A DNA stretch of 60,811 nucleotides, filler included, from Porpidia crustulata (taxonomy: Eukaryota): the NCBI GenBank assembly GCA_964255105.1. It is 5 parts of 5 records of this genome, joined end to end, with 100 filler letters (N's around TTAATTAATTAA, not from the genome) between each part and the next. Parts side by side here need not be neighbours in the genome. Positions count along the whole stretch, not along the records: positions 1 to 12,116 come from CAXUWE010000567.1; 4 more parts are not named here. One strand, given 5' to 3'. Shown piece by piece: positions 1 to 60,811 of this stretch. The notes under the pieces are model-generated. The model saw only the letters and a list, made by a program, of their open reading frames with translations, was not told the origin of the DNA and did no database searches. Each line of letters starts with the position of its first letter. Positions within the stretch are counted from its first letter, which is position 1. The position numbers were made by a program, and so were the translations under genes.

Positions 1-482
1 ATTAACTAGGCCTTCCAGAATGATGCACTACCAACTGCACCACTCCCCCGTCGGTGTTTTTACGTAGTAGGCCGGGTTGTCGTGAACCACTTCTTAATAA
101 TCGTGCCAAGACTTTTACCCGGACCGCACAAGAAGATCATGGGTATGAGTGCCAAAGGAGTTTCTCAGTCCTTTCTACGAGCCAGATCTCAACGACTCTG
201 GAGTAGACGTTGAATTCAACGCTAATTCCAGACAGTTCGAACGAGCACCGTAATACCCGCGACCATCATCACCGTGGCGACAAAGACGATCACCTTCCAA
301 CCGTTGAGGAGCTGCTATTCTCTCTCGCAGAGAGATACGAGAGCCGGAACGAGCTGGCTTAAGAGGTGAACACGTAGCGGGACGCACCACCAACTTGTCC
401 TTTTTGCGCCAACTCGAGTGAGCCGGGCAAACGTCCAAGGCAGCCCGTATGGCGATCTCATACGATAGGTTACTTTGAACAT

Positions 483-866
483 ATGGCTGAGCAGTTCTAC
501 TACTACAGTATTCTCGCTTCTACTCCCCTCAGGTCCCTTGTCGGTCGTGATAAGCGGCTGCTCACGGTTCATTCTTCACTCATAGCTCATCATTCGGAAT
601 CCCTTGATCTCCCTGTTAATGAACACATGTCGGAAGTAAAGGAGGGATGTGCATTATTGGAAGACGTCGAAGAGCAAACATTTGTTCAATTCAGTCAATA
701 CGCATATACCGGGAAATACTCTGCTGCAGATCCAGACATTCGTCCCAACACTTTATGGCCAGGATCTTTTGGACCTTTAAGTGCTTCCTCACCAACTTTT
801 CCACTGATGAAAGCCTACATACTTGGAACGCGGCTAATATGCTTGTTCAATTGGTCACTTAGCTAA
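483..866 (+). pseudogene. BTB/POZ-domain protein remnant
   Basis: ORF reads LVGRDKRLLTVHSSLIAHHS..VNEHMSEVKEGCALLEDVEEQTFVQFSQYAYTGKY, a typical fungal BTB core. Downstream frames contain many stops, so the C-terminal part is degraded. Confidence 0.7.
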
Positions 867-1142
867 AAAATGTCTACATTTAATCTACGAAGTAGATGCA
901 AGAGCAGGTTTTGTGGAAGCTGGGTTATCGTTCATACTAGGCAACAGCAGTCTCTGCGTAACGATGGTCGTTTGGGAAGTACAAGTTATAGTAACAGCAT
1001 TATGCGACACTTTAAGAGATAGAGGATTGGGAGAACTTCTAGGAAGTCGTATTTGAATCGGTACTCTTTCCCCTTCAAATAGATCCATCGGTTCATGGAT
1101 TTGTTTCCAAACAAAAAACAGCCCAAAGCTTTCCATACGCTC

Positions 1143-2280
1143 TCAGTACAAGGGCACTCCTCCATCGTCGGAGTCTTCCTCGGACTTATCGGCAGCCCCT
1201 ATAATATCCGAATTCAGGGGCTCGTGTGTCGACTCCTCCATGTCTCCGTCAGCCGTCAATTTGGTTTCTTCTACATTATACATGTCTTCATCACGTTGAG
1301 GCAGAGTCGATCTCGCGTGATGCAAATCTGCTGGAGTATATGTTAAGCTATGAGGACGGCAAGATGATACCTCAACTTACCACGGCATGTGCCTCTCAAG
1401 AATGGTTCTTCCAATACCATCCGCGAATACTGAAGTCCCCAGTCCCGTAGTCGAGTCAGGGTGAGCTTTAATCCCCTGATATTCTGGCACAATCTTGTCC
1501 AACACAAAAAGCCGGATTCCCCTGATCATCGCGTTTAAGGTATCCTCTTGTTCCTTGACCAACGTTGGCAAGTCCTCCTAAGCATAGGGAGGCTGCCATT
1601 GAATATATAAGTTGTTACTACAGCCCGATGTTTGAACCTGCAAAGGGTGGGCCTGAAAGTATCGATAACACAAGAAACACGTCGGTTTACTAACGCCGAT
1701 ATACCGAACCCCATCCCAAAACCGGAGTTTTACCGGAGTTTTTGGCGGTGAAACAGGTCTAGGAGAACGACCTCGGCGTGAATTCTCAGCTTAAACTTGG
1801 GGTTTTGGTACTCATCTCGAATGCGTTTTTCTAGTAGGAGGTGGAACTTTTCATCCTGGCATTGGAGCTCTTTTCGATAGTATTGGCAGGCCTGGGGATC
1901 TGTCACCATTCGATTGATGATACCGTTACTCGAAGACTTCCCCCTATAAGATGGCGGTGTGAAGTCCAGATGTTGTGTTGCGATTTCAATCGAATAGCCC
2001 ACAAATAGCTGAGGGTAGTGCCTCCCAGCATTAATTGAAACCCGTGCGGCTTTCAATTTGTCTGATTCAGTCAGTAAGAATACACAGGAGACTACATTAC
2101 TGCGGATCCAGACATTCTGTCTGATTCCTCCACGATTACCTCTACGTATTTTGTTCCGAACGAAGCTTCCAATGCCGATTCCAGCTGATGAAAGGAAGTG
2201 GTATATTGACTGACCAGAGGGCGCATGAGGTGATAAACACTCTTCGAAGGGTTTATCGCTAGGGCTTTGGCACTGGCCAT
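1143..2280 (-). pseudogene. OTT_1508-like nucleic-acid deaminase, disrupted
   Basis: Removing one copy of an 11-bp duplication (1721-1742) gives IHAEVVLLDLFHRQKLRFWDGVRYIGVSKPTCFLCYRYFQAHP..SGCSNNLYIQWQPP...HPDSTTG, i.e. the HxE and SKxxCxxC zinc motifs of the family. An in-frame TAG lies at 1578-1580. The 3' end is approximate (acidic tail EDSDDGGVPLY). Confidence 0.85.
1721..1742. repeat. 11-bp tandem duplication ACCGGAGTTTT x2 causing a frameshift
   Basis: Directly visible; lies between the HAE and YIGVSK motifs of the deaminase. Confidence 0.95.
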
Positions 2281-2382
2281 ACGGACGCTGAAGCTGTCAA
2301 CTACGTAGATTACAGCTAGAACTGGTGAAGGCTATCATTCTTGCACATTCGGTCGTCCTATCACAGATACAAGAACAGACCA

Positions 2383-3395
2383 TTAGTCCTCCTTCATCCC
2401 AAAAAAGCCTTTCACGTTCCCCATAAAGCCGCCTATCGCTCCTTTTGCATTCTCCGTCAACCCGCCTATCGCTCCTTTGGCATTCTCCGTTAATCCACAA
2501 ATCATTCCTTTCAACGAAGCCAACCCCACTCCAACTACAAGCATACAACCGAAAGCACCAATCACCCATATAAGACCCATGGCCGCCCCACCCATCGCCA
2601 TGCTTTGCAAGAAAGCAAAGACAGACCCAGATGCAACTGATCCTATTGAAGCTTGCCATGCCGCGGCTATGCTTGAAGCAACAGGACCGATGGCGCTGAA
2701 TCCTATAGCTCCGAGTATTGCCGGAGCAGCTAAGGCGAGCGTAAAGAGCGAGATTCCGCTTAATATACTAGCCGATTTGTAGGGGTGAGCGCGGATCCAA
2801 TTGGTGATTTCATTTACGAGCTTCCGGAGTGCCGGCCCGTAGCGATTGACGACTTGGATGTTAGTTGCCGCTTCCGTTAATCGTGGAGGAAAGGGAACTT
2901 ACCGAGTATCCGTTGCGAAGTTGCGAACCGGATGCAACGGTAAGTGAGTGCGCCAAGCGCTGCGTGAAATCCGACCATGTTGTTTGTCATGGTGGCTTGA
3001 TGAAGGAGATTTTGGGATTCCGCCCTATTGAATTTGTTCAAAGCGTTGACAGGTGGCGGTATGCGTGTCGATAAGTCCTCTGGTTGCTGATGTGCTTCAA
3101 GAGCTCTGGTTATTTCTGCTAGAGAATGATGGTGAGCTGAGTAAATTTCGGCGTCTAAGTTGCCTGGATCGTTCATTATCTCGATGGTACCGTCCAGGTT
3201 GAGGACTAAGCCTAGAAAATCATCGTCCTGTTCCGCGTTATTGAAGGGAAGTTCTCCGACAATAGCCTCACTCCACTTTTCTTGCAGCTCGTTCGGCAGT
3301 TCTTGAATGGAGCAAATACTACTGATTTGAGGTTCCCCATTATCTTGAAGGGGATCTCTGATCAGCAAGCAGTATGTAACATTGTTTGAAGGCAT
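2383..3395 (-). CDS. IFI6/IFI27 (ISG12, Ifi-6-16)-like membrane protein with unrecognised N-terminal domain, about 320 aa, 1 intron
   Basis: Intron 2853-2902 (GTAAGT..CTAAC..AAG) joins ORF 2877-3395 in frame to ...LGAIGFSAIGPVASSIAAAWQASIGSVASGSVFAFLQSMAMGG, the Ifi-6-16 signature. Spliced length is 963 nt. Confidence 0.8.
2429..2494. repeat. 33-bp coding tandem repeat (GLTENAKGAIG x2, plus diverged GFMGNVKGFFG)
   Basis: ccgcctatcgctccttttgcattctccgtcaac followed by ccgcctatcgctcctttggcattctccgttaat. Confidence 0.9.
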
Positions 3396-5131
3396 TCTTG
3401 ATATGAATCGTGTGGGTTACAGCTTATGCTGACGAGGAGGATCGAATCGGAGCGCAAATCGTAGATATCCCACGGAACGACTTGTTTCATTTAACTTTCA
3501 CGAATAGCAGCCGGTCTTGTTTTTTTCCCCAGATGAGCGCTGACCCACAACTAAGTCTGCCAAAAGATTACCGTCGTTGCTTCTGAAAAATGGTCGTCCG
3601 ACAAAGAGCAGGACGATGATCTAGGATTTTCTCGGGTAAATTTCCGAAAAGCTGAGAAAGGCTGCTTGTTATGTTTTTCGAAAGTTGTTTGGAAGAAAAC
3701 GGAATGAATATTCCGTCACTAAGTGTCAGTGCATTCTTGTTATGACAGCAATGAAAAAGAAGCTTCATGTTCATCAGAGTAAGCCAACTGGCGGAGCAGT
3801 GATTATTGGTTCGCTATGGGAGATGTGAGAAGCAGGGATACACGGTTCGAGGCGTTCGATTCTCGCTTTTCATCTCGAAGCACCACAACGCAGTTGTGAT
3901 TGAATGACCGAACGAATTCAGTAAAGCGTCGCGTTTGAGTATACATATCGTCGAAAAGATGTCAGCCGTCCTCACCGAGTCTTGACAAAAATGGTTATGA
4001 TCGACAAATGAACGGGCACAAAGTGCCTATCCAATGACAAGAGAAGGTACCCGCAATGCCTTTCGTGTACAGAGATCTACAACTCAGAACACATAAAGGT
4101 TGATTCAAAATCTCCAGTCACGTACGCTTGAGTCATCATCATCTGATATTAGAAATGTGATTCTGAGTGTTCTCGGGCTTCCAAAAGAATTCGGATTCCA
4201 TACAGATATTTTCATTAATGACAATCCGTAACTTCACCATACTTTCGATTGCTTTCCAATGCCCCCCTGACGAAGCAGCCGACATCATTTTGCACATCTG
4301 GTACTCCGTCCAAATAGCAGCTTCTCGAGCCAGAAGCACATATATTCTTCCTCTAGTTGAAGCGGTGACTCCCAAGATAAAAGGATAAGTCATCGACGAT
4401 TGTACTTACGAAGACTTGGAAATTTGGGACCCGGAGCCTAGGTTTATCGCTTCTCAAAAAGCAATAACAAGTACTGGTTCCGAAGCTAGCTCCCAATGCA
4501 CAATGCGGTTTCGAGAAACGGGTGTGCTTCTGCCGTTTTCTGGCGATACTCGACCGCACAAGATTCCGAATCCGTAAGGCTCGCGTCTTCGCCCATAGTC
4601 TCAATATTAACGGTCATCGCAGGACCCTGTTTGACAATGAAGGGGATTGGCTGCTTCACAACTTCTCTGATCCTCTTGAAGGTTAGTGTCTTGAAGAGGT
4701 TCATAGCAGTGATGCGCAATTTGCTGCGCAGAAAAGCGATGTCTACGGGGCTCTTTACTATCATAATCTCTCCAAACATGAAAGATTCTGTCAACGATTG
4801 TCCAGCATGAACATAACTTTACAGCTACTCGAATATGACGCTTCGGATCTTTCAAAGTATCCTTAAGTGACACAGAACATAATCGGAGATTCGACATAGT
4901 AATACATAAGCTTACAGTAAATCAAATTTTATAGTCTGCGGCTGGGAGAGTGTAGAGCACCCTTTCTCTCCCACTGCTTTGCCAATCGATGCCATCTGCT
5001 CTGTGGCACTCTGATTAGCCGGAGGCTGCTCTTTCGTCTAGTGGCAAAAGTTAACGCCTATGGCTCATTTGCTCATGCGACTAATACCCTTTTCTTGCAG
5101 TCTTTAAGTTAGGTTTCTTACGGATCCTGAC

Positions 5132-7579
5132 ATGCGCGAAGCCGAAACCGAGCCATTGCAGCATGACGTTTTTGGTGTTGACTTGATCAGGAGGAGCTTG
5201 CTTCTTCTCAAAGGCCTGATCGCTGGGGGAATCCTGGCCTTTGCTCTGCAGCAGAAGCGATGGCGTGTTAACTACGGACTTGACCTCTCACGGACCATGC
5301 TTGCTGTCCCATATCGCGCAAAGGACAATCCAGCAACACGAGCTGAATTCAGCCACCCCGATGCCACCATCGTACTAACTTGTCTAAGTTATTACTACGG
5401 TGGCCTTTCGGATGAGCAGTTACACACCGTCTTCGAAAAGCTGCTTTTGTGCGATAACGCCCAAAAGGAATATGAATGCTGGGTTCAAGATGCTTCTGAA
5501 TTACCGTTCTCGTTTCGACAATTGACTGGCATCAATCTGAGCGATCCTGCGCAGTGTTCTCAGCTGGTCTTCCCTTCGTTAAGGTTCGCCAAAAGTGCAA
5601 TCGACTTCTATATGTCACGTATTGTCTTTCCGAAAGAGATGAAAGAATTTCCACACAAGCTGTCTTCTTCGGGCTGGGACATCGCACGAGCGAAAGTTCA
5701 CCCAACAACGGGTTTCAGTGGGACAAACGACAGCAGATATATATTACCATTGTCCATAAGTCAGTGTGATCTCCCACCGCAGCTTCACACAAATGCTGCA
5801 GTGCTCGACTGTCTGCTACGGCCCGAAAACTCTTTTAAGCATGCTATGCAGGAGTCCAGAAAGGAAAGCTTCGATGCAGAATCGTTACTGCAAATAGTCG
5901 TCGGGTCGGAGCCGCCTGTGCGAGTAATTCTCGATGTGGGAGCGCAAGTTTTGGAGCGGACGAACGAGGAAGTCGCACGTACATGGCTCGTGCGCGTTGC
6001 GGCATCAGATGCACAGGCAGCCGTATTCTTCGATGATCATAACGATCTGTCAGTCTTGAGCCGTGACGGTATCGTGGAATCGCTGATGATTTCCCCTTTT
6101 GCGAAGCAGATGGACCAGTGCCTAGTATACCTCGACGAGGCTCATACCCGAGGGACGGACTTGAAGCTACCGACGAATTACCGGGCCGTTGTGACTCTGG
6201 GGCCTGACCTCACCAAGGATCGAATTGTGCAGGGTATAACCCGATCCAATTAATTCTGTTTCCCACTGCTAACTCAAACAGCGTGCATGCGAATGCGGAA
6301 GCTAGGAAAAGGCCAATCAGTCATGTTTTGCGGGCCCATGGAAGTTGAACGTAAAATTCTCCACTGCAGCGGCAAAACCCAGTGCGACACCATCAAGGTA
6401 GCCGACGTGTTACAATGGAGCATTTCGGAAACCTGCATCAACACAAAAAAATGCATTCCGCTGTGGGCGACACAAGGGATACGGCATCAGCGTCGCCATA
6501 TAGCATGCTCGGAGTCTTCAAACGACGGAGGCAAAGGCGCCGCTTTGGAGATCGCAAAGTCATTGCTCGAAGTTGAGGCGCAAACTCTCCAGGATCGATA
6601 CGGATTTGGAGGACGAAGATCGGAAGAACAAGTCTTGTTACATGGCGTGGAGGAAGTAGCACTCTCAACCCGTGAGACGCAAGTGGAAGCCATTCGGACC
6701 AAATGTCGAGAATTTGGACTGACATCGCTCAACAACGCAACACTTCGGGAGGAGCAGGAGCGTGAGCTATCACCAGAGAACGAGCAGGAGCGACAAGTTG
6801 AACGTCCACCAGCGCTCACACCCAAAAATCACAATGTTCATCCAGATGTGAGGCGCTTTGTTCACCAGGGAATCCTTGACCGTTGTTCAGACGCCTTTCA
6901 GCCTGCCTTCGAGCTTTTCGGCAACACAAGCGCCATCGAATGTCTTGAAAAAGAAACATGGCCGGTGCATTTGCTGATTACGGCCGACTTTGCCCAGACG
7001 GTACACGCTTCAGGAAACCAGCTTTTGGACTCGTTCCTTAGGCCTGTTCAATGGGTCGCGAGCAGAAAGAACCGCAACACGGTCGACTGCGTGGTGCTCA
7101 GCCCGTACGAAGCTCACGAATTATTGCCATATATACGCCAGCACAACACCGTCACCCTACACGTCTATTCACCTCGCGTCAGTATGTCTGTGCGTACGCT
7201 AGAAGATCTTTCATTTTGCGCCATTCCTGCGGTATCCAGATGTTGGGCCCCACCCCCTTCTATCATGCAGCTCAATCTATTTGCCGGTCAGCTCTATCTG
7301 AGAAGCTACGAGGAGTACATTTCGATCTGTCAATTCTTAGGACTGTGTTTTCGCCCGCGGTATGCGCAGGTTAAGGTCGCCTGCGATGGATTCATCAGTC
7401 CAATAAGCAGGCCAGAATTCGACGCAGTCATGGAGAGAGAATGTCCTTTTAGGGCCAGTCCGGTTGGGTTTCTGAGAATGCTGATGGCGTTGAGAAGGAA
7501 AGGGCAGAATTTCCAAAAGTCTCACATTGGCAAAATTCTGCACGGTGAATCGCTTGCCAGGGAACAGTTCCAAGGGTAA
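5132..7579 (+). CDS. DUF3645-containing C-terminal part of a DUF3638/DUF3645 giant protein, 5'-truncated, 1 intron
   Basis: Motifs KRWRVNYGLD..LAVPYRAKDNPATRAEFSHPD..LTCLSYYYGGL, GFSGTND, ILDVGAQ, YLDEAHTRGTDLKLP and EEQERELSPE. An intron at about 6234-6281 joins Q-A-CMRMRKLG. An in-frame TAA at 5105 precludes 5' extension. Confidence 0.85.
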
Positions 7580-8097
7580 AGAAGTTCGAGTCGGATTCAG
7601 ATAGAGATAGCGCGAAGACTAAATGGCTAGCTCGGCTCCTTCCGTGCTTCGCCACGCTGTAGAGAAGCTGCGAAGATTCTAGAAACTTCGAGTAAATCTT
7701 GGTCTCTCACTGTCTGGGCCTAATTACATCTATACTAAAACGCGATGGCCACAACAAGTCAGCTTCTCTCGTGAATGAGATTTTGGGTATTGGAAAGAAA
7801 TTTCCGCTAAATGCCTGTATGAGGTTGTGCCTGAGGCTGTACAACTTTTACAATGACGGCTCCTGTTGACTAATGTATCTCTATCACGTGACCGAAAGTG
7901 CGCACGCGCATTTTGCATCACGTGACGAAAATTCCTGATTCTCTTCAGACGCAGAGCACAGTACGATACTATTTGGTAGCACCTTTGAATTGTATTTCGA
8001 AGGGACACTATCCGACTCTGTCATACGCGAAGCATCAACCACAGAAGAATTTTCCAGTGATGAGTTTTCTTGTGATGACGCAACGGAATGGGGTTAA

Positions 8098-9250
8098 TTA
8101 ACTTCTTGTCCACCGAGCTACCGTACCATCCACTAAACAGACCATAGAGACCGAGCCTTTCAAAATCGCTCTGATAAATTGCAAGCCTTTTTCTCGCATT
8201 AACATTACACGAGGATCACTCCATTTTCCTTTTGTTTCTTTCAAGGCCCATTTACCAAGATTCAAAAGACGATATCTTCCATAGACCACAGCGCCCACGG
8301 AACTCAGAAACAGTAGAGGAACTATGAATGCTGCGACCACATAGGAGTCTGGCTCCGGTGTTGATGGCGGTGGTGTGCTAGACGGTTGAGTGTCAGGTAA
8401 TAGCGATGCTTGCTTAGTGCGCTGAGGATTGCTGTATATATGCGCATCTTGCCACGTGTTGGAGACGACACGGGTCCGGTATGATGGAGGGGAGACAAGA
8501 ACTTGGGATGGACCGGTGGCCACGGAGTGCGAAATGGCTGGGGTGTAAGTTCTTGATGGTATCTGTGATAGTGTCCGTTGAGATGTCCACAAAGATGAGT
8601 GCGGAGCAGTGAGTACGTTAAGACTTGGAGTCGAGGGGTGTACGAAGGATCGACCGAACTGGTCGCTATGCGGGCTGGGATGTGTTGTAGGAGGTGTGGA
8701 TTTGATATATGCGTTTAACGTATTGTAGGATGTTCTTTTGAGCTTGTATTCTTTCCCGGAGCGACAGTATGGGTCCAAGGACGCCACACTGATGGTATAC
8801 TTATATTCCGTCTTGATGGAAGGCTTTTTACGGAGCTTGGTGTTGTTTTGGAGGGACAATAGAATGCCATTATCAGGATGGGCAGCGCTAGGGGAGATTG
8901 GGAGGTGATGATCGCGTTGGTGTCCTTTTGTTGGATACTTCACTGCGAGAGCTTCTCCTATTAGCGGAAAACTCAAAAGCTAAATTGTTTTTCAGGAATG
9001 TTTAGATCAGAATGCTAACAATAAGTACAGTAGCCTTTCCCCGCACTATCTCCGTGGACAAAACCACAATGGGATGATGGAAGCAGCCGTCGTTTACTTC
9101 TCTATCCACGAGAAGACGTTCCTCAATTTTGTTTTTCCTCGATAACCAAAGGATGCAGCCTACTTCGATATCTTTGCGTTGATGAGTTGTGCTTTGCCGC
9201 CGGCGTGCCGGCTGTGGAGACGGGTGTAAGGACGCCTGTGTCGCGGGCAT
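8098..9250 (-). pseudogene. Fungal hypothetical protein (GCILWL..GCFHHPIVVLS..LPI.P..HPDNG) with C-terminal TM helix; possibly PemK/MazF-like fold; likely frameshifted at the intron
   Basis: ORFs 9002-9250 and 8098-8976 are separated by an intron-like stretch (GTTAGC...GCTAAT..AG). The candidate donor is phase 0 while the nearby acceptors are phase 1. Confidence 0.45.
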
Positions 9251-9635
9251 TGTGCTATGATCGTAGGTAAGGACGGTTCGAAGGAAGGAACTTTCATGGT
9301 GGACGGCAGTCTGATGGATTTGCTACCCCGTCCCCATCTTCTTTTCAGAAACGTAGGTAGTCATCAAGACCGTCGTCCTCATCTCCACTACTCGTACTCT
9401 CTGAGTTCTTCTGTGTCAAGTTGAAGGGTACTTTCAGAAAAGAGAATGCGCATTAGGAGTCCCAGTAAACGGTGCGGGGTGAATCATGGTTACACAGACT
9501 GCGATTGGGGAGCCTCAGCCTTGGCATAAGCTAAGCGCTGCGGAATCTTTTGTTTGACCAACGCCATATCTTTAAGCCTTTCAAGACGGTTTTCTAACGA
9601 CCTTTGGAGCCATTTTAACGTAGCACTTTACGATC

Positions 9636-10661
9636 ATGGAGGTTGGAAACCAATCGAAATGTGCTGAAGCTAAAGGGTCTCCAATCCGTTCCATTGCTCA
9701 CGTTAATGATTGTGGATACGCTGGTATACCCGAAGCCGTCGTTGCTCCTGTCTTCGAACTTGCGTGTGACCTTCGCTCCATGAAACCAAGTGTAGATAGT
9801 ATAATCACACAGACGAAGACACAATTGGATCATGATATAGTTTCTGCGCTCATAGAGGCGGCTGATCGCTTATCACCATGTGACAACACGCCACATGGAG
9901 TGAAAGCACGCAGAGAGAAGAGCAAGAGCAGAGCAGAAATAGCTGAGCGCGCTGAAGAGCTTTTCCTTGCGAATTTCACAAGACTAGGCTATCGCTTTCT
10001 AAGCGAAGCCCAGCAGAAAAAATTTACAAATGTTACCCCAGACATTCGTTTCGCGAAGCCGACCCTTATTTGTGGTTACCTCTGCTGGTGATTGGAATTC
10101 AAGGACTTCTTCGGTTTTCGGGCAAATCCTTTCTTGGCATCACAAAACGAAAAACAACTAAGAAAGTATGCGGCGCAAATTGGGCAGGGGGCGGTTGTCT
10201 ATAAACTCGGCTTTGAGACTGATCATATGAATATTGAGGGTGTAAATATTCTGCGTGAAGAGGAAGTGCTTATGAATTTGGCTACGCAAGACTATAGTGG
10301 GAATATCACTAGAAGCCGCGATCTTGCAAAAGCTCCATCAAAATCATTCATCGCTAGTTCTGCGGATGAGACCAGTCTTAGCAGGCTCAATCACCAAGGC
10401 GGAGTACATATTGACGGAGAAGACCTTGCCGAAGAGAAAGGGAAGCCTCACAGAAGCACGCAAGATGGGTCACAACAGACGACAAATGCTCCACCTATGA
10501 ATAATCAAATCAAGAAACCGAAGATCGGTAACACTAGATCTCTTTCGAAGGTCACCAAGGGCTATCGGATTACAGACAAGTACAAAAGAAGCCGCTATTT
10601 TTCCAAAGATGATAAAAGTCCTAAACCAGAAGCGCCATGGCGCCGTGTGCTTTATCAGTAG
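9636..10661 (+). pseudogene. CDIN1/C15orf41 (TPD-domain) PD-(D/E)xK nuclease-like protein with one in-frame TGA (10089-10091)
   Basis: Two abutting in-frame ORFs read AEELF..LGYRFLSEAQQK..TPDIRFAKPTLICGYLCW*LEFKDFFG..QLRKYAAQIGQGAVVYKLGF, matching the TPD..W(I/L)ExK..Q..Y...G.G.VVY..GF pattern. Confidence 0.75.
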
Positions 10662-11404
10662 CCAGCTACTAATACTTGGGGAAATACAGTATGATTCTAA
10701 GACAGATTTGGTCAGACAATGATGCTCATCGATCATTGGAAAGAAACGGACGAAGCAATCCTCTCCATATGATGGCATTCACGATTTGCAGGTTCTCTAC
10801 ATCGCATGCTGAGACTACGAGCTCCAGCTATCTTGAGGATGTTTAAATCGGCGGCCCTTCAAGTGGTGGAGGCAGAATCGTCTATAAGAGTCCCGATTTC
10901 ATTACTAATGTTGGGTGGAAATGTAGCGAAAAGCATTTAGGCGTGAGAACGACAATGAAATCAAATCTTTCCTCCACCTCAAGACTCCTGCCAGCTTGAG
11001 AGGAATTCTTGGCGTCCTCGCGGGCCCTGGGTTTCTCACAGTCCCTGCCTTCCCTGCATCCTGAACGCCTTGCATTCCTTGCACTCCTTCCAAACCATGC
11101 GGACCTGGCAGAACATCATTCGCTATATCCAATGAACCCGAAATTCCGGCGCATCTTTACACGAAGTATCGCTTGCGGGGCCTCCCGCGTCTTCGCTTTA
11201 CATCCTTTTTCGTCGATGATCTAAGACATTGAGCAAACTAGCATACATCACTCCACTTTCTTATAGTCCGAATATATAATCTACCTGCGACGCGTTCGTT
11301 CAGCACCCATTTCAGTGTACGACCTAGCATTCTTTCCTCTTCTTCAACGATCGGATTTCACAACATACAATCGTGGAACCGACAAACCTTTTATTTCCGC
11401 ACGA

Positions 11405-12076
11405 TCACGTTTTCGTGTTCTTCTTTAACTTCTTGATCTTTTTTGAGAACGGTGAGCTAAACTCTTCTGAAGAATTAGCAAAAGGCATCGACACGGCGTT
11501 GAAGAAGAAAACGGGAATCGCTTGATCCAGCTCAAGTGCAGAAGAGACTCGAAACACCTCAACATCGCTAAGTGTCGATACTATCTTCAATTCTGAGAAT
11601 ATTGTAATTGACTCGAATAGTTCAGTGAAAGCTTCTTCTACGATGTGCTGAAGTGATCTCTCAGTATCTGTAATAGTCAATCAATCGACAGTGCAGCTTG
11701 CCTGAAATAGTTGTTCAAAGTTAAACAAAATCTCAACGTTTTCGCTATCGGGATCATGTCGCTTCGTCGGTTTTCGGGAATCAAGAATGCGAAAATTTGA
11801 TACATCAGCTTCATCTGAATTGAAAGTTAATCAACATGAAATCTGAAAAATTGAATGAAAGACATACTCAAAGTCTTGCGATTGATATGAATTCTGCAGA
11901 TTTTCAACTCTGCTTGTAACACTATCATTTTCTTTTGCGTTTGTTCTCGAAGATCTCGATTTTGATGAGATTCGGCTGCTATATCATCGACAAGCTCTTT
12001 GTTCATCTGCAAAACATGTGACGATGAGAGAAGATCACTGATGTCAGCAACAAGACAGCTTTCTGTTACGATCAGA
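11405..12076 (-). pseudogene. 3' remnant (GED/stalk region) of a fungal Mx-like dynamin GTPase, hypermutated
   Basis: ESCLVADISDLLSSSHVLQMNKELVDDIAAESHQNRDLREQTQKKMIVLQAELKICR resembles the fungal dynamin GED pattern. It is followed by an intron (GTATGT..TTAAC..CAG) and a last exon with an internal TGA. Confidence 0.7.
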
Positions 12077-12116
12077 CCTTCCCCAACATCCCCAGCAGCC
12101 CACCGGATCAAGGTGG

Positions 12117-12216
12117 NNNNNNNNNNNNNNNNNNNNNNNNNNNNNNNNNNNNNNNNNNNNTTAATTAATTAANNNNNNNNNNNNNNNNNNNNNNNNNNNN
12201 NNNNNNNNNNNNNNNN
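12117..12216. other. Artificial contig spacer (44N-TTAATTAATTAA-44N)
   Basis: 100-bp spacer with stops in all six frames; identical at four positions. Confidence 0.99.
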
Positions 12217-12613
12217 GAGAAAAGAGATGGGAAGGGAAAAGGAGAAGGGGAAGGAAAAAGTCAAAAAAATCGACAACAATCGTCCAACCTTATTGCTCAT
12301 CCCATCCTTCCGCACGCTCAACAGCAACAACCTTCCGCTCAAGTTCGTAAACGGCAAGATATTCAAGTAATTCGGAACAGGGCATGGATGTGAAAGTCTT
12401 CTTTCGCATTAATTTCAAATTCAAAGGGCATCATCGCCTTGGGTACATGTCCAACGACATATTCTAGTCAACAAGATGAGATGCGCTGAAAAAAATCTAT
12501 CAAGCGCAGTATTGGGCATAAAATGCGATCATCTTCTTGATATGTTTATTCGTTTATTCTATGCTGGCGCTGACACGGAGATCCCTCGGTCCATGCACGG
12601 TAGCCTCCGTTCT

Positions 12614-13906
12614 TCATTTCCTGCTGGTCCGATTGAGCCGTTCCCCAGCTTTGAGGATTTTAATCGCGTCTTTGGTGTAGATGTAGCTGGCGCCGCTCCA
12701 GATAGTCGTCGCCGCTACGATGTATCTGTGGCGTGAAACCGTATAAGCTCTACTCTGTGGACCTCCGCAGCTCAGGGGAAGCAAGTAGGAAAGGCACTCA
12801 CTGCATCGTGGTCAAGCCCTCCTGACCCAGCATACCCATGTCCCAGACCATGCTACTCATCGTCCAGCCCACCAAACCCAGTTGCAACGCCGTGTTGATT
12901 TTACTTATCCCCGTCGGCCGTACCTCTGCGCTGGGCAGACTGAAATCCCAGTAGCGTGCCAGGGTCTTGGGGGGAGGAAGGGAGATGTAGCGGTAGTAGA
13001 TGGCGGCGAATCCGAGAAGCACATCTCGTCCGAGGATGAGAATGGCAAGTGGGACTATGGTAATGCTGTCAGACAAGTGTGGGGATAAATCGTCATGGCG
13101 ATTCTATAGACTGTAAGAGGCTCTAACTCACTCGGCAAGGCTCCTTCCCAGGCCAAACATCCCACCACCACCGTCATCAACGTCTTATCCGCCATTGGAT
13201 CAATGACCGTTCCAACCACTGTTTGCAGGTTATATTTCCTAGCAATCCAGCCATCGACAAGATCCGTGGCACCAGCGTAGACAAAGAGCGAGAGGGCGGG
13301 AAAATGCATGCCGTTGAGTATTAAGTAGCCAATGACTGGGGCGGAGAGAAGGCGTGAGAAGGTGAGAAGGTTGGGAAGGGTATATATATTTTCATAGATG
13401 GGTAAGAGGGAGGGGATATGTTTGGAAAGGGGGGTACGTCTGTGCGAACGGCGGAGTTAGTAATAGAACAGTAGTGAAGAAGAGTAAAAAGTATTTTTAT
13501 GCCATTCGCTTTGCCATTAGATCTTGCTAATGTGGGCGGCTAAGGAGCGATGGTAAAGCGCAGGAAACAGACACAGGCTTTGCAACAAGTAGGACTAACG
13601 ACACTCACTCGACGACGTGACATACCCATTCTCCCCCTTCCCTTTCTGCCCTTCATCTACACTCAAGCATCGTATCTGCCCTGTCCATGCACTTCGCCCT
13701 GACCTGATCCCATGCGTTCAGCCTCTTAACCAAAGTTTGCTCTCGACCTAAGCTCACCTCCCCGAAAGACTCCCTATTCTTTCATGATCCGTCCGTCTTG
13801 CCCGTAAACCTCCAATGCTTTGTACGATGTAACGACCAGACCATAAGCCTTGAGGATTTGCTATGCGACAAGAACTCCGGAACGCCACCGACGCTGGCAG
13901 CGCCAT
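12614..13906 (-). CDS. CRD1: Cardiolipin synthase (CDP-alcohol phosphatidyltransferase), multi-exon
   Basis: YENIYTLPNLLTFSR, ATDLVDGWIARKYNLQTVVGTVIDPMADK, YRYISLPPPKTLARYWDFSLPSAEVRPT.ISKINTALQ, TTIWSGASYIYTKDAIKIL. The first exons splice in frame from ATG 13906. Confidence 0.92.
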
Positions 13907-15761
13907 TGCATGGTGTTTTTACGCAGGTGTTACACGAAGAACGTTGACTAGGGCGTGTGTCAGCGACAAGGATACTCCGAGAGAAGTGGTGTGCTCGCTG
14001 TCATTCTACACATGAGGCTCTCTCGGAGTGCTTACTGTTTCGAGCTTGAAACACCAAAGCGGCGTGATCTACTTACTAAGCAAAACGCTGACAGTATATG
14101 CCCGGTCCATAGCTCGGAAGAATTTTCCAACTCGGCTAGCACGGTATCAAGACCAGGCACTCGACCAATACGTCTCGATGAAGGAAGATCACTACGCCAA
14201 AGACTAAAGCCTTGTTAGTGTTGCGCTCTGAGACCCTGATTGACGGTGGAGTAGATTCAACGATTTTCAGCTCTGCTGAGACGTAAATATTCTTAGGTTC
14301 CCCTGTCGTCGCAAATGGAAATAACATTCTCGGGTTAACTGATTCTCTCATCTTCTGAATGTGACGTCACCTACCAAAGAGGTCGAAGTTCGTGAGATGT
14401 TCCTCCCACCCTACCAAGATAAGGTGCCATTGGTTGCACCGCACACTGGCTGATCTCTGATCTCCACTGCAAGGCATCCATCTGTTCCCACCATCTGCAC
14501 CTGTCAATCTGGCAGATGAAAGCCCTCGGCGTCGTCTCTTCCCTCCCCTGGTGTCGCTCGATCCAATTGACAGTGAAGTCGGGATGTTCCATCACTCCCA
14601 TTAAGATATCGTCTCCACCCCATGGAAGACCGGAGGCTTCTCCGGAACCCTTTGTCAATTCCGCCCTCCCCTGGTTTATTCAACAACGTATGATTATCTC
14701 ACTGACGCGGGGGCTTCGGGATTTGCTTCTCAATAGCCGGTCGATCACTATCTTAGGGAGACCCGTTTGATACGTGCGCTAGTGATGGCAAAAATACACT
14801 ATTGTTGTAATTTTCAAATTCAAGCGCGCGAATCATGGATTTGATTTGCAGCTTGGCATCGACTCGATAGATGGTACATTGGTACCTTTGAACAACAATG
14901 CAAGCAATCTGAATAATCAGCGAAGTGGCAGCATATGATTGTTATTTGTTTAATCGGTTGAAGTCGGCAACAAATGGCAGGCATTATATATCCAAGCAGC
15001 GTTCTAGACTCCAGAGACTCCAACGCGGGGAATGGATGGCATGACCCCTCAAACCGACAGGGGTTTGACAGTTCAGATCATTCTCATCATTTCATTGTAT
15101 TGGACCTTCTGGTGGCCCTAGCCTTGAAGCTTGATCCTTCCCAAGACCCTCTCGCCGGTCGTCATGGATTCATGACATTACTAAGCAAAGTGCTTGAGAC
15201 GGATCGTGCCTTTCGTCTCGTACACATGCTAGGAAGAGCAAAGAGAAGCTGTTGCGCCTGGACCATAGATTGTGGCCAGCGTAAGCCTCAAATTCGTCCG
15301 TCGTCTCGGTGACAAGGAAACATAATGCTGGATAAATTCTATGACTGGTATAGATGTAAACTATAGCGGGGTTGCGATTCGCAATGCAAAAGGAAACTTG
15401 CTTAGTCCTAAAAGACTCTGGGGATATCATAAGGGTAAGACCTGGCCCAGCACATCCACATACTGCCAAAATTCCTCGGGGAACAAATAAAACATTATAT
15501 ACTCGTCAAACGTCAAAGAGAGATTTCGCCAAACTCCAGACCTCAACGAGCATGCTTTCTATCGTTTTTCTCGTACACAGCTGCCCAAAAGACATTGTGC
15601 TTCCAATATACGCCTAAAAGCGCCTTCCCAGAGACTTAGCCCCTTTCCCCTTTTGTGCAAATATGGATGGGCCGCCAAATGGGCCACATAGATAATAAAC
15701 CGCCCAGACACCAGACTAGTGACTAAGAAACTCGTAATTCAAGGAGATTTGTCAGGTTTCT

Positions 15762-17252
15762 CTAGGATTGTGCTCGATAGGCAAACGAAGGTCCGTCTGC
15801 GCGGGTGGCGTATGAATGTGGCATATGCCATGCTTGAATTTGATGGAGTTGAGGGTATGACATGAGGCTGTTATTTAGCGGTGCGACGGTAGATCCAAAC
15901 GAGGCATAGAAATCGCCATTCCAGGCAAAATTATCCTGGGATGTTCCTGTAGTGTCAAGCATACCGCTCGGCCGGGGTAGCGTGTTTGGGGTCATATTTT
16001 GTTGGAAACCTACCTGCTGCAGCTGATCCTGAGGCGCTACTTGGGCTATGGGGTGATATTGAGGTTGATAGTGAGTTTGGTACTGGGAAATCTGTTGTCT
16101 CTCCCGCTTCACCAATTGCTGTGGTTGCGGCTGGGGTTGTGGTTGGGGTTGGCTCTGCTGTTGCAATTGGTGCTGAATTTGCTGAGGTGGATTCTGCGGG
16201 GTTGACGGTGGAGGATGATGTTGGACGAGCTGTTGAGGTTGATGCTGCGCTTGGTGATGTACTGGTTGCTGCGTTGCCTGGACGTGATGCTGAGGGTACG
16301 TGATCGACAAGGGTGTTGTTGCTGAAGCATACGTCGATGTCGTTGCTGGTACGGTAGAGTAACTCAGAATAGTTGATGGTGTCTGAGAAGAAGTGGCGTA
16401 AGGTGATATGCTTGGGTAATAGAATTGCGAGGTAGGTATCCCATCCGGCTGGTGGCCGTGTCCTTGCACGGGGATGGGGAAGTGCCTCATCTGATCGTAC
16501 CCGTTGGAGATGTACGAATATGGGTTCTGCGTGCCCTCCAGCTGCTCAAATACCCCATCACCTGCGTCATCAAAGTTGGGAAATTTGAATTTCGGCTGGT
16601 GCAGTAGCTCGTCTCGCAACGGCATATCCTTCAGCCGTGGATCGTCTCTCGGTGTTTCCAGGTGGTGTTTTGCATCGTCCAGCGAGTAGTATGAGACGAG
16701 ATGATGCTGGACGTTGTTGATAGTGACAGTCATGGTCTTTTTGAGTAATCCATTCTCTTTGAACTCGTACGAATCCACCAGTGAGCCAACCAAACCTCGG
16801 TCACCGTCTTTGTCGTGAGTCTCCTCCGACTTCACGCCAGGTGACTCGGGAGAGAAGGGATAGGAATTGTCGTCGCTGGATTTGGATGTCGGCTGTGGTG
16901 CCGGGTATGGCTCGCCGGGTTTGAGGTATCTTTGGCTCCTTTTAGTTGCTCTCTTCTTCTCGCCGGGGGGAAATGGACTGTTGAGCTGGCGGTATATCAG
17001 GAAGTTGGTCAGAATTCGACTCGGGCTCCATGGTATCCCGTCTGTCCACCGCTTGATCCCAGAAGTAGCTTCCTCGTACACAAAAACGTTCCCACTGACG
17101 ATGAGCTGGCTCCGTTCGCGATCGTGAGGTCGGCGGAAGCAGTGGGCGAGGGCACCGGTGAAGCATGCCTCGAAGATGATCAGCGCGTCCTTGGTGGTCT
17201 CAATGTGCCCTCGCCACGTGGGCACACATGCCGGAGCTTTGCCAACGTTCAT
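15762..17252 (-). CDS. RYP1: WOPR-domain (Gti1/Pac2 family, Ryp1/Wor1/Sge1 type) transcription factor with Q/P-rich C-terminus
   Basis: GHIETTKDALIIFEAC..RRPHDRER..SGNVFVYEEATSGIKRWTDGIPWSPSRILTNFLIYRQL and GSLVDSYEFKENGLLKKTMTV..HHLVSYY. Orthology versus paralogy is not resolved. Confidence 0.9.
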   Translation of the reverse strand: MNVGKAPACVPTWRGHIETTKDALIIFEACFTGALAHCFRRPHDRERSQLIVSGNVFVYEEATSGIKRWTDGIPWSPSRILTNFLIYRQLNSPFPPGEKKRATKRSQRYLKPGEPYPAPQPTSKSSDDNSYPFSPESPGVKSEETHDKDGDRGLVGSLVDSYEFKENGLLKKTMTVTINNVQHHLVSYYSLDDAKHHLETPRDDPRLKDMPLRDELLHQPKFKFPNFDDAGDGVFEQLEGTQNPYSYISNGYDQMRHFPIPVQGHGHQPDGIPTSQFYYPSISPYATSSQTPSTILSYSTVPATTSTYASATTPLSITYPQHHVQATQQPVHHQAQHQPQQLVQHHPPPSTPQNPPQQIQHQLQQQSQPQPQPQPQPQQLVKRERQQISQYQTHYQPQYHPIAQVAPQDQLQQVGFQQNMTPNTLPRPSGMLDTTGTSQDNFAWNGDFYASFGSTVAPLNNSLMSYPQLHQIQAWHMPHSYATRADGPSFAYRAQS

Positions 17253-18862
17253 GGCAGTCTCCAGGGACAGTCAGGCGAGAGCAGCAAGAGACTTCGGCTA
17301 GGAAGGAAAAGAGCGGAGGGATGTGTCAACCGTCAACCAAGTATATAGTCTTTACGGCCCAGGCAAAGTGAAAAGTCTTAATGCAGACAGACCAGCCTTA
17401 ATATATGATCGACCACAGGCGTGAAATGTATGTATTGAAGCTTGATAGAATTGCCGAAGGATAAACTTTTCGGTACAGCGGTTACCGTTTTTTCAAGGTT
17501 GCGGTCGGAAGTCTCCTCGAATGAGGAACAAGGTCTCAGGAAGGATCGATTCTTTCCTAATCCTGGGAAACTTCAGGGTGGGGAGAATTTGGGGGTTTTG
17601 GTGTGACCGCGTTTGAAATCTGTTAGATAAAGGTTTGAACGAATGATGCTGCTGCTTCTGATTTAACCGGAACGGTGGGAAAGCACGCGGCTATTGGAAG
17701 AGAAGGAGGAGGAAGAGCGTTTGTGCAAATAGAACAGCTACGAAGAGGTCCACATGCCTGTCGAGGTCCCAGCCCACCAAAGCATTACCGGAGAAGATTT
17801 GAGTTGGGGGGGGGTGTTTGTAGGGGAGATGGAGGTACGAGGGCAAAGCGAGCTCGAAGGTGAAGATGGGGTGATGGTCGTTGAATTCTCACTGGTAATA
17901 GTGAACAATTATTTCGGAAATTGTTAACGGTACGGAAGTACGAATACCTAGCAGTAGTGGTAGTGGCAGTACCTGGTACTTTTCCCACTACGGAACGAAC
18001 TACCATGATACTACTACTCGTGCTTGTTCTTGGCCGAACAACCTTAGGGGTGGGCTTGAACCCCACTATTCGAAGGTTTGAATTCCACAGGAAGGGCAAG
18101 TCCTTGAGTGAGGGTGTGTGTGTATCCAGTGCCAGGGTGCATGTAAAGCACGGAATGCCTAAGGTAGAGGCAGAGGCGGATTATTGTCGACTGTAAGGAT
18201 ACCAGAATGGGCAGTGTATGCGGCTATCAACTACCTAAGTGTAAGGTACGAATGTATGCTGGATCCAAGTACCCACGAAGTAGTGCCGTGATCAATAGGG
18301 TCGGTAGGTGTACATAGTACATGATGTATTCCACACTTTACCCTTGCAGTAATCCTCAGCTTGGATTCGGTTGACTCGTCACGGTAAGCAGCTCCGTCTA
18401 GGGTCTAGGGGAGGAAAGCACCTGCAAACTACCTACGACTACCTTGTTCACGCCTAGTACAGTTAGTGTCTTTGATCGTGTGGTGGTTTTTAAGAGAGCG
18501 AACGAGGCGGGGGCTATCCGCTATCGGCGTTGAGGCGACTCCCATTGGGTTGTGTTGCTGTCTCTTTCAGGCATTGCCCCAGGAAGGTCATTCGGATAAA
18601 ATTCTCACCCTATACCAGATATGGATGGTTAGGTGTTGAAAGACTCAAAAGGGTGCTGGTCCAGTACTTCAGAGAAATGCAGCACTACTGTACCTTAGTC
18701 CCCCAGGCAACTGCTGCCCACTAGTCAATGGCCAAGCCTGTGCCATTCATTTACCTGTATTCACCATGCACACGAGCGAAGCAGCATGAGGTGTGCGCTG
18801 CGCTCATGCCCATGTGAGGGCCCACAGCAGCATGACGCTCGAGAAGCGCGGGAATTGCTTGG

Positions 18863-18930
18863 TGCTGCTGCTGCTGGCTGCTGTAGCTGCGATAGCTGCT
18901 GTAGTTGCTGTAGTGCTGCTGTAGCTGCTG
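18863..18930. repeat. Degenerate (CTG/CAG)n microsatellite
   Basis: tgctgctgctgctggctgctgtagctgcgatagctgctgtagttgctgtagtgctgctgtagctgctg. Confidence 0.85.
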
Positions 18931-21900
18931 TGCGGGAAGTAAAAAGTAAGGTAATCGATATGCTGGTTCCATCACACCCTGGACTGGCGATGTGCAAGGA
19001 AGAAGCCTGTTCGTCGATGCGGGAAGATTCCTTGATCCTCTGGATCTCAGCGTAAAACCGTATCACCCTACGTCTGAGATTATTCATGTCTAGAAAACAG
19101 TAGTAGGGCAATAGAAATTAGGAGCAAGGAGTCCGGGTAGTGAGTGGCTCGAGAGGGTTGGAGGCTGGGAGGCAGGCTGGCTGATGGACTGATCGCTCCG
19201 AATTTTGAACCCACTTTCTCTGTGTGCCCCTCTTCTCGTTTCGTGCAGCCAAGCCTGCCTTCAGATGGCATCTACGTCTGCCTTGGTGACGATTTGACGT
19301 CAAGATGAACATAGTCCTGTAAAAGTCGTAATTCCTAGTCGTCACATCCACAGGCTCAATAATCAGTTATGCACCGTTATTCTCAGGATGATCCCGGGAA
19401 TGGTACGAGTCAGCAATGCAAATCATGCAAATCATGCACCAGATGGTAAAAGTATCTTGCTATATTTATGCCAACGCGATAATCGAGATGATATTTGCAT
19501 TTTGCAGTCGCACCCGTCAGCCATCAGAAAGCTCGTCGTGGGACAAGAGCCACTTAGGCAAGGACGCCATCCAAGCCATCAACGTTCCGAGTTACGGAGT
19601 AGATCTTGATTGAATAAGGGTTCTTGAAGGAAAGGAGCAATAGTGGCGCATCACATCCTGGCTGCTGAACAAGTCATTCGCCCAAGTATGGCCGGGGGGC
19701 TTCGATCCCGAGCCTAGATCAAAAGATTTCTTTGATGGGTGATGGGTCAAAAGGGTCATGGATGATGTTGGCGAGGCACCATACTCATTTTGACCCTCGA
19801 GCATGGGGGATGGGCAAGAGAGCCTGACCGCCGTGATGCATAGCGACCTAAGGGTCCCCACGACGGCAGTGCTCGCAGGTAGATAGATGCTGGATCATGT
19901 TAAAACCACCCACTGAGATAGAGTCTGAGTATCAACAGATTGGTCCTATCCCCTCGCAACATTTAAGTGTACATAGTGACGATAAGGAACTTGGATGCTG
20001 GTTTTCTGTGTGGTTCACGTGCGACACGGTAATCTAAAGCGAAATTAATAGGCCATCAAGACAACCCAGCCATGCGAGATCTAAGGCAATCAATCCACGA
20101 AAACTGCACCGATCCCAAATTTAATAATATATCTATACGAGACTCAGGCCTCTCCAGCAGATGCATCAAACATTTCTACGGCCAGGAACCAGGGTGGCAA
20201 TCTTCTATGCTGCCAACTTCATGCATCAACTGCGCTTGCATTCCGCTTATCGATCTTGGTCATATACACGGGAGCACAGTTTGGGAAGTTATTTTCTGCT
20301 GACTTTATCCGTTTTTCCATCTATAGATTTTTCCATTTGGGTGCATCCAAACGCTCAAACTCTGTCAGCAACGGATCACAGTGCAACGGATATGCAAGTG
20401 CCTTTCTCCAAAAGAAAAGATACAATAATCCTACCTTAAGGCGATATGATTGAACCATTACTGGCGTATTTGCTTCCGCGAAGGCTCAAGGCAGGAAGCG
20501 AAACTCAATCCCACTCTAGTCTGCCGTTGAGCGGTTGATCCTGCCAATAAAGGTTGACAAATATCTGGTAGCTCTGCCCAATTGGGTTGTCAACGCAGAC
20601 TACGCCACACACTCGTGAACCTTAGAGCCCTCTTCTTCGATATAACCGTTTTTGGGGTGACTATTAGTCTCCCCGTAGTAACGATGACTTCTTGCCCGTC
20701 AATACAGAGTATGATGACCATCTACTCACATAACGCACGACTCCAAATGCTCATCTTTCCGACGGACTGACCGCTAACTGCCACGCTGTAAGGCTGATAG
20801 GGGGTGGTTGGCTAAAGCCTGATTGTCGGCTGCACATGTCAATAATATCAAATCCTTTATCGTTTCTCTGGTTGTTGTCGAGGCTTTCCCGTTAGCAATC
20901 TCCAGGCCTTCGGTCTTACCCGTCAGGAAACCTACCCAGATAGGGACACCGAAGCTTGGAACTTCCCAGCTACAACCCTTGCTGAACGTGACCGCCATTG
21001 GCTCGCCATCGACATCTATCTAGTAACATCACCCGACCACGTCAGATGTACATGGCGAAGCTTGCGCTCGGCATCGACGGATCTGCTGTGGGGATATCGA
21101 GCTATTAGACACATGCGTGCTACAATAGCCATATACGAGTAGAGGAGCATTATCTGAGACATTGGCAGGCCGTGAACGTGGCAGTCCTTAAACAGGAACA
21201 AAAGCAAAATTGAGAGTTTACACGGCGTTCAGCGAATTGATAGACAGCTCGCGATCAGCGACCGCGTTCTCCAGATTCGTCCTGTTCAGAGCCTTGTGTG
21301 GCCATGCAGCGCCCGGCGATCCTTGTCTAAGGGGTAGGGAGGCAGGCAAAAGCCGTTAAGCGCTTAGAATTTGGAGACAATCGTCCATGGCGACTCGTAC
21401 TCGGAGATTTAGGACCTTTCACATGATGCTCTGATGCATGCCTGCAAGACCTGTTGTCTACAGCATAGACGGCCGATGCATACTGAAATTACTGGAGTTG
21501 CATGAACTCAATCATGTCAAGAGGCTTCATTCAGGTAGGTGGTGGACGATCAAACGGGTGTTCTCAACTCCAAATGTTTCTGGTTGATTGTAAGCTTTCT
21601 GATGTTTACGGAAGTAATCTCCAATCCGATGATATGAGTAAAAGTCCAACGTAATCGCCGGTTGACGTAGGCAAGCAGAACAATAGCGGTATTGCAGAGA
21701 ATTCCTGTCAGGTTTCTCTGCGAGACTTCTACTTCAGCCTTTGGAGCCTGCTGTGATGGCCACCAATCGGCGTTATCAAACCGTGGCGCCGAGTCATCTC
21801 TATTTGCCTATGACGCGTAAAAAGTGCGAAAATCAAAGGATGATGACTTTCATAGTATTGCTACCACCGAGGAGCTTGTCTAGAAGAAATGAGCTCCTTG

Positions 21901-24332
21901 CCGTTCAGCGACAGCGAGGTCTTTGGGCCCCATAGCCCGGACTACAGTCAACCATGCCCTCTAATTCTGAAGGGGATTCCGCAACCTATTAGATTCTCAT
22001 CCATCATTCTCCTCTACTCTCTCCTTTTTCCAGTCTTCATTGTGCCTCGTATGAGGGTGTCGTCGCCGTGTGCCAACCTGAACTTTCCGTCCATGTCCAT
22101 GTTTCCTAGCCAGGGGAACAAAGCTTGGAGACGCCGGCTCAGTTGTCAACATAGCTTCTGTCCACATTGCGTTGGAATAATCCCCTACGAAGCCGAAGCT
22201 GCCGAAGCAGAACACTTCCTATGGGCTATATACTTACCTACTCGGTGCCGTCGATGCCTAATAGCTAGGGTAACCATACTCCTTCACACCGAATGTACGA
22301 CGCACGAAATAGTCTATGGACCTCGTCTTTGCAGGCTTGACCCGGGCAGCCGGTCAGGATCGATTCAATAACTCATGGCCACAACACACCCGGTCTTACC
22401 GGATTCAAGTGATCAAGGAAAGGAGTCACGACTAAAGTCGTCTACCAGGATGAGACAAGTCTAAGGACGGCTATAAGAGTTTGTCCGCTCTACCCAGAAT
22501 GTGGAAGGACTCCAATCTCGGCCGCTGGTGGTTCTCGCCATTCGATGCTTGCGTATAGAGAGTCTAAGCTCTCCGGCTGAATCCTCCCAGCCAAGAGTAC
22601 TAACGTTGGACTTACTGCAGATCTCACAACACAAAGCTGGCGGCACTACTCAACCCAGCCTCATCTATACTCTGGTCTCTTTAGCCTCAAAGTGCCTGAA
22701 ATCTCGAACGATGAAGCATTGCCAGACGACCCATAACAACTGCGGTACCTTTTCCTTGAGCTTACATGAGGACTACGAGTCACTTTGGCCATTTATTGGA
22801 GGTTACAGCGGTCAGGCGAAGAAAACAGACCAGATGGTCATCGAACTGACCACAAAGGTAGTTGAAGACCTAGAGTATTAGCTTTCTATCGCATTGAGTA
22901 TCAGAGCTGTCTAGAAAACCTCTCGCTACCTCAATAAATCTTTGTCAAGAGCATTATGTACGAAGAGTATCGGCTGCCTAGAAAACGGCTACCTCCAATT
23001 AGGATCCCAATAGGTAAGAAGTAGAGCAGATTGCGGTGAGGAGACTCTGACATATTTGTAAAATTATGGACTGAAGACCGTGGAACTGCACAGTAGTGTA
23101 GCGTTCAAGATACAGAACCGAAAGGCTGACGCAATGAACATTAGATACTCTACCGCCTTCACTCCTGAAACTCTGACTGGCTTTGCACTCCTCTTCCCAG
23201 TCCAGACACCCTTGAACATGAAATAGGCCTCCCTCGCTCGATCCGCAGCAACCTTTCGTATCACGAAGTACGCGGATTCTCCACACAAGATGCTAGGTAT
23301 TTGCTGTCTTTGTATCCTGCAGACCGGTCGTCCACACCTCAATAATGGATAAAACTCTGTTCTTTAGCTTTACCGTGCAATACGCTTGTGTCCTGTCCGC
23401 GCTGGCTGTCAAACTTGGTAGATTTCTAACACAACTCGCTGAAAACCGTTCAAGTACGACAGATACGAGTACCTGCTAATCAAAGAAAAGTGGACAGATC
23501 CAAAGCCACTCTACTTGCCATTATTGGATGTCGAGGAAGTTGTATTCTGCACCGTATTTCTCATGTTCTCCTAAGCATCGCTCAGGATCTCCATTGGTGG
23601 CTACTGGTATGTCTAATCCAAGTCCAACACCATGATCTCAATTGCTCAGCCTGCGACCTTCCCTCCAAAATTACTCAGAACCTGCAATTCCGGATGCCAA
23701 GCTCAACTCCACAAGCTAGAGTCTTTGGGTCCGACTCTGACCTCCTATTTCCCGTGAAGTTTCCTTCAAAATGCCGGTTCTACGAGGCGCCGAGCATCTG
23801 GCTCGAGAACTCCAAGTAACCACATCCCCATCATAAAAAATGCGACATGACCAAAAACCCATAGACCACTACGGTCGCTGCGAGCACAACCTCAGTCATC
23901 ACTCTTCCCATATTCATACAAGCCTAACCATCTCCACCTCCTTCCCACGATTCCCGATCGTTCCAACATTTTCCCCATTGCCCCAACCATCAAACCCTAC
24001 AAATAAACCACCCGGCCCCTTTCTCGAGCAAGCAATCCCCTTCCCAACACCAGTCAGCTCCTTTGGACGCGGCGTTCTCTTAGCCCTCACATTGCATCAG
24101 ACAAGAAGCTCGCAAAGATGTCATGCGCTTGGTTCCAACCTTGCTTTGTGGTATTTTGCCTTGGTATTGACTCCTCAGCAAGCTATCTTGTAATCCCAGA
24201 ATCAGCGGGGCTACTCCCCAAATCAATACGCCTCCACTCGCAGGAGCCCTCCTAATTACATTTCCTCTCCAAACATCGAGACTTCCCAGCCCAATACCTC
24301 TCAACCCACCCCTACATAAAAACAAAACCTCC

Positions 24333-24432
24333 NNNNNNNNNNNNNNNNNNNNNNNNNNNNNNNNNNNNNNNNNNNNTTAATTAATTAANNNNNNNNNNNN
24401 NNNNNNNNNNNNNNNNNNNNNNNNNNNNNNNN
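24333..24432. other. Artificial contig spacer
   Basis: 44N-TTAATTAATTAA-44N. Confidence 0.99.
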
Positions 24433-25333
24433 GGAGTGTGGATTGGAGCGGTTGGGAAGGAGGGGATTTGAGAGGGGGGGGTGTTTTGGAGAAAGGGATT
24501 ATGGGCTGTATATGTGGAAAGGGTTCTATATTTAAGAAACAATTCTACCTAGCTGATTCGCCGCACCCAGAAAGTAAATAGAAAATGCAGTATCTCGGCC
24601 CTTGCAAATCCAACCATAAGATTCCATATCACCCGATGCAAATGATCCAAATCACTCGCTCGTGCGTGTATGAGGAAACCCCGGTTGACGTGAAGATAAC
24701 GCTGTGACCCGAAGGCGTAAAAACCATATCTATGGTAGTCCCTTCTGATTGTTTGTGTATAAATGTAAACGTAAAAGACCTGCTCATTTTACGAAAAAAG
24801 ATATAAGTAAAAAGAGACGTTGAAAATGTTCATTAGCTGCTGCTTAGTAGAACTCAGGGAATCAATGACGCACGTTGCCAGCCTATATGCGTACAAGTCT
24901 TTTGCAGAAATTCCGCGATGCCATTGTTGACCCCGGGTAGCGTTGTGTCATACTGTTCCTGAGCCCGTGGCCGTTGGTACCCTGCGAGCGCGGAAATGTT
25001 ATTATCGTGCTCCGAGGCGGTTCGTTGCTTGAATGGATCAAGAGGGGAGGAGAAATATCGACATGTTCGTGACGGTTTGCGGGGATATTGTTTGCTCGAT
25101 TTATCAGGTCGTTCCGTCGAAGAGAGGGCATATCTTTTGCAGTATTATTTGCTTGCGAGCTACTGGTAACGGTACTGTTTCTCATGGAAACCTTTTCCTC
25201 AGTTCTGTAAGTTATGCTTCACTTTGTATGATCTCAGCCCAACGAACTGTCGATGGTATAGAAAGTGTTTGGGCCGTCAGGCCACCGACGGCTCACTCGG
25301 ATACCGTTATTTAGCGGCGGATACTCAAAAAAG

Positions 25334-27307
25334 TCAGGGTAGTTCAGCTGTACGGGCCCTTTTGATGGGCAGTACGACTACCTTAGGGAGTGGTGGCAGG
25401 CATTTGTTCACATAGCGCCATCTTTCTTGTTCCTCTGATGGGAAGGATATATTCTTTAAGAATCGATAGCTATCTTTCTTCTCCGACAGCCAGCCACAAT
25501 TATCTTTGAATGACTGATAACACCTGCTGCATAAAAGTCCATATGACACCGGTGAATACACTGAATGGATAAGTTCTTCCAGGCATTTCTCGCAATAATA
25601 GCGTGGCGTGGACTTTAAACTTTTGTTAATGATTATGGGTGAACTTTTAGTGGCAAGTCTACAGTCACTGCAGCTGAGCTGACAGTTGTAACACTCGATT
25701 GGCCGATCATCAAATAAGATGACAATCGAACCAATGACGCACTGTTTAGCACAATTCTTGCAGTGGTAACAGTCGGAGTCCCGATCCTAAAAGAGGTTTG
25801 CTAGGAAATAAGTTAGCACCTCAGTTCCGGCAATATATGAACCTGGAGGTACTTACACAAGGAAAATCGAATTCCTGGAACAACTATCTGCCATTTAATA
25901 AGTCAGCCAGGAGGACGCCATATGAGATCATGCAGTCGAAGACCGTAAGACTGGATTGAGCAGTACCATATCGCAGCCCCTACACAACCGCAAAGCATCG
26001 GTGGGTTCCTTTGATAAACGTATATTCAGATTGGCAAAGCGATTCTCCGGTGGAGTATTTTTAGTGGCGGGTGCACCTGATAGCGATCTCTGGGAGAGAC
26101 TGTCCTCCGCCTTTTCTTCTGAGATCCAAGGGAGGTAGCTGGATCTTACATCTTTTCCTGCATCTTTATTTTCGTAATACGAAGACACCCTTACCTCTTG
26201 ACCTGATATCGGCAGAGAGACTACCGACACACAAGAGATATCAGCAAGGCTCAAGCCTGAGAGGAAAGACCACGCGATAGAGTGTCCGACAGTCGATGAT
26301 AGCGAGGAGTAAGGCCTCATCCTTAAATTTCGTTGATATACTCTAGACTTCTGCAGGTCATGATCGAACGCAAATCTAAGCTGCATCATCTGGCTTATCT
26401 CCAGGTCTTGCTGTTCCTTCTGAATCAGTTGGCCAAATCCGATTGTCGACGTGTCATCATCGTCTCCTTGACCCGATGACAGTGAGGAATCAGGCCTGAC
26501 CCTTAGGCTCCTTCGATATATATTGGACTTCTGTAGGTCACGATCGAACGCAAAGCTTAGCTGCATTGTCTGATTTATCTCTAAATCTTGCTGTTCTGCT
26601 TTACTCAATCGACGGACCCTGATTGTCGACGTGTCATTAGCATCGCTTTCACCCGGTCGTGTAGAAGCGTTGCATGAATTTGCAAGGTTAGATGGTACTT
26701 GGAGACTTGCCAATCGCTGAGACATCGAATGATTACTTTCTAGCACTTGGTGAACTAGCTCCGTGAGGGTCTCAATGGAAGTCTGTGCTTGCTCGATGGA
26801 AGTACTGAATGTTAGAAATTCATTAGTGATATAGGCTGGTACCAAGAGTGTGAAAGGCTTTAGGGTATCTACTCACCATGTCAGTGTTGTCAGTATCAGA
26901 TTCAAAGACGATTTTGAGGCCTGAAGGCGCGTCAAGAGTTTGGATATGGCCGATTCATTTGAAAGGAATCTAATTCGTTTGTTAACGGGTAATGTTGACT
27001 GTTTCAAATTCAACCTATCAATGGTCTCTTCAAGCTCTGAGAAGATCAAGACGCAATTCGTGAGAGTGACGACGATTTGATCCACCATAAGAAGCGATTT
27101 TCGAGATCTTGAAATTGTATCTGTCCCGGATAGAAAGCCTTGCAGCTGTCCCAGACAAGCAGAAATGTCCGACACTTCGGCCAATATACTCGCTACGAGC
27201 TGAGGTGTATTCTTGATTGTAGCGATTGTCTTTTTAAGAATTGTACTTACGGCTGCCGCGGCTCCCAACAATCCAACGATCGATGCAGAAACCGAAATTA
27301 GGTCCAT
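25334..27307 (-). pseudogene. HeLo-like N-terminal domain fused to Rga1/Rga2-type tandem LIM domains; 3 introns; one in-frame TAG (25787-25789)
   Basis: N-terminus MDLISVSASIVGLLGAAAAV..EVSDISACLGQLQ..LTNCVLIFSELE..LQASKSSLNLILTTL is HeLo-like. Middle motifs are FAFDxDLQKSxxY and WSFLSGLSLADIS. After two canonical introns it reads CRGCDM|IVVPGIRFSLS|NLF*DRDSDCYHCKNC..IECYNCQLSCSDC..YCEKC..GLLCSRCY. Confidence 0.75.
26294..26653. repeat. 180-bp (60-aa) in-frame tandem duplication
   Basis: gattgtcgacgtgtcat occurs at 26441 and 26621. Protein units are DTSTI..EQQDLEI.Q.MQL.FAFD.DLQKS..Y.R.LR.RP.SSLSS. Confidence 0.92.
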
Positions 27308-28303
27308 GAAGCTACGCTACGAAGACCGTCTGAGCCGATAAAAGCAATGCAGAATTTTTTGATATCAGCCTATGCCTAGAGAATGAAGAAGTCAACGAAA
27401 ATATGGAAGTAATGGTGGATCACAAAGTTTTGTATGGCATAGCCTTGTTCGCGAGGCTGAGATGTGGCAGTGAGCGACCTCATACCACTCATATCACGAT
27501 GCAGGTACCGACTCGAAAGATAGGAATAGATAAGGTTTTTCTCAACCACTCCCGATCGGAAGTTTTGGGCAAGTTGATATGCCTTCATATCAATTTAGAG
27601 CGATGTTGATTCTGGAAGCCTCTGCGAGCTTCAGAATCAAGAACAAAGCGATCATCATGTCGGCAGGGATAAGAAAATTTAGATTCCTATCCAGTTAGAC
27701 ATTTCGTTCAATCTACACGTCGTATAGAGAACCCCCTTATTTATTTCAATAAACGAGACAGAACTCGATGCCTTTGAATCGGTTCAGCAGTGAACACAGT
27801 ATTTCTTTGTGCATACATGAAGACAAATTAGGTAAGTATGCAATGTATAGATCTGATACTACCCACAATAATGTGGTAGATAGAACTTTGGTTATGTTCT
27901 TTGACATAAATCCCATTGGCCGTGCGCAAGCGTCACAGAGCATCTCAACTGCAGAGCCGAGTACTACTATTCGGCAAGACACCTTCATTCGAGACGATCA
28001 TAGGGACATTATCCACTAACACCGCCGGTTCTGCCAACAGCTTTCATTACTGAGATGTTGTAGCAAGCTATGGCTTGGATGGACCCATTTATTTTTGGTG
28101 AAAGACGACTCGTACTGAGCATACTTTTCGTGCCTGTGCGGACCAGTGGGTGGCCAAATACACTTGCTCGGGGGCACTCGCACGCTGGATACTCCAGAGG
28201 AGACGGTCTGGACGTAGCTCCATGCATGATACAGCACTGAAAAGCCTGCAATGGACCTTGATTCGGTGACCATTGCGCAGCGAGACTGACGTTCTAGTAA
28301 TAG

Positions 28304-29340
28304 TCATGTCTGACCTTGAGGTACCAAGTTCCGAAGTGACAGATCGTAGACAATCTCTTCAACTTTCTTCACCTAGGGCCATCACCAATCAGCTTAGTTT
28401 GAAATTTTCCGAAAGGAGGGTACAAACATTGTACTTGATGCTGTCATTTCGGCGTCGTAGACTGTCGTTCTTCAGATTAAGAATTTGGAAGCCAGCGTGA
28501 AGATCCTTGACAAATTGGCTGATCTGCAGCGGGCGATGGTAATCTCCTAAAGTCACGGAATTGACGGCGAGTCTCGCCTAAATGTTCTTAGTTCAAGTTG
28601 GAAACTGCGCGAAATGATCGTACCAGCTCTTCAATGAGATTAATCAGAGAATGCAGATACTCTTCGATGGTCAGATGGAAGGCATCTTGGTCTTTGAGAT
28701 TGACCGGTACTGAACAGTGAGATGAGCTTGTTCAATTCGAAACAGGGTAGTATAATGATACCTTGCAGAACCTCTCCAACTTCTTCGATGGTAAGGAGCT
28801 TTCCAGCTTTCCCTTGACTCTGTCCATCTGAAAATGCGCCAAGCCATCCGCAGAGCACAACGGCTGTACTCTAGCCCCAATTAGGTCACCACCAAACATT
28901 CAAGAACAGGAGACTTACCGCGATCTGCATATCTCTTGTCCACATGCCATTGTATTTGTAGTAGGGGTGTTTCGATGCTATTTTCCCAAGCTTGCTAATC
29001 GTTCCAACTTGCTGCATAGTAAAATCACGTGCGTCGGAGAGGGTTCCCCCAACTTCACAAGTCAATTAGCATACAATAGACCCATTGGTCCACGAGCTCA
29101 TACGCTGAGATGAAGGAGTCGAATGTACACGAGACAAAGCGGAATATGTTGCTTTTCCTTTACAGAATTAACATAATTCATCCTGTCCAGAAGGAATCCA
29201 TCTCTACCCTGTTTTTCAAGTATTTGTAGGATGTTTCGAAGTTCCTCGCGGACATGAGCATCCTCATCAATCTTTGCCTGAAGATGCTCGAAGATTGCTG
29301 GATTTACCATACCGAACGATGGGGGATTGATCGCGGTCAT
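28304..29340 (-). CDS. TSN: Translin (C3PO subunit), multi-exon
   Basis: NPAIFEHLQAKIDEDAHVREELRNI, HPYYKYNGMW, VPVNLKDQDAFHLTIEEYL, RLAVNSVTLGDY, DLHAGFQILNLKNDSLRRR, KKVEEIVYDLSLRNL. Confidence 0.92.
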
Positions 29341-29634
29341 CTTGAAGATGAGAGCACTCGCGGTAAATTTATATCAAGAATGGCGAAGAAGCTTGAATTG
29401 TTTGGGAATAGACAATTTTGCGGGAAAAGATAGTTGCAAATTGACGGTAGATAAGCAAAGTCAGGTATCAGGCCAATGGCTACGACATTTATTTGACTCG
29501 TTAAAGTTTGCTATGATATTCGACGGTATTCCTCAGGCAGTGAGCCTTCAAATACGTGTCGCGTCCGCAGTAGATGTATCCTACCGTCAAGCCCAAATAG
29601 GTAGTCGGACCACCCTTATTAAAACTAATGAGGA

Positions 29635-29649
29635 TAACCCTAACCCTAG
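29635..29649. promoter_or_regulatory. Telomere-like TAACCCTAACCCTAG element in the translin/RPL22 divergent promoter (candidate Tbf1-type site)
   Basis: About 2.5 TTAGGG units roughly 140 bp upstream of the RPL22 ATG. The function is inferred. Confidence 0.45.
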
Positions 29650-29785
29650 GTGTAGTGGTCCGAGTAGTGTTGTAAGCGAGGTTTCGCACATCGAATTACG
29701 GCTCCCATAATAATTGCCCTTTGCTCACTCATAACTCAGGCGCAGGATAGACATTTCTTTGCGACCTCATACGATCCCACACATA

Positions 29786-30429
29786 ATGGCACCTGCACCA
29801 GTATGTATATATCAAACTGCTTTGCTGTTCACCCCAAGCTTAAAGCTGGGGTATCCAAGAACAGTAGGCTAAATGTTTCCGCTTCAATGTAGAAAAAAGC
29901 AGCCGCTCCTGGCCCAAAGGGCAAGCCTGCGAAGATCACGAAGAAGGTGAGTGCAACGGCCCTTGAACCTCAGCGCCCCCTGACTGTAAGGACTAATTGG
30001 CTGTAGTTCATCATCAACGCTTCGCAGCCGGCCTCGGATAAGATCTTCGATGTCTCGGCGTTTGAGAAATTCCTGCATGATAAGATCAAGGTCGATAATC
30101 GTGTCGGAAATCTTGGCGATACAGTACAGATCAGCCAGCAGGGTGAGGGGAAGATTGAGGTCATTGCGCATACGCAATTCTCGGGGAGATATCTCAAGTA
30201 TTTGTAAGTGCTAAGATTATTGCGACTTTCGCTTTTCAGGAACGAAAATGGCTACGATGCACACCCATCGGTAACTGGGGCTAACCAGTTGGCTCTGTTT
30301 AGGACAAAGAAGTTCCTCAAGAAGCAGCAATTGAGAGATTGGTTGCGGGTTGTGAGCACAAGTCCTGGTGTTTACGAGCTGAGGTTCTTCAACGTGGTCA
30401 ATGATGCAGACGATGACGATGACGAGTAG
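29786..30429 (+). CDS. RPL22: 60S ribosomal protein L22 (eL22), 3 introns
   Basis: Spliced reading MAPAP|KKAAAPGPKGKPAKITKK|FIINASQPASDKIFDVSAFEKFLHDKIKV..FSGRYLKYL|TKKFLKKQQLRDWLRVVSTSPGVYELRFFNV. Confidence 0.97.
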
Positions 30430-31660
30430 ATGGAGACAAACGTCTAGGTAGAGGACAAAGCTCAAGACATGAGATCGAAACATGGTCCTCCAGGATCACA
30501 TTTTCCAAGAGCAAACACTTGATTTGTACCTATCAATGGCCACATTGTGTGATGATCCGGTTCCGCGTGGGATCTCCTTGAAATACATTTGTCCCTCCGG
30601 TAGTATCTCAACCCCCAAATTGACCAAAAATTTGATGCTTTGGAATCTCCTTAGTCAACCTCCGGCGTCCACCATTTCGAAATTCCATGCCCATTGCCGA
30701 GTTCCTTTTTACCCACAGCCCTGAATATGGTCGCTCGATCTTCTTTGTAGTACAACTCTTCTCCCTCTTGATCAAAACCGAGCTGATCCAGAAGATCATG
30801 CGTATACCGTTCACGTAGCCCTCCGTCCTACCTCTACTCCACGTCTTTCTATGGTCTCCAGCCAAACATCCTCCCCATTGTCCCGCCCCAGCGCTCCACC
30901 AATCACCCTCCCTCCGCCATCGTACATATAAAATACTCTGGTAAAGAGGAAAACACAAGTAAGTCTCCCCCCAGGATACCAGCAGAATCACTTCCCCTCT
31001 CCTAATAATGATCATGAAATCACTGAACGATAGGAAGCTGTGATTCAATAGCTCTATGAATTTGCTTCCTCAATCTGTTGGAATCAATTGACGGGAAAAA
31101 ATAGTTCACTTCCTGGCACTAAGAGATATGGTAGAGAGTTGGCAGGTGACGATGGTTCTTTTGAATACCTTACCCACATATGTATTTGTCCCGCAGTGCT
31201 CCTTCCTGAGGGAGACTCAGAGAACGGAATTTATGGCCTATATTCAATGTGATTGCAAGGGCGGATCGACCGTTTTGGCTACGGATATATGCACTGGTGC
31301 TTTGATTGCTTCTTTGACTAGGCCATGGACGATGTCGCGGTGGAGGAAAATATGCCAGATGCTGGAGACCCCTGGCAGTCAGATCGGATCATGACTAATT
31401 CAGACATGGCCTTTACCCCACCATCTCGAAGGCTCTTTGAGAGAATCAAGGGTGTCAAGCACATCCCACCGATCCTTATCTCGAATAATATTCATTGTGA
31501 GAAGCTTACAGGTTTCAGCATCAGAATTTTACAAACAAACAAACACCGATCGCCTCCTTCCTGTTCCCAAATTTCTTAACGTACAAACATCCAGTCGTCC
31601 TCTGTCAAAACCCACGACAACCCTATTCAAACCTCGACCTTGCTAGACCAAACAATGATT

Positions 31661-33643
31661 TCACTGCCATGCCGCCTGACTCAAGGACAGCAAGTTCTGT
31701 ACACAGTCTAATTCCTCTACTTCCCGCGGTACGCTGGATCCGCTCATGAAATTTGCGACTTCCTCGTCTTCCTCTGGGCTTGAGTTTTCTTTTCCACTGC
31801 TTTCTTCCCTGTTAAGCTGGCGATCTCTGACGAACTTTTTATTCATAAGAGTGTCTAAGCTGGAGGAGTAGCTAGGGATTTGCAGACTTTCTTGCAGAAC
31901 CGGCCGTGGCATCCAGTTGCGATGTTGCGTAATTATAGGTCGGGGTCTTGGGATCCTACTTGTCTGTGTGCCCGGTTCCCAGTTCTCCTTGTCTGAATCT
32001 CCATCATAATCCTGATAGATCGCAGTGTGGGATCCAGACTTTGGGTCCTTGTCCTTCGTCTTCGCAGCTTGCTTTTTGCCGTTACCAGCGATAGCTTGCA
32101 GTCTTGCCGTGGATGATAAAGTACAAGCAAGTCTTGGCTTTTGGAGCTGCTGGCCATCAGGTTTCTGGCGCTTCGTTGACTCGTGATTTGGTTGATGAGC
32201 ATTGCGCTTGTTCGAATTTGCTGCCATGACTTTACTGCTTCGTGATCTTATAAGACTGATCGCTCCAGCTGCAGAACCGCTCTGCTCTCGCTCTGCTTGG
32301 ATTGTCAATGCATCGCGGGCGTCACTGTCGCAATAGAATTCCCAGGTCCTAGCGTCTCGCGATCTACCTTTCATAGGGCGTCTTGAATGAACGGATGAAG
32401 ATAGAAGATCCTCTATAAGAGTTCTCCTGACAGGTTCCACTGCACTCTGCGTCCGTTGTAGACCGACTCTCAAATGCGGTTTCGCTCCAGCCATTAATCG
32501 AGGCTGAGACTGTGGGGGCGATGGCGAACTTTCGCTACCTGTAGTGACCTTGGCTTTACCATCAAGAGACATTGAGAGTCTGACCAAAGACCATGTACGC
32601 TTGAGCGCGAGTGGCATAGCCGCTTTGCCGTTGGCTTCTCCCCGTGGGACAGAAAGGGCTTCGGTAGGTTGTATTACTGGTAATTTGTCTCCGTTGTCTT
32701 TCTGGTCCATTGAGAACCAAGAGCTTCGAGGATTCATCAGATCGACGATCTCAGTCTTCGCTGAGTCCATCTGTGCCATCGGAATTTTTTGAATGGATGA
32801 ACGGTCGGGTGGGAAAGACTTTTGTAAATCGTTGGACTTCTCGGAAGCCCCTGTGAGATGAACAGAATCGGCTATAACAGTACTAGTCTGCGTGGGTTTG
32901 GCAATCATATCCAAATCATGTGATTGCTGAAGAGGTTGAGAACAGCCGGATACTTTCTCAGATTCCAAGCCATCGTTCGCCAGTGAGCTTTGTTTCACAT
33001 CGGAGGACAACTGACTCGTTTGAATACTGCTTTGACTTGACCATGGCTGTTGCTGACTGCTTTCATCCACAGAGAAACTCGAATGCGACACGTCCTCTCC
33101 GCTTCCTTGGCTCGAACGGAAGCTGGCAACCTCGTACGGTAGCAGAGGCCTCGACTTACGACGCGTCATCTGACGACGGTTCTGGAACCAAATCTATGAT
33201 GTATACAAATTAGCCGCTGTATTAAACAAGCTCACCAGTGTGGCTAATATGTGGACCAACTATCGACAAAGCTGTAGGGATATAGGACCAACCTGCACTT
33301 CTTTCTCTCCAAGAGCAACACAATCGACTATGGCCATTCTTGCGGCCTTATCTGGCTTCGAGTTTTTTGCATATTCGGCCTCAAGAATTGCATGATCTTC
33401 AGGGCTAGACATCGAATCAGTCAGCTCAAAATTTGTGGAACATTACGCGAGTATATGATACCTGGTTCGCCGACGTCTCTGCCGAACAAGAGGTTGATTA
33501 TCGATAGCTGGGGGAAGATGATTGTTCAGGGTGTCTTGCGAATGGACCAGGAAGGCATAGCTGTTTTGGGAGGTATCTGATGTGTCCTGAGAACCGGAAT
33601 CTGAAGAACCAAAGGCTCGAATTTCCCCAGTCATGCTATCCAT
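31661..33643 (-). CDS. YOX1: Homeobox transcription factor, Yox1/Yhp1-like, 2 introns
   Basis: RQRRRRT|SPEDHAILEAEYAKNSKPDKAARMAIV..LGEKEVQ|IWFQNRRQMTRRKSRP, plus WEFYCDSDAR and C-terminal ELDCVQNLLSLSQAAW. Confidence 0.85.
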
Positions 33644-33732
33644 GCTGTTCGCTGATCTTCAATGTACTAAATACACCTAAGTATATGTTGGTAGAGCATA
33701 CTGTAGGATGGATAGGTATGATATAGAAAAGT

Positions 33733-33742
33733 CGCGTCGCGT
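33733..33742 (-). promoter_or_regulatory. Tandem MCB-like element ACGCGACGCG upstream of the Yox1-like gene
   Basis: About 90 bp upstream of ATG 33643; Yox1 genes are G1/S MBF/SBF targets in yeasts. Confidence 0.55.
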
Positions 33743-33988
33743 GAGGGGCGCTTTGGCTTTGACTTTGACTCGCTTGTCATAGGGCGACGATCTTCCGCCT
33801 CCCCTCGGTGCCATGGTTACGCCATCATCCTGGCCAACACCAGCAGGGAGTCACAAAAGTCATTGGACCACTTTGGTAGGGGTATTCCGGTTAAGTGGTC
33901 CAACGACTTCTGACACACCATGACAAAGTATTGATAGCATTCATTTTCTGCCGACACCCCGTTTCTTGACAGCAACGTAATCCATCCA

Positions 33989-35096
33989 ATGCGACCGAGA
34001 ATTGTCCTACCGGGTGCTTGCCTGCTTAGCAATTGGATCCAACCCACAGGCCTAAGTCTACGCAGCTCGTATCCAGCTATTGTTCGAAGCATGAACAGCA
34101 ACAGCAACACCCATGAAGAACGAACTGCCACAGAACAGCGCGAGAATGAGGTTCATCTCGTTAAACTGGACAGGATCGAGCCTATCAATGAAACTATAAG
34201 ACTCCTTCGACTCACAATTCCGGCCGGCAAACGAATTAGGGTCGGTTATTTGTATCAAGTAAACCTATAACGACTGCGCTGACAGGCGCCCACCACAGTG
34301 CAGTTTCGACCCGGGCAGTGGTTAGATGTACACATTCGTGGCCTACCTCATGCTGGTGGTTTTACTATCACATCCGCTCCTCAGGACGCAGAACCGTCGT
34401 TCGGTCCGACTGCAAAAGTTGGATATCTGGAACTCGCTATCCAAAAATCGCCGCGAAATCCGCCCGCTGCATGGCTCTGGCGACCAGTATCGGAAATATT
34501 AGGATCAGACCTGCTTGTCCAAGTTGGGGGAGACTTTGTCTGGCCGCCCTCAGGGATTGACGTCCAAAGTATCGAAAATGTTATTTTCGTCGCAGGAGGC
34601 GTAGGCATAAAGTACGGCAAAACGTATGACGCCATGGTTAGGCATTTACTGATGCAAGAGACATTACAGCCCTCTCATCTCCATTCTCTCATATCTGCAC
34701 AATAATCCGTCCCAGCTTCCACAATCTGTACAATTTCTTTACACGACTCGCTTCCCGCCTTCTTCCAACCTTTCCCATGTGCTTTTCTACGATCGATTAC
34801 AGCGAGCGTTCAGAGCCGATTCCTCGAAAGGAAGAAACCTTCATCTTTATCTCACGGGCGATTCTAGAGGGACTAATCCCGCGGATCTATTAGCTCCGAG
34901 CGATTCCATTAGCAGTCTTTATAACCGACGATTTTCGCAAGAGGATCTCATCAAAGCACTCGGGAATGTTGAAGAAAGGGGTAGGGTTGTAGCTTACGTT
35001 TGTGGACCGCCGGGAATGACTGATGAGGTCGTGGGGCTACTGAAAGGGGCGGAAGGGATGGATGAACAGAGGGTACTATGTGAGAAATGGTGGTGA
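33989..35096 (+). CDS. FAD/NAD-binding ferredoxin-reductase-type oxidoreductase (OXNAD1-like), 2 introns
   Basis: FRPGQWLDVHI..AGGFTITSAP..YLELAIQKSP..PAAWLW, FVAGGVGI, YVCGPPGMTD, CEKWW. The start could alternatively be 34091. Confidence 0.85.
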
Positions 35097-35474
35097 AAAC
35101 TCAATTTAAGTTTCCTATGTGATAGTATGCGAAATCATATAGAGCATTGTGCTCATGAGCGGGCCAGAATGAGCTGCATTGCCTTTCTTCCGAAGGCGAT
35201 ATACTTTATGTATGTCTCCTTGATTGTCATGCACCCACAGGGTCTCGTTAAGTTTTAGATATTTCACATAGGATATAAATTGCACTTGAGCAGCGCAATT
35301 TCCTACTCTCGATAGATCAGCTCAGATCCCGGAGTAGACAATGGATCACCTTAACACATCAGAGGATATTGATCACAGCCTCAATACAAATCATGATATG
35401 GATTCACAAAAGGTAGTAGGAGATCGTACCATGGATTTGGTGCCCGAATACTTGCATACTGATTCAAGACACCA

Positions 35475-35516
35475 AAGCCCTAAGCCCTGGGCCCTAAGCC
35501 CTAAGCCCTAAGTCCT
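35475..35516. repeat. (AAGCCCT)x6 telomere-like heptamer array
   Basis: aagccct aagccct gggccct aagccct aagccct aagtcct. Confidence 0.9.
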
Positions 35517-35640
35517 AGCATCTCATTCTAGCCCTCACGCTATCCACCACTTTCAGGAAAAGCATGTGTCAGATTTGGTTCTGAAATTGTTCATTGCCGG
35601 TTGCAATTATAGCTTTTCACAATGGCGCACACCGATCGCG

Positions 35641-36505
35641 ATGCGGCCAAACTGCACTTCCCCTCTAGATGTCAGAGCTTCTTTGACATTCGAGATTCAG
35701 TCCAACCCCTACAACCCAGAGCTGTACTTGCAAAGAGCGCAATGCTACGAGGAATTGGGGTTTGCCGATCTAGCGGCTGGCGATGCTTACAAAGCTCTGC
35801 TCTTGACCGATGAAATCTTGGATGAAGCTGGAGAATACCATGAGCAGGCTAAAGAAGCATTGAGAGCGTCTCCTGAATGGCTAGACGAGAACGGAGATGT
35901 TGAAGATCATGTTAGCATTGCGCAGGTAAATCGGGAAGATATACCATCTCGGAACGGATCTATAGGTCAGCTTCCGCCCAAAAATGAAGAAGATGAAAGC
36001 ACGACCTGGGAGGCAAGAGCAAGGGTCTGTTCTCAGAAGTGCTTCTTGATATTGGCTCAAACACTTCTAAAATGCGGCTGCTTAAAGAGCGCATATGAGT
36101 TCACCTGTCGAGGCTTGAAAATTTCTCCACTTCAGGAAAACCTCCAGAGGCTCCAAGACGAGATACTGGAGTCCTATAGGAAAACCCAGCTTCAACGCGA
36201 CCCTCTATGGACCACCTCAAACTTCAACCCGAAGACCGACCTCCCAGAACAAGGCTCCGTCCGACGAGAGCTCTACCCCTGGAATACCCACGAGCCCGAT
36301 CGCTTCTCCGCCAGCAGCCTCGCATTCCTGAACAGCGAGCTGAAGAAAGTCGCTCCCAAATGCGAAGTCCGCGCCGTTTCCCTGCCCCTGCTGCAGGAAA
36401 ACACCACATCGCCTGCACCCGCCTCCCCCCCAACCATCACCCAGCTCGGCATCTTCGCCACCGCCGACATCGCCCCCCATGAAACCGTCCTCCACGAATC
36501 CTCCC
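35641..36505 (+). CDS. TPR/SET-domain protein, 3'-truncated by contig end
   Basis: LYLQRAQCY..LGFADLAAGDAYKALLL, VRRELYPWNTHEPDRF, PKCEVRAVSLP, QLGIFATADIAPHETVLHE (start of the SET domain). Confidence 0.8.
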
Positions 36506-36605
36506 NNNNNNNNNNNNNNNNNNNNNNNNNNNNNNNNNNNNNNNNNNNNTTAATTAATTAANNNNNNNNNNNNNNNNNNNNNNNNNNNNNNNNNNNNNNN
36601 NNNNN
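36506..36605. other. Artificial contig spacer
   Basis: 44N-TTAATTAATTAA-44N. Confidence 0.99.
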
Positions 36606-37333
36606 GGATGGGAGGATGTGAGGGTGTGAGGGTGATGTGCTGAGCGGCTGGTCGCTGGTCGCTGGCCGCTGGTCGCTGGCGTTCAATGATCAAATTACAA
36701 CGAAACAAAGCCTGGAGTGATTCAATAATACCTACATCTTTTCGTAAATCGTCGCACGCGGTTGACACATTTCTCCACCTTTGGAGTCCTCACATTAAGG
36801 GTTACATTTTGATTTTTGATGAGAGAGAGAAAGAGAGGTTCTATGATAGACTTTGATATATGATGTTTTGGGGTGTTAGGGTGGTGGGGTGGTGGTGCTG
36901 ATGATACATGACGAGGATTGTATGGGATTGAAATTGGGATATATGTCGAATCATGGTTGCAGATGATCTTTCCGATTGAATAGGTTTTATGAGCACGGAT
37001 TGAAGTAACGCTTCCGTTTTGCGTAGATATGAACGAATACTGGAGACTAGTAGTCAACGATCAGAGCAGATGGACTTGAAGCGGTGTTTGAGAAAGTATT
37101 TTTTTCATGAATGCATACGGTATGTTGAGTAGTGTGGAGCTGATTGTAGCTCCTTCTACCATTATAGATCCTATTACCATACTAAACTAGATTTGTTCCA
37201 ATACCATGTTTGCATCTTCTATTAAAATCCTATTGGCCTTCATCTCTGCTCCTCCAAAGCTTCATAGCCGCGCTCCGGGTCGAGTGAAGTTTGCTTGGTT
37301 CCTCTGCCAATATTCGTGTAGGATTTTGAAAGC

Positions 37334-39045
37334 CTATTTGGTAGGGAGAGTATTCTTGAGTGGCAGACACCCACTTGTGTTCTTTATCTCGATGACTTCT
37401 TTGTGTAAACGCCATTGCATCCCCTTACGACGAATTATTCCAATGGCGAAGATGCCTGATATGCTGGTGACCCCAGCTATCAAGGTGAAGAATGGCCCTT
37501 CTTTGAGTCGAAGAAGTAGCGGTTGCATCGCGGCGACTCCACCAGCCGAAAGGGCACAACAGGCAATGTTCGCAGATGCTGCGGCAGTGCTGGGGTTTTT
37601 GCAATGGATGTCAATAATCAAGGTATTGAAAGTCTACTTAACGTGTTAATGCGTATAGCAAGCATGGTTGATTGGAAAACAAAATACCTGGTTAATGCCT
37701 GTAAATCCAATGAGGAATTGAAAGATCAGAGGGACTGAGACATGCTGTATATAGATTAGTCTGATTTTTCGTGGTATTCTCAGCGGACATCAACCGACAT
37801 ACTACTTTCTTTTGAACAGTCCATCCGTACGCAATGACTGAGGCAGCTCGTAGTAAAACGATTATCTCCGAATATCTGGTACGGGCATGTTCTATAGGGA
37901 ATTTGTTGAGGTCGTCCCCTTGGACTCTATCGGTCTCAAATCCTACCGGTTTCGCTGTTGACTTGTATTTCCAATCCATTAGCCTTGCTGTAGGAACATC
38001 AGTGTTAGCAAGTACAGCAATGCCGAGAAAGACTGAGAGAATAGGACTACCTACCGCTTGCCACACCTCCCAGAATAACACCAAAGCTGAGCGGGAGATA
38101 TGAGATACCAATCTTCGTCGTACTAAAGCCATAATTGGACAGGAGAAGGCCAGGTAATGAGGCTTGAACAATGTAGTAGACCATGTAGAACATGCCAGAA
38201 ACCAAAACGACCAAACTGGATTCTTTCTCAAACAGGATACGAACTGCTTTGGGAGGATTAGGAGCGATTACCAAGATCTTTCGTACTAAGCCCTGTGAAG
38301 ATTTTCTCGAGGGTTCCTTGTCCATGGTAGTCCGCGGAGACAGAAAAGGTAGCAGAGGTTTATTCATGCCAGTTGCAGCTATACTTCCATTCCCAACCAC
38401 AGACCTAGCTGTCTCTGTGAGGAAAAGTATAATTATCAGCAGAAATATGCCACCAACCATAGCCAGAAACCAAAAGATCCACCTCCATCCAGCATGAGCT
38501 GCCGAAGGCCCTCCTATAAGTGGCCCCAAGACTGGCCCGATATTGGAGCCGACAAGGGTCGGACCCACCATGGCTCCTCTTTCAGCAGGCATAGCAACAT
38601 CAGCAACAACACCATACCCAATAGCTGTAGTGGCGGATGCCCCTAAGCTTTGCAGCGTCTGGAGAACAAGAAGCGCGGTGTAGCTGTTCTGTCGAGCCAG
38701 TCCGACGCTCGCTGCAACATACATGGTAAAACTGATGAGATAGACAGGTCGCCGGCCCACCTTGTCAGATAACTCACCAAAAAAGGCAGGCACAATGCCT
38801 TGCACCACAATATAAGCTGTTATTGTGATATTGATCAGTTGAAGGCTTGTGTGGTACTCATCCGCAAGTATTGGAAGGCTCGGCAGATATATGTTAGCAG
38901 TAAGACCCGAGAACATCATGGCCACCCCGATCATAATTGTTATGAATGTCTTTTGAGCACCAGTGAAAACGGAATAAGGAATTGGGATAGATGGTTGACT
39001 GTCAACCTGAAAATCATGTCGTTCTTCCGGGCTTGAGGTTGACAT
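37334..39045 (-). CDS. MFS drug:H+ antiporter (DHA1, QDR-like), 3 introns
   Basis: YSVFT..K..I, NIYLPSLP.LA, GELSDKVGRRPVY, ERG..G, GWRWIFWFL, FLTETAR, FPIEHAR. The exons splice in frame to ...TFNTLIIDIH..PSTAAASANI. Confidence 0.9.
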
Positions 39046-40956
39046 GATCAGGCTCTTTTCAGACTAGCGATCCAGATCGTGTCGCATGTGGCAAGGAATT
39101 TCTTGGTATTTCTTACCAAGGCGGAGAACTCTAAAGGTGGGATGTGATTGAGAACGACTCGTGCCTTTGTCTTAGATTCACGTGCTGGAATGAGGCGGCA
39201 TCCGCCTGCGTACGCGAGATATCGTGAAAGCCGGTACCCCAGTTGGCGAGGCCATTTTATCTCAAGGAAGCACTGAACATTGTACTACGTATACAACAAG
39301 CTGACTCATAGCCTAATTACTTAAGCTATTCCGAAGGAATGCTTATTGCGCGCGAAGTTGCCGTTGTCTGACGCTATGTCGAAGCACTGAAGATGATTGT
39401 CCACGTTGAAGGTAGGTAGTTATCGTCTCAAAATTTGAGAAATCTCGAATGCTGTAAAGGAATTGAGATACATAGCTTGAAAATGATGAATGTTCAGCAT
39501 TGTCGCGCGGCTCAGAAGGTATCATTATAATGCTCGGCGGTACTGAAATGCATCAAACAGAACACTGAGATTTATTTCAGACTTCTGACTTAATCTCGAA
39601 GACCTCAGTGATAGGCCCGCATTTTCTCTTACTTAAATACTCAACGCGTTTTTCCAGAGTTTCCCATTAAAAATATTCGGTACCATAAGATATATGAAAG
39701 TATATCCTGTATGTTTTTGTGTCGATTAGATGCGGAATTCCAGGAATAAAGGAAGCATGAAGGTGGAAATGAATGGAAACAGGGACTTAAGGTTCGGGAG
39801 CTACACTTGATGAATGATAATACATTTGTTGTACTACTGTCCTTGCAATTGACGAAGAGAATGATCGATGATAGCTCACTGTAACAGCATAAACCAAGAT
39901 AATAACATGACAACAGAATAATAAGACAATGAGGCTGAAGTGAATATTAGACCGAGTACATGTATTAGTACTATTAAACATAGTAGTGCAACGGAAATCT
40001 CTGGCTTTTACTTTAAATTGATAGGCCAAAAATCAGCCAAAAATGATCTTCGCGAAGAGGAACCTGGTCGGTTGCTCGGATATCTTCATTGAACTTCAAT
40101 TTTTGGTCAGAGGGCTGTCAGTATGCTATAATGTTCCCCAGGCGATGTCATTCTGAGATAGATGCAGGAGCATGAGGTTGGAAACGAAACGGTCATGGCT
40201 GCCAAGTACAAGGCTTACGAGCGAGTATATCGGCGTCTCTACTCTTGTTCAGCTCGCCCTCGTATATTCAAGGTACCGAGACTCTTCCTTTCTTACACCA
40301 GAGCTCCTACCGAGCAACGATCTCTTACGAGCTCTGCAAGTTCTTATCCGCCCCAACAGTCATGGAGGTCTCCTTCTTCGAGATGACTCAAAGTCCGGCA
40401 CGCTGACGGCTTGATTTCCTTTTGTCAGTCAATATCTGTTTTTTTTTCATGTTGCAAGCAATTCGTGCATATCTCGCTGAGGAATACGACGGCTAGCAGC
40501 TTATAGTTCTGAGGCGAGTGTGGTGGTACAGAAGAGGCATCGGTTCTGCTCGAATATCAGAGCACTACTGATAGGGACGAAGTCCCATTTCTGTAGATCC
40601 ATTTCTGTAGATACGTGGGAACCAGACGGCTCAGCGAGTGATTATATGTAGGGTAAAGCTGGGCAGGATTGAGGATCGCTGTACGAGGAAGGTGCTCTGC
40701 GAATAAAGTGCTGATAGATATCGGTGATATTATAAGAGAATACGGTACGGTACCATCAGATTATTTCGCTATCGTAGGATGGACCAATAGCAAGCATGTG
40801 CGACGAAGAAGGATGCGAGATAGAGCATAACCAGACAGAAAACAACAACGGCTCATGTGGAAATCCGGGCACCTCGAACTTCTCTACGTGACACTTGGGC
40901 CGCTATCTATTCATACGTCCGACTTGCTAAGAAGCTTGATGCCCTTACGTGTCTCC

Positions 40957-41079
40957 AACTCTCAACAGGACACACCCCTCAGCGGGATAGTTAGGTTCTA
41001 ACTGAGGTAATAGTAACTGGAGCCCTAACCCTAAGCCTAACCCTCTGTTTAGTGGAGGGGGATGTCCCGTTAGAGAATT
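40957..41079. mobile_element. Short fold-back (MITE-like) element: about 25-bp imperfect inverted repeats around telomere-like repeats
   Basis: Left arm aactctcaacaggacacacccctc (40957-40980) versus reverse complement of 41055-41079 aattctctaacgggacatccccctc: 20 of 25 aligned positions match. Core is gccctaaccctaagcctaaccct. No target-site duplication seen. Confidence 0.4.
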
Positions 41080-41530
41080 CAAACTTATTAATGCTTATTC
41101 TTAGAATAGTTATATAGATTATACGAATACAATGACTTCTTCTTCTTCGTGTTGGATTTATTTATTCCAAGTCTCTCTTGAACTATCATTTCGATATAGA
41201 TTTATGACTCGTTATCGTATTATCACTCCACGCTCGCTCATCTCTTCGAAAAGCGTAACAACTGTGGTACAACTGATCACTTGACCTTCAGTTGATCGCG
41301 CATGTCTCAACTTTGGATCTAGCCACAGGTTTCGTCAGCCCATTCGCTACCCGAAACCAAGATCAATTGAGCATGTAGGGGATGCGGCCTTCTTCGAAAT
41401 GGTGAACAAACGCGTATCGCCAATCACCTGCGCTAAAGCATCGGGCCGTGAAACCGCCGAGGCCGAGCAGCGCGCTTAACACCTTGTCGTATCTATTCCT
41501 TTTCTGCATAATTCACCCATTTTCCTCATT

Positions 41531-42949
41531 ATGCCTCTTGATAGCAATAATCCAGAGCCTGAGCGGCCTCAGAAACGCGCTCGTGAGCTTGTTGATAGCG
41601 ACGTTGGACGTGCACCTGCAAGCAAACGCCATCGGCTCCCAACCCCATCGCCATCCGATCATCACCTCGGCAAACCCCTCATATCACCAAGTCTCGTTCC
41701 TACGCAGCCGCAGCCTGCCAGCTCCGTCAAGCATTTTTGGGGGGAAAACAACTCTGATTGCGCACCTGTGAGCAAGCGGCTCATTCATAACTGGCTTCAA
41801 ACTGTTCCTCCCTATCGCACGACGAGTGCCCCACCTCAATTGACTGGCGAAAGGGCGCTTGCGACCGTTGCTTCAGACAATTACCAGTATCCATTGATCG
41901 AACCATTCCAGGACATACCCCAATCACCACCTTTGGACATGCCGCAATCACAAGGACAAAGCTTGGCAGGGACGTCGGTCGCACTCACTCAGAGCTCGAG
42001 GCCTACCACATCCAGTGCCATATATCGCTCAATCCTTCGGAAAAACGGCGTTCGTATCGATCACACTGGGAAAATGATACCGAAAGAGTTGAGAAAGTTT
42101 ATAGATACGGACATTCTGAAAGAACGACGGATGGAATTATCGGCTGAAGACGTAGCCGCCACAGTAGACACGGCCATTACTATTGCAGATAGCGCTGAGG
42201 GTAATATCTACGATCTTATAGGCACTGCAATGTTTCCCGTCAAACGCCACGATGTTGGCCGAGGAGGAAACACACTCTGGTCCACCGACGCATTGCCCAG
42301 GAACGCTCAATACTCAAATTCTCTAGCTACTCCAAAACCTGACGTGCATATCGGATACCTCACAGATATGCAGAGTACATGGACCTTTCGAGAGAACGCT
42401 GTTGTCGACCACCGGGCAGCCACGCCATATACCCGGCCTACCAGAAGCAATTGTTTTCCATTTCTCGTGTTTGAATTGAAGTCAGAGGCCACCGGAGGGA
42501 CTTTATGGCAAGCAGAGAACCAAGCTGCTGGTAGCGGCGCCCACTGCGTCAAATCGATGCGCTGGTTTTATCGAGAAGCCTATCCCTCGAAAACTCCGTC
42601 GATACTCGATACGGCTGCTTTTACGATCGCTGCCACTCATAGAGAGGCCGTCTGCCATGTCCACTTCTATTCGGAAGAGGACGAAACATTCTACATGTCG
42701 TGCATCGGGGCCTTTTCTACGCTACGCAGTGTAGACATTCAAGGATCAAACGATATCATCGAGAACATTCTGGAGCATGGACTCGGCACCCGGCAACTGA
42801 AGATCAGGGCCACGCTTAGGGAGATGGGGCCTTGTTTTGAGCGCTGGAAGCCATCCAGACCTGCCAGTGTACTAGATTCATCTGCGGACAGCGCCCGGGA
42901 CTTACCTGCCGACGGTCAGAGCTCAAGCAAAAGTGTACGGCTGGCGTAG
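41531..42949 (+). CDS. Fungal PD-(D/E)xK restriction-endonuclease-like protein (DUF7924-type), intronless, 472 aa
   Basis: LATPKPDVHIGY...CFPFLVFELKSEATGGTLWQAENQAAGSGAHCV, preceded by a disordered basic N-terminus. Confidence 0.75.
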   Translation: MPLDSNNPEPERPQKRARELVDSDVGRAPASKRHRLPTPSPSDHHLGKPLISPSLVPTQPQPASSVKHFWGENNSDCAPVSKRLIHNWLQTVPPYRTTSAPPQLTGERALATVASDNYQYPLIEPFQDIPQSPPLDMPQSQGQSLAGTSVALTQSSRPTTSSAIYRSILRKNGVRIDHTGKMIPKELRKFIDTDILKERRMELSAEDVAATVDTAITIADSAEGNIYDLIGTAMFPVKRHDVGRGGNTLWSTDALPRNAQYSNSLATPKPDVHIGYLTDMQSTWTFRENAVVDHRAATPYTRPTRSNCFPFLVFELKSEATGGTLWQAENQAAGSGAHCVKSMRWFYREAYPSKTPSILDTAAFTIAATHREAVCHVHFYSEEDETFYMSCIGAFSTLRSVDIQGSNDIIENILEHGLGTRQLKIRATLREMGPCFERWKPSRPASVLDSSADSARDLPADGQSSSKSVRLA

Positions 42950-43421
42950 AGGGAAGGGAGAGAATGGTGGTATCGATTACAGTGATTGCACGATCGATAC
43001 TTCAACCGTTATCGGTGGTCTATTTGCATTGTTGTATCATTAAATACATCTGTCATCTACTGTCATTGCGAATAATTGCAGTATTGCGTCTCTCAGCAAG
43101 TATGCCTGCCTTGCGAGCTATTATTATTAGTCTTGCCAAACGCTTTTCTACGAAAGTATTCTCTATAACCCTAAAAATGGGGCCGTAGCGAAAATCGACC
43201 TCTTCACGTACCTGCGATAGTCCTTCGTTCAACTCAATCAGTGGTATCTTGCGGTTCCGTGCCCTCACTGTTTTTGCTTATGTTTTCCCACACTACTCCC
43301 CTCCACTCCTTTGTGTCCCTCATCTTTCTTCGCACTGTCAGTGTTACTAAAGGAAACTCTGATCGAGATAGTCCTCATTCGCACATCCAATGTTCTCTAC
43401 ATATGCGTTCGTTCGGAAAGG

Positions 43422-46400
43422 ATGGCTTACCACTTGATGAAATCACCCAGCGGTGAGACCAGGACTGGCCTTGCTGCGCAGACTGGTGACCCCTCATTGG
43501 ATCGAAGGTTCAGTCGATCCTGGCTCCGTTACCGTCGTGAGAATGACCTCCATAAGACACCAAGGGTCCGCTTGGGTTACGACTGTTGTATTTATCTCCA
43601 ATACATTCAGTTGATCTATTCTTGTACATGGACTCGGCCGTGGTTTTATCAAATCGTGGCGAAAGGGCGATGATCCTAGGTTGTAGTGGCCACAGCACTG
43701 GCTGCCTCTGAATCCAGACCTCTAACATGCGAGTATATACACCTTCTGTTACAATGCTGATTTCAAAGATGCAAGAGATAGCATTCTCAATGTTCATGAA
43801 AGTCGAACATGATCTAGTCATTCTTATCGACCACTCTATGGGAGGTCTTGTACTTAAAGTGGTTTGTTCGAACATCCCCATCGTTCACATAGCTTTTTCC
43901 CTTAAGTCTGATTGTTCAGGAATACATGTTAGCACTTCAAGATGTGCGGAGTCCTGACATTGGGCAACGCATTAGATATTTGTTTTTCCTTGCAACTCCT
44001 CATCGCAGCTCCGTCCTCACCGCGCTTTTTGAAAATGCGCTAAGACTTTCTAGAGTACTCTCGGCCAAGCATTACGTTGGAGATCTTGAGAAAAATATTG
44101 CGTCAGCGCAGATTATCAATCACGACTCTAGGAATTATGTACACGACGGTATCATGTTATAGTCATTCTTTGAAACACTGAGGACTGGCATGGGCATGGC
44201 CTCGATTTCAATAGTCGATAAAGAATCTGCGGTCCTAGGTTAGTCAATATTCCAAGTTCGGCATATCAGCTAAACCTTTGCAAGGTTTTCGGCACGAAGT
44301 TGTTCAATGTCTAGATGGAGACCATCGAGAGATTTGCAAGTACGACAATCCAGATGATCCAAGTTATGTAACTATGAAGAATGCATTGGCTACAGCAGTC
44401 AGTGACCTTTTAGAAGAAGGCATATCTTACACTATTTGTGAATCTGATTTTAACTGGCTTTGGATGGAGCGCATGCCAATAGAATTGAGAAATTTCGTGT
44501 TGCAAATGACAAACTTGAGGGCCTATCTCGACGTAAGTGATAGAACGGAGGAAGACTTCGCGAGCCAGGAGAACGCGTAAGTTGCTGCATCATGCCGATG
44601 GCTGGAAGAAAGGGAAGATTTTGAAACTTGGCACGACGTCTTTGACGATGTACTCGGCGAAAACTCCGACAATCTCCCACAATTCTATCACCTGAGTGCA
44701 ATGCCCGGAGTAGGCAAGACTGTTCTCGCTGGACACGTGAGAGCACATCTTCAAGAATATCGTCTTGATTGTGCGTATTGCTTCTTCCACTATGGCAATA
44801 AAAGCGGACAGAGGCTTAGTAGACTCCTGATTTCTCTTGCCTATCAAACAGCGTATAAAACACACACGTCCGTGAACTACTACAACAGCTTGAATGTGAA
44901 AGAGTACTCTCGGATAGAGATGATGCATGGTCAATATGGCGAACAGTTTTTCTTGATGGTGTCTTGCAGGTACAAACCTTCCTCAAAGACTTATCAGACT
45001 TACGCTGATTCATCTATAAGCAAAGATACATCGGCCACAATACTGGGTGATAGCCACTCTTGACGAGTGCATCAAATACGCCGAATTCTTCACATTATTA
45101 AGCAAAGTAGAGACAGCCTTCCCTTTACGAATACTAGTCACTAGGGTATTACCCGAAATCCCGTCGCACTTCTCCCGTTTTGGAAAGAATGCCGTGAGCA
45201 TTAGGACAAATTTGCACGATTCTCCAAGAGATATTGAAACACACATTCAGAATTGAATCGAAGTCCTTCATTTAGAAAGCAGTCAAGAAAAGCAAGAACT
45301 TGTAAACGAGGTTTTGGCCAGATCTGACGGGTGCTTTCTCTGCGCACATTCTGTCCTTGATGAGGTATCAAACGTTCACACCCATGAAAGTATTTACATA
45401 GTTCTGGAGGAGATTCCTGAAGGCATGATATCACTTTATCAAAGATCATTGGAGATCATGTCGCGTAATAAGATAAGCATGCATCTCGTCAAAGCCATCC
45501 TGTTGTGGACTCTGTATAGAGTACGCCCCTTACGAACATCCGAGCTTCAAGAAACATTGAAAATAGATATTCTTGGCATCGAAAGAACAGTTGAGGATTG
45601 TGGGGCCAATTAGTGTATGTCGACATGCATGTTACAGTACTCGAAGACTGACCTCGCGATGTATTGAGCTGAAGTTCCGAGCCAATTTCCTCAATAGTGT
45701 TTCTATGTATGGAGACGTGACAGACTGGGATCTCAAGACTGGCGAAATTTTTGGGAAGCCAGGAAATACAAATACAGGGAGCCAAAGGACGAATCTGGTA
45801 GAGCCCAAGACAGGCCCACTATTACAGCTTCCTTAACTCCCGATCGCCAGGTCCTTACTCTGGCGACAAACATGACTTATGTTTACTTGTGGAGCCTGCA
45901 GGATTCTGACTTCATTGGATGGTGTTCTACCGATGAGGGCGACGATGCTTCAGTGGTGCTGTTTCAACCCCAATCCGCGAATCAGCATACTTGCCGTCGG
46001 CTATTGGACCTGCGTTTTGGCAATCTTTGATTCTTGGTCACAGGAGATAATTCTATCCACCAAAACTGATAACGGAAATCAATCAGTACCGTCCCTAGCG
46101 TCTAGTCTGGATGGCCGAACTTTGGCTACGGTCGATTTCAGTGGTACAATGCAGATCTGGGATTTTGAGACTCTCGTTTTGCTTTACCAAATCAGATCAT
46201 CTGATTGCGGATCCAGAGTCATTCATTTCAATTGCAATGGGCTGCAAATCTTGGATCTAACAGGTTTGAACCTAAGAATATGGGAACCAGCAGCGTTATT
46301 CCGCAAGACTCTTGAGGGGGACGGTAGTGTCAGCGATGCCGCAGTTCTATCAGCCATCGGGGGTTAACCAGAGGCAAAATTGGGACAAAGAATCACTGCT

Positions 46401-47425
46401 ATGGTAAGCCATCCGACTTTACCAGTTGTATTTTTCGGGAAATATAAAGGATTTGTCGCCATCTATAATTCGAGAACCGGGAAACAAGACGCGGCATATT
46501 ATATCCATCTGGATGATGACTACAGTTGCTTTAAGTCCAGACCATCTACTTGGATCTGGTGATAGAAATGGTAATATACAGGTCTGGCAGCTGATTAGAT
46601 TTCCATCTCAGACTGTGAGGATCAGTACTCCCATACTCAAAACTCTGGCTACCCAGCCTGTCCAGCAAATATTGATTAGTCCTGGGGAAGAATTTGTGCT
46701 GATATCGACCATAATGTTTAATTCCGTGTATTCTCTTCAAAATGGCACATGCACTGGCAAATTTTGATGTGTTCCACAGAGAAAAACACTTGGGAATGGT
46801 TTGCAGAAATCGACACATATCCAGAGCTCCTGCATGTCTTTGGTGATGAAGTCTTACTGTCTAGCTGGGACGACTTGCCGCATCTTTCAAGCCCTCGTAT
46901 CTTCGCACTGCCTTCAGAATGGCAACATATCATAACAGAGACTCCAATCAACTCTGTGGGTTTAGACACCGAGGCTGAAATCTTTGCCATTAGTCTCCAC
47001 CAAGATTACTTTAAGTTGACTATGAAAGATATGTTGATTCTCTCCGTGGGGACCGCTCTGTCATCCCTTTCCACAAATTCTCCAACAGTTCCATCCAGCA
47101 TGCTGACTTCTCATCCTACCTATCCGGGTTTATGCGACTGTGTCGAGCATTCTTAGGCTTCTTTGGTAGTGATCTATTATTCATTGACAAAGCGTCTTGG
47201 TTTTCGAGTATCAACCTCAAACCGGGAATGGCCAATGCTGAAAGAGAAAACTACACGCGGCATTTTTTCGTTCCCAAGGAATTTGTGACCAAAGTGAGTG
47301 GTCTACTACCAATAATATCCCCAGACAAAGATTGCATTTTTGTCGTTGAGGGCGAGCTGGCTGTTGTGCGGAATGGCTTTAAATTCAGTAACTTTGTAAA
47401 GGTGGGTAAGGCAGGACGGCAGTGA
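43422..47425 (+). pseudogene. Degenerate fungal NLR: alpha/beta-hydrolase (SesB/PGAP1-like) + NACHT + WD40
   Basis: Fragments in shifting frames: KGPLGLRLL, VHGLG..SWRKGDDP..WP, HSMGGLVLK, FLATPHRSS, L*SFFET, DHREICKY, P-loop PGVGKTVLAGHV, LDEC, and WD40 pieces (DGRTLATVDFSGTMQIWDFETL). Many stops and frameshifts. Confidence 0.9.
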
Positions 47426-48662
47426 TCCGATGAGGCTAGGAGGGACCGCTATTCAGATTGACTGTGGGAAAAGAAGCTGCGGGAGAATGACATGCTGTGA
47501 AGCAACACGGTTCTACCGCGCTAATTCCAGAATTCTACGGAAAAGGATTCGACAACAACCTTCTAGTGGTGATCACAACCCTATAAAAAAGTAACACCGA
47601 TCCATAATTCCGAGACATAAGATTTCATGTTGGTAAGGAGGTGGGTGGAGGCAGCTGGGCCAGTGGGGTCAACGGAGTTTCAGGAATGAGGGTAGGTTGG
47701 AGGGCGAAGTACATTTCACGATATCTTCAGATGGCCGAGCGACAATGTTAAAAAGCCTTTCTACCGCGCAAGAGACTGACACAATTCATACCAACGACGA
47801 CATGCAATCGGCGTAGCATGCAGGTTTGTGCGGATCCTCATCCGCACTGCTCCTTACATCTCGCCTCAGCCACAAGTCCTCCGCGCCACTCGTCTTTCTG
47901 ACAAGACGACGCCTTCTCACTAGCAGCAGCCCCAGCTCCTCTTTCAACCTGTATCGATCCGGTGGAAATTTTGGCGATCGGATCTACGAGCGCTTCCCCC
48001 CGGTCCAGATCGAGGCAGTGTTCGAAAGTGCGGGACGCGACTGGCGATAAGCGACTAGGGTGGTGGGAAGACAAGAAAAAGCCAGGTTGGCGGCGTCTTT
48101 GGTCTGGGTACGGGGTTTGAAGTGTTATGATGGGCAGGGAGAAAGGATGTTAAGTGCTGGATGTGTTGGTTGATGAGGATCTGGCGGGTCGGCGACTTTG
48201 ATGAGTGTTCTTGCTGCGCGTGTTTGAATCCTTCGCTATCGATTGTGCGTTATGTCTATTCATCGGATCTATTGATGATATGATTGTGTATGCAGATTTC
48301 TCACGGTAGAAGACTAAATAAAAGACAACGCTTTTGATCCTCCACGGTGTTTATCCGGTGAAGCTCTGATTTTATGGAGATTGATTTCAGACTTCCATCC
48401 TATACATGTGTCGACGACAGTTTCTGAAGACTTCTTAGTGCGGAGAATTTTCGGTTCACTTCTGGAAAAATATGGATACGATCTGGCATTCAGCCTCTAG
48501 GCCAGCACTCTCGTTGAGTCCTAGCCATGGAGTAATAAGCCTATCAGCAAGCCCACAGACAATCTCTTCCCTCTCCGTCTCTCATACCCTCTCCACCTCT
48601 CAAACCCGCAGTCAGAATGCACATCTCCGCAATGTTCAGCATACACGACCGCTCGATATCCC

Positions 48663-48762
48663 NNNNNNNNNNNNNNNNNNNNNNNNNNNNNNNNNNNNNN
48701 NNNNNNTTAATTAATTAANNNNNNNNNNNNNNNNNNNNNNNNNNNNNNNNNNNNNNNNNNNN
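48663..48762. other. Artificial contig spacer
   Basis: 44N-TTAATTAATTAA-44N. Confidence 0.99.
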
Positions 48763-50240
48763 CATCCCCATTCCGTCCGCTCGACCTCCGTCTCCCTGTC
48801 CCGGGCCCGCTATATTCCTGCGACATGCTCGAGCGTGTGGACTGCGACACTGGGCTCGGGTGGAAATGAAATCTCGGACTTTCGGAACCAGGACTCAATG
48901 GTATTTGACTTGTTCTCGGCGTCTGACCCGGTGATCGTGGTTGATCGGTGGCAGCGGAGTCCTTGGGCATGATGCCTTGCCGACAGTGCGGACAGGTATC
49001 GTGTTCCTTGAGCCAAGCGCCGACGCACTCGCCGTGGAACCAGTGGGAGCATGGAAGCACGGTGACTTGATCGCCGATCTCGACGTTATCCATGCAGACG
49101 GAGCACTCAGCTTTACCGTCGGAGCCCATCATACTCTTGTCTGCTTCCTTTGTTGGTAGAGCGGCAATTGCGGCAGCCGAGGCAGGGCCGGGGGCGGCGG
49201 AGCCATTCTGGGCTTCCATGAACTGGGAGATGACGCGGTCGAGAGCTTCTTCCGTGTAGACTGCGTCGCCATGGGCAGCGTTGGCGGGATTCAGAAGTTG
49301 TGCGAAGAGTTGGAAAGGAGGTGCGAGTGTGGGGTCACCGGGGCCACGATGACCGTCTTGGTGCATGCCTTGCATATTCTGGAGTAGAGAGCCGAGAAGC
49401 CTGCCGGTTCGTGAGTGGATTTGTTCATTGAGTTCTCGAAGCTCGTTCAAGGAGTCTTGTACTGACCCTTGCAGCTGATCAAATGGCATGGCTTGGGTCT
49501 GGGGGTGATCTGCGTCTCGAGGTAAAAGGCGGGCTGTGCCCGTTATCGTTGTTCTGCCGCCAAAGGCTTGGCGGGGGCCACCTTCTTGAAGACGAGAGCG
49601 GTTAGCATGCGTGTGCGGATGCGGGTAGTAAAGCGCATGGTCGCGGCCGACAAAGTCCATAAAGGGGCTTCGGGAAGCGTGTGTGAAACCCGGAGAGTTG
49701 GGGGTACTGTGGAAGTGGGGGGGCCCACCTGGTGCTTGCTGATGACGTTGTGTACCTCCTTCGAACATTGTCGCAAATGTCTGAAATAGCGGGGGAAAGG
49801 GGTCGTCTGTACCCATTCCACGGGGTCTCGCACTCGGTGATGCTGAGCGGATCGAAGTACTCGAAAAGTGGATCCCTGGGCTCGGGTTCCATTCTACATG
49901 CTCAATATCGCTCTCCTCCGGATCTGCTGCTGCCCGCTCCCAGGGATGGTGGTGATGTAGCGTGTTGTGAGGAAGGCTGTCAGGGCTCACTTCTTCGGGG
50001 TCATCGACAAGAGAATCTCGTGGATCGTGGCCTTCTTCGATCTATGACTTTTTTAGCTATGCCATGCCATCAACGCTGGCAGTAGAGGTATCGAATCAAC
50101 CAGTGTCAGCCACTACTACATACCACTTCGACAAAATCAGACTGACATTGAGGACAACGTAGGCCATACTCATCCCGATGCCATTCGTTCTCACACTGGT
50201 GGCAAAACACCAGCTCTCGCGTTTGCCCGTTGCTCGCCAT
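48763..50240 (-). CDS. RING-H2 E3 ubiquitin ligase (RNF126/RNF115-like, N-terminal zinc ribbon), 3'-truncated by contig edge
   Basis: N-terminal VFCHQCENEW..GLRCPQCQSDFVE, then GDAVYTEEALDRVISQ and RING CSVCMD..LPCSHWFHGECVGAWLKEHDTCPHCR. Confidence 0.9.
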
Positions 50241-51229
50241 TATGAGTATGTTGAAGTTGCGTTAAGTTCAATACAAAGTGGTCTCCGCTGAGTGTATTTA
50301 CCAAAGCTACCTCAAGCCTGGGGTTTATGCGGGATAGCTAGCGGACAGGACTCGTTAAGGCTGGTGGAAAGGCGTTGCTGACTGTAGCATCAGGTTGTCA
50401 GCGGATACGCAGCGTGAACGCCGTAGTGATAGAATCTTAAAGTACGCCTTAACATGTAGAAGCGTCCAGTTCAAGGGTCTGTCACGTTTGCGCCGGGTAG
50501 GAGGTACTTTGTTTTCTGACGGTACTAGAGAAGTTGATGTGTAGGTGGAGGCGCCGGGCAATTGCGCTATAACTGAGCTAAACCATGAAGGTAGGGGAAG
50601 ATGTTCTGGATAGAGCGTACGGAGGGTGATTCAATGTAGATGGGTTGTGGCGAATGTGAAATGATGGATGAGGGTTTTCAGGTATAATGAAAGGTTGAGT
50701 TGTAAGTATGAAACGGTCAGCCTACATTGCTGAACCCTGACAACGTAGATATGACGCATGCGACGATAAAGAATTACTAATAATCCCTGTTAATTCCCAT
50801 TATGGATCATTTATATAGCATGTGAGCATGTGAGCATGTATTATGGAACCTGCCAAAATGCAGACTTTATTTGGAGTTTAGATTTGAGACAATTCACATT
50901 ACACACTGCAAAACTCTTCATGTACAGTAGGTAAGGAGGGCAATGGATCAAACCAGCAAACTTGGTCTCGTGTGCGAGTGGTTATGCTGGTAATTCTTTG
51001 ACCTTCTTTGACCTTCTTCCAATTTCTGTCAGTCCCACTCTCTGACTACTACGTACAAGTCCGTTCAGCACGGAAAGGCTACCAATCGGATTCACGAGCA
51101 TCTCAACTCCCGAAAAGCTGTTCAGGAGTGAACAGATGCAATTTTTCGACACTTGAGTCCGTAACTACGTGAAGCCTTCATATTACCCCTGACGCCTGAA
51201 CCATTCATCGAGCCAAAAAAAAGATACCA

Positions 51230-51872
51230 TCATCTCCTCTTGGTACCCCTAAAAAGCATGCCACCGACAACCCCAGCAGCTATTGCAACACCGCTCAAAA
51301 TTGCAACTCCCATCAACCCTTCCTTGGCCACTTTATCGTCGATTAAACTTCTCAGGCTACTTGCCTGCAAATTGGCCGGCTCGTGGTCCAGAAGAAGATC
51401 ATTGTATCTTCGTGCTTCCGCGTAGTTGCCTAGTTTATAATTTCCAAGTCCCAAGTAATATAGACACTCGCGCCTTCTCTCCGGGGCGTTTCGGAAGATC
51501 TCTGAGAGCAGACGAACTCCCTCTTGCTGTTCGTTACGAGCAGACGACTTGATCAGGCCCTGAAAAACTTCTGAGTGAGAGTACTACCCGTGTGGATCTG
51601 GCTACCGACCCATGCATAGTTGAATTTCGTTTGGACGCCGACGTACTCCCCTTCCTTTTCGTACTGGGCTCGAAGGACTTGGATCTCGTCGGGTTTCAAA
51701 GGGCTGCTCGCGATCACAGTCAGCATAATACGACGTTGATATACTCAAGACTTCGAATTTCACCTGTCAGCATCTGCAGCGTCTGGAAGAAAGAATGGTA
51801 TGTCAGCGGTATAATGCGTCATAATTTAGCCATATCGGGTAATGAAATCATACATGGTAGGTTTGAGCCCAT
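51230..51872 (-). CDS. FIS1: Mitochondrial fission protein Fis1, multi-exon
   Basis: [65 protein letters not shown], with a C-terminal TM anchor. Confidence 0.97.
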
Positions 51873-52136
51873 TTTGCAGGTGCTTAGATCCAAAGGCGTC
51901 CTGTGAAAGGTATGCGTAGGTATCTTGTAATATGAATGAAGGTTCGGAAGAGCCACAGTGGCGGTGCTATCAAGCTAATTTAGCTGCCTTCCGGGTGTGT
52001 AGGCCACGCGCCACGGTTGATCACTTGATTGTTTACATCAACAACAGCATCATCTATAGTCGAAGCGCATCAAATTGCGAAACCGCTTGCAAAATCCACT
52101 GCTCTTCAAGACGATTCACAACCGTTATCTCTTAAC

Positions 52137-52907
52137 ATGTTGCTCGATGAGGATCCGGCGACGGTGAGCCTACTGCCAACCTCGCAACTCATTGCAATCT
52201 TACTTACTACTTCGTAAAGCTCATCCACCATACAATTGGAAATTTTAATATACATCCAGACAAAGTCGCCATTGGCCGAATTAATGAGTCTCTGTCCACA
52301 CTCCAACAAGCCCGTGACCTACGCATTCGAGAAGCCGAAAGCGCGCTGAAGAGTAATCAGACAATTCAGACTCCTTGTTTGACTAATATGCTGATTTTTT
52401 CATGAGAGCTCTCACGAAATCTTACAATGTTAGTACAACAGCACAACGAGACGATCTCGTCTCACAGTAGTATGGACCACGCATCGCAAATTGTCGAGCT
52501 TGACACACAGAAATTCCGCATCGCAAAAACAGCTTCAGATCTCGAGATCGAGGGCGAAAGGCTAGAGCAAAAATTGGAGGGTCTTCAAGGTCGACTGCAG
52601 GAATTAGAAATCCAGGGATTAGAAGGCGACGAAGCAACGAAGGCAAAGCGGGAGATTGACGATCCCACGATGTAAGTCTAAAGGACCGCCATTCCAAGCT
52701 TCAACTGATTGATCATTAATTGCAATACCTTTAAGACTCAAACTCAAGGTCTACCGCTCACTCGGAATCGATGTGGAGACGGATAACGCTGGTAATTATA
52801 ACAAAGCGGTTATTCGGAATAATCAGAAAGGCGACGTTCATGTGGTCAATATCGATCCCAAGTTTTCGCAGTTCTTCTATGCCAATTATTTCTGGCAGAT
52901 GATGTGA
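52137..52907 (+). CDS. SPC24: Kinetochore Ndc80-complex subunit Spc24, multi-exon
   Basis: [67 protein letters not shown]. Confidence 0.92.
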
Positions 52908-53750
52908 CTTGTGCAGCTTTGAGAGGCGATGAGCGTTTGGCGTTGATTTTGCTAGGGTAGACCTACGGTAGTGCTACATGAGCAGGTTCTCGGCGGAAGG
53001 GATGCCTAGAGATCAGAAGGTTAGATTTAGCTAGGTCTGACTGCGATTATCATGAAAGTTCGAAGCAGAGTCCCGATCCGGCTTCCCCCAATATGGCTAA
53101 ATTGATAGCTGTCAGCTACCAGGCCCGAAGGAGAAACTCCAGACAAAATCTCATATATTATATACGGCTTCGTATGTGCCTAGATAAAACTTCTACCGAT
53201 ACAAAGTGATTTCGAGGTTGCAATCAAGATATGAGTTTGAGGAGTCACGTTCGCACTACCGATAATTGTCTGCTGGACAAGTCCATAATGTCCTAGTTTC
53301 TACCTTCATCATTGCCTCAAGTCTTTCAACGTCAATCATACAGTCTGCCTCTTTAGGGTTTCAGGTAGTACTTGAAGTGCTTTGAAACTGGCTGCAGTGC
53401 AAGGGGATGAGATGTATCCTTGCGATTATGCCTTCTGCATTTCGTGCTGTTTCTCCGCTGGGTTTGCTCGGTGTGCAAATGTTTCATACCATCATATCGA
53501 TATAGATAAGGATGTGGTTGTTCGTGGACCTTATCTACTTAGTGAGATCAACATCGACTGAGAGATTTTGAATATGATATGAATAGTAGCGATAGATAGA
53601 TTGCAAGAGAAAGTAAACCTATCGATGTATTAGTAGGGACTAGCGCCTACGAGGATCAACCGGCAGAACGTAAATCCGGCGCGGCTTGGCGAAACGAAAC
53701 GACGTTCTCTTTCGAGGTTTCTGGCGTACGGTGTTTTTAAAAGCAACAGC

Positions 53751-56156
53751 ATGCCTCGACACAGACCCGCAACTTCTGGCTACGCTCGGATAGCTCAAGC
53801 AGATGAAGAAACTGGATATAATGACGACTCCGACGAAGAAGGAGTTTCCCGTGTACCCCACACAATTTCTACTTCAGCTCCCCGATATGCCCCAATCCAG
53901 CCCCAATCTCACGGGCAGATGTACGCAAATCCTGGCGAAGCTATGGTGGGACATCACCGACGACCGAGCACCGGAAAGAGGCGCTTGCGAAGGAGTTCTT
54001 CCGGTGTGGACATCAAAGCGATCAATGCTCGGCTTGAGCGGTGGGCGGAAGAAATTGCCTCAAAATTCAAAATAAATAGGGTCAAGGGCAAGACAGATGA
54101 AGAAGAGCAATTGGAAATACAGCATTCGGTTTTCCAGCCTCCCGATGGTATGAGACCAGCCAGCGGGGAAACCCTCGCATCAGACAATCCAGAGGGCCAC
54201 GGGGATCGCTTTACAAAGATGGACTTTGATGACATTGTTGAGAGTGTGAGGGTAGCCATAGAACTTGGCGTTCACCCGAAGATGATATCTCAGGGAAGTT
54301 CAGGAAGTTACTTCGCCCGAAATAGTGACGGCAAGGTTGTGGGCGTGTTCAAACCCAAAGACGAGGAACCATATGCGTCAAGAAATCCTAAATGGACCAA
54401 ATGGATTCATAGAAATTTGTTTCCCTGTTTCTTTGGAAGAGCTTGCCTTATACCAAATCTTTCCTACGTCTCCGAGGCCGCGGCTTACGTTCTGGACACC
54501 AGACTCCAAACGCATCTGGTTCCATATACAGATATTGTGTATCTTTCTTCCAAGTCTTTTTTCTACGATTTTTGGGATAGGTCGAATTACTATCGAAAGC
54601 GCAAACCCTTTCCTGCCAAAGTAGGAAGTTTTCAAGTTTTTTTGAAAGGGTTCACGGATGCAAATATATTTTTACGAGACAATCCTTGGCCAGATCAGGC
54701 TAACTCGGGGTTTCGGCCTCAGGATGCGCACAGGAAAAAGAGAAGAAGCTGGGTTGGTACTTGTGGGCCGAATTCCACCGCCTTGGACGATGACGAGGAG
54801 GCAGCAAGTGACCTACGGTCAGCAGCAACTGAGGAGGACACGCCAGGGCGTAGATTTGTTTGGACGGATGAATTGCAGCAGTCGTTCCGTGAAGAATTAG
54901 AGAAGCTGGTCATCCTTGACTACATTATGAGAAACACAGATCGGGGTTTGGATAATTGGATGGTTAAAGTAGACCTGCAAAGTCAAGAGGTCTCGGTCAT
55001 TTCCGAGCCTCCTAAATTGAATGGTAACGGCACCACATCTACAGCCATTCTTGTGCCCAGGGATGACGAAGGTCTTGCCATGTCGAAGCCTTCGCCTTAC
55101 AAGCGCCAAGAGTCCATGGTCGCTAAAAATGGCTTATTGACCTCTCCAAGTACTGGTAATGGCCCGAAAATTTCCATCGGGGCCATTGACAATAGTTTGT
55201 CATGGCCCTGGAAACATCCCGATGCCGTAAGTCGTCCCCCTTCTGTTTAAAGATCTCAGTGCTAACCTTCGCAGTGGCGTAGTTTTCCGTTCGGATGGCT
55301 TTTCCTTCCAGTATCCCTCATAGGAAGGCCATTTTCTCTCAAAACTCGAGACCATTTTCTTCCCCTCCTAACATCCAAACAATGGTGGAGTGAAACTCAA
55401 ATGGCCTTGCGCCGAGTATTTAGTCAAGACTCGGATTTTCAGGAGAAGATGTTCGCCAAACAAATAGCTGTCATGAAGGGCCAAGCCTGGAATGTTGTGG
55501 AAACACTGAAGACGGCAGATCACGGTCCTTTGGAGCTGACACGACGGACTCGTGTGTGTGTTTGGGATGATCTTGTTGACATACCAGTTGCAATACCCAT
55601 GCGAGTACCATCAGCCGAGATGCGCCGCCAAACAGACTTGCAGAAAAGTATCGAAGAAGAAGAAATGGATATCAGTGCTGCCAACACATCAGCAACTGTA
55701 CCACAACATGACCTTCTTGGCTTATCTACCTCGCCTGCCGAGTTGCCCAACCCAAATCGCTTCGACTTATCTCGCCGTGGCAGTTATTCAGAACTTGTAC
55801 ATCTACCCGATGAGCCGGGAATACCCACCGCCGTCGACGGTGCAAGATATTCTAACTCTGAAGCGCGCGCGCCCAGGCTTAATAGTGTCAAAGCCCTTGC
55901 CAGACCAGGAACGGCAAGATCAAAGACGCGTTTAAGCTTCGAGGAACCTCGAAAATCGCCGGGTCTCAATAACCATCGCCGACGGTATTCTTATTCCGCG
56001 CGACATGGAAGCGCGTCATTTCTATACGATGGGGATGATTTGGAAGGGGACTTGGGTTATGCGGCAGCAGAAGGTATGGAAGGAAGCCAGCGAAAAGTCA
56101 TTGTTGAGAGGTTGGAAACCGTCAAAAGTAAGAACCCTGTGTTCTCTTGGTGTTGA
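53751..56156 (+). CDS. LSB6: Type II phosphatidylinositol 4-kinase, 1 intron
   Basis: ISQGSSGSYFARN, VFKPKDEEPY, CFFGRACLIPNLSYVSEAAA, LVILDYIMRNTDRGLDNW, AIDNSLSWPWKHPD|WRSFPFGW, KNPVFSWC. Confidence 0.95.
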
Positions 56157-56865
56157 AATATAGCGGGCCTGGGTACGTAAAATGGAGTTTCTATGCATAG
56201 CGTCGGCGTCTGGGGAACAGGATGAGCGTTTTGCATTATTCTTATGAGTCATCGGGGGTTTTTGTACTTGGGGGAATTCGACTTGTTCCATTCGGGGCCG
56301 ACTACCTTTCTTACTTTGCTGCATAAGAGATGTTGCTCCTTTAATCGCGCCACTCGCATGAAGCCTTTGATACCATGAATGAAGTTGGGGACTAGATAAG
56401 TTGTAGATAGTGTGTGTGTCGGGTAGCTTTGGGGGCTCATGGTCTGGCTTCAGTTCCACACGCTGTCTTATGCTATTTACATAGATTTATCTACCGGTTT
56501 CCAAAAATACCTATTCGGGACCACCGAATTTAGCAACTTTGTTAGTAGGCGCATTTGCATGTGATCATGCGGAGTTGGAGGAGGCTTAAAAGCTTAAATA
56601 TTAGCGTCAGATGCATGACATATCCACTGCCGTTGTTCTAGAAATTCTAGCGCATTGCAGATTAATGATCACCGCACTGTCAGTCAGCCCTACCACTCTT
56701 TCGGATGATCCGTAAACATCATTCACCTTCTTCGCCGATATGATCCGCAGGCACCATTCACTTTCTTCGCGGCTATGATTTCGGAGTCTAGCCCTGCCTA
56801 CTTTGATACCTCACACTCCCTTCCTTGCCACCTTCCATCTTGAGTCAACGATATCGTCCTCCATC

Positions 56866-59800
56866 ATGGACGGCAACAGCAACGGCTTCATTGTACCTAG
56901 GCAAGGGACGCGCAATAGCATGCCCTCGCCTACGGCATCTAATGGCGTGCCAATATCAAGGGCAATACTTACGGACCCGAGGGAGCTTAAGAAGCTTATG
57001 AATGGTACTCTTTTCTCCTTGAACTCTCACTCAAGCACCCCGCCTACTTCAATTCGGCACAATAGCGAGCCACCATCTCCTTCAATTTTCACAACCTCTC
57101 CTACTGTTCATATTTCTTCCTCTAAAGACGATGCTCACCAACCGAACGAGGTACAAGGCCACGGGAAGAAACACACAAAGGGGACTGTCGCAGAGCAATT
57201 GCCACCTCCTCGCTTTGATCCAAGAAAACTCCTCGACCCTAAGGGATTCAAGTCAAATCAACACCGTAATAACTCAGGAGTCGGCTCGGCTGACACAAAC
57301 TTGACGCAGCCTCCTCGACTCTCGCCTCAGCGGCAAATAATGGAGGCAGATTACACTAATGGACTGGGTAAACGTGGCTATGAAGAAAACTCTGGAGGAC
57401 AGGGGCAGAGTAGCCTCATTGAGCGAATGCACAATGTCACTGAGCAAGATCAGCCGCCGGTGAAAAAGCGCAAAATCGAGGAAGAAGATTTTGAAGGCGG
57501 TGACGACCAGAGAAAGGCTACGTTCAAAAGTGGAAAGGGCAGCGAACTAAGTGAGTACTTGAAAGAGAAGAGGAAAGAAGGAAGGGATACCTCGAGACCC
57601 ATCAATGCGGTCGTGGACTTGACTGGTGGGGATGACGACGATGTGGTGCTTGTTCGCGACAGTGCCGACAAAGAAGTCTGCTATGGACGCTTAGACCATG
57701 CAAAAGTGCAAGCTCATCTCGTCCCTAACCCGAGTCTAAAGTCCACCTTACTAGGACGGAACGACTGGCCTGCAATGAAAATCAAGCTACATCGGTTCCC
57801 CGGCAAAGATAATATTGTCCGTGTGCTTGACCCAGCTGGAAAAGATTTTGGTAACGTTGACGTAAGAACCTCTCTGGGATTGGCGCGGATTATGGACTCG
57901 AAGAACCCAAGGTTTCGTACTCAGGCTCGATTAAACCTTCGAAAGAGAAAGTTGGACGAGTATCCTGAAAAAGAGTGTTCAGAATATCTTGACATGACCC
58001 TCAATTTGTATGGGCCGAAGAGTTCTGCTGTAAAGATTGGCAGATTCCTCAGCCAAAAGCAGTTATACCTTCGTCCACCTTTCTCTGTGGATGCTGGCAT
58101 TGAAGTGTTCAACCCGCAAGTCCCTAATGATGCGCCAAGAACGAGCCTTCCTGGAATGTCAGCGGGTCTGACGACAACTGTCGGCTATGTCTCACGTACC
58201 GTTGAAGAGATTCGTAGCGATGTTATTGGAATGTTCGATTCGCTCGAGAAATCCGAGAATTTGCCCGAGATGGAGCCTGATTCTCGAATCACTACAAGCC
58301 TCCTGTCACATCAAAAACAAGGCCTTTATTTTATGACTACTAAGGAGCAGGAGCGCGTATTCAGCGACGATGAAGAAGGCAACAATTCTTTATGGCGCTT
58401 GAAAATTAGGCCTAACGGTCAGAGAATGTATTACAACATCATCACTGGTCACGAGGAACGAACAAAACCACCTGAGGTACTTGGAGGTATTTTGGCGGAC
58501 ATGATGGGCTTGGGAAAAACGCTCAGCATACTATCACTGGTTGTTGGGAGTCTTAATAAAGCTCAGGAATGGGCTCATCTAGCGCCACCAGAGAACACAA
58601 CTGATGTGCCTCTTGTTCGCAACTCGAAGACAACCCTCCTTGTATCACCAATGAGCACCATGACCAACTGGGAGGAGCAGATCACTGCTCACATCGCGCC
58701 GGGCACATTATCCTACTATGTGTATCACGGAACCAATCGCAATCAGGATATGGATTTCTTGTCCCAATTTGACCTTATTATCACAACCTACTCCACTGTG
58801 TCGAGTGAGATCTTCGGACGCGGAAAGAAGAAAAATTCTAGCGCGCTTGCCCAGATAAATTTCTTCCGAATTGTCCTAGATGAAGCGCACATGATTCGAG
58901 AGCAATCAACCCGGCAATCGCAAGCGATCTGTATTCTTTCGGCACAGCGGCGGTGGGCGGTCACCGGTACCCCGGTGCAGAACAGGCTGGATGATCTTGG
59001 AGCTCTGATCAAATTTCTCCGCGTCAAGCCGTTCAATGAGAAACATGGTTTTGCTCAATTTATTCTCAGTCCTTTCAAAAACGCAGACCCGGAGATTTTG
59101 CCGAAGTTGAGACTTTTAGTCGACAGCATCACATTGAGACGCCTGAAAGATAGGATCGATTTACCTCCTCGTCATGACCAAGTTGTTAGACTTCCGTTCA
59201 GTGAAGAGGAATTCATTTTGTACGAATGGTTCGCCAAAGACTCAGATAACAAGATGAAGATTATTGCTAGCGAAAACAAGAAGAGCCTGGGCGGAAAGTC
59301 TTATGTGCACATCTTGCGGGCTATCATGCGCCTACGGCTAATTTGCGCTCATGGTAGAGAGCTGCTAAGTGAGGATGACCTGAAGATTATAGAAGGATTC
59401 AGCATGAACAACGCAATCGATCTCGAAGACGAAGAAGAGAAACCAGTTTTGAATTCTCGTCAAGCATACGAGATGTTAATGTTATTTAAGGAGACCAATG
59501 GTGATAATTGCGCCCAGTGTGCGCGCAAGATCGGCCCAAAGGAGACTGATATGGAGAACATTTCTTGCAGTAATGAAATAATCGGTTATATGATGCCTTG
59601 CTATCAGATTGCCTGCAAAGACTGCTTCCCGGACGTCAAGAAATCTCTGGAACAGAAGGGTATCTCCACGATAGACATCCATGAGCGCTTTACCTGTCCG
59701 TACTGTGAACAGTACATGCGGACGTCCTTCTTCGAGCTAACACAACAAGGCATCGATAACGCAGAGGAAGAGAGACAGGAGGCTAGGGAGAATCCCAGAA

Positions 59801-60372
59801 AGGCCAAGATCATGGGCAGATACGGCGGGCCACACACGAAGACAAGGGCACTCATCGAAGCGCTCAAGCAATCCCATGTCGAGAGCCAGGCCCTCGACAG
59901 ACCCGTCAAAAGCGTGGTGTTTTCTGGATGGACGTCGCATCTTGATCTAATCCAAATCGCTCTCGAAGATAACGGCATCAAATTCGCTCGCCTCGACGGC
60001 AAAATGGCCCGCAACAAGCGCACTCAAGCCCTCGACGCATACCGCGACGACCCAGAAACCACCGTCTTCCTCATCTCCATCGGCGCCGGAGGCCTTGGTC
60101 TGAACCTCACCACCGGCTCCAAAGTGTATATCATGGAGCCCCAATTCAATCCCGCCGCCGAAGCGCAAGCCGTCGATCGGATCCACCGTCTGGGGCAGAC
60201 GCGCGAGGTGACGACGACCAGGTTCATCATGGAGCATAGTTTCGAGGAGAAGATGCTGGATCTGCAGCGCAAGAAGCAAAACCTCGCGGACTTGAGCATG
60301 AATCGGGGCAAGCTCGACAAGGCGGAGGCGGCGAAGCAGCGGCTAGAGGAGCTGAGGAGTCTTTTCAAGTAA
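56866..60372 (+). CDS. SNF2-family helicase/ATPase with inserted RING finger (Rad5/Rad16/HLTF-like)
   Basis: GGILADMMGLGKT, RIVLDEAH, WAVTGTPVQN, RING-like CAQC..PCYQIACKDC..CPYC, GGLGLNLT, QAVDRIHRLGQ. The first ATG is at 56866. Confidence 0.93.
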   Translation: MDGNSNGFIVPRQGTRNSMPSPTASNGVPISRAILTDPRELKKLMNGTLFSLNSHSSTPPTSIRHNSEPPSPSIFTTSPTVHISSSKDDAHQPNEVQGHGKKHTKGTVAEQLPPPRFDPRKLLDPKGFKSNQHRNNSGVGSADTNLTQPPRLSPQRQIMEADYTNGLGKRGYEENSGGQGQSSLIERMHNVTEQDQPPVKKRKIEEEDFEGGDDQRKATFKSGKGSELSEYLKEKRKEGRDTSRPINAVVDLTGGDDDDVVLVRDSADKEVCYGRLDHAKVQAHLVPNPSLKSTLLGRNDWPAMKIKLHRFPGKDNIVRVLDPAGKDFGNVDVRTSLGLARIMDSKNPRFRTQARLNLRKRKLDEYPEKECSEYLDMTLNLYGPKSSAVKIGRFLSQKQLYLRPPFSVDAGIEVFNPQVPNDAPRTSLPGMSAGLTTTVGYVSRTVEEIRSDVIGMFDSLEKSENLPEMEPDSRITTSLLSHQKQGLYFMTTKEQERVFSDDEEGNNSLWRLKIRPNGQRMYYNIITGHEERTKPPEVLGGILADMMGLGKTLSILSLVVGSLNKAQEWAHLAPPENTTDVPLVRNSKTTLLVSPMSTMTNWEEQITAHIAPGTLSYYVYHGTNRNQDMDFLSQFDLIITTYSTVSSEIFGRGKKKNSSALAQINFFRIVLDEAHMIREQSTRQSQAICILSAQRRWAVTGTPVQNRLDDLGALIKFLRVKPFNEKHGFAQFILSPFKNADPEILPKLRLLVDSITLRRLKDRIDLPPRHDQVVRLPFSEEEFILYEWFAKDSDNKMKIIASENKKSLGGKSYVHILRAIMRLRLICAHGRELLSEDDLKIIEGFSMNNAIDLEDEEEKPVLNSRQAYEMLMLFKETNGDNCAQCARKIGPKETDMENISCSNEIIGYMMPCYQIACKDCFPDVKKSLEQKGISTIDIHERFTCPYCEQYMRTSFFELTQQGIDNAEEERQEARENPRKAKIMGRYGGPHTKTRALIEALKQSHVESQALDRPVKSVVFSGWTSHLDLIQIALEDNGIKFARLDGKMARNKRTQALDAYRDDPETTVFLISIGAGGLGLNLTTGSKVYIMEPQFNPAAEAQAVDRIHRLGQTREVTTTRFIMEHSFEEKMLDLQRKKQNLADLSMNRGKLDKAEAAKQRLEELRSLFK

Positions 60373-60811
60373 GGAGAGGTCGAGGGAGGTTTGCGCAGGA
60401 TTTGCGCCGTCGTGAACATTTTCGAATGACCCAATGACGATGTTTTTTTCTTCAAAGATGACCCTTGATCGTCCTAGCGTTACAAATGCTTTGCCATCTG
60501 TCTATTTCCCTCTTGCCATTTGCGATTTCACCCCCTTTACACAAACAGTATTCTTAAATAAAGACCCCGCATCATCACGAAACGCCATGACGCATTGCTT
60601 TATTTTCCCCCTTTTTTTCCTTTTTCGTTTCCGCAATCGATGGCGACGAAGTGCTCGGGCTCATCTACGAAATTGCACGTTCTTCATTTCCTTTGGTTTT
60701 GGCGCGTCTACGATCAGGGCAGGGCAGGTCAGGCAGGTTATCTGGATTGTCCTGGATCTGCAAGGGGGTTTTGGCAGGATGGTTAGCAATGTAAATTTTT
60801 CTGAACTTTTT

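Follow-up and report, generated by a model that had tools for sequence, protein, structure and literature searches.

Gene content of contig 1

The window analysed was a 60,811-nt stretch of Porpidia crustulata DNA, consisting of five contigs of ~12.1 kb joined by N spacers. Its named relatives point to a lichen-forming ascomycete as the probable source. The finding concerns contig 1 (bases 1-12116), the features of which are listed in Table 1. Contigs 2 and 5 differ from contig 1 in carrying long open housekeeping ORFs, and contig 4 carried a NACHT/WD40 gene in pieces. A Pfam profile search (E ≤ 0.01) was performed on all 119 stop-to-stop ORFs of at least 50 aa on contig 1. Five ORFs gave a match and 114 did not. 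No housekeeping family was detected among the 119, in agreement with the sequence-only reading that this contig lacks a recognisable housekeeping gene. No RIP signature was seen on contig 1. Nine gene-like units were distinguished, two apparently intact, one uncertain, and six truncated, frameshifted, interrupted by a stop or mere fragments, which bears out the earlier description of most of the genes as decaying.

Table 1. Features annotated on contig 1.
Feature	Position	Strand	Details
BTB-like ORF	483-863	+	ATG at 483, TAA 864-866; C-terminal extent uncertain
OTT_1508-like (OLD-type) deaminase pseudogene	1146-2059	-	5'-truncated, frameshifted, nonsense codon
TAG nonsense codon in deaminase	1578-1580	-	Gln at same position in relatives
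11-nt tandem duplication	1721-1742	-	AAAACTCCGGT twice on minus strand; read directly from sequence
Second BTB-type gene, fragment	2056-2174	+	Between deaminase truncation point and Ifi block
Ifi-6-16-like membrane protein gene	2383-3395	-	Apparently intact; upstream exons possible
Ifi-6-16-like exons	2903-3395, 2386-2852	-	First ATG 3395; 50-nt intron 2853-2902; TAA 2383-2385
Conserved segment	3817-4145	-	Upstream of DUF3638/3645 fragment here; downstream of that gene in relatives
DUF4470 remnant	4167-4385	+	Sub-threshold (Pfam 24.5 bits, cut-off 25)
3' fragment of giant DUF6606-DUF3638-DUF3645 gene	5108-7579	+	Residues 1137-1970
Barrel/membrane protein gene	8098-9250	-	Single intact gene; exons 9020-9250 and 8101-8979, 40-nt intron 8980-9019
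TPD/CDIN1-like PD-(D/E)xK nuclease gene	9636-10661	+	In-frame TGA 10089-10091
Homologue of P0001/P0002 C-terminal extension	11474-11860	-	Frame differs from GED piece
Mx-like dynamin gene, C-terminal (GED-like) end	11848-12063	-	Sole part of dynamin gene on contig 1
Multi-copy repeat edge, contig end	12061-12116	.	Starts where dynamin homology stops

Most of the domain assignments made from the sequence were borne out. OTT_1508 deaminase (1581-1790(-); E 6.2e-16, 58.5 bits, cut-off 27), Ifi-6-16 (ORF 2386-2898(-); E 2.2e-11, 43.9 bits, cut-off 29.1) and DUF3645 (5108-6250(+); E 1.3e-17, 63.3 bits, cut-off 25) all exceeded their Pfam thresholds. The TPD nuclease passed only when its TGA was read as X (frame 9624-10658; 37.1 bits, E 3.4e-9); ORF 10092-10658(+) scored 18.8 bits, below the cut-off of 27. 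The PemK-like identity was not confirmed, and the ORF so named forms, with an unnamed ORF, one intact gene whose product combines a conserved small beta-barrel domain at the N terminus with an S/T/P-rich linker and, at the C terminus, a membrane helix. No dynamin domain on contig 1 matched Pfam, and this assignment holds only through a C-terminal piece of ~72 codons (ORF 11830-12114(-)) with 67% identity to residues 629-700 of P0003, a full-length relative of 706 aa with Dynamin_N and Dynamin_M. The best solved relatives of P0003 by sequence are human Mx1 and Mx2, Mx1 being the closest.

The BTB-like ORF had no Pfam match even at E ≤ 10. In the protein atlas, 25 of 30 matches of ORF 378-863 were to BTB clusters (best score 0.94), and BLASTP against a Pfam-positive BTB ORF (L001:5287-6222) gave E 0.009; on this sequence evidence it is probably a BTB gene. 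Indels of 1-2 nt at 865, 970 and 1001 separate the region from its relatives. The second fragment is tied to BTB by a 62-nt direct repeat (680-741 and 2056-2117, 76% identity); relatives' contigs carry on with unlike sequence at its edges, 2055 and 2175, and the junction between the deaminase and the Ifi block is filled by this 120-nt BTB-type fragment.

The intron of the Ifi-6-16-like gene is canonical (GTAAGT..CTAAC..AG), and compared with L004 the amino-acid identity was 85-92%, with dN/dS of 0.33 and 0.41. The 1-kb stretch 4145-5108, which holds the DUF4470 remnant, contained no long ORF, had no relative at ≥90% and a depth of about zero in relatives, and gave no tblastx match with five loci.

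Condition of the enzyme-type genes

The deaminase match with five relatives begins only at 2059, which corresponds to aa 67 of P0125 and aa 292 of P0134. The halves carrying the HAE and PCxxC catalytic motifs are in different frames, because of the 11-nt tandem duplication between them. If the duplication is removed, the frame gives HRQKLRFWDGVRYIGVSK, which is nearly the same as HRQKLRFWDGIRYIGVSK of P0125, P0126 and P0129; the more distant deaminases P0132 and P0134 differ from the latter at further positions. The duplication is missing from the five relatives, in which both halves share one ORF. A further frame shift occurs near 1414-1440, with an extra base at 1414 compared with three relatives. 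In the nuclease gene, the TGA lies between the TPD and LEFK motifs, just before the ExK motif.

The available part of a commentary on Honda et al. 2025 (PMC12754623) credits OTT_1508-like deaminases with driving an antiviral response in Neurospora, and states that in the OLD-ZAO module of Neurospora crassa such a deaminase adjoins a zinc-finger regulator and edits premature UAG codons of neighbouring genes. The contig-1 domain resembles this system in its HAE and PCxxC motifs, and an antiviral role of the family is, according to the same source, experimentally backed in a fungus. It differs in being a dead pseudogene, with no adjacent zinc-finger gene carrying a premature UAG among the 119 ORFs. 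The stops and the frame switch might be mended by A-to-I editing of this kind or by programmed frameshifting, leaving the genes conditionally functional, and editing of the TPD UGA would yield Trp. Such recoding is extremely improbable here, as the frame switch is a tandem duplication that relatives with a single ORF lack, the deaminase TAG stands for Gln and not Trp, the 5' part of the gene is also missing, and the A of the TPD UGA is preceded by G, whereas the editing described in the available part of PMC12754623 prefers U at -1.

In relatives, the giant gene encodes ~1970 aa after a DUF6606 exon. The contig-1 fragment aligns only from residue 1137, lacking the first 1136 codons, including the DUF3638 ATPase lobe. 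The match started at 5109-5111 in all 27 loci aligned end to end, and before 5109 the relatives' contigs go on with unlike sequence. Over residues 1137-1513 of P0004 the fragment shows 95% identity, and residues 1141-1970 of P0070 align with it; compared with these DUF6606-DUF3638-DUF3645 giant proteins of Pezizomycotina, it is without DUF6606, DUF3638 and the ATP-binding lobe. It retains a RecA2-like fold (aa 224-375) and is open throughout, with an in-frame 48-nt intron (6234-6281) and neither stop nor frameshift. On its branch, 21 synonymous and 21 nonsynonymous changes were counted; the sister clade had 44 and 39, respectively (Fisher p 0.85). As the remaining 2.4 kb is free of decay, we infer that the truncation of this helicase-like gene was recent. 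The fragment, open and apparently constrained, might yet be expressed as a shortened protein. Full-text literature searches found no paper on DUF3645/DUF3638 function, as judged from titles and abstract starts.

All enzyme-type genes on contig 1 are thus disabled, by truncation, slippage-type 11-nt duplication or stop codon, leaving the two small membrane-protein genes as the only ones that look functional. That these two look intact, and that the helicase-like fragment is open with constraint not relaxed, would suit a defence island active now with its genes functional as they stand. This is already contradicted for the enzyme genes and is highly improbable overall: the deaminase has a 5' truncation, the duplication and a TAG, the TPD stop precedes the ExK motif, the helicase-like gene is without its DUF3638 lobe, and the dynamin is reduced to 72 codons.

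Gene order in relatives and support for the junctions

Intact DUF3638/3645, BTB, Ifi-6-16 and Mx-like genes occur together in close relatives, in orders that differ from contig 1. In L004 and L008 the order within 13 kb is DUF gene, BTB, Ifi-6-16 and Dynamin_N+M, with the Ifi block downstream of the DUF gene and not upstream as on contig 1. In L001 and L003 the DUF gene has BTB on its upstream side and is followed by an Mx-like dynamin, L001 also having a UvrD helicase; the L012 group has the dynamin near the DUF gene, with no BTB match. The full-length DUF orthologues of L005, L013 and L020 are flanked mostly by ordinary genes, with a BTB match just downstream in L013.

Rock-metagenome relatives cover contig 1 in blocks (53-2055, 2175-4040, 5109-7760 and 9391-11105) whose edges show loose ends. 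The breakpoints fall within genes and are seen in the P. crustulata genome only. These private breakpoints and the other family orders in close relatives support the fast turnover proposed earlier. The assembly is fragmented, both ends of contig 1 lie in repeats and lichen samples hold several genomes, so the junctions might be artefacts of short-read assembly from a mixed sample. Such a chimera is very improbable: in an independent assembly of run X1, a 7148-nt contig crossed the main breakpoint, matching 3946-11093 without a single difference at an even depth of 11.6; further contigs covered 26-2235 and 2366-3973; and no repeats common to contig 1 and the other four contigs of the window were found. 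The junction-crossing contig was built from the same reads; that the library itself gave rise to the junction is unlikely. The same run contained a further copy of 11222-11701 (~90% identity). The terminal repeat had a summed depth of 1301 versus 11.6 elsewhere, several contigs having loose ends at 12061-12067.

That repeat, the accessory, variable and gene-fragment-rich character of the region, and DUF gene copies at least 98% identical over 1.1 kb in three different contexts in relatives would be in keeping with cargo of a large mobile element (Starship or similar), as the sequence-only reading proposed, or with transposon-captured gene fragments. Against this stands the lack of any recombinase, transposase or DUF3435 captain among the 119 contig-1 ORFs and 150 flank ORFs of five related loci, and of terminal inverted or long direct repeats on contig 1; at 12 kb the contig is too short to show element boundaries. 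With neither boundary nor recombinase found, we consider the cargo proposal improbable.

A weaker form of the island idea is that contig 1 is the wreck of a genuine immune-type cluster, in which linked Mx-like dynamin, helicase-like ATPase, BTB and Ifi-6-16-like genes, and perhaps an OLD deaminase, served in joint antiviral or conflict defence in a recent ancestor and are degenerate here. The four families within 13 kb in L004 and L008, the BTB and dynamin flanks in L001 and L003 and the dynamin of the L012 group speak for it. So do the Neurospora deaminases (PMC12754623, in the part available), the reported orthology of fungal Mx-like dynamins (MxF) to Mx, with highly dynamic copy number (available part of PMC11789081), and the published hypothesis of fungal defence islands. 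Linkage was not general, however: across 39 DUF-gene lineages, a dynamin was near the DUF3638/3645 gene in 3, BTB in 2 and Ifi-6-16 in 1, which limits it to the nearest clade and two further, weak cases. In 0 of 80 loci was the deaminase body, the TPD gene or the barrel/membrane gene found, and L005, L013 and L020 lie mostly among ordinary genes. Since the loci with linked families (L001, L003, L004, L008 and the L012 group) differ by at most ~5% in mutual nucleotide divergence, they count as a single linkage inherited from an ancestor rather than as independent events. We know of no established function for fungal MxF, Ifi-6-16-like or DUF3638/3645 proteins. Former joint defence is thus an unlikely explanation, if one with some standing. 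Besides shared ancestry, selection for linkage could also underlie the co-location of the four families in sister genomes.

A probable patchwork of conflict-type gene families

Bacterial defence islands, and hypothetical analogous regions in fungi, are treated in the available parts of PMC10197012 and PMC12881547, where fungal defence islands are so far a hypothesis only. Contig 1 shares with the bacterial islands clustered conflict-type families, quick turnover of content between close relatives, and pseudogenes; it differs in its inactivated enzymes, in a co-location that is not general across the 39 lineages and in showing no link to a mobile element. The antiviral-type families named by the sequence-only reading belong to types that feature in discussions of fungal immunity, but their enzyme-type members are inactivated here and linkage to DUF3638/3645 is confined to the nearest clade, so that a defence island is unsupported. 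The likeness to fungal MxF lies in P0003, with its Dynamin_N, Dynamin_M and Mx1/Mx2 matches; contig 1 carries only the end of such a gene, and the likeness is one of sequence match, not of MxF1/MxF2 phylogeny.

Fungal NLR/HET-type immune families evolve by birth and death. None of the contig-1 families is an NLR family, yet they appear to share with those the expansion within lineages, the truncated or pseudogenised copies and the changing genomic context, an analogy drawn from general knowledge and a review. Since the contig is 12 kb long and ends in repeats, an insertion might be all that separates the helicase-like and dynamin genes from their absent 5' parts.

Contig 1 is probably a birth-and-death patchwork, accessory and structurally unstable, of pieces of lineage-expanded, conflict-type families. 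The pieces come from an OTT_1508 deaminase of OLD type, BTB genes (two pieces), an Ifi-6-16-like membrane protein, DUF4470 (a scrap), a giant SF2-helicase-like DUF6606-DUF3638-DUF3645 gene (its back half), a tail-anchored membrane protein with a small barrel, a TPD/CDIN1-like nuclease and an Mx-like dynamin (its tail). Repeated duplication of segments and repair of breaks among paralogues may have brought them together. Contig 1 is not a working system; it resembles the remains of a rapidly changing gene cluster.

Gene content of contig 1

The five contigs of the window, joined by N spacers, were 12,049-12,116 bases long and arranged by decreasing length, and the finding was confined to contig 1. 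Sequencing run X1 contained 98% of the sampled words and is probably the source. The named protein relatives belong to Phylliscum, Xylographa, Geoglossum and Trichoglossum, ascomycetes that form lichens or are related to such fungi.

A Pfam scan (E ≤ 0.01) was performed on 119 stop-to-stop ORFs of at least 50 aa covering contig 1 completely, of which 5 had a match, as tabulated here, and 114 had none.

Pfam matches on contig 1, with the bit score and the cut-off of each family
Domain	Position	Strand	Score (bits)	Cut-off (bits)	E-value
OTT_1508_deam	1581-1790	-	58.5	27	6.2e-16
Ifi-6-16	2386-2898	-	43.9	29.1	
DUF4470	4167-4385	+	24.5	25	
DUF3645	5108-6250	+	63.3	25	
TPD	10092-10658	+	18.8	27	

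As the sequence-only reading had stated, no housekeeping family was present among these 119 ORFs at this threshold; long open ORFs on contigs 2 and 5, by contrast, encoded a CDP-alcohol phosphatidyltransferase, Gti1/Pac2, Fis1, a PI4-kinase and an SNF2 helicase. The calls of an OTT_1508 deaminase (PF14441; OLD type), an Ifi-6-16 protein (PF06140) and DUF3645 were confirmed, each above its gathering score. When 18 selected contig 1 ORFs were scanned at E ≤ 10, there were zero matches to BTB, PemK or dynamin families. On contig 4, an NPHP3_N (NACHT-type) domain, a winged-helix domain and WD40 pieces were observed at window positions 44581-46364 in separate ORFs and differing frames, which looks like an NLR-type gene in pieces.

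Repeat-induced point mutation (RIP) was rejected as a cause of decay, as TpA/ApT was 0.42-0.97 and the composite index at least 1.0 in every 1-kb bin. No repeats common to the five contigs were found, nor any terminal inverted or long direct repeats on contig 1.

Condition of the individual genes

The deaminase was 94% identical to its relative P0125, itself PF14441-positive. Both catalytic halves lie in one ORF in P0125, P0126 and P0129, which have 300-318 aa and up to 94% identity to the window deaminase, and in two longer relatives, P0132 (456 aa) and P0134 (592 aa). The alignment of the window deaminase begins only at 2059, corresponding to residue 67 in P0125 and residue 292 in P0134, so the 5' part is missing. 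The H[AC]E and PCxxC zinc-binding motifs are both retained, but in different frames, because an 11-nt tandem duplication at 1721-1742, private to this copy, changes the frame after HRQKLR. Without the duplication the frame reads HRQKLRFWDGVRYIGVSK, near-identical to close relatives (I for the first V). A TAG at 1578-1580 occupies a position that is Gln in relatives, and a further frame shift was located near 1414-1440, where three metagenome relatives have one base fewer. This gene is dead. In Neurospora, OTT_1508-like deaminases are reported to adjoin zinc-finger genes, whose premature UAG they edit in the course of an antiviral response (PMC12754623). Contig 1 differs from this OLD-ZAO module (the N. 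crassa deaminase and its zinc-finger regulator), in which the regulator gene adjoins the deaminase: no zinc-finger family that could be such a neighbour with an editable premature UAG was present among the 119 ORFs (E ≤ 0.01).

The TPD (PF14811; CDIN1-like, PD-(D/E)xK type) nuclease was recognised above its cut-off only by read-through: the frame 9624-10658 reached 37.1 bits (E 3.4e-9) with its in-frame TGA read as X, but stayed below the cut-off otherwise. This TGA (10089-10091) interrupts the catalytic core between the TPD and LEFK motifs.

The Ifi-6-16 ORF was joined to ORF 2880-3416(-) by a canonical 50-nt intron (2853-2902), with both exons open. The exons were 85-92% identical to those of the metagenome locus L004, with dN/dS of 0.33 and 0.41, and judged from the sequence the gene looks intact. 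Three tandem 33-nt units (window 2408-2511) give its product a repeated GLTENAKGAIG-type motif at the C-terminus. Nothing on a fungal function of Ifi-6-16 was found in a full-text literature search, judging by the search listing. The BTB/POZ (PF00651) assignment is probable: the ORF had no Pfam match even at E ≤ 10, but 25 of 30 atlas matches were to BTB clusters (best score 0.94). In BLASTP, the BTB-like ORF matched the BTB ORFs of loci L001 and L004 with E-values of 0.009 and 1.0, respectively.

ORF 9005-9322(-), proposed earlier as PemK-like, had 50 representative relatives, and no Pfam family was found in any of the 49 that were scanned. Comparison with the full-length relatives P0151 and P0175 showed that it forms one gene with ORF 8101-8979(-), interrupted by a 40-nt intron (8980-9019); the second exon aligned to residues 90-309 of P0151 (E 3e-26). 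The encoded protein begins with a conserved domain and continues through an S/T/P-rich linker to a membrane helix at its C-terminus, and the gene (8098-9250) appears intact. One atlas cluster, in which 13% of members carry PemK_toxin, scored 0.84 with the ORF. PemK/MazF was not recovered by sequence or profile, as the ORF has no Pfam family and its profile A1 gave 0 matches to PDB sequences. A Foldseek search with the AF2 model of P0175, of low to middling confidence (pLDDT 66.6), returned nothing at E ≤ 0.001, with MazF rows only at E 3-5, and VIA-align on this model matched generic small barrels (KOW, Tudor, SH3; Z ≤ 3.7). The PemK reading is thus unproven. The window gene and its relatives (P0136-P0185) share the N-terminal small-barrel motif G.ILWLP...GCFNHPVVVLS...ATVLIV(T)SF; the relatives form a fungal family of 50 clusters without a Pfam model, in which the barrel is followed by a disordered linker and a membrane helix at the C-terminus. 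This defines a family of small-barrel, tail-anchored proteins that has yet to be named.

The DUF3645 match belongs to a fragment (5108..7579, +) of a helicase-like giant with the domain order DUF6606-DUF3638-DUF3645. An apparent stop at 6251 was rejected as a nonsense codon: it lies inside a canonical 48-nt in-frame intron (GTATAA..CTAAC..CAG, 6234-6281), and 5108-7576 is therefore one open frame. The fragment was 95% identical to P0004, over residues 1137-1513 only, and aligned to residues 1141-1970 of P0070. Neither DUF3638 nor DUF6606 is present in the window gene, as the alignment starts at residue 1137; DUF3638 occupies residues 855-1078 of P0070, a stretch that weakly matches DEAD helicases. 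Relatives carry the complete gene, with the DUF6606 ORF upstream in loci L005, L013 and L020. The AF2 model of the fragment was confident for aa 240-365 only. VIA-align matched this region mostly to helicases (HrpB Z 6.3, Brr2 6.0, HrpA 5.8, MDA5 4.9), specifically to the second RecA-like domain of SF2 helicases, with every Z below 8. Taken together, the start of the alignment, the position of DUF3638 and the modelled match suggest that the fragment retains a RecA2-like lobe and a C-terminal part of about 430 aa, and that the ATP-binding lobe has been lost. For the uncharacterised DUF3638/DUF3645 giants, this is a first hint, at the level of the fold, of an SF2-helicase-like nature. PDB sequence searches with P0070 and P0124 gave 0 matches, and a full-text literature search found no functional paper on DUF3645 or DUF3638, judging by titles and abstract starts.

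The fragment contained zero stops and zero frameshifts in 2424 coding bases, and the substitutions on its branch (21 synonymous, 21 nonsynonymous) did not differ from those of the sister clade (44 and 39; Fisher p 0.85), so that no sign of decay is apparent at the sequence level. In alignment A2 (window 5108-6232 and 34 relatives), an invariant TGFSGTNDS and a near-invariant LDEAHTRGTDL mark the DUF3645 region; the latter presumably resembles helicase motif V of RecA2 domains.

ORF 11830-12114(-) had three protein relatives, among them P0003 (706 aa), which carries Dynamin_N and Dynamin_M. Among proteins of solved structure, P0003 scored highest against human Mx1 (125 bits) and Mx2, followed by Vps1 (109) and Drp1 (about 97); "Mx-like" therefore seems a fair label for this family. 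A 2025 paper describes such fungal "MxF" genes as Mx orthologues with copy numbers of zero to five and no known function (PMC11789081). The Mx-like dynamin noted on contig 1 was confirmed as a tail (P0003 residues 629-700, at 12063-11848), but the GTPase and middle domains are absent from the contig. No frameshift is claimed for this tail: P0003 and the window ORF end together, and the only relatives that reach further, P0001 and P0002, continue in another frame. Homology to dynamin stops at 12063, at the start of a repeat. The stretch 12061-12116 was common to many other X1 contigs; its summed depth (1301, against 11.6 elsewhere) and the loose ends at 12061-12067 indicate that contig 1 runs into a repeat at its end, probably where a repeat family starts. 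No copy of this stretch was found in the other four contigs or in the 80 loci searched. Run X1 contained another contig, 480 bases in length and about 90% identical to window 11222-11701, so the dynamin-tail region has a paralogue in the sample.

Block structure and neighbourhoods in relatives

Rock-metagenome relatives matched contig 1 at 90-95% identity in separate blocks (53-2055, 2175-4040, 5109-7760 and 9391-11105), with unlike sequence beyond the block edges. At the giant gene, the match started at 5109-5111 in all 27 of the loci that aligned end to end (of 80 metagenome loci), and the relatives' contigs had unlike sequence before 5109. On contig 1 the Ifi block precedes the fragment; in L004 and L008 it follows the DUF gene at a distance of about 3 kb. 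A 62-nt direct repeat (680-741, inside the BTB-like ORF, and 2056-2117; 76% identity) places a second BTB-type gene piece exactly between the truncation point of the deaminase and the start of the Ifi block (2174). The junction at the giant gene is probably real: an independent assembly of X1 gave a contig across 3946-11093 with 0 differences and a flat depth of 11.6, which argues against a chimera from a single assembler and against a second copy (at least 90% identity) in the sample. Cover by the relatives' runs at 90% identity or more was absent for 4145-5108, about 8415-9390 and 11313-12116, and when 3400-5108 was compared by tblastx with the downstream flanks of five loci, 4145-5108 had no match.

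Neighbourhoods were surveyed around the DUF gene only, with a Pfam scan of 150 flank ORFs from five loci and a tblastn search of all 80 loci. The order in L004 was DUF gene, BTB, Ifi-6-16 and Dynamin_N+M, and that in L001 was SET and BTB, a DUF copy starting at residue 127, an Mx-like dynamin and a UvrD helicase. Loci L005, L013 and L020 had full-length DUF genes with mostly ordinary flanks, and a BTB match was located just downstream in L013. Of the 80 loci, 11 had dynamin within 10 kb of the DUF gene, 6 had BTB and 2 had Ifi-6-16. None gave a tblastn match to TPD, to the barrel/membrane gene or to the body of the deaminase; two loci matched only the first 32 residues of the upstream stop-to-stop ORF of the deaminase, which lie inside the Ifi block. 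When the loci were clustered at 93% identity of the DUF gene, they collapsed to 39 lineages, with dynamin near the gene in 3, BTB in 2 and Ifi-6-16 in 1. A general clustering of these families is unsupported by these counts. All strong linkage cases were in the clade nearest to the window; the linkage is real in these loci and is probably explained by recent common ancestry.

Further observations were made on these loci. In L001 (5287-12478), a BTB gene immediately precedes a DUF3638/3645 copy that lacks DUF6606; this copy represents a second 5' truncation in the family, independent of the one on contig 1. Copies at least 98% identical over 1.1 kb occurred in three genomic contexts (L001, L004 and L005; also L006 and L008), which suggests either that the giant gene was duplicated recently or that one sample contained several close fungal relatives. 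In one assembly series, two contigs break within the gene, at residues 501 and 605. In-frame stops in the L001 and L012 dynamins were rejected as nonsense codons, as they lie in in-frame introns common to both loci.

Contig 1 as a candidate defence island

The sequence-only reading proposed contig 1 as a fast-turnover fungal defence island, possibly cargo of a mobile element. Its observations on the contig were largely right, and so was the fast turnover: by comparison of block edges and neighbourhoods, content varies between close relatives, a trait that the region shares with defence islands. The immune flavour of the families was likewise correctly noted, but a defence function is unsupported, since only the OLD family is experimentally backed in fungi and its copy here is dead. 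A defence island in the bacterial sense consists of several validated defence genes side by side, which contig 1 does not contain. The mobile-element reading is unsupported; no DUF3435 captain or element boundary was seen on contig 1 or the five related loci, 12 kb being too short to decide.

The best reading of contig 1 is a rearranged and decaying copy of a cluster specific to its lineage. It is improbable, in our estimate, that it is a degenerate copy of a real lineage-specific module, intact in sister lichen fungi (for example at L004) and acting jointly against mycoviruses or selfish DNA, comprising the Mx-like dynamin, the SF2-helicase-like DUF6606-DUF3638-DUF3645 protein of about 3000 aa, a BTB adaptor and the Ifi-6-16-like membrane protein. 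If this were true, it would be a eukaryotic counterpart of defence islands built from relatives of animal interferon-stimulated genes.

As it stands, contig 1 serves as a negative example: immune-sounding domains lying together do not make a defence island, most of those found here being wrecks. A more useful lead comes from its neighbours, as close relatives keep the Mx-like dynamin, the helicase-like giant, BTB and the Ifi-6-16-like gene intact and adjacent, with their order shuffled. Fungal defence islands are presented in two papers as a hypothesis that awaits testing (PMC10197012, PMC12881547), and the loci of the relatives supply a concrete four-family combination with which to test it.
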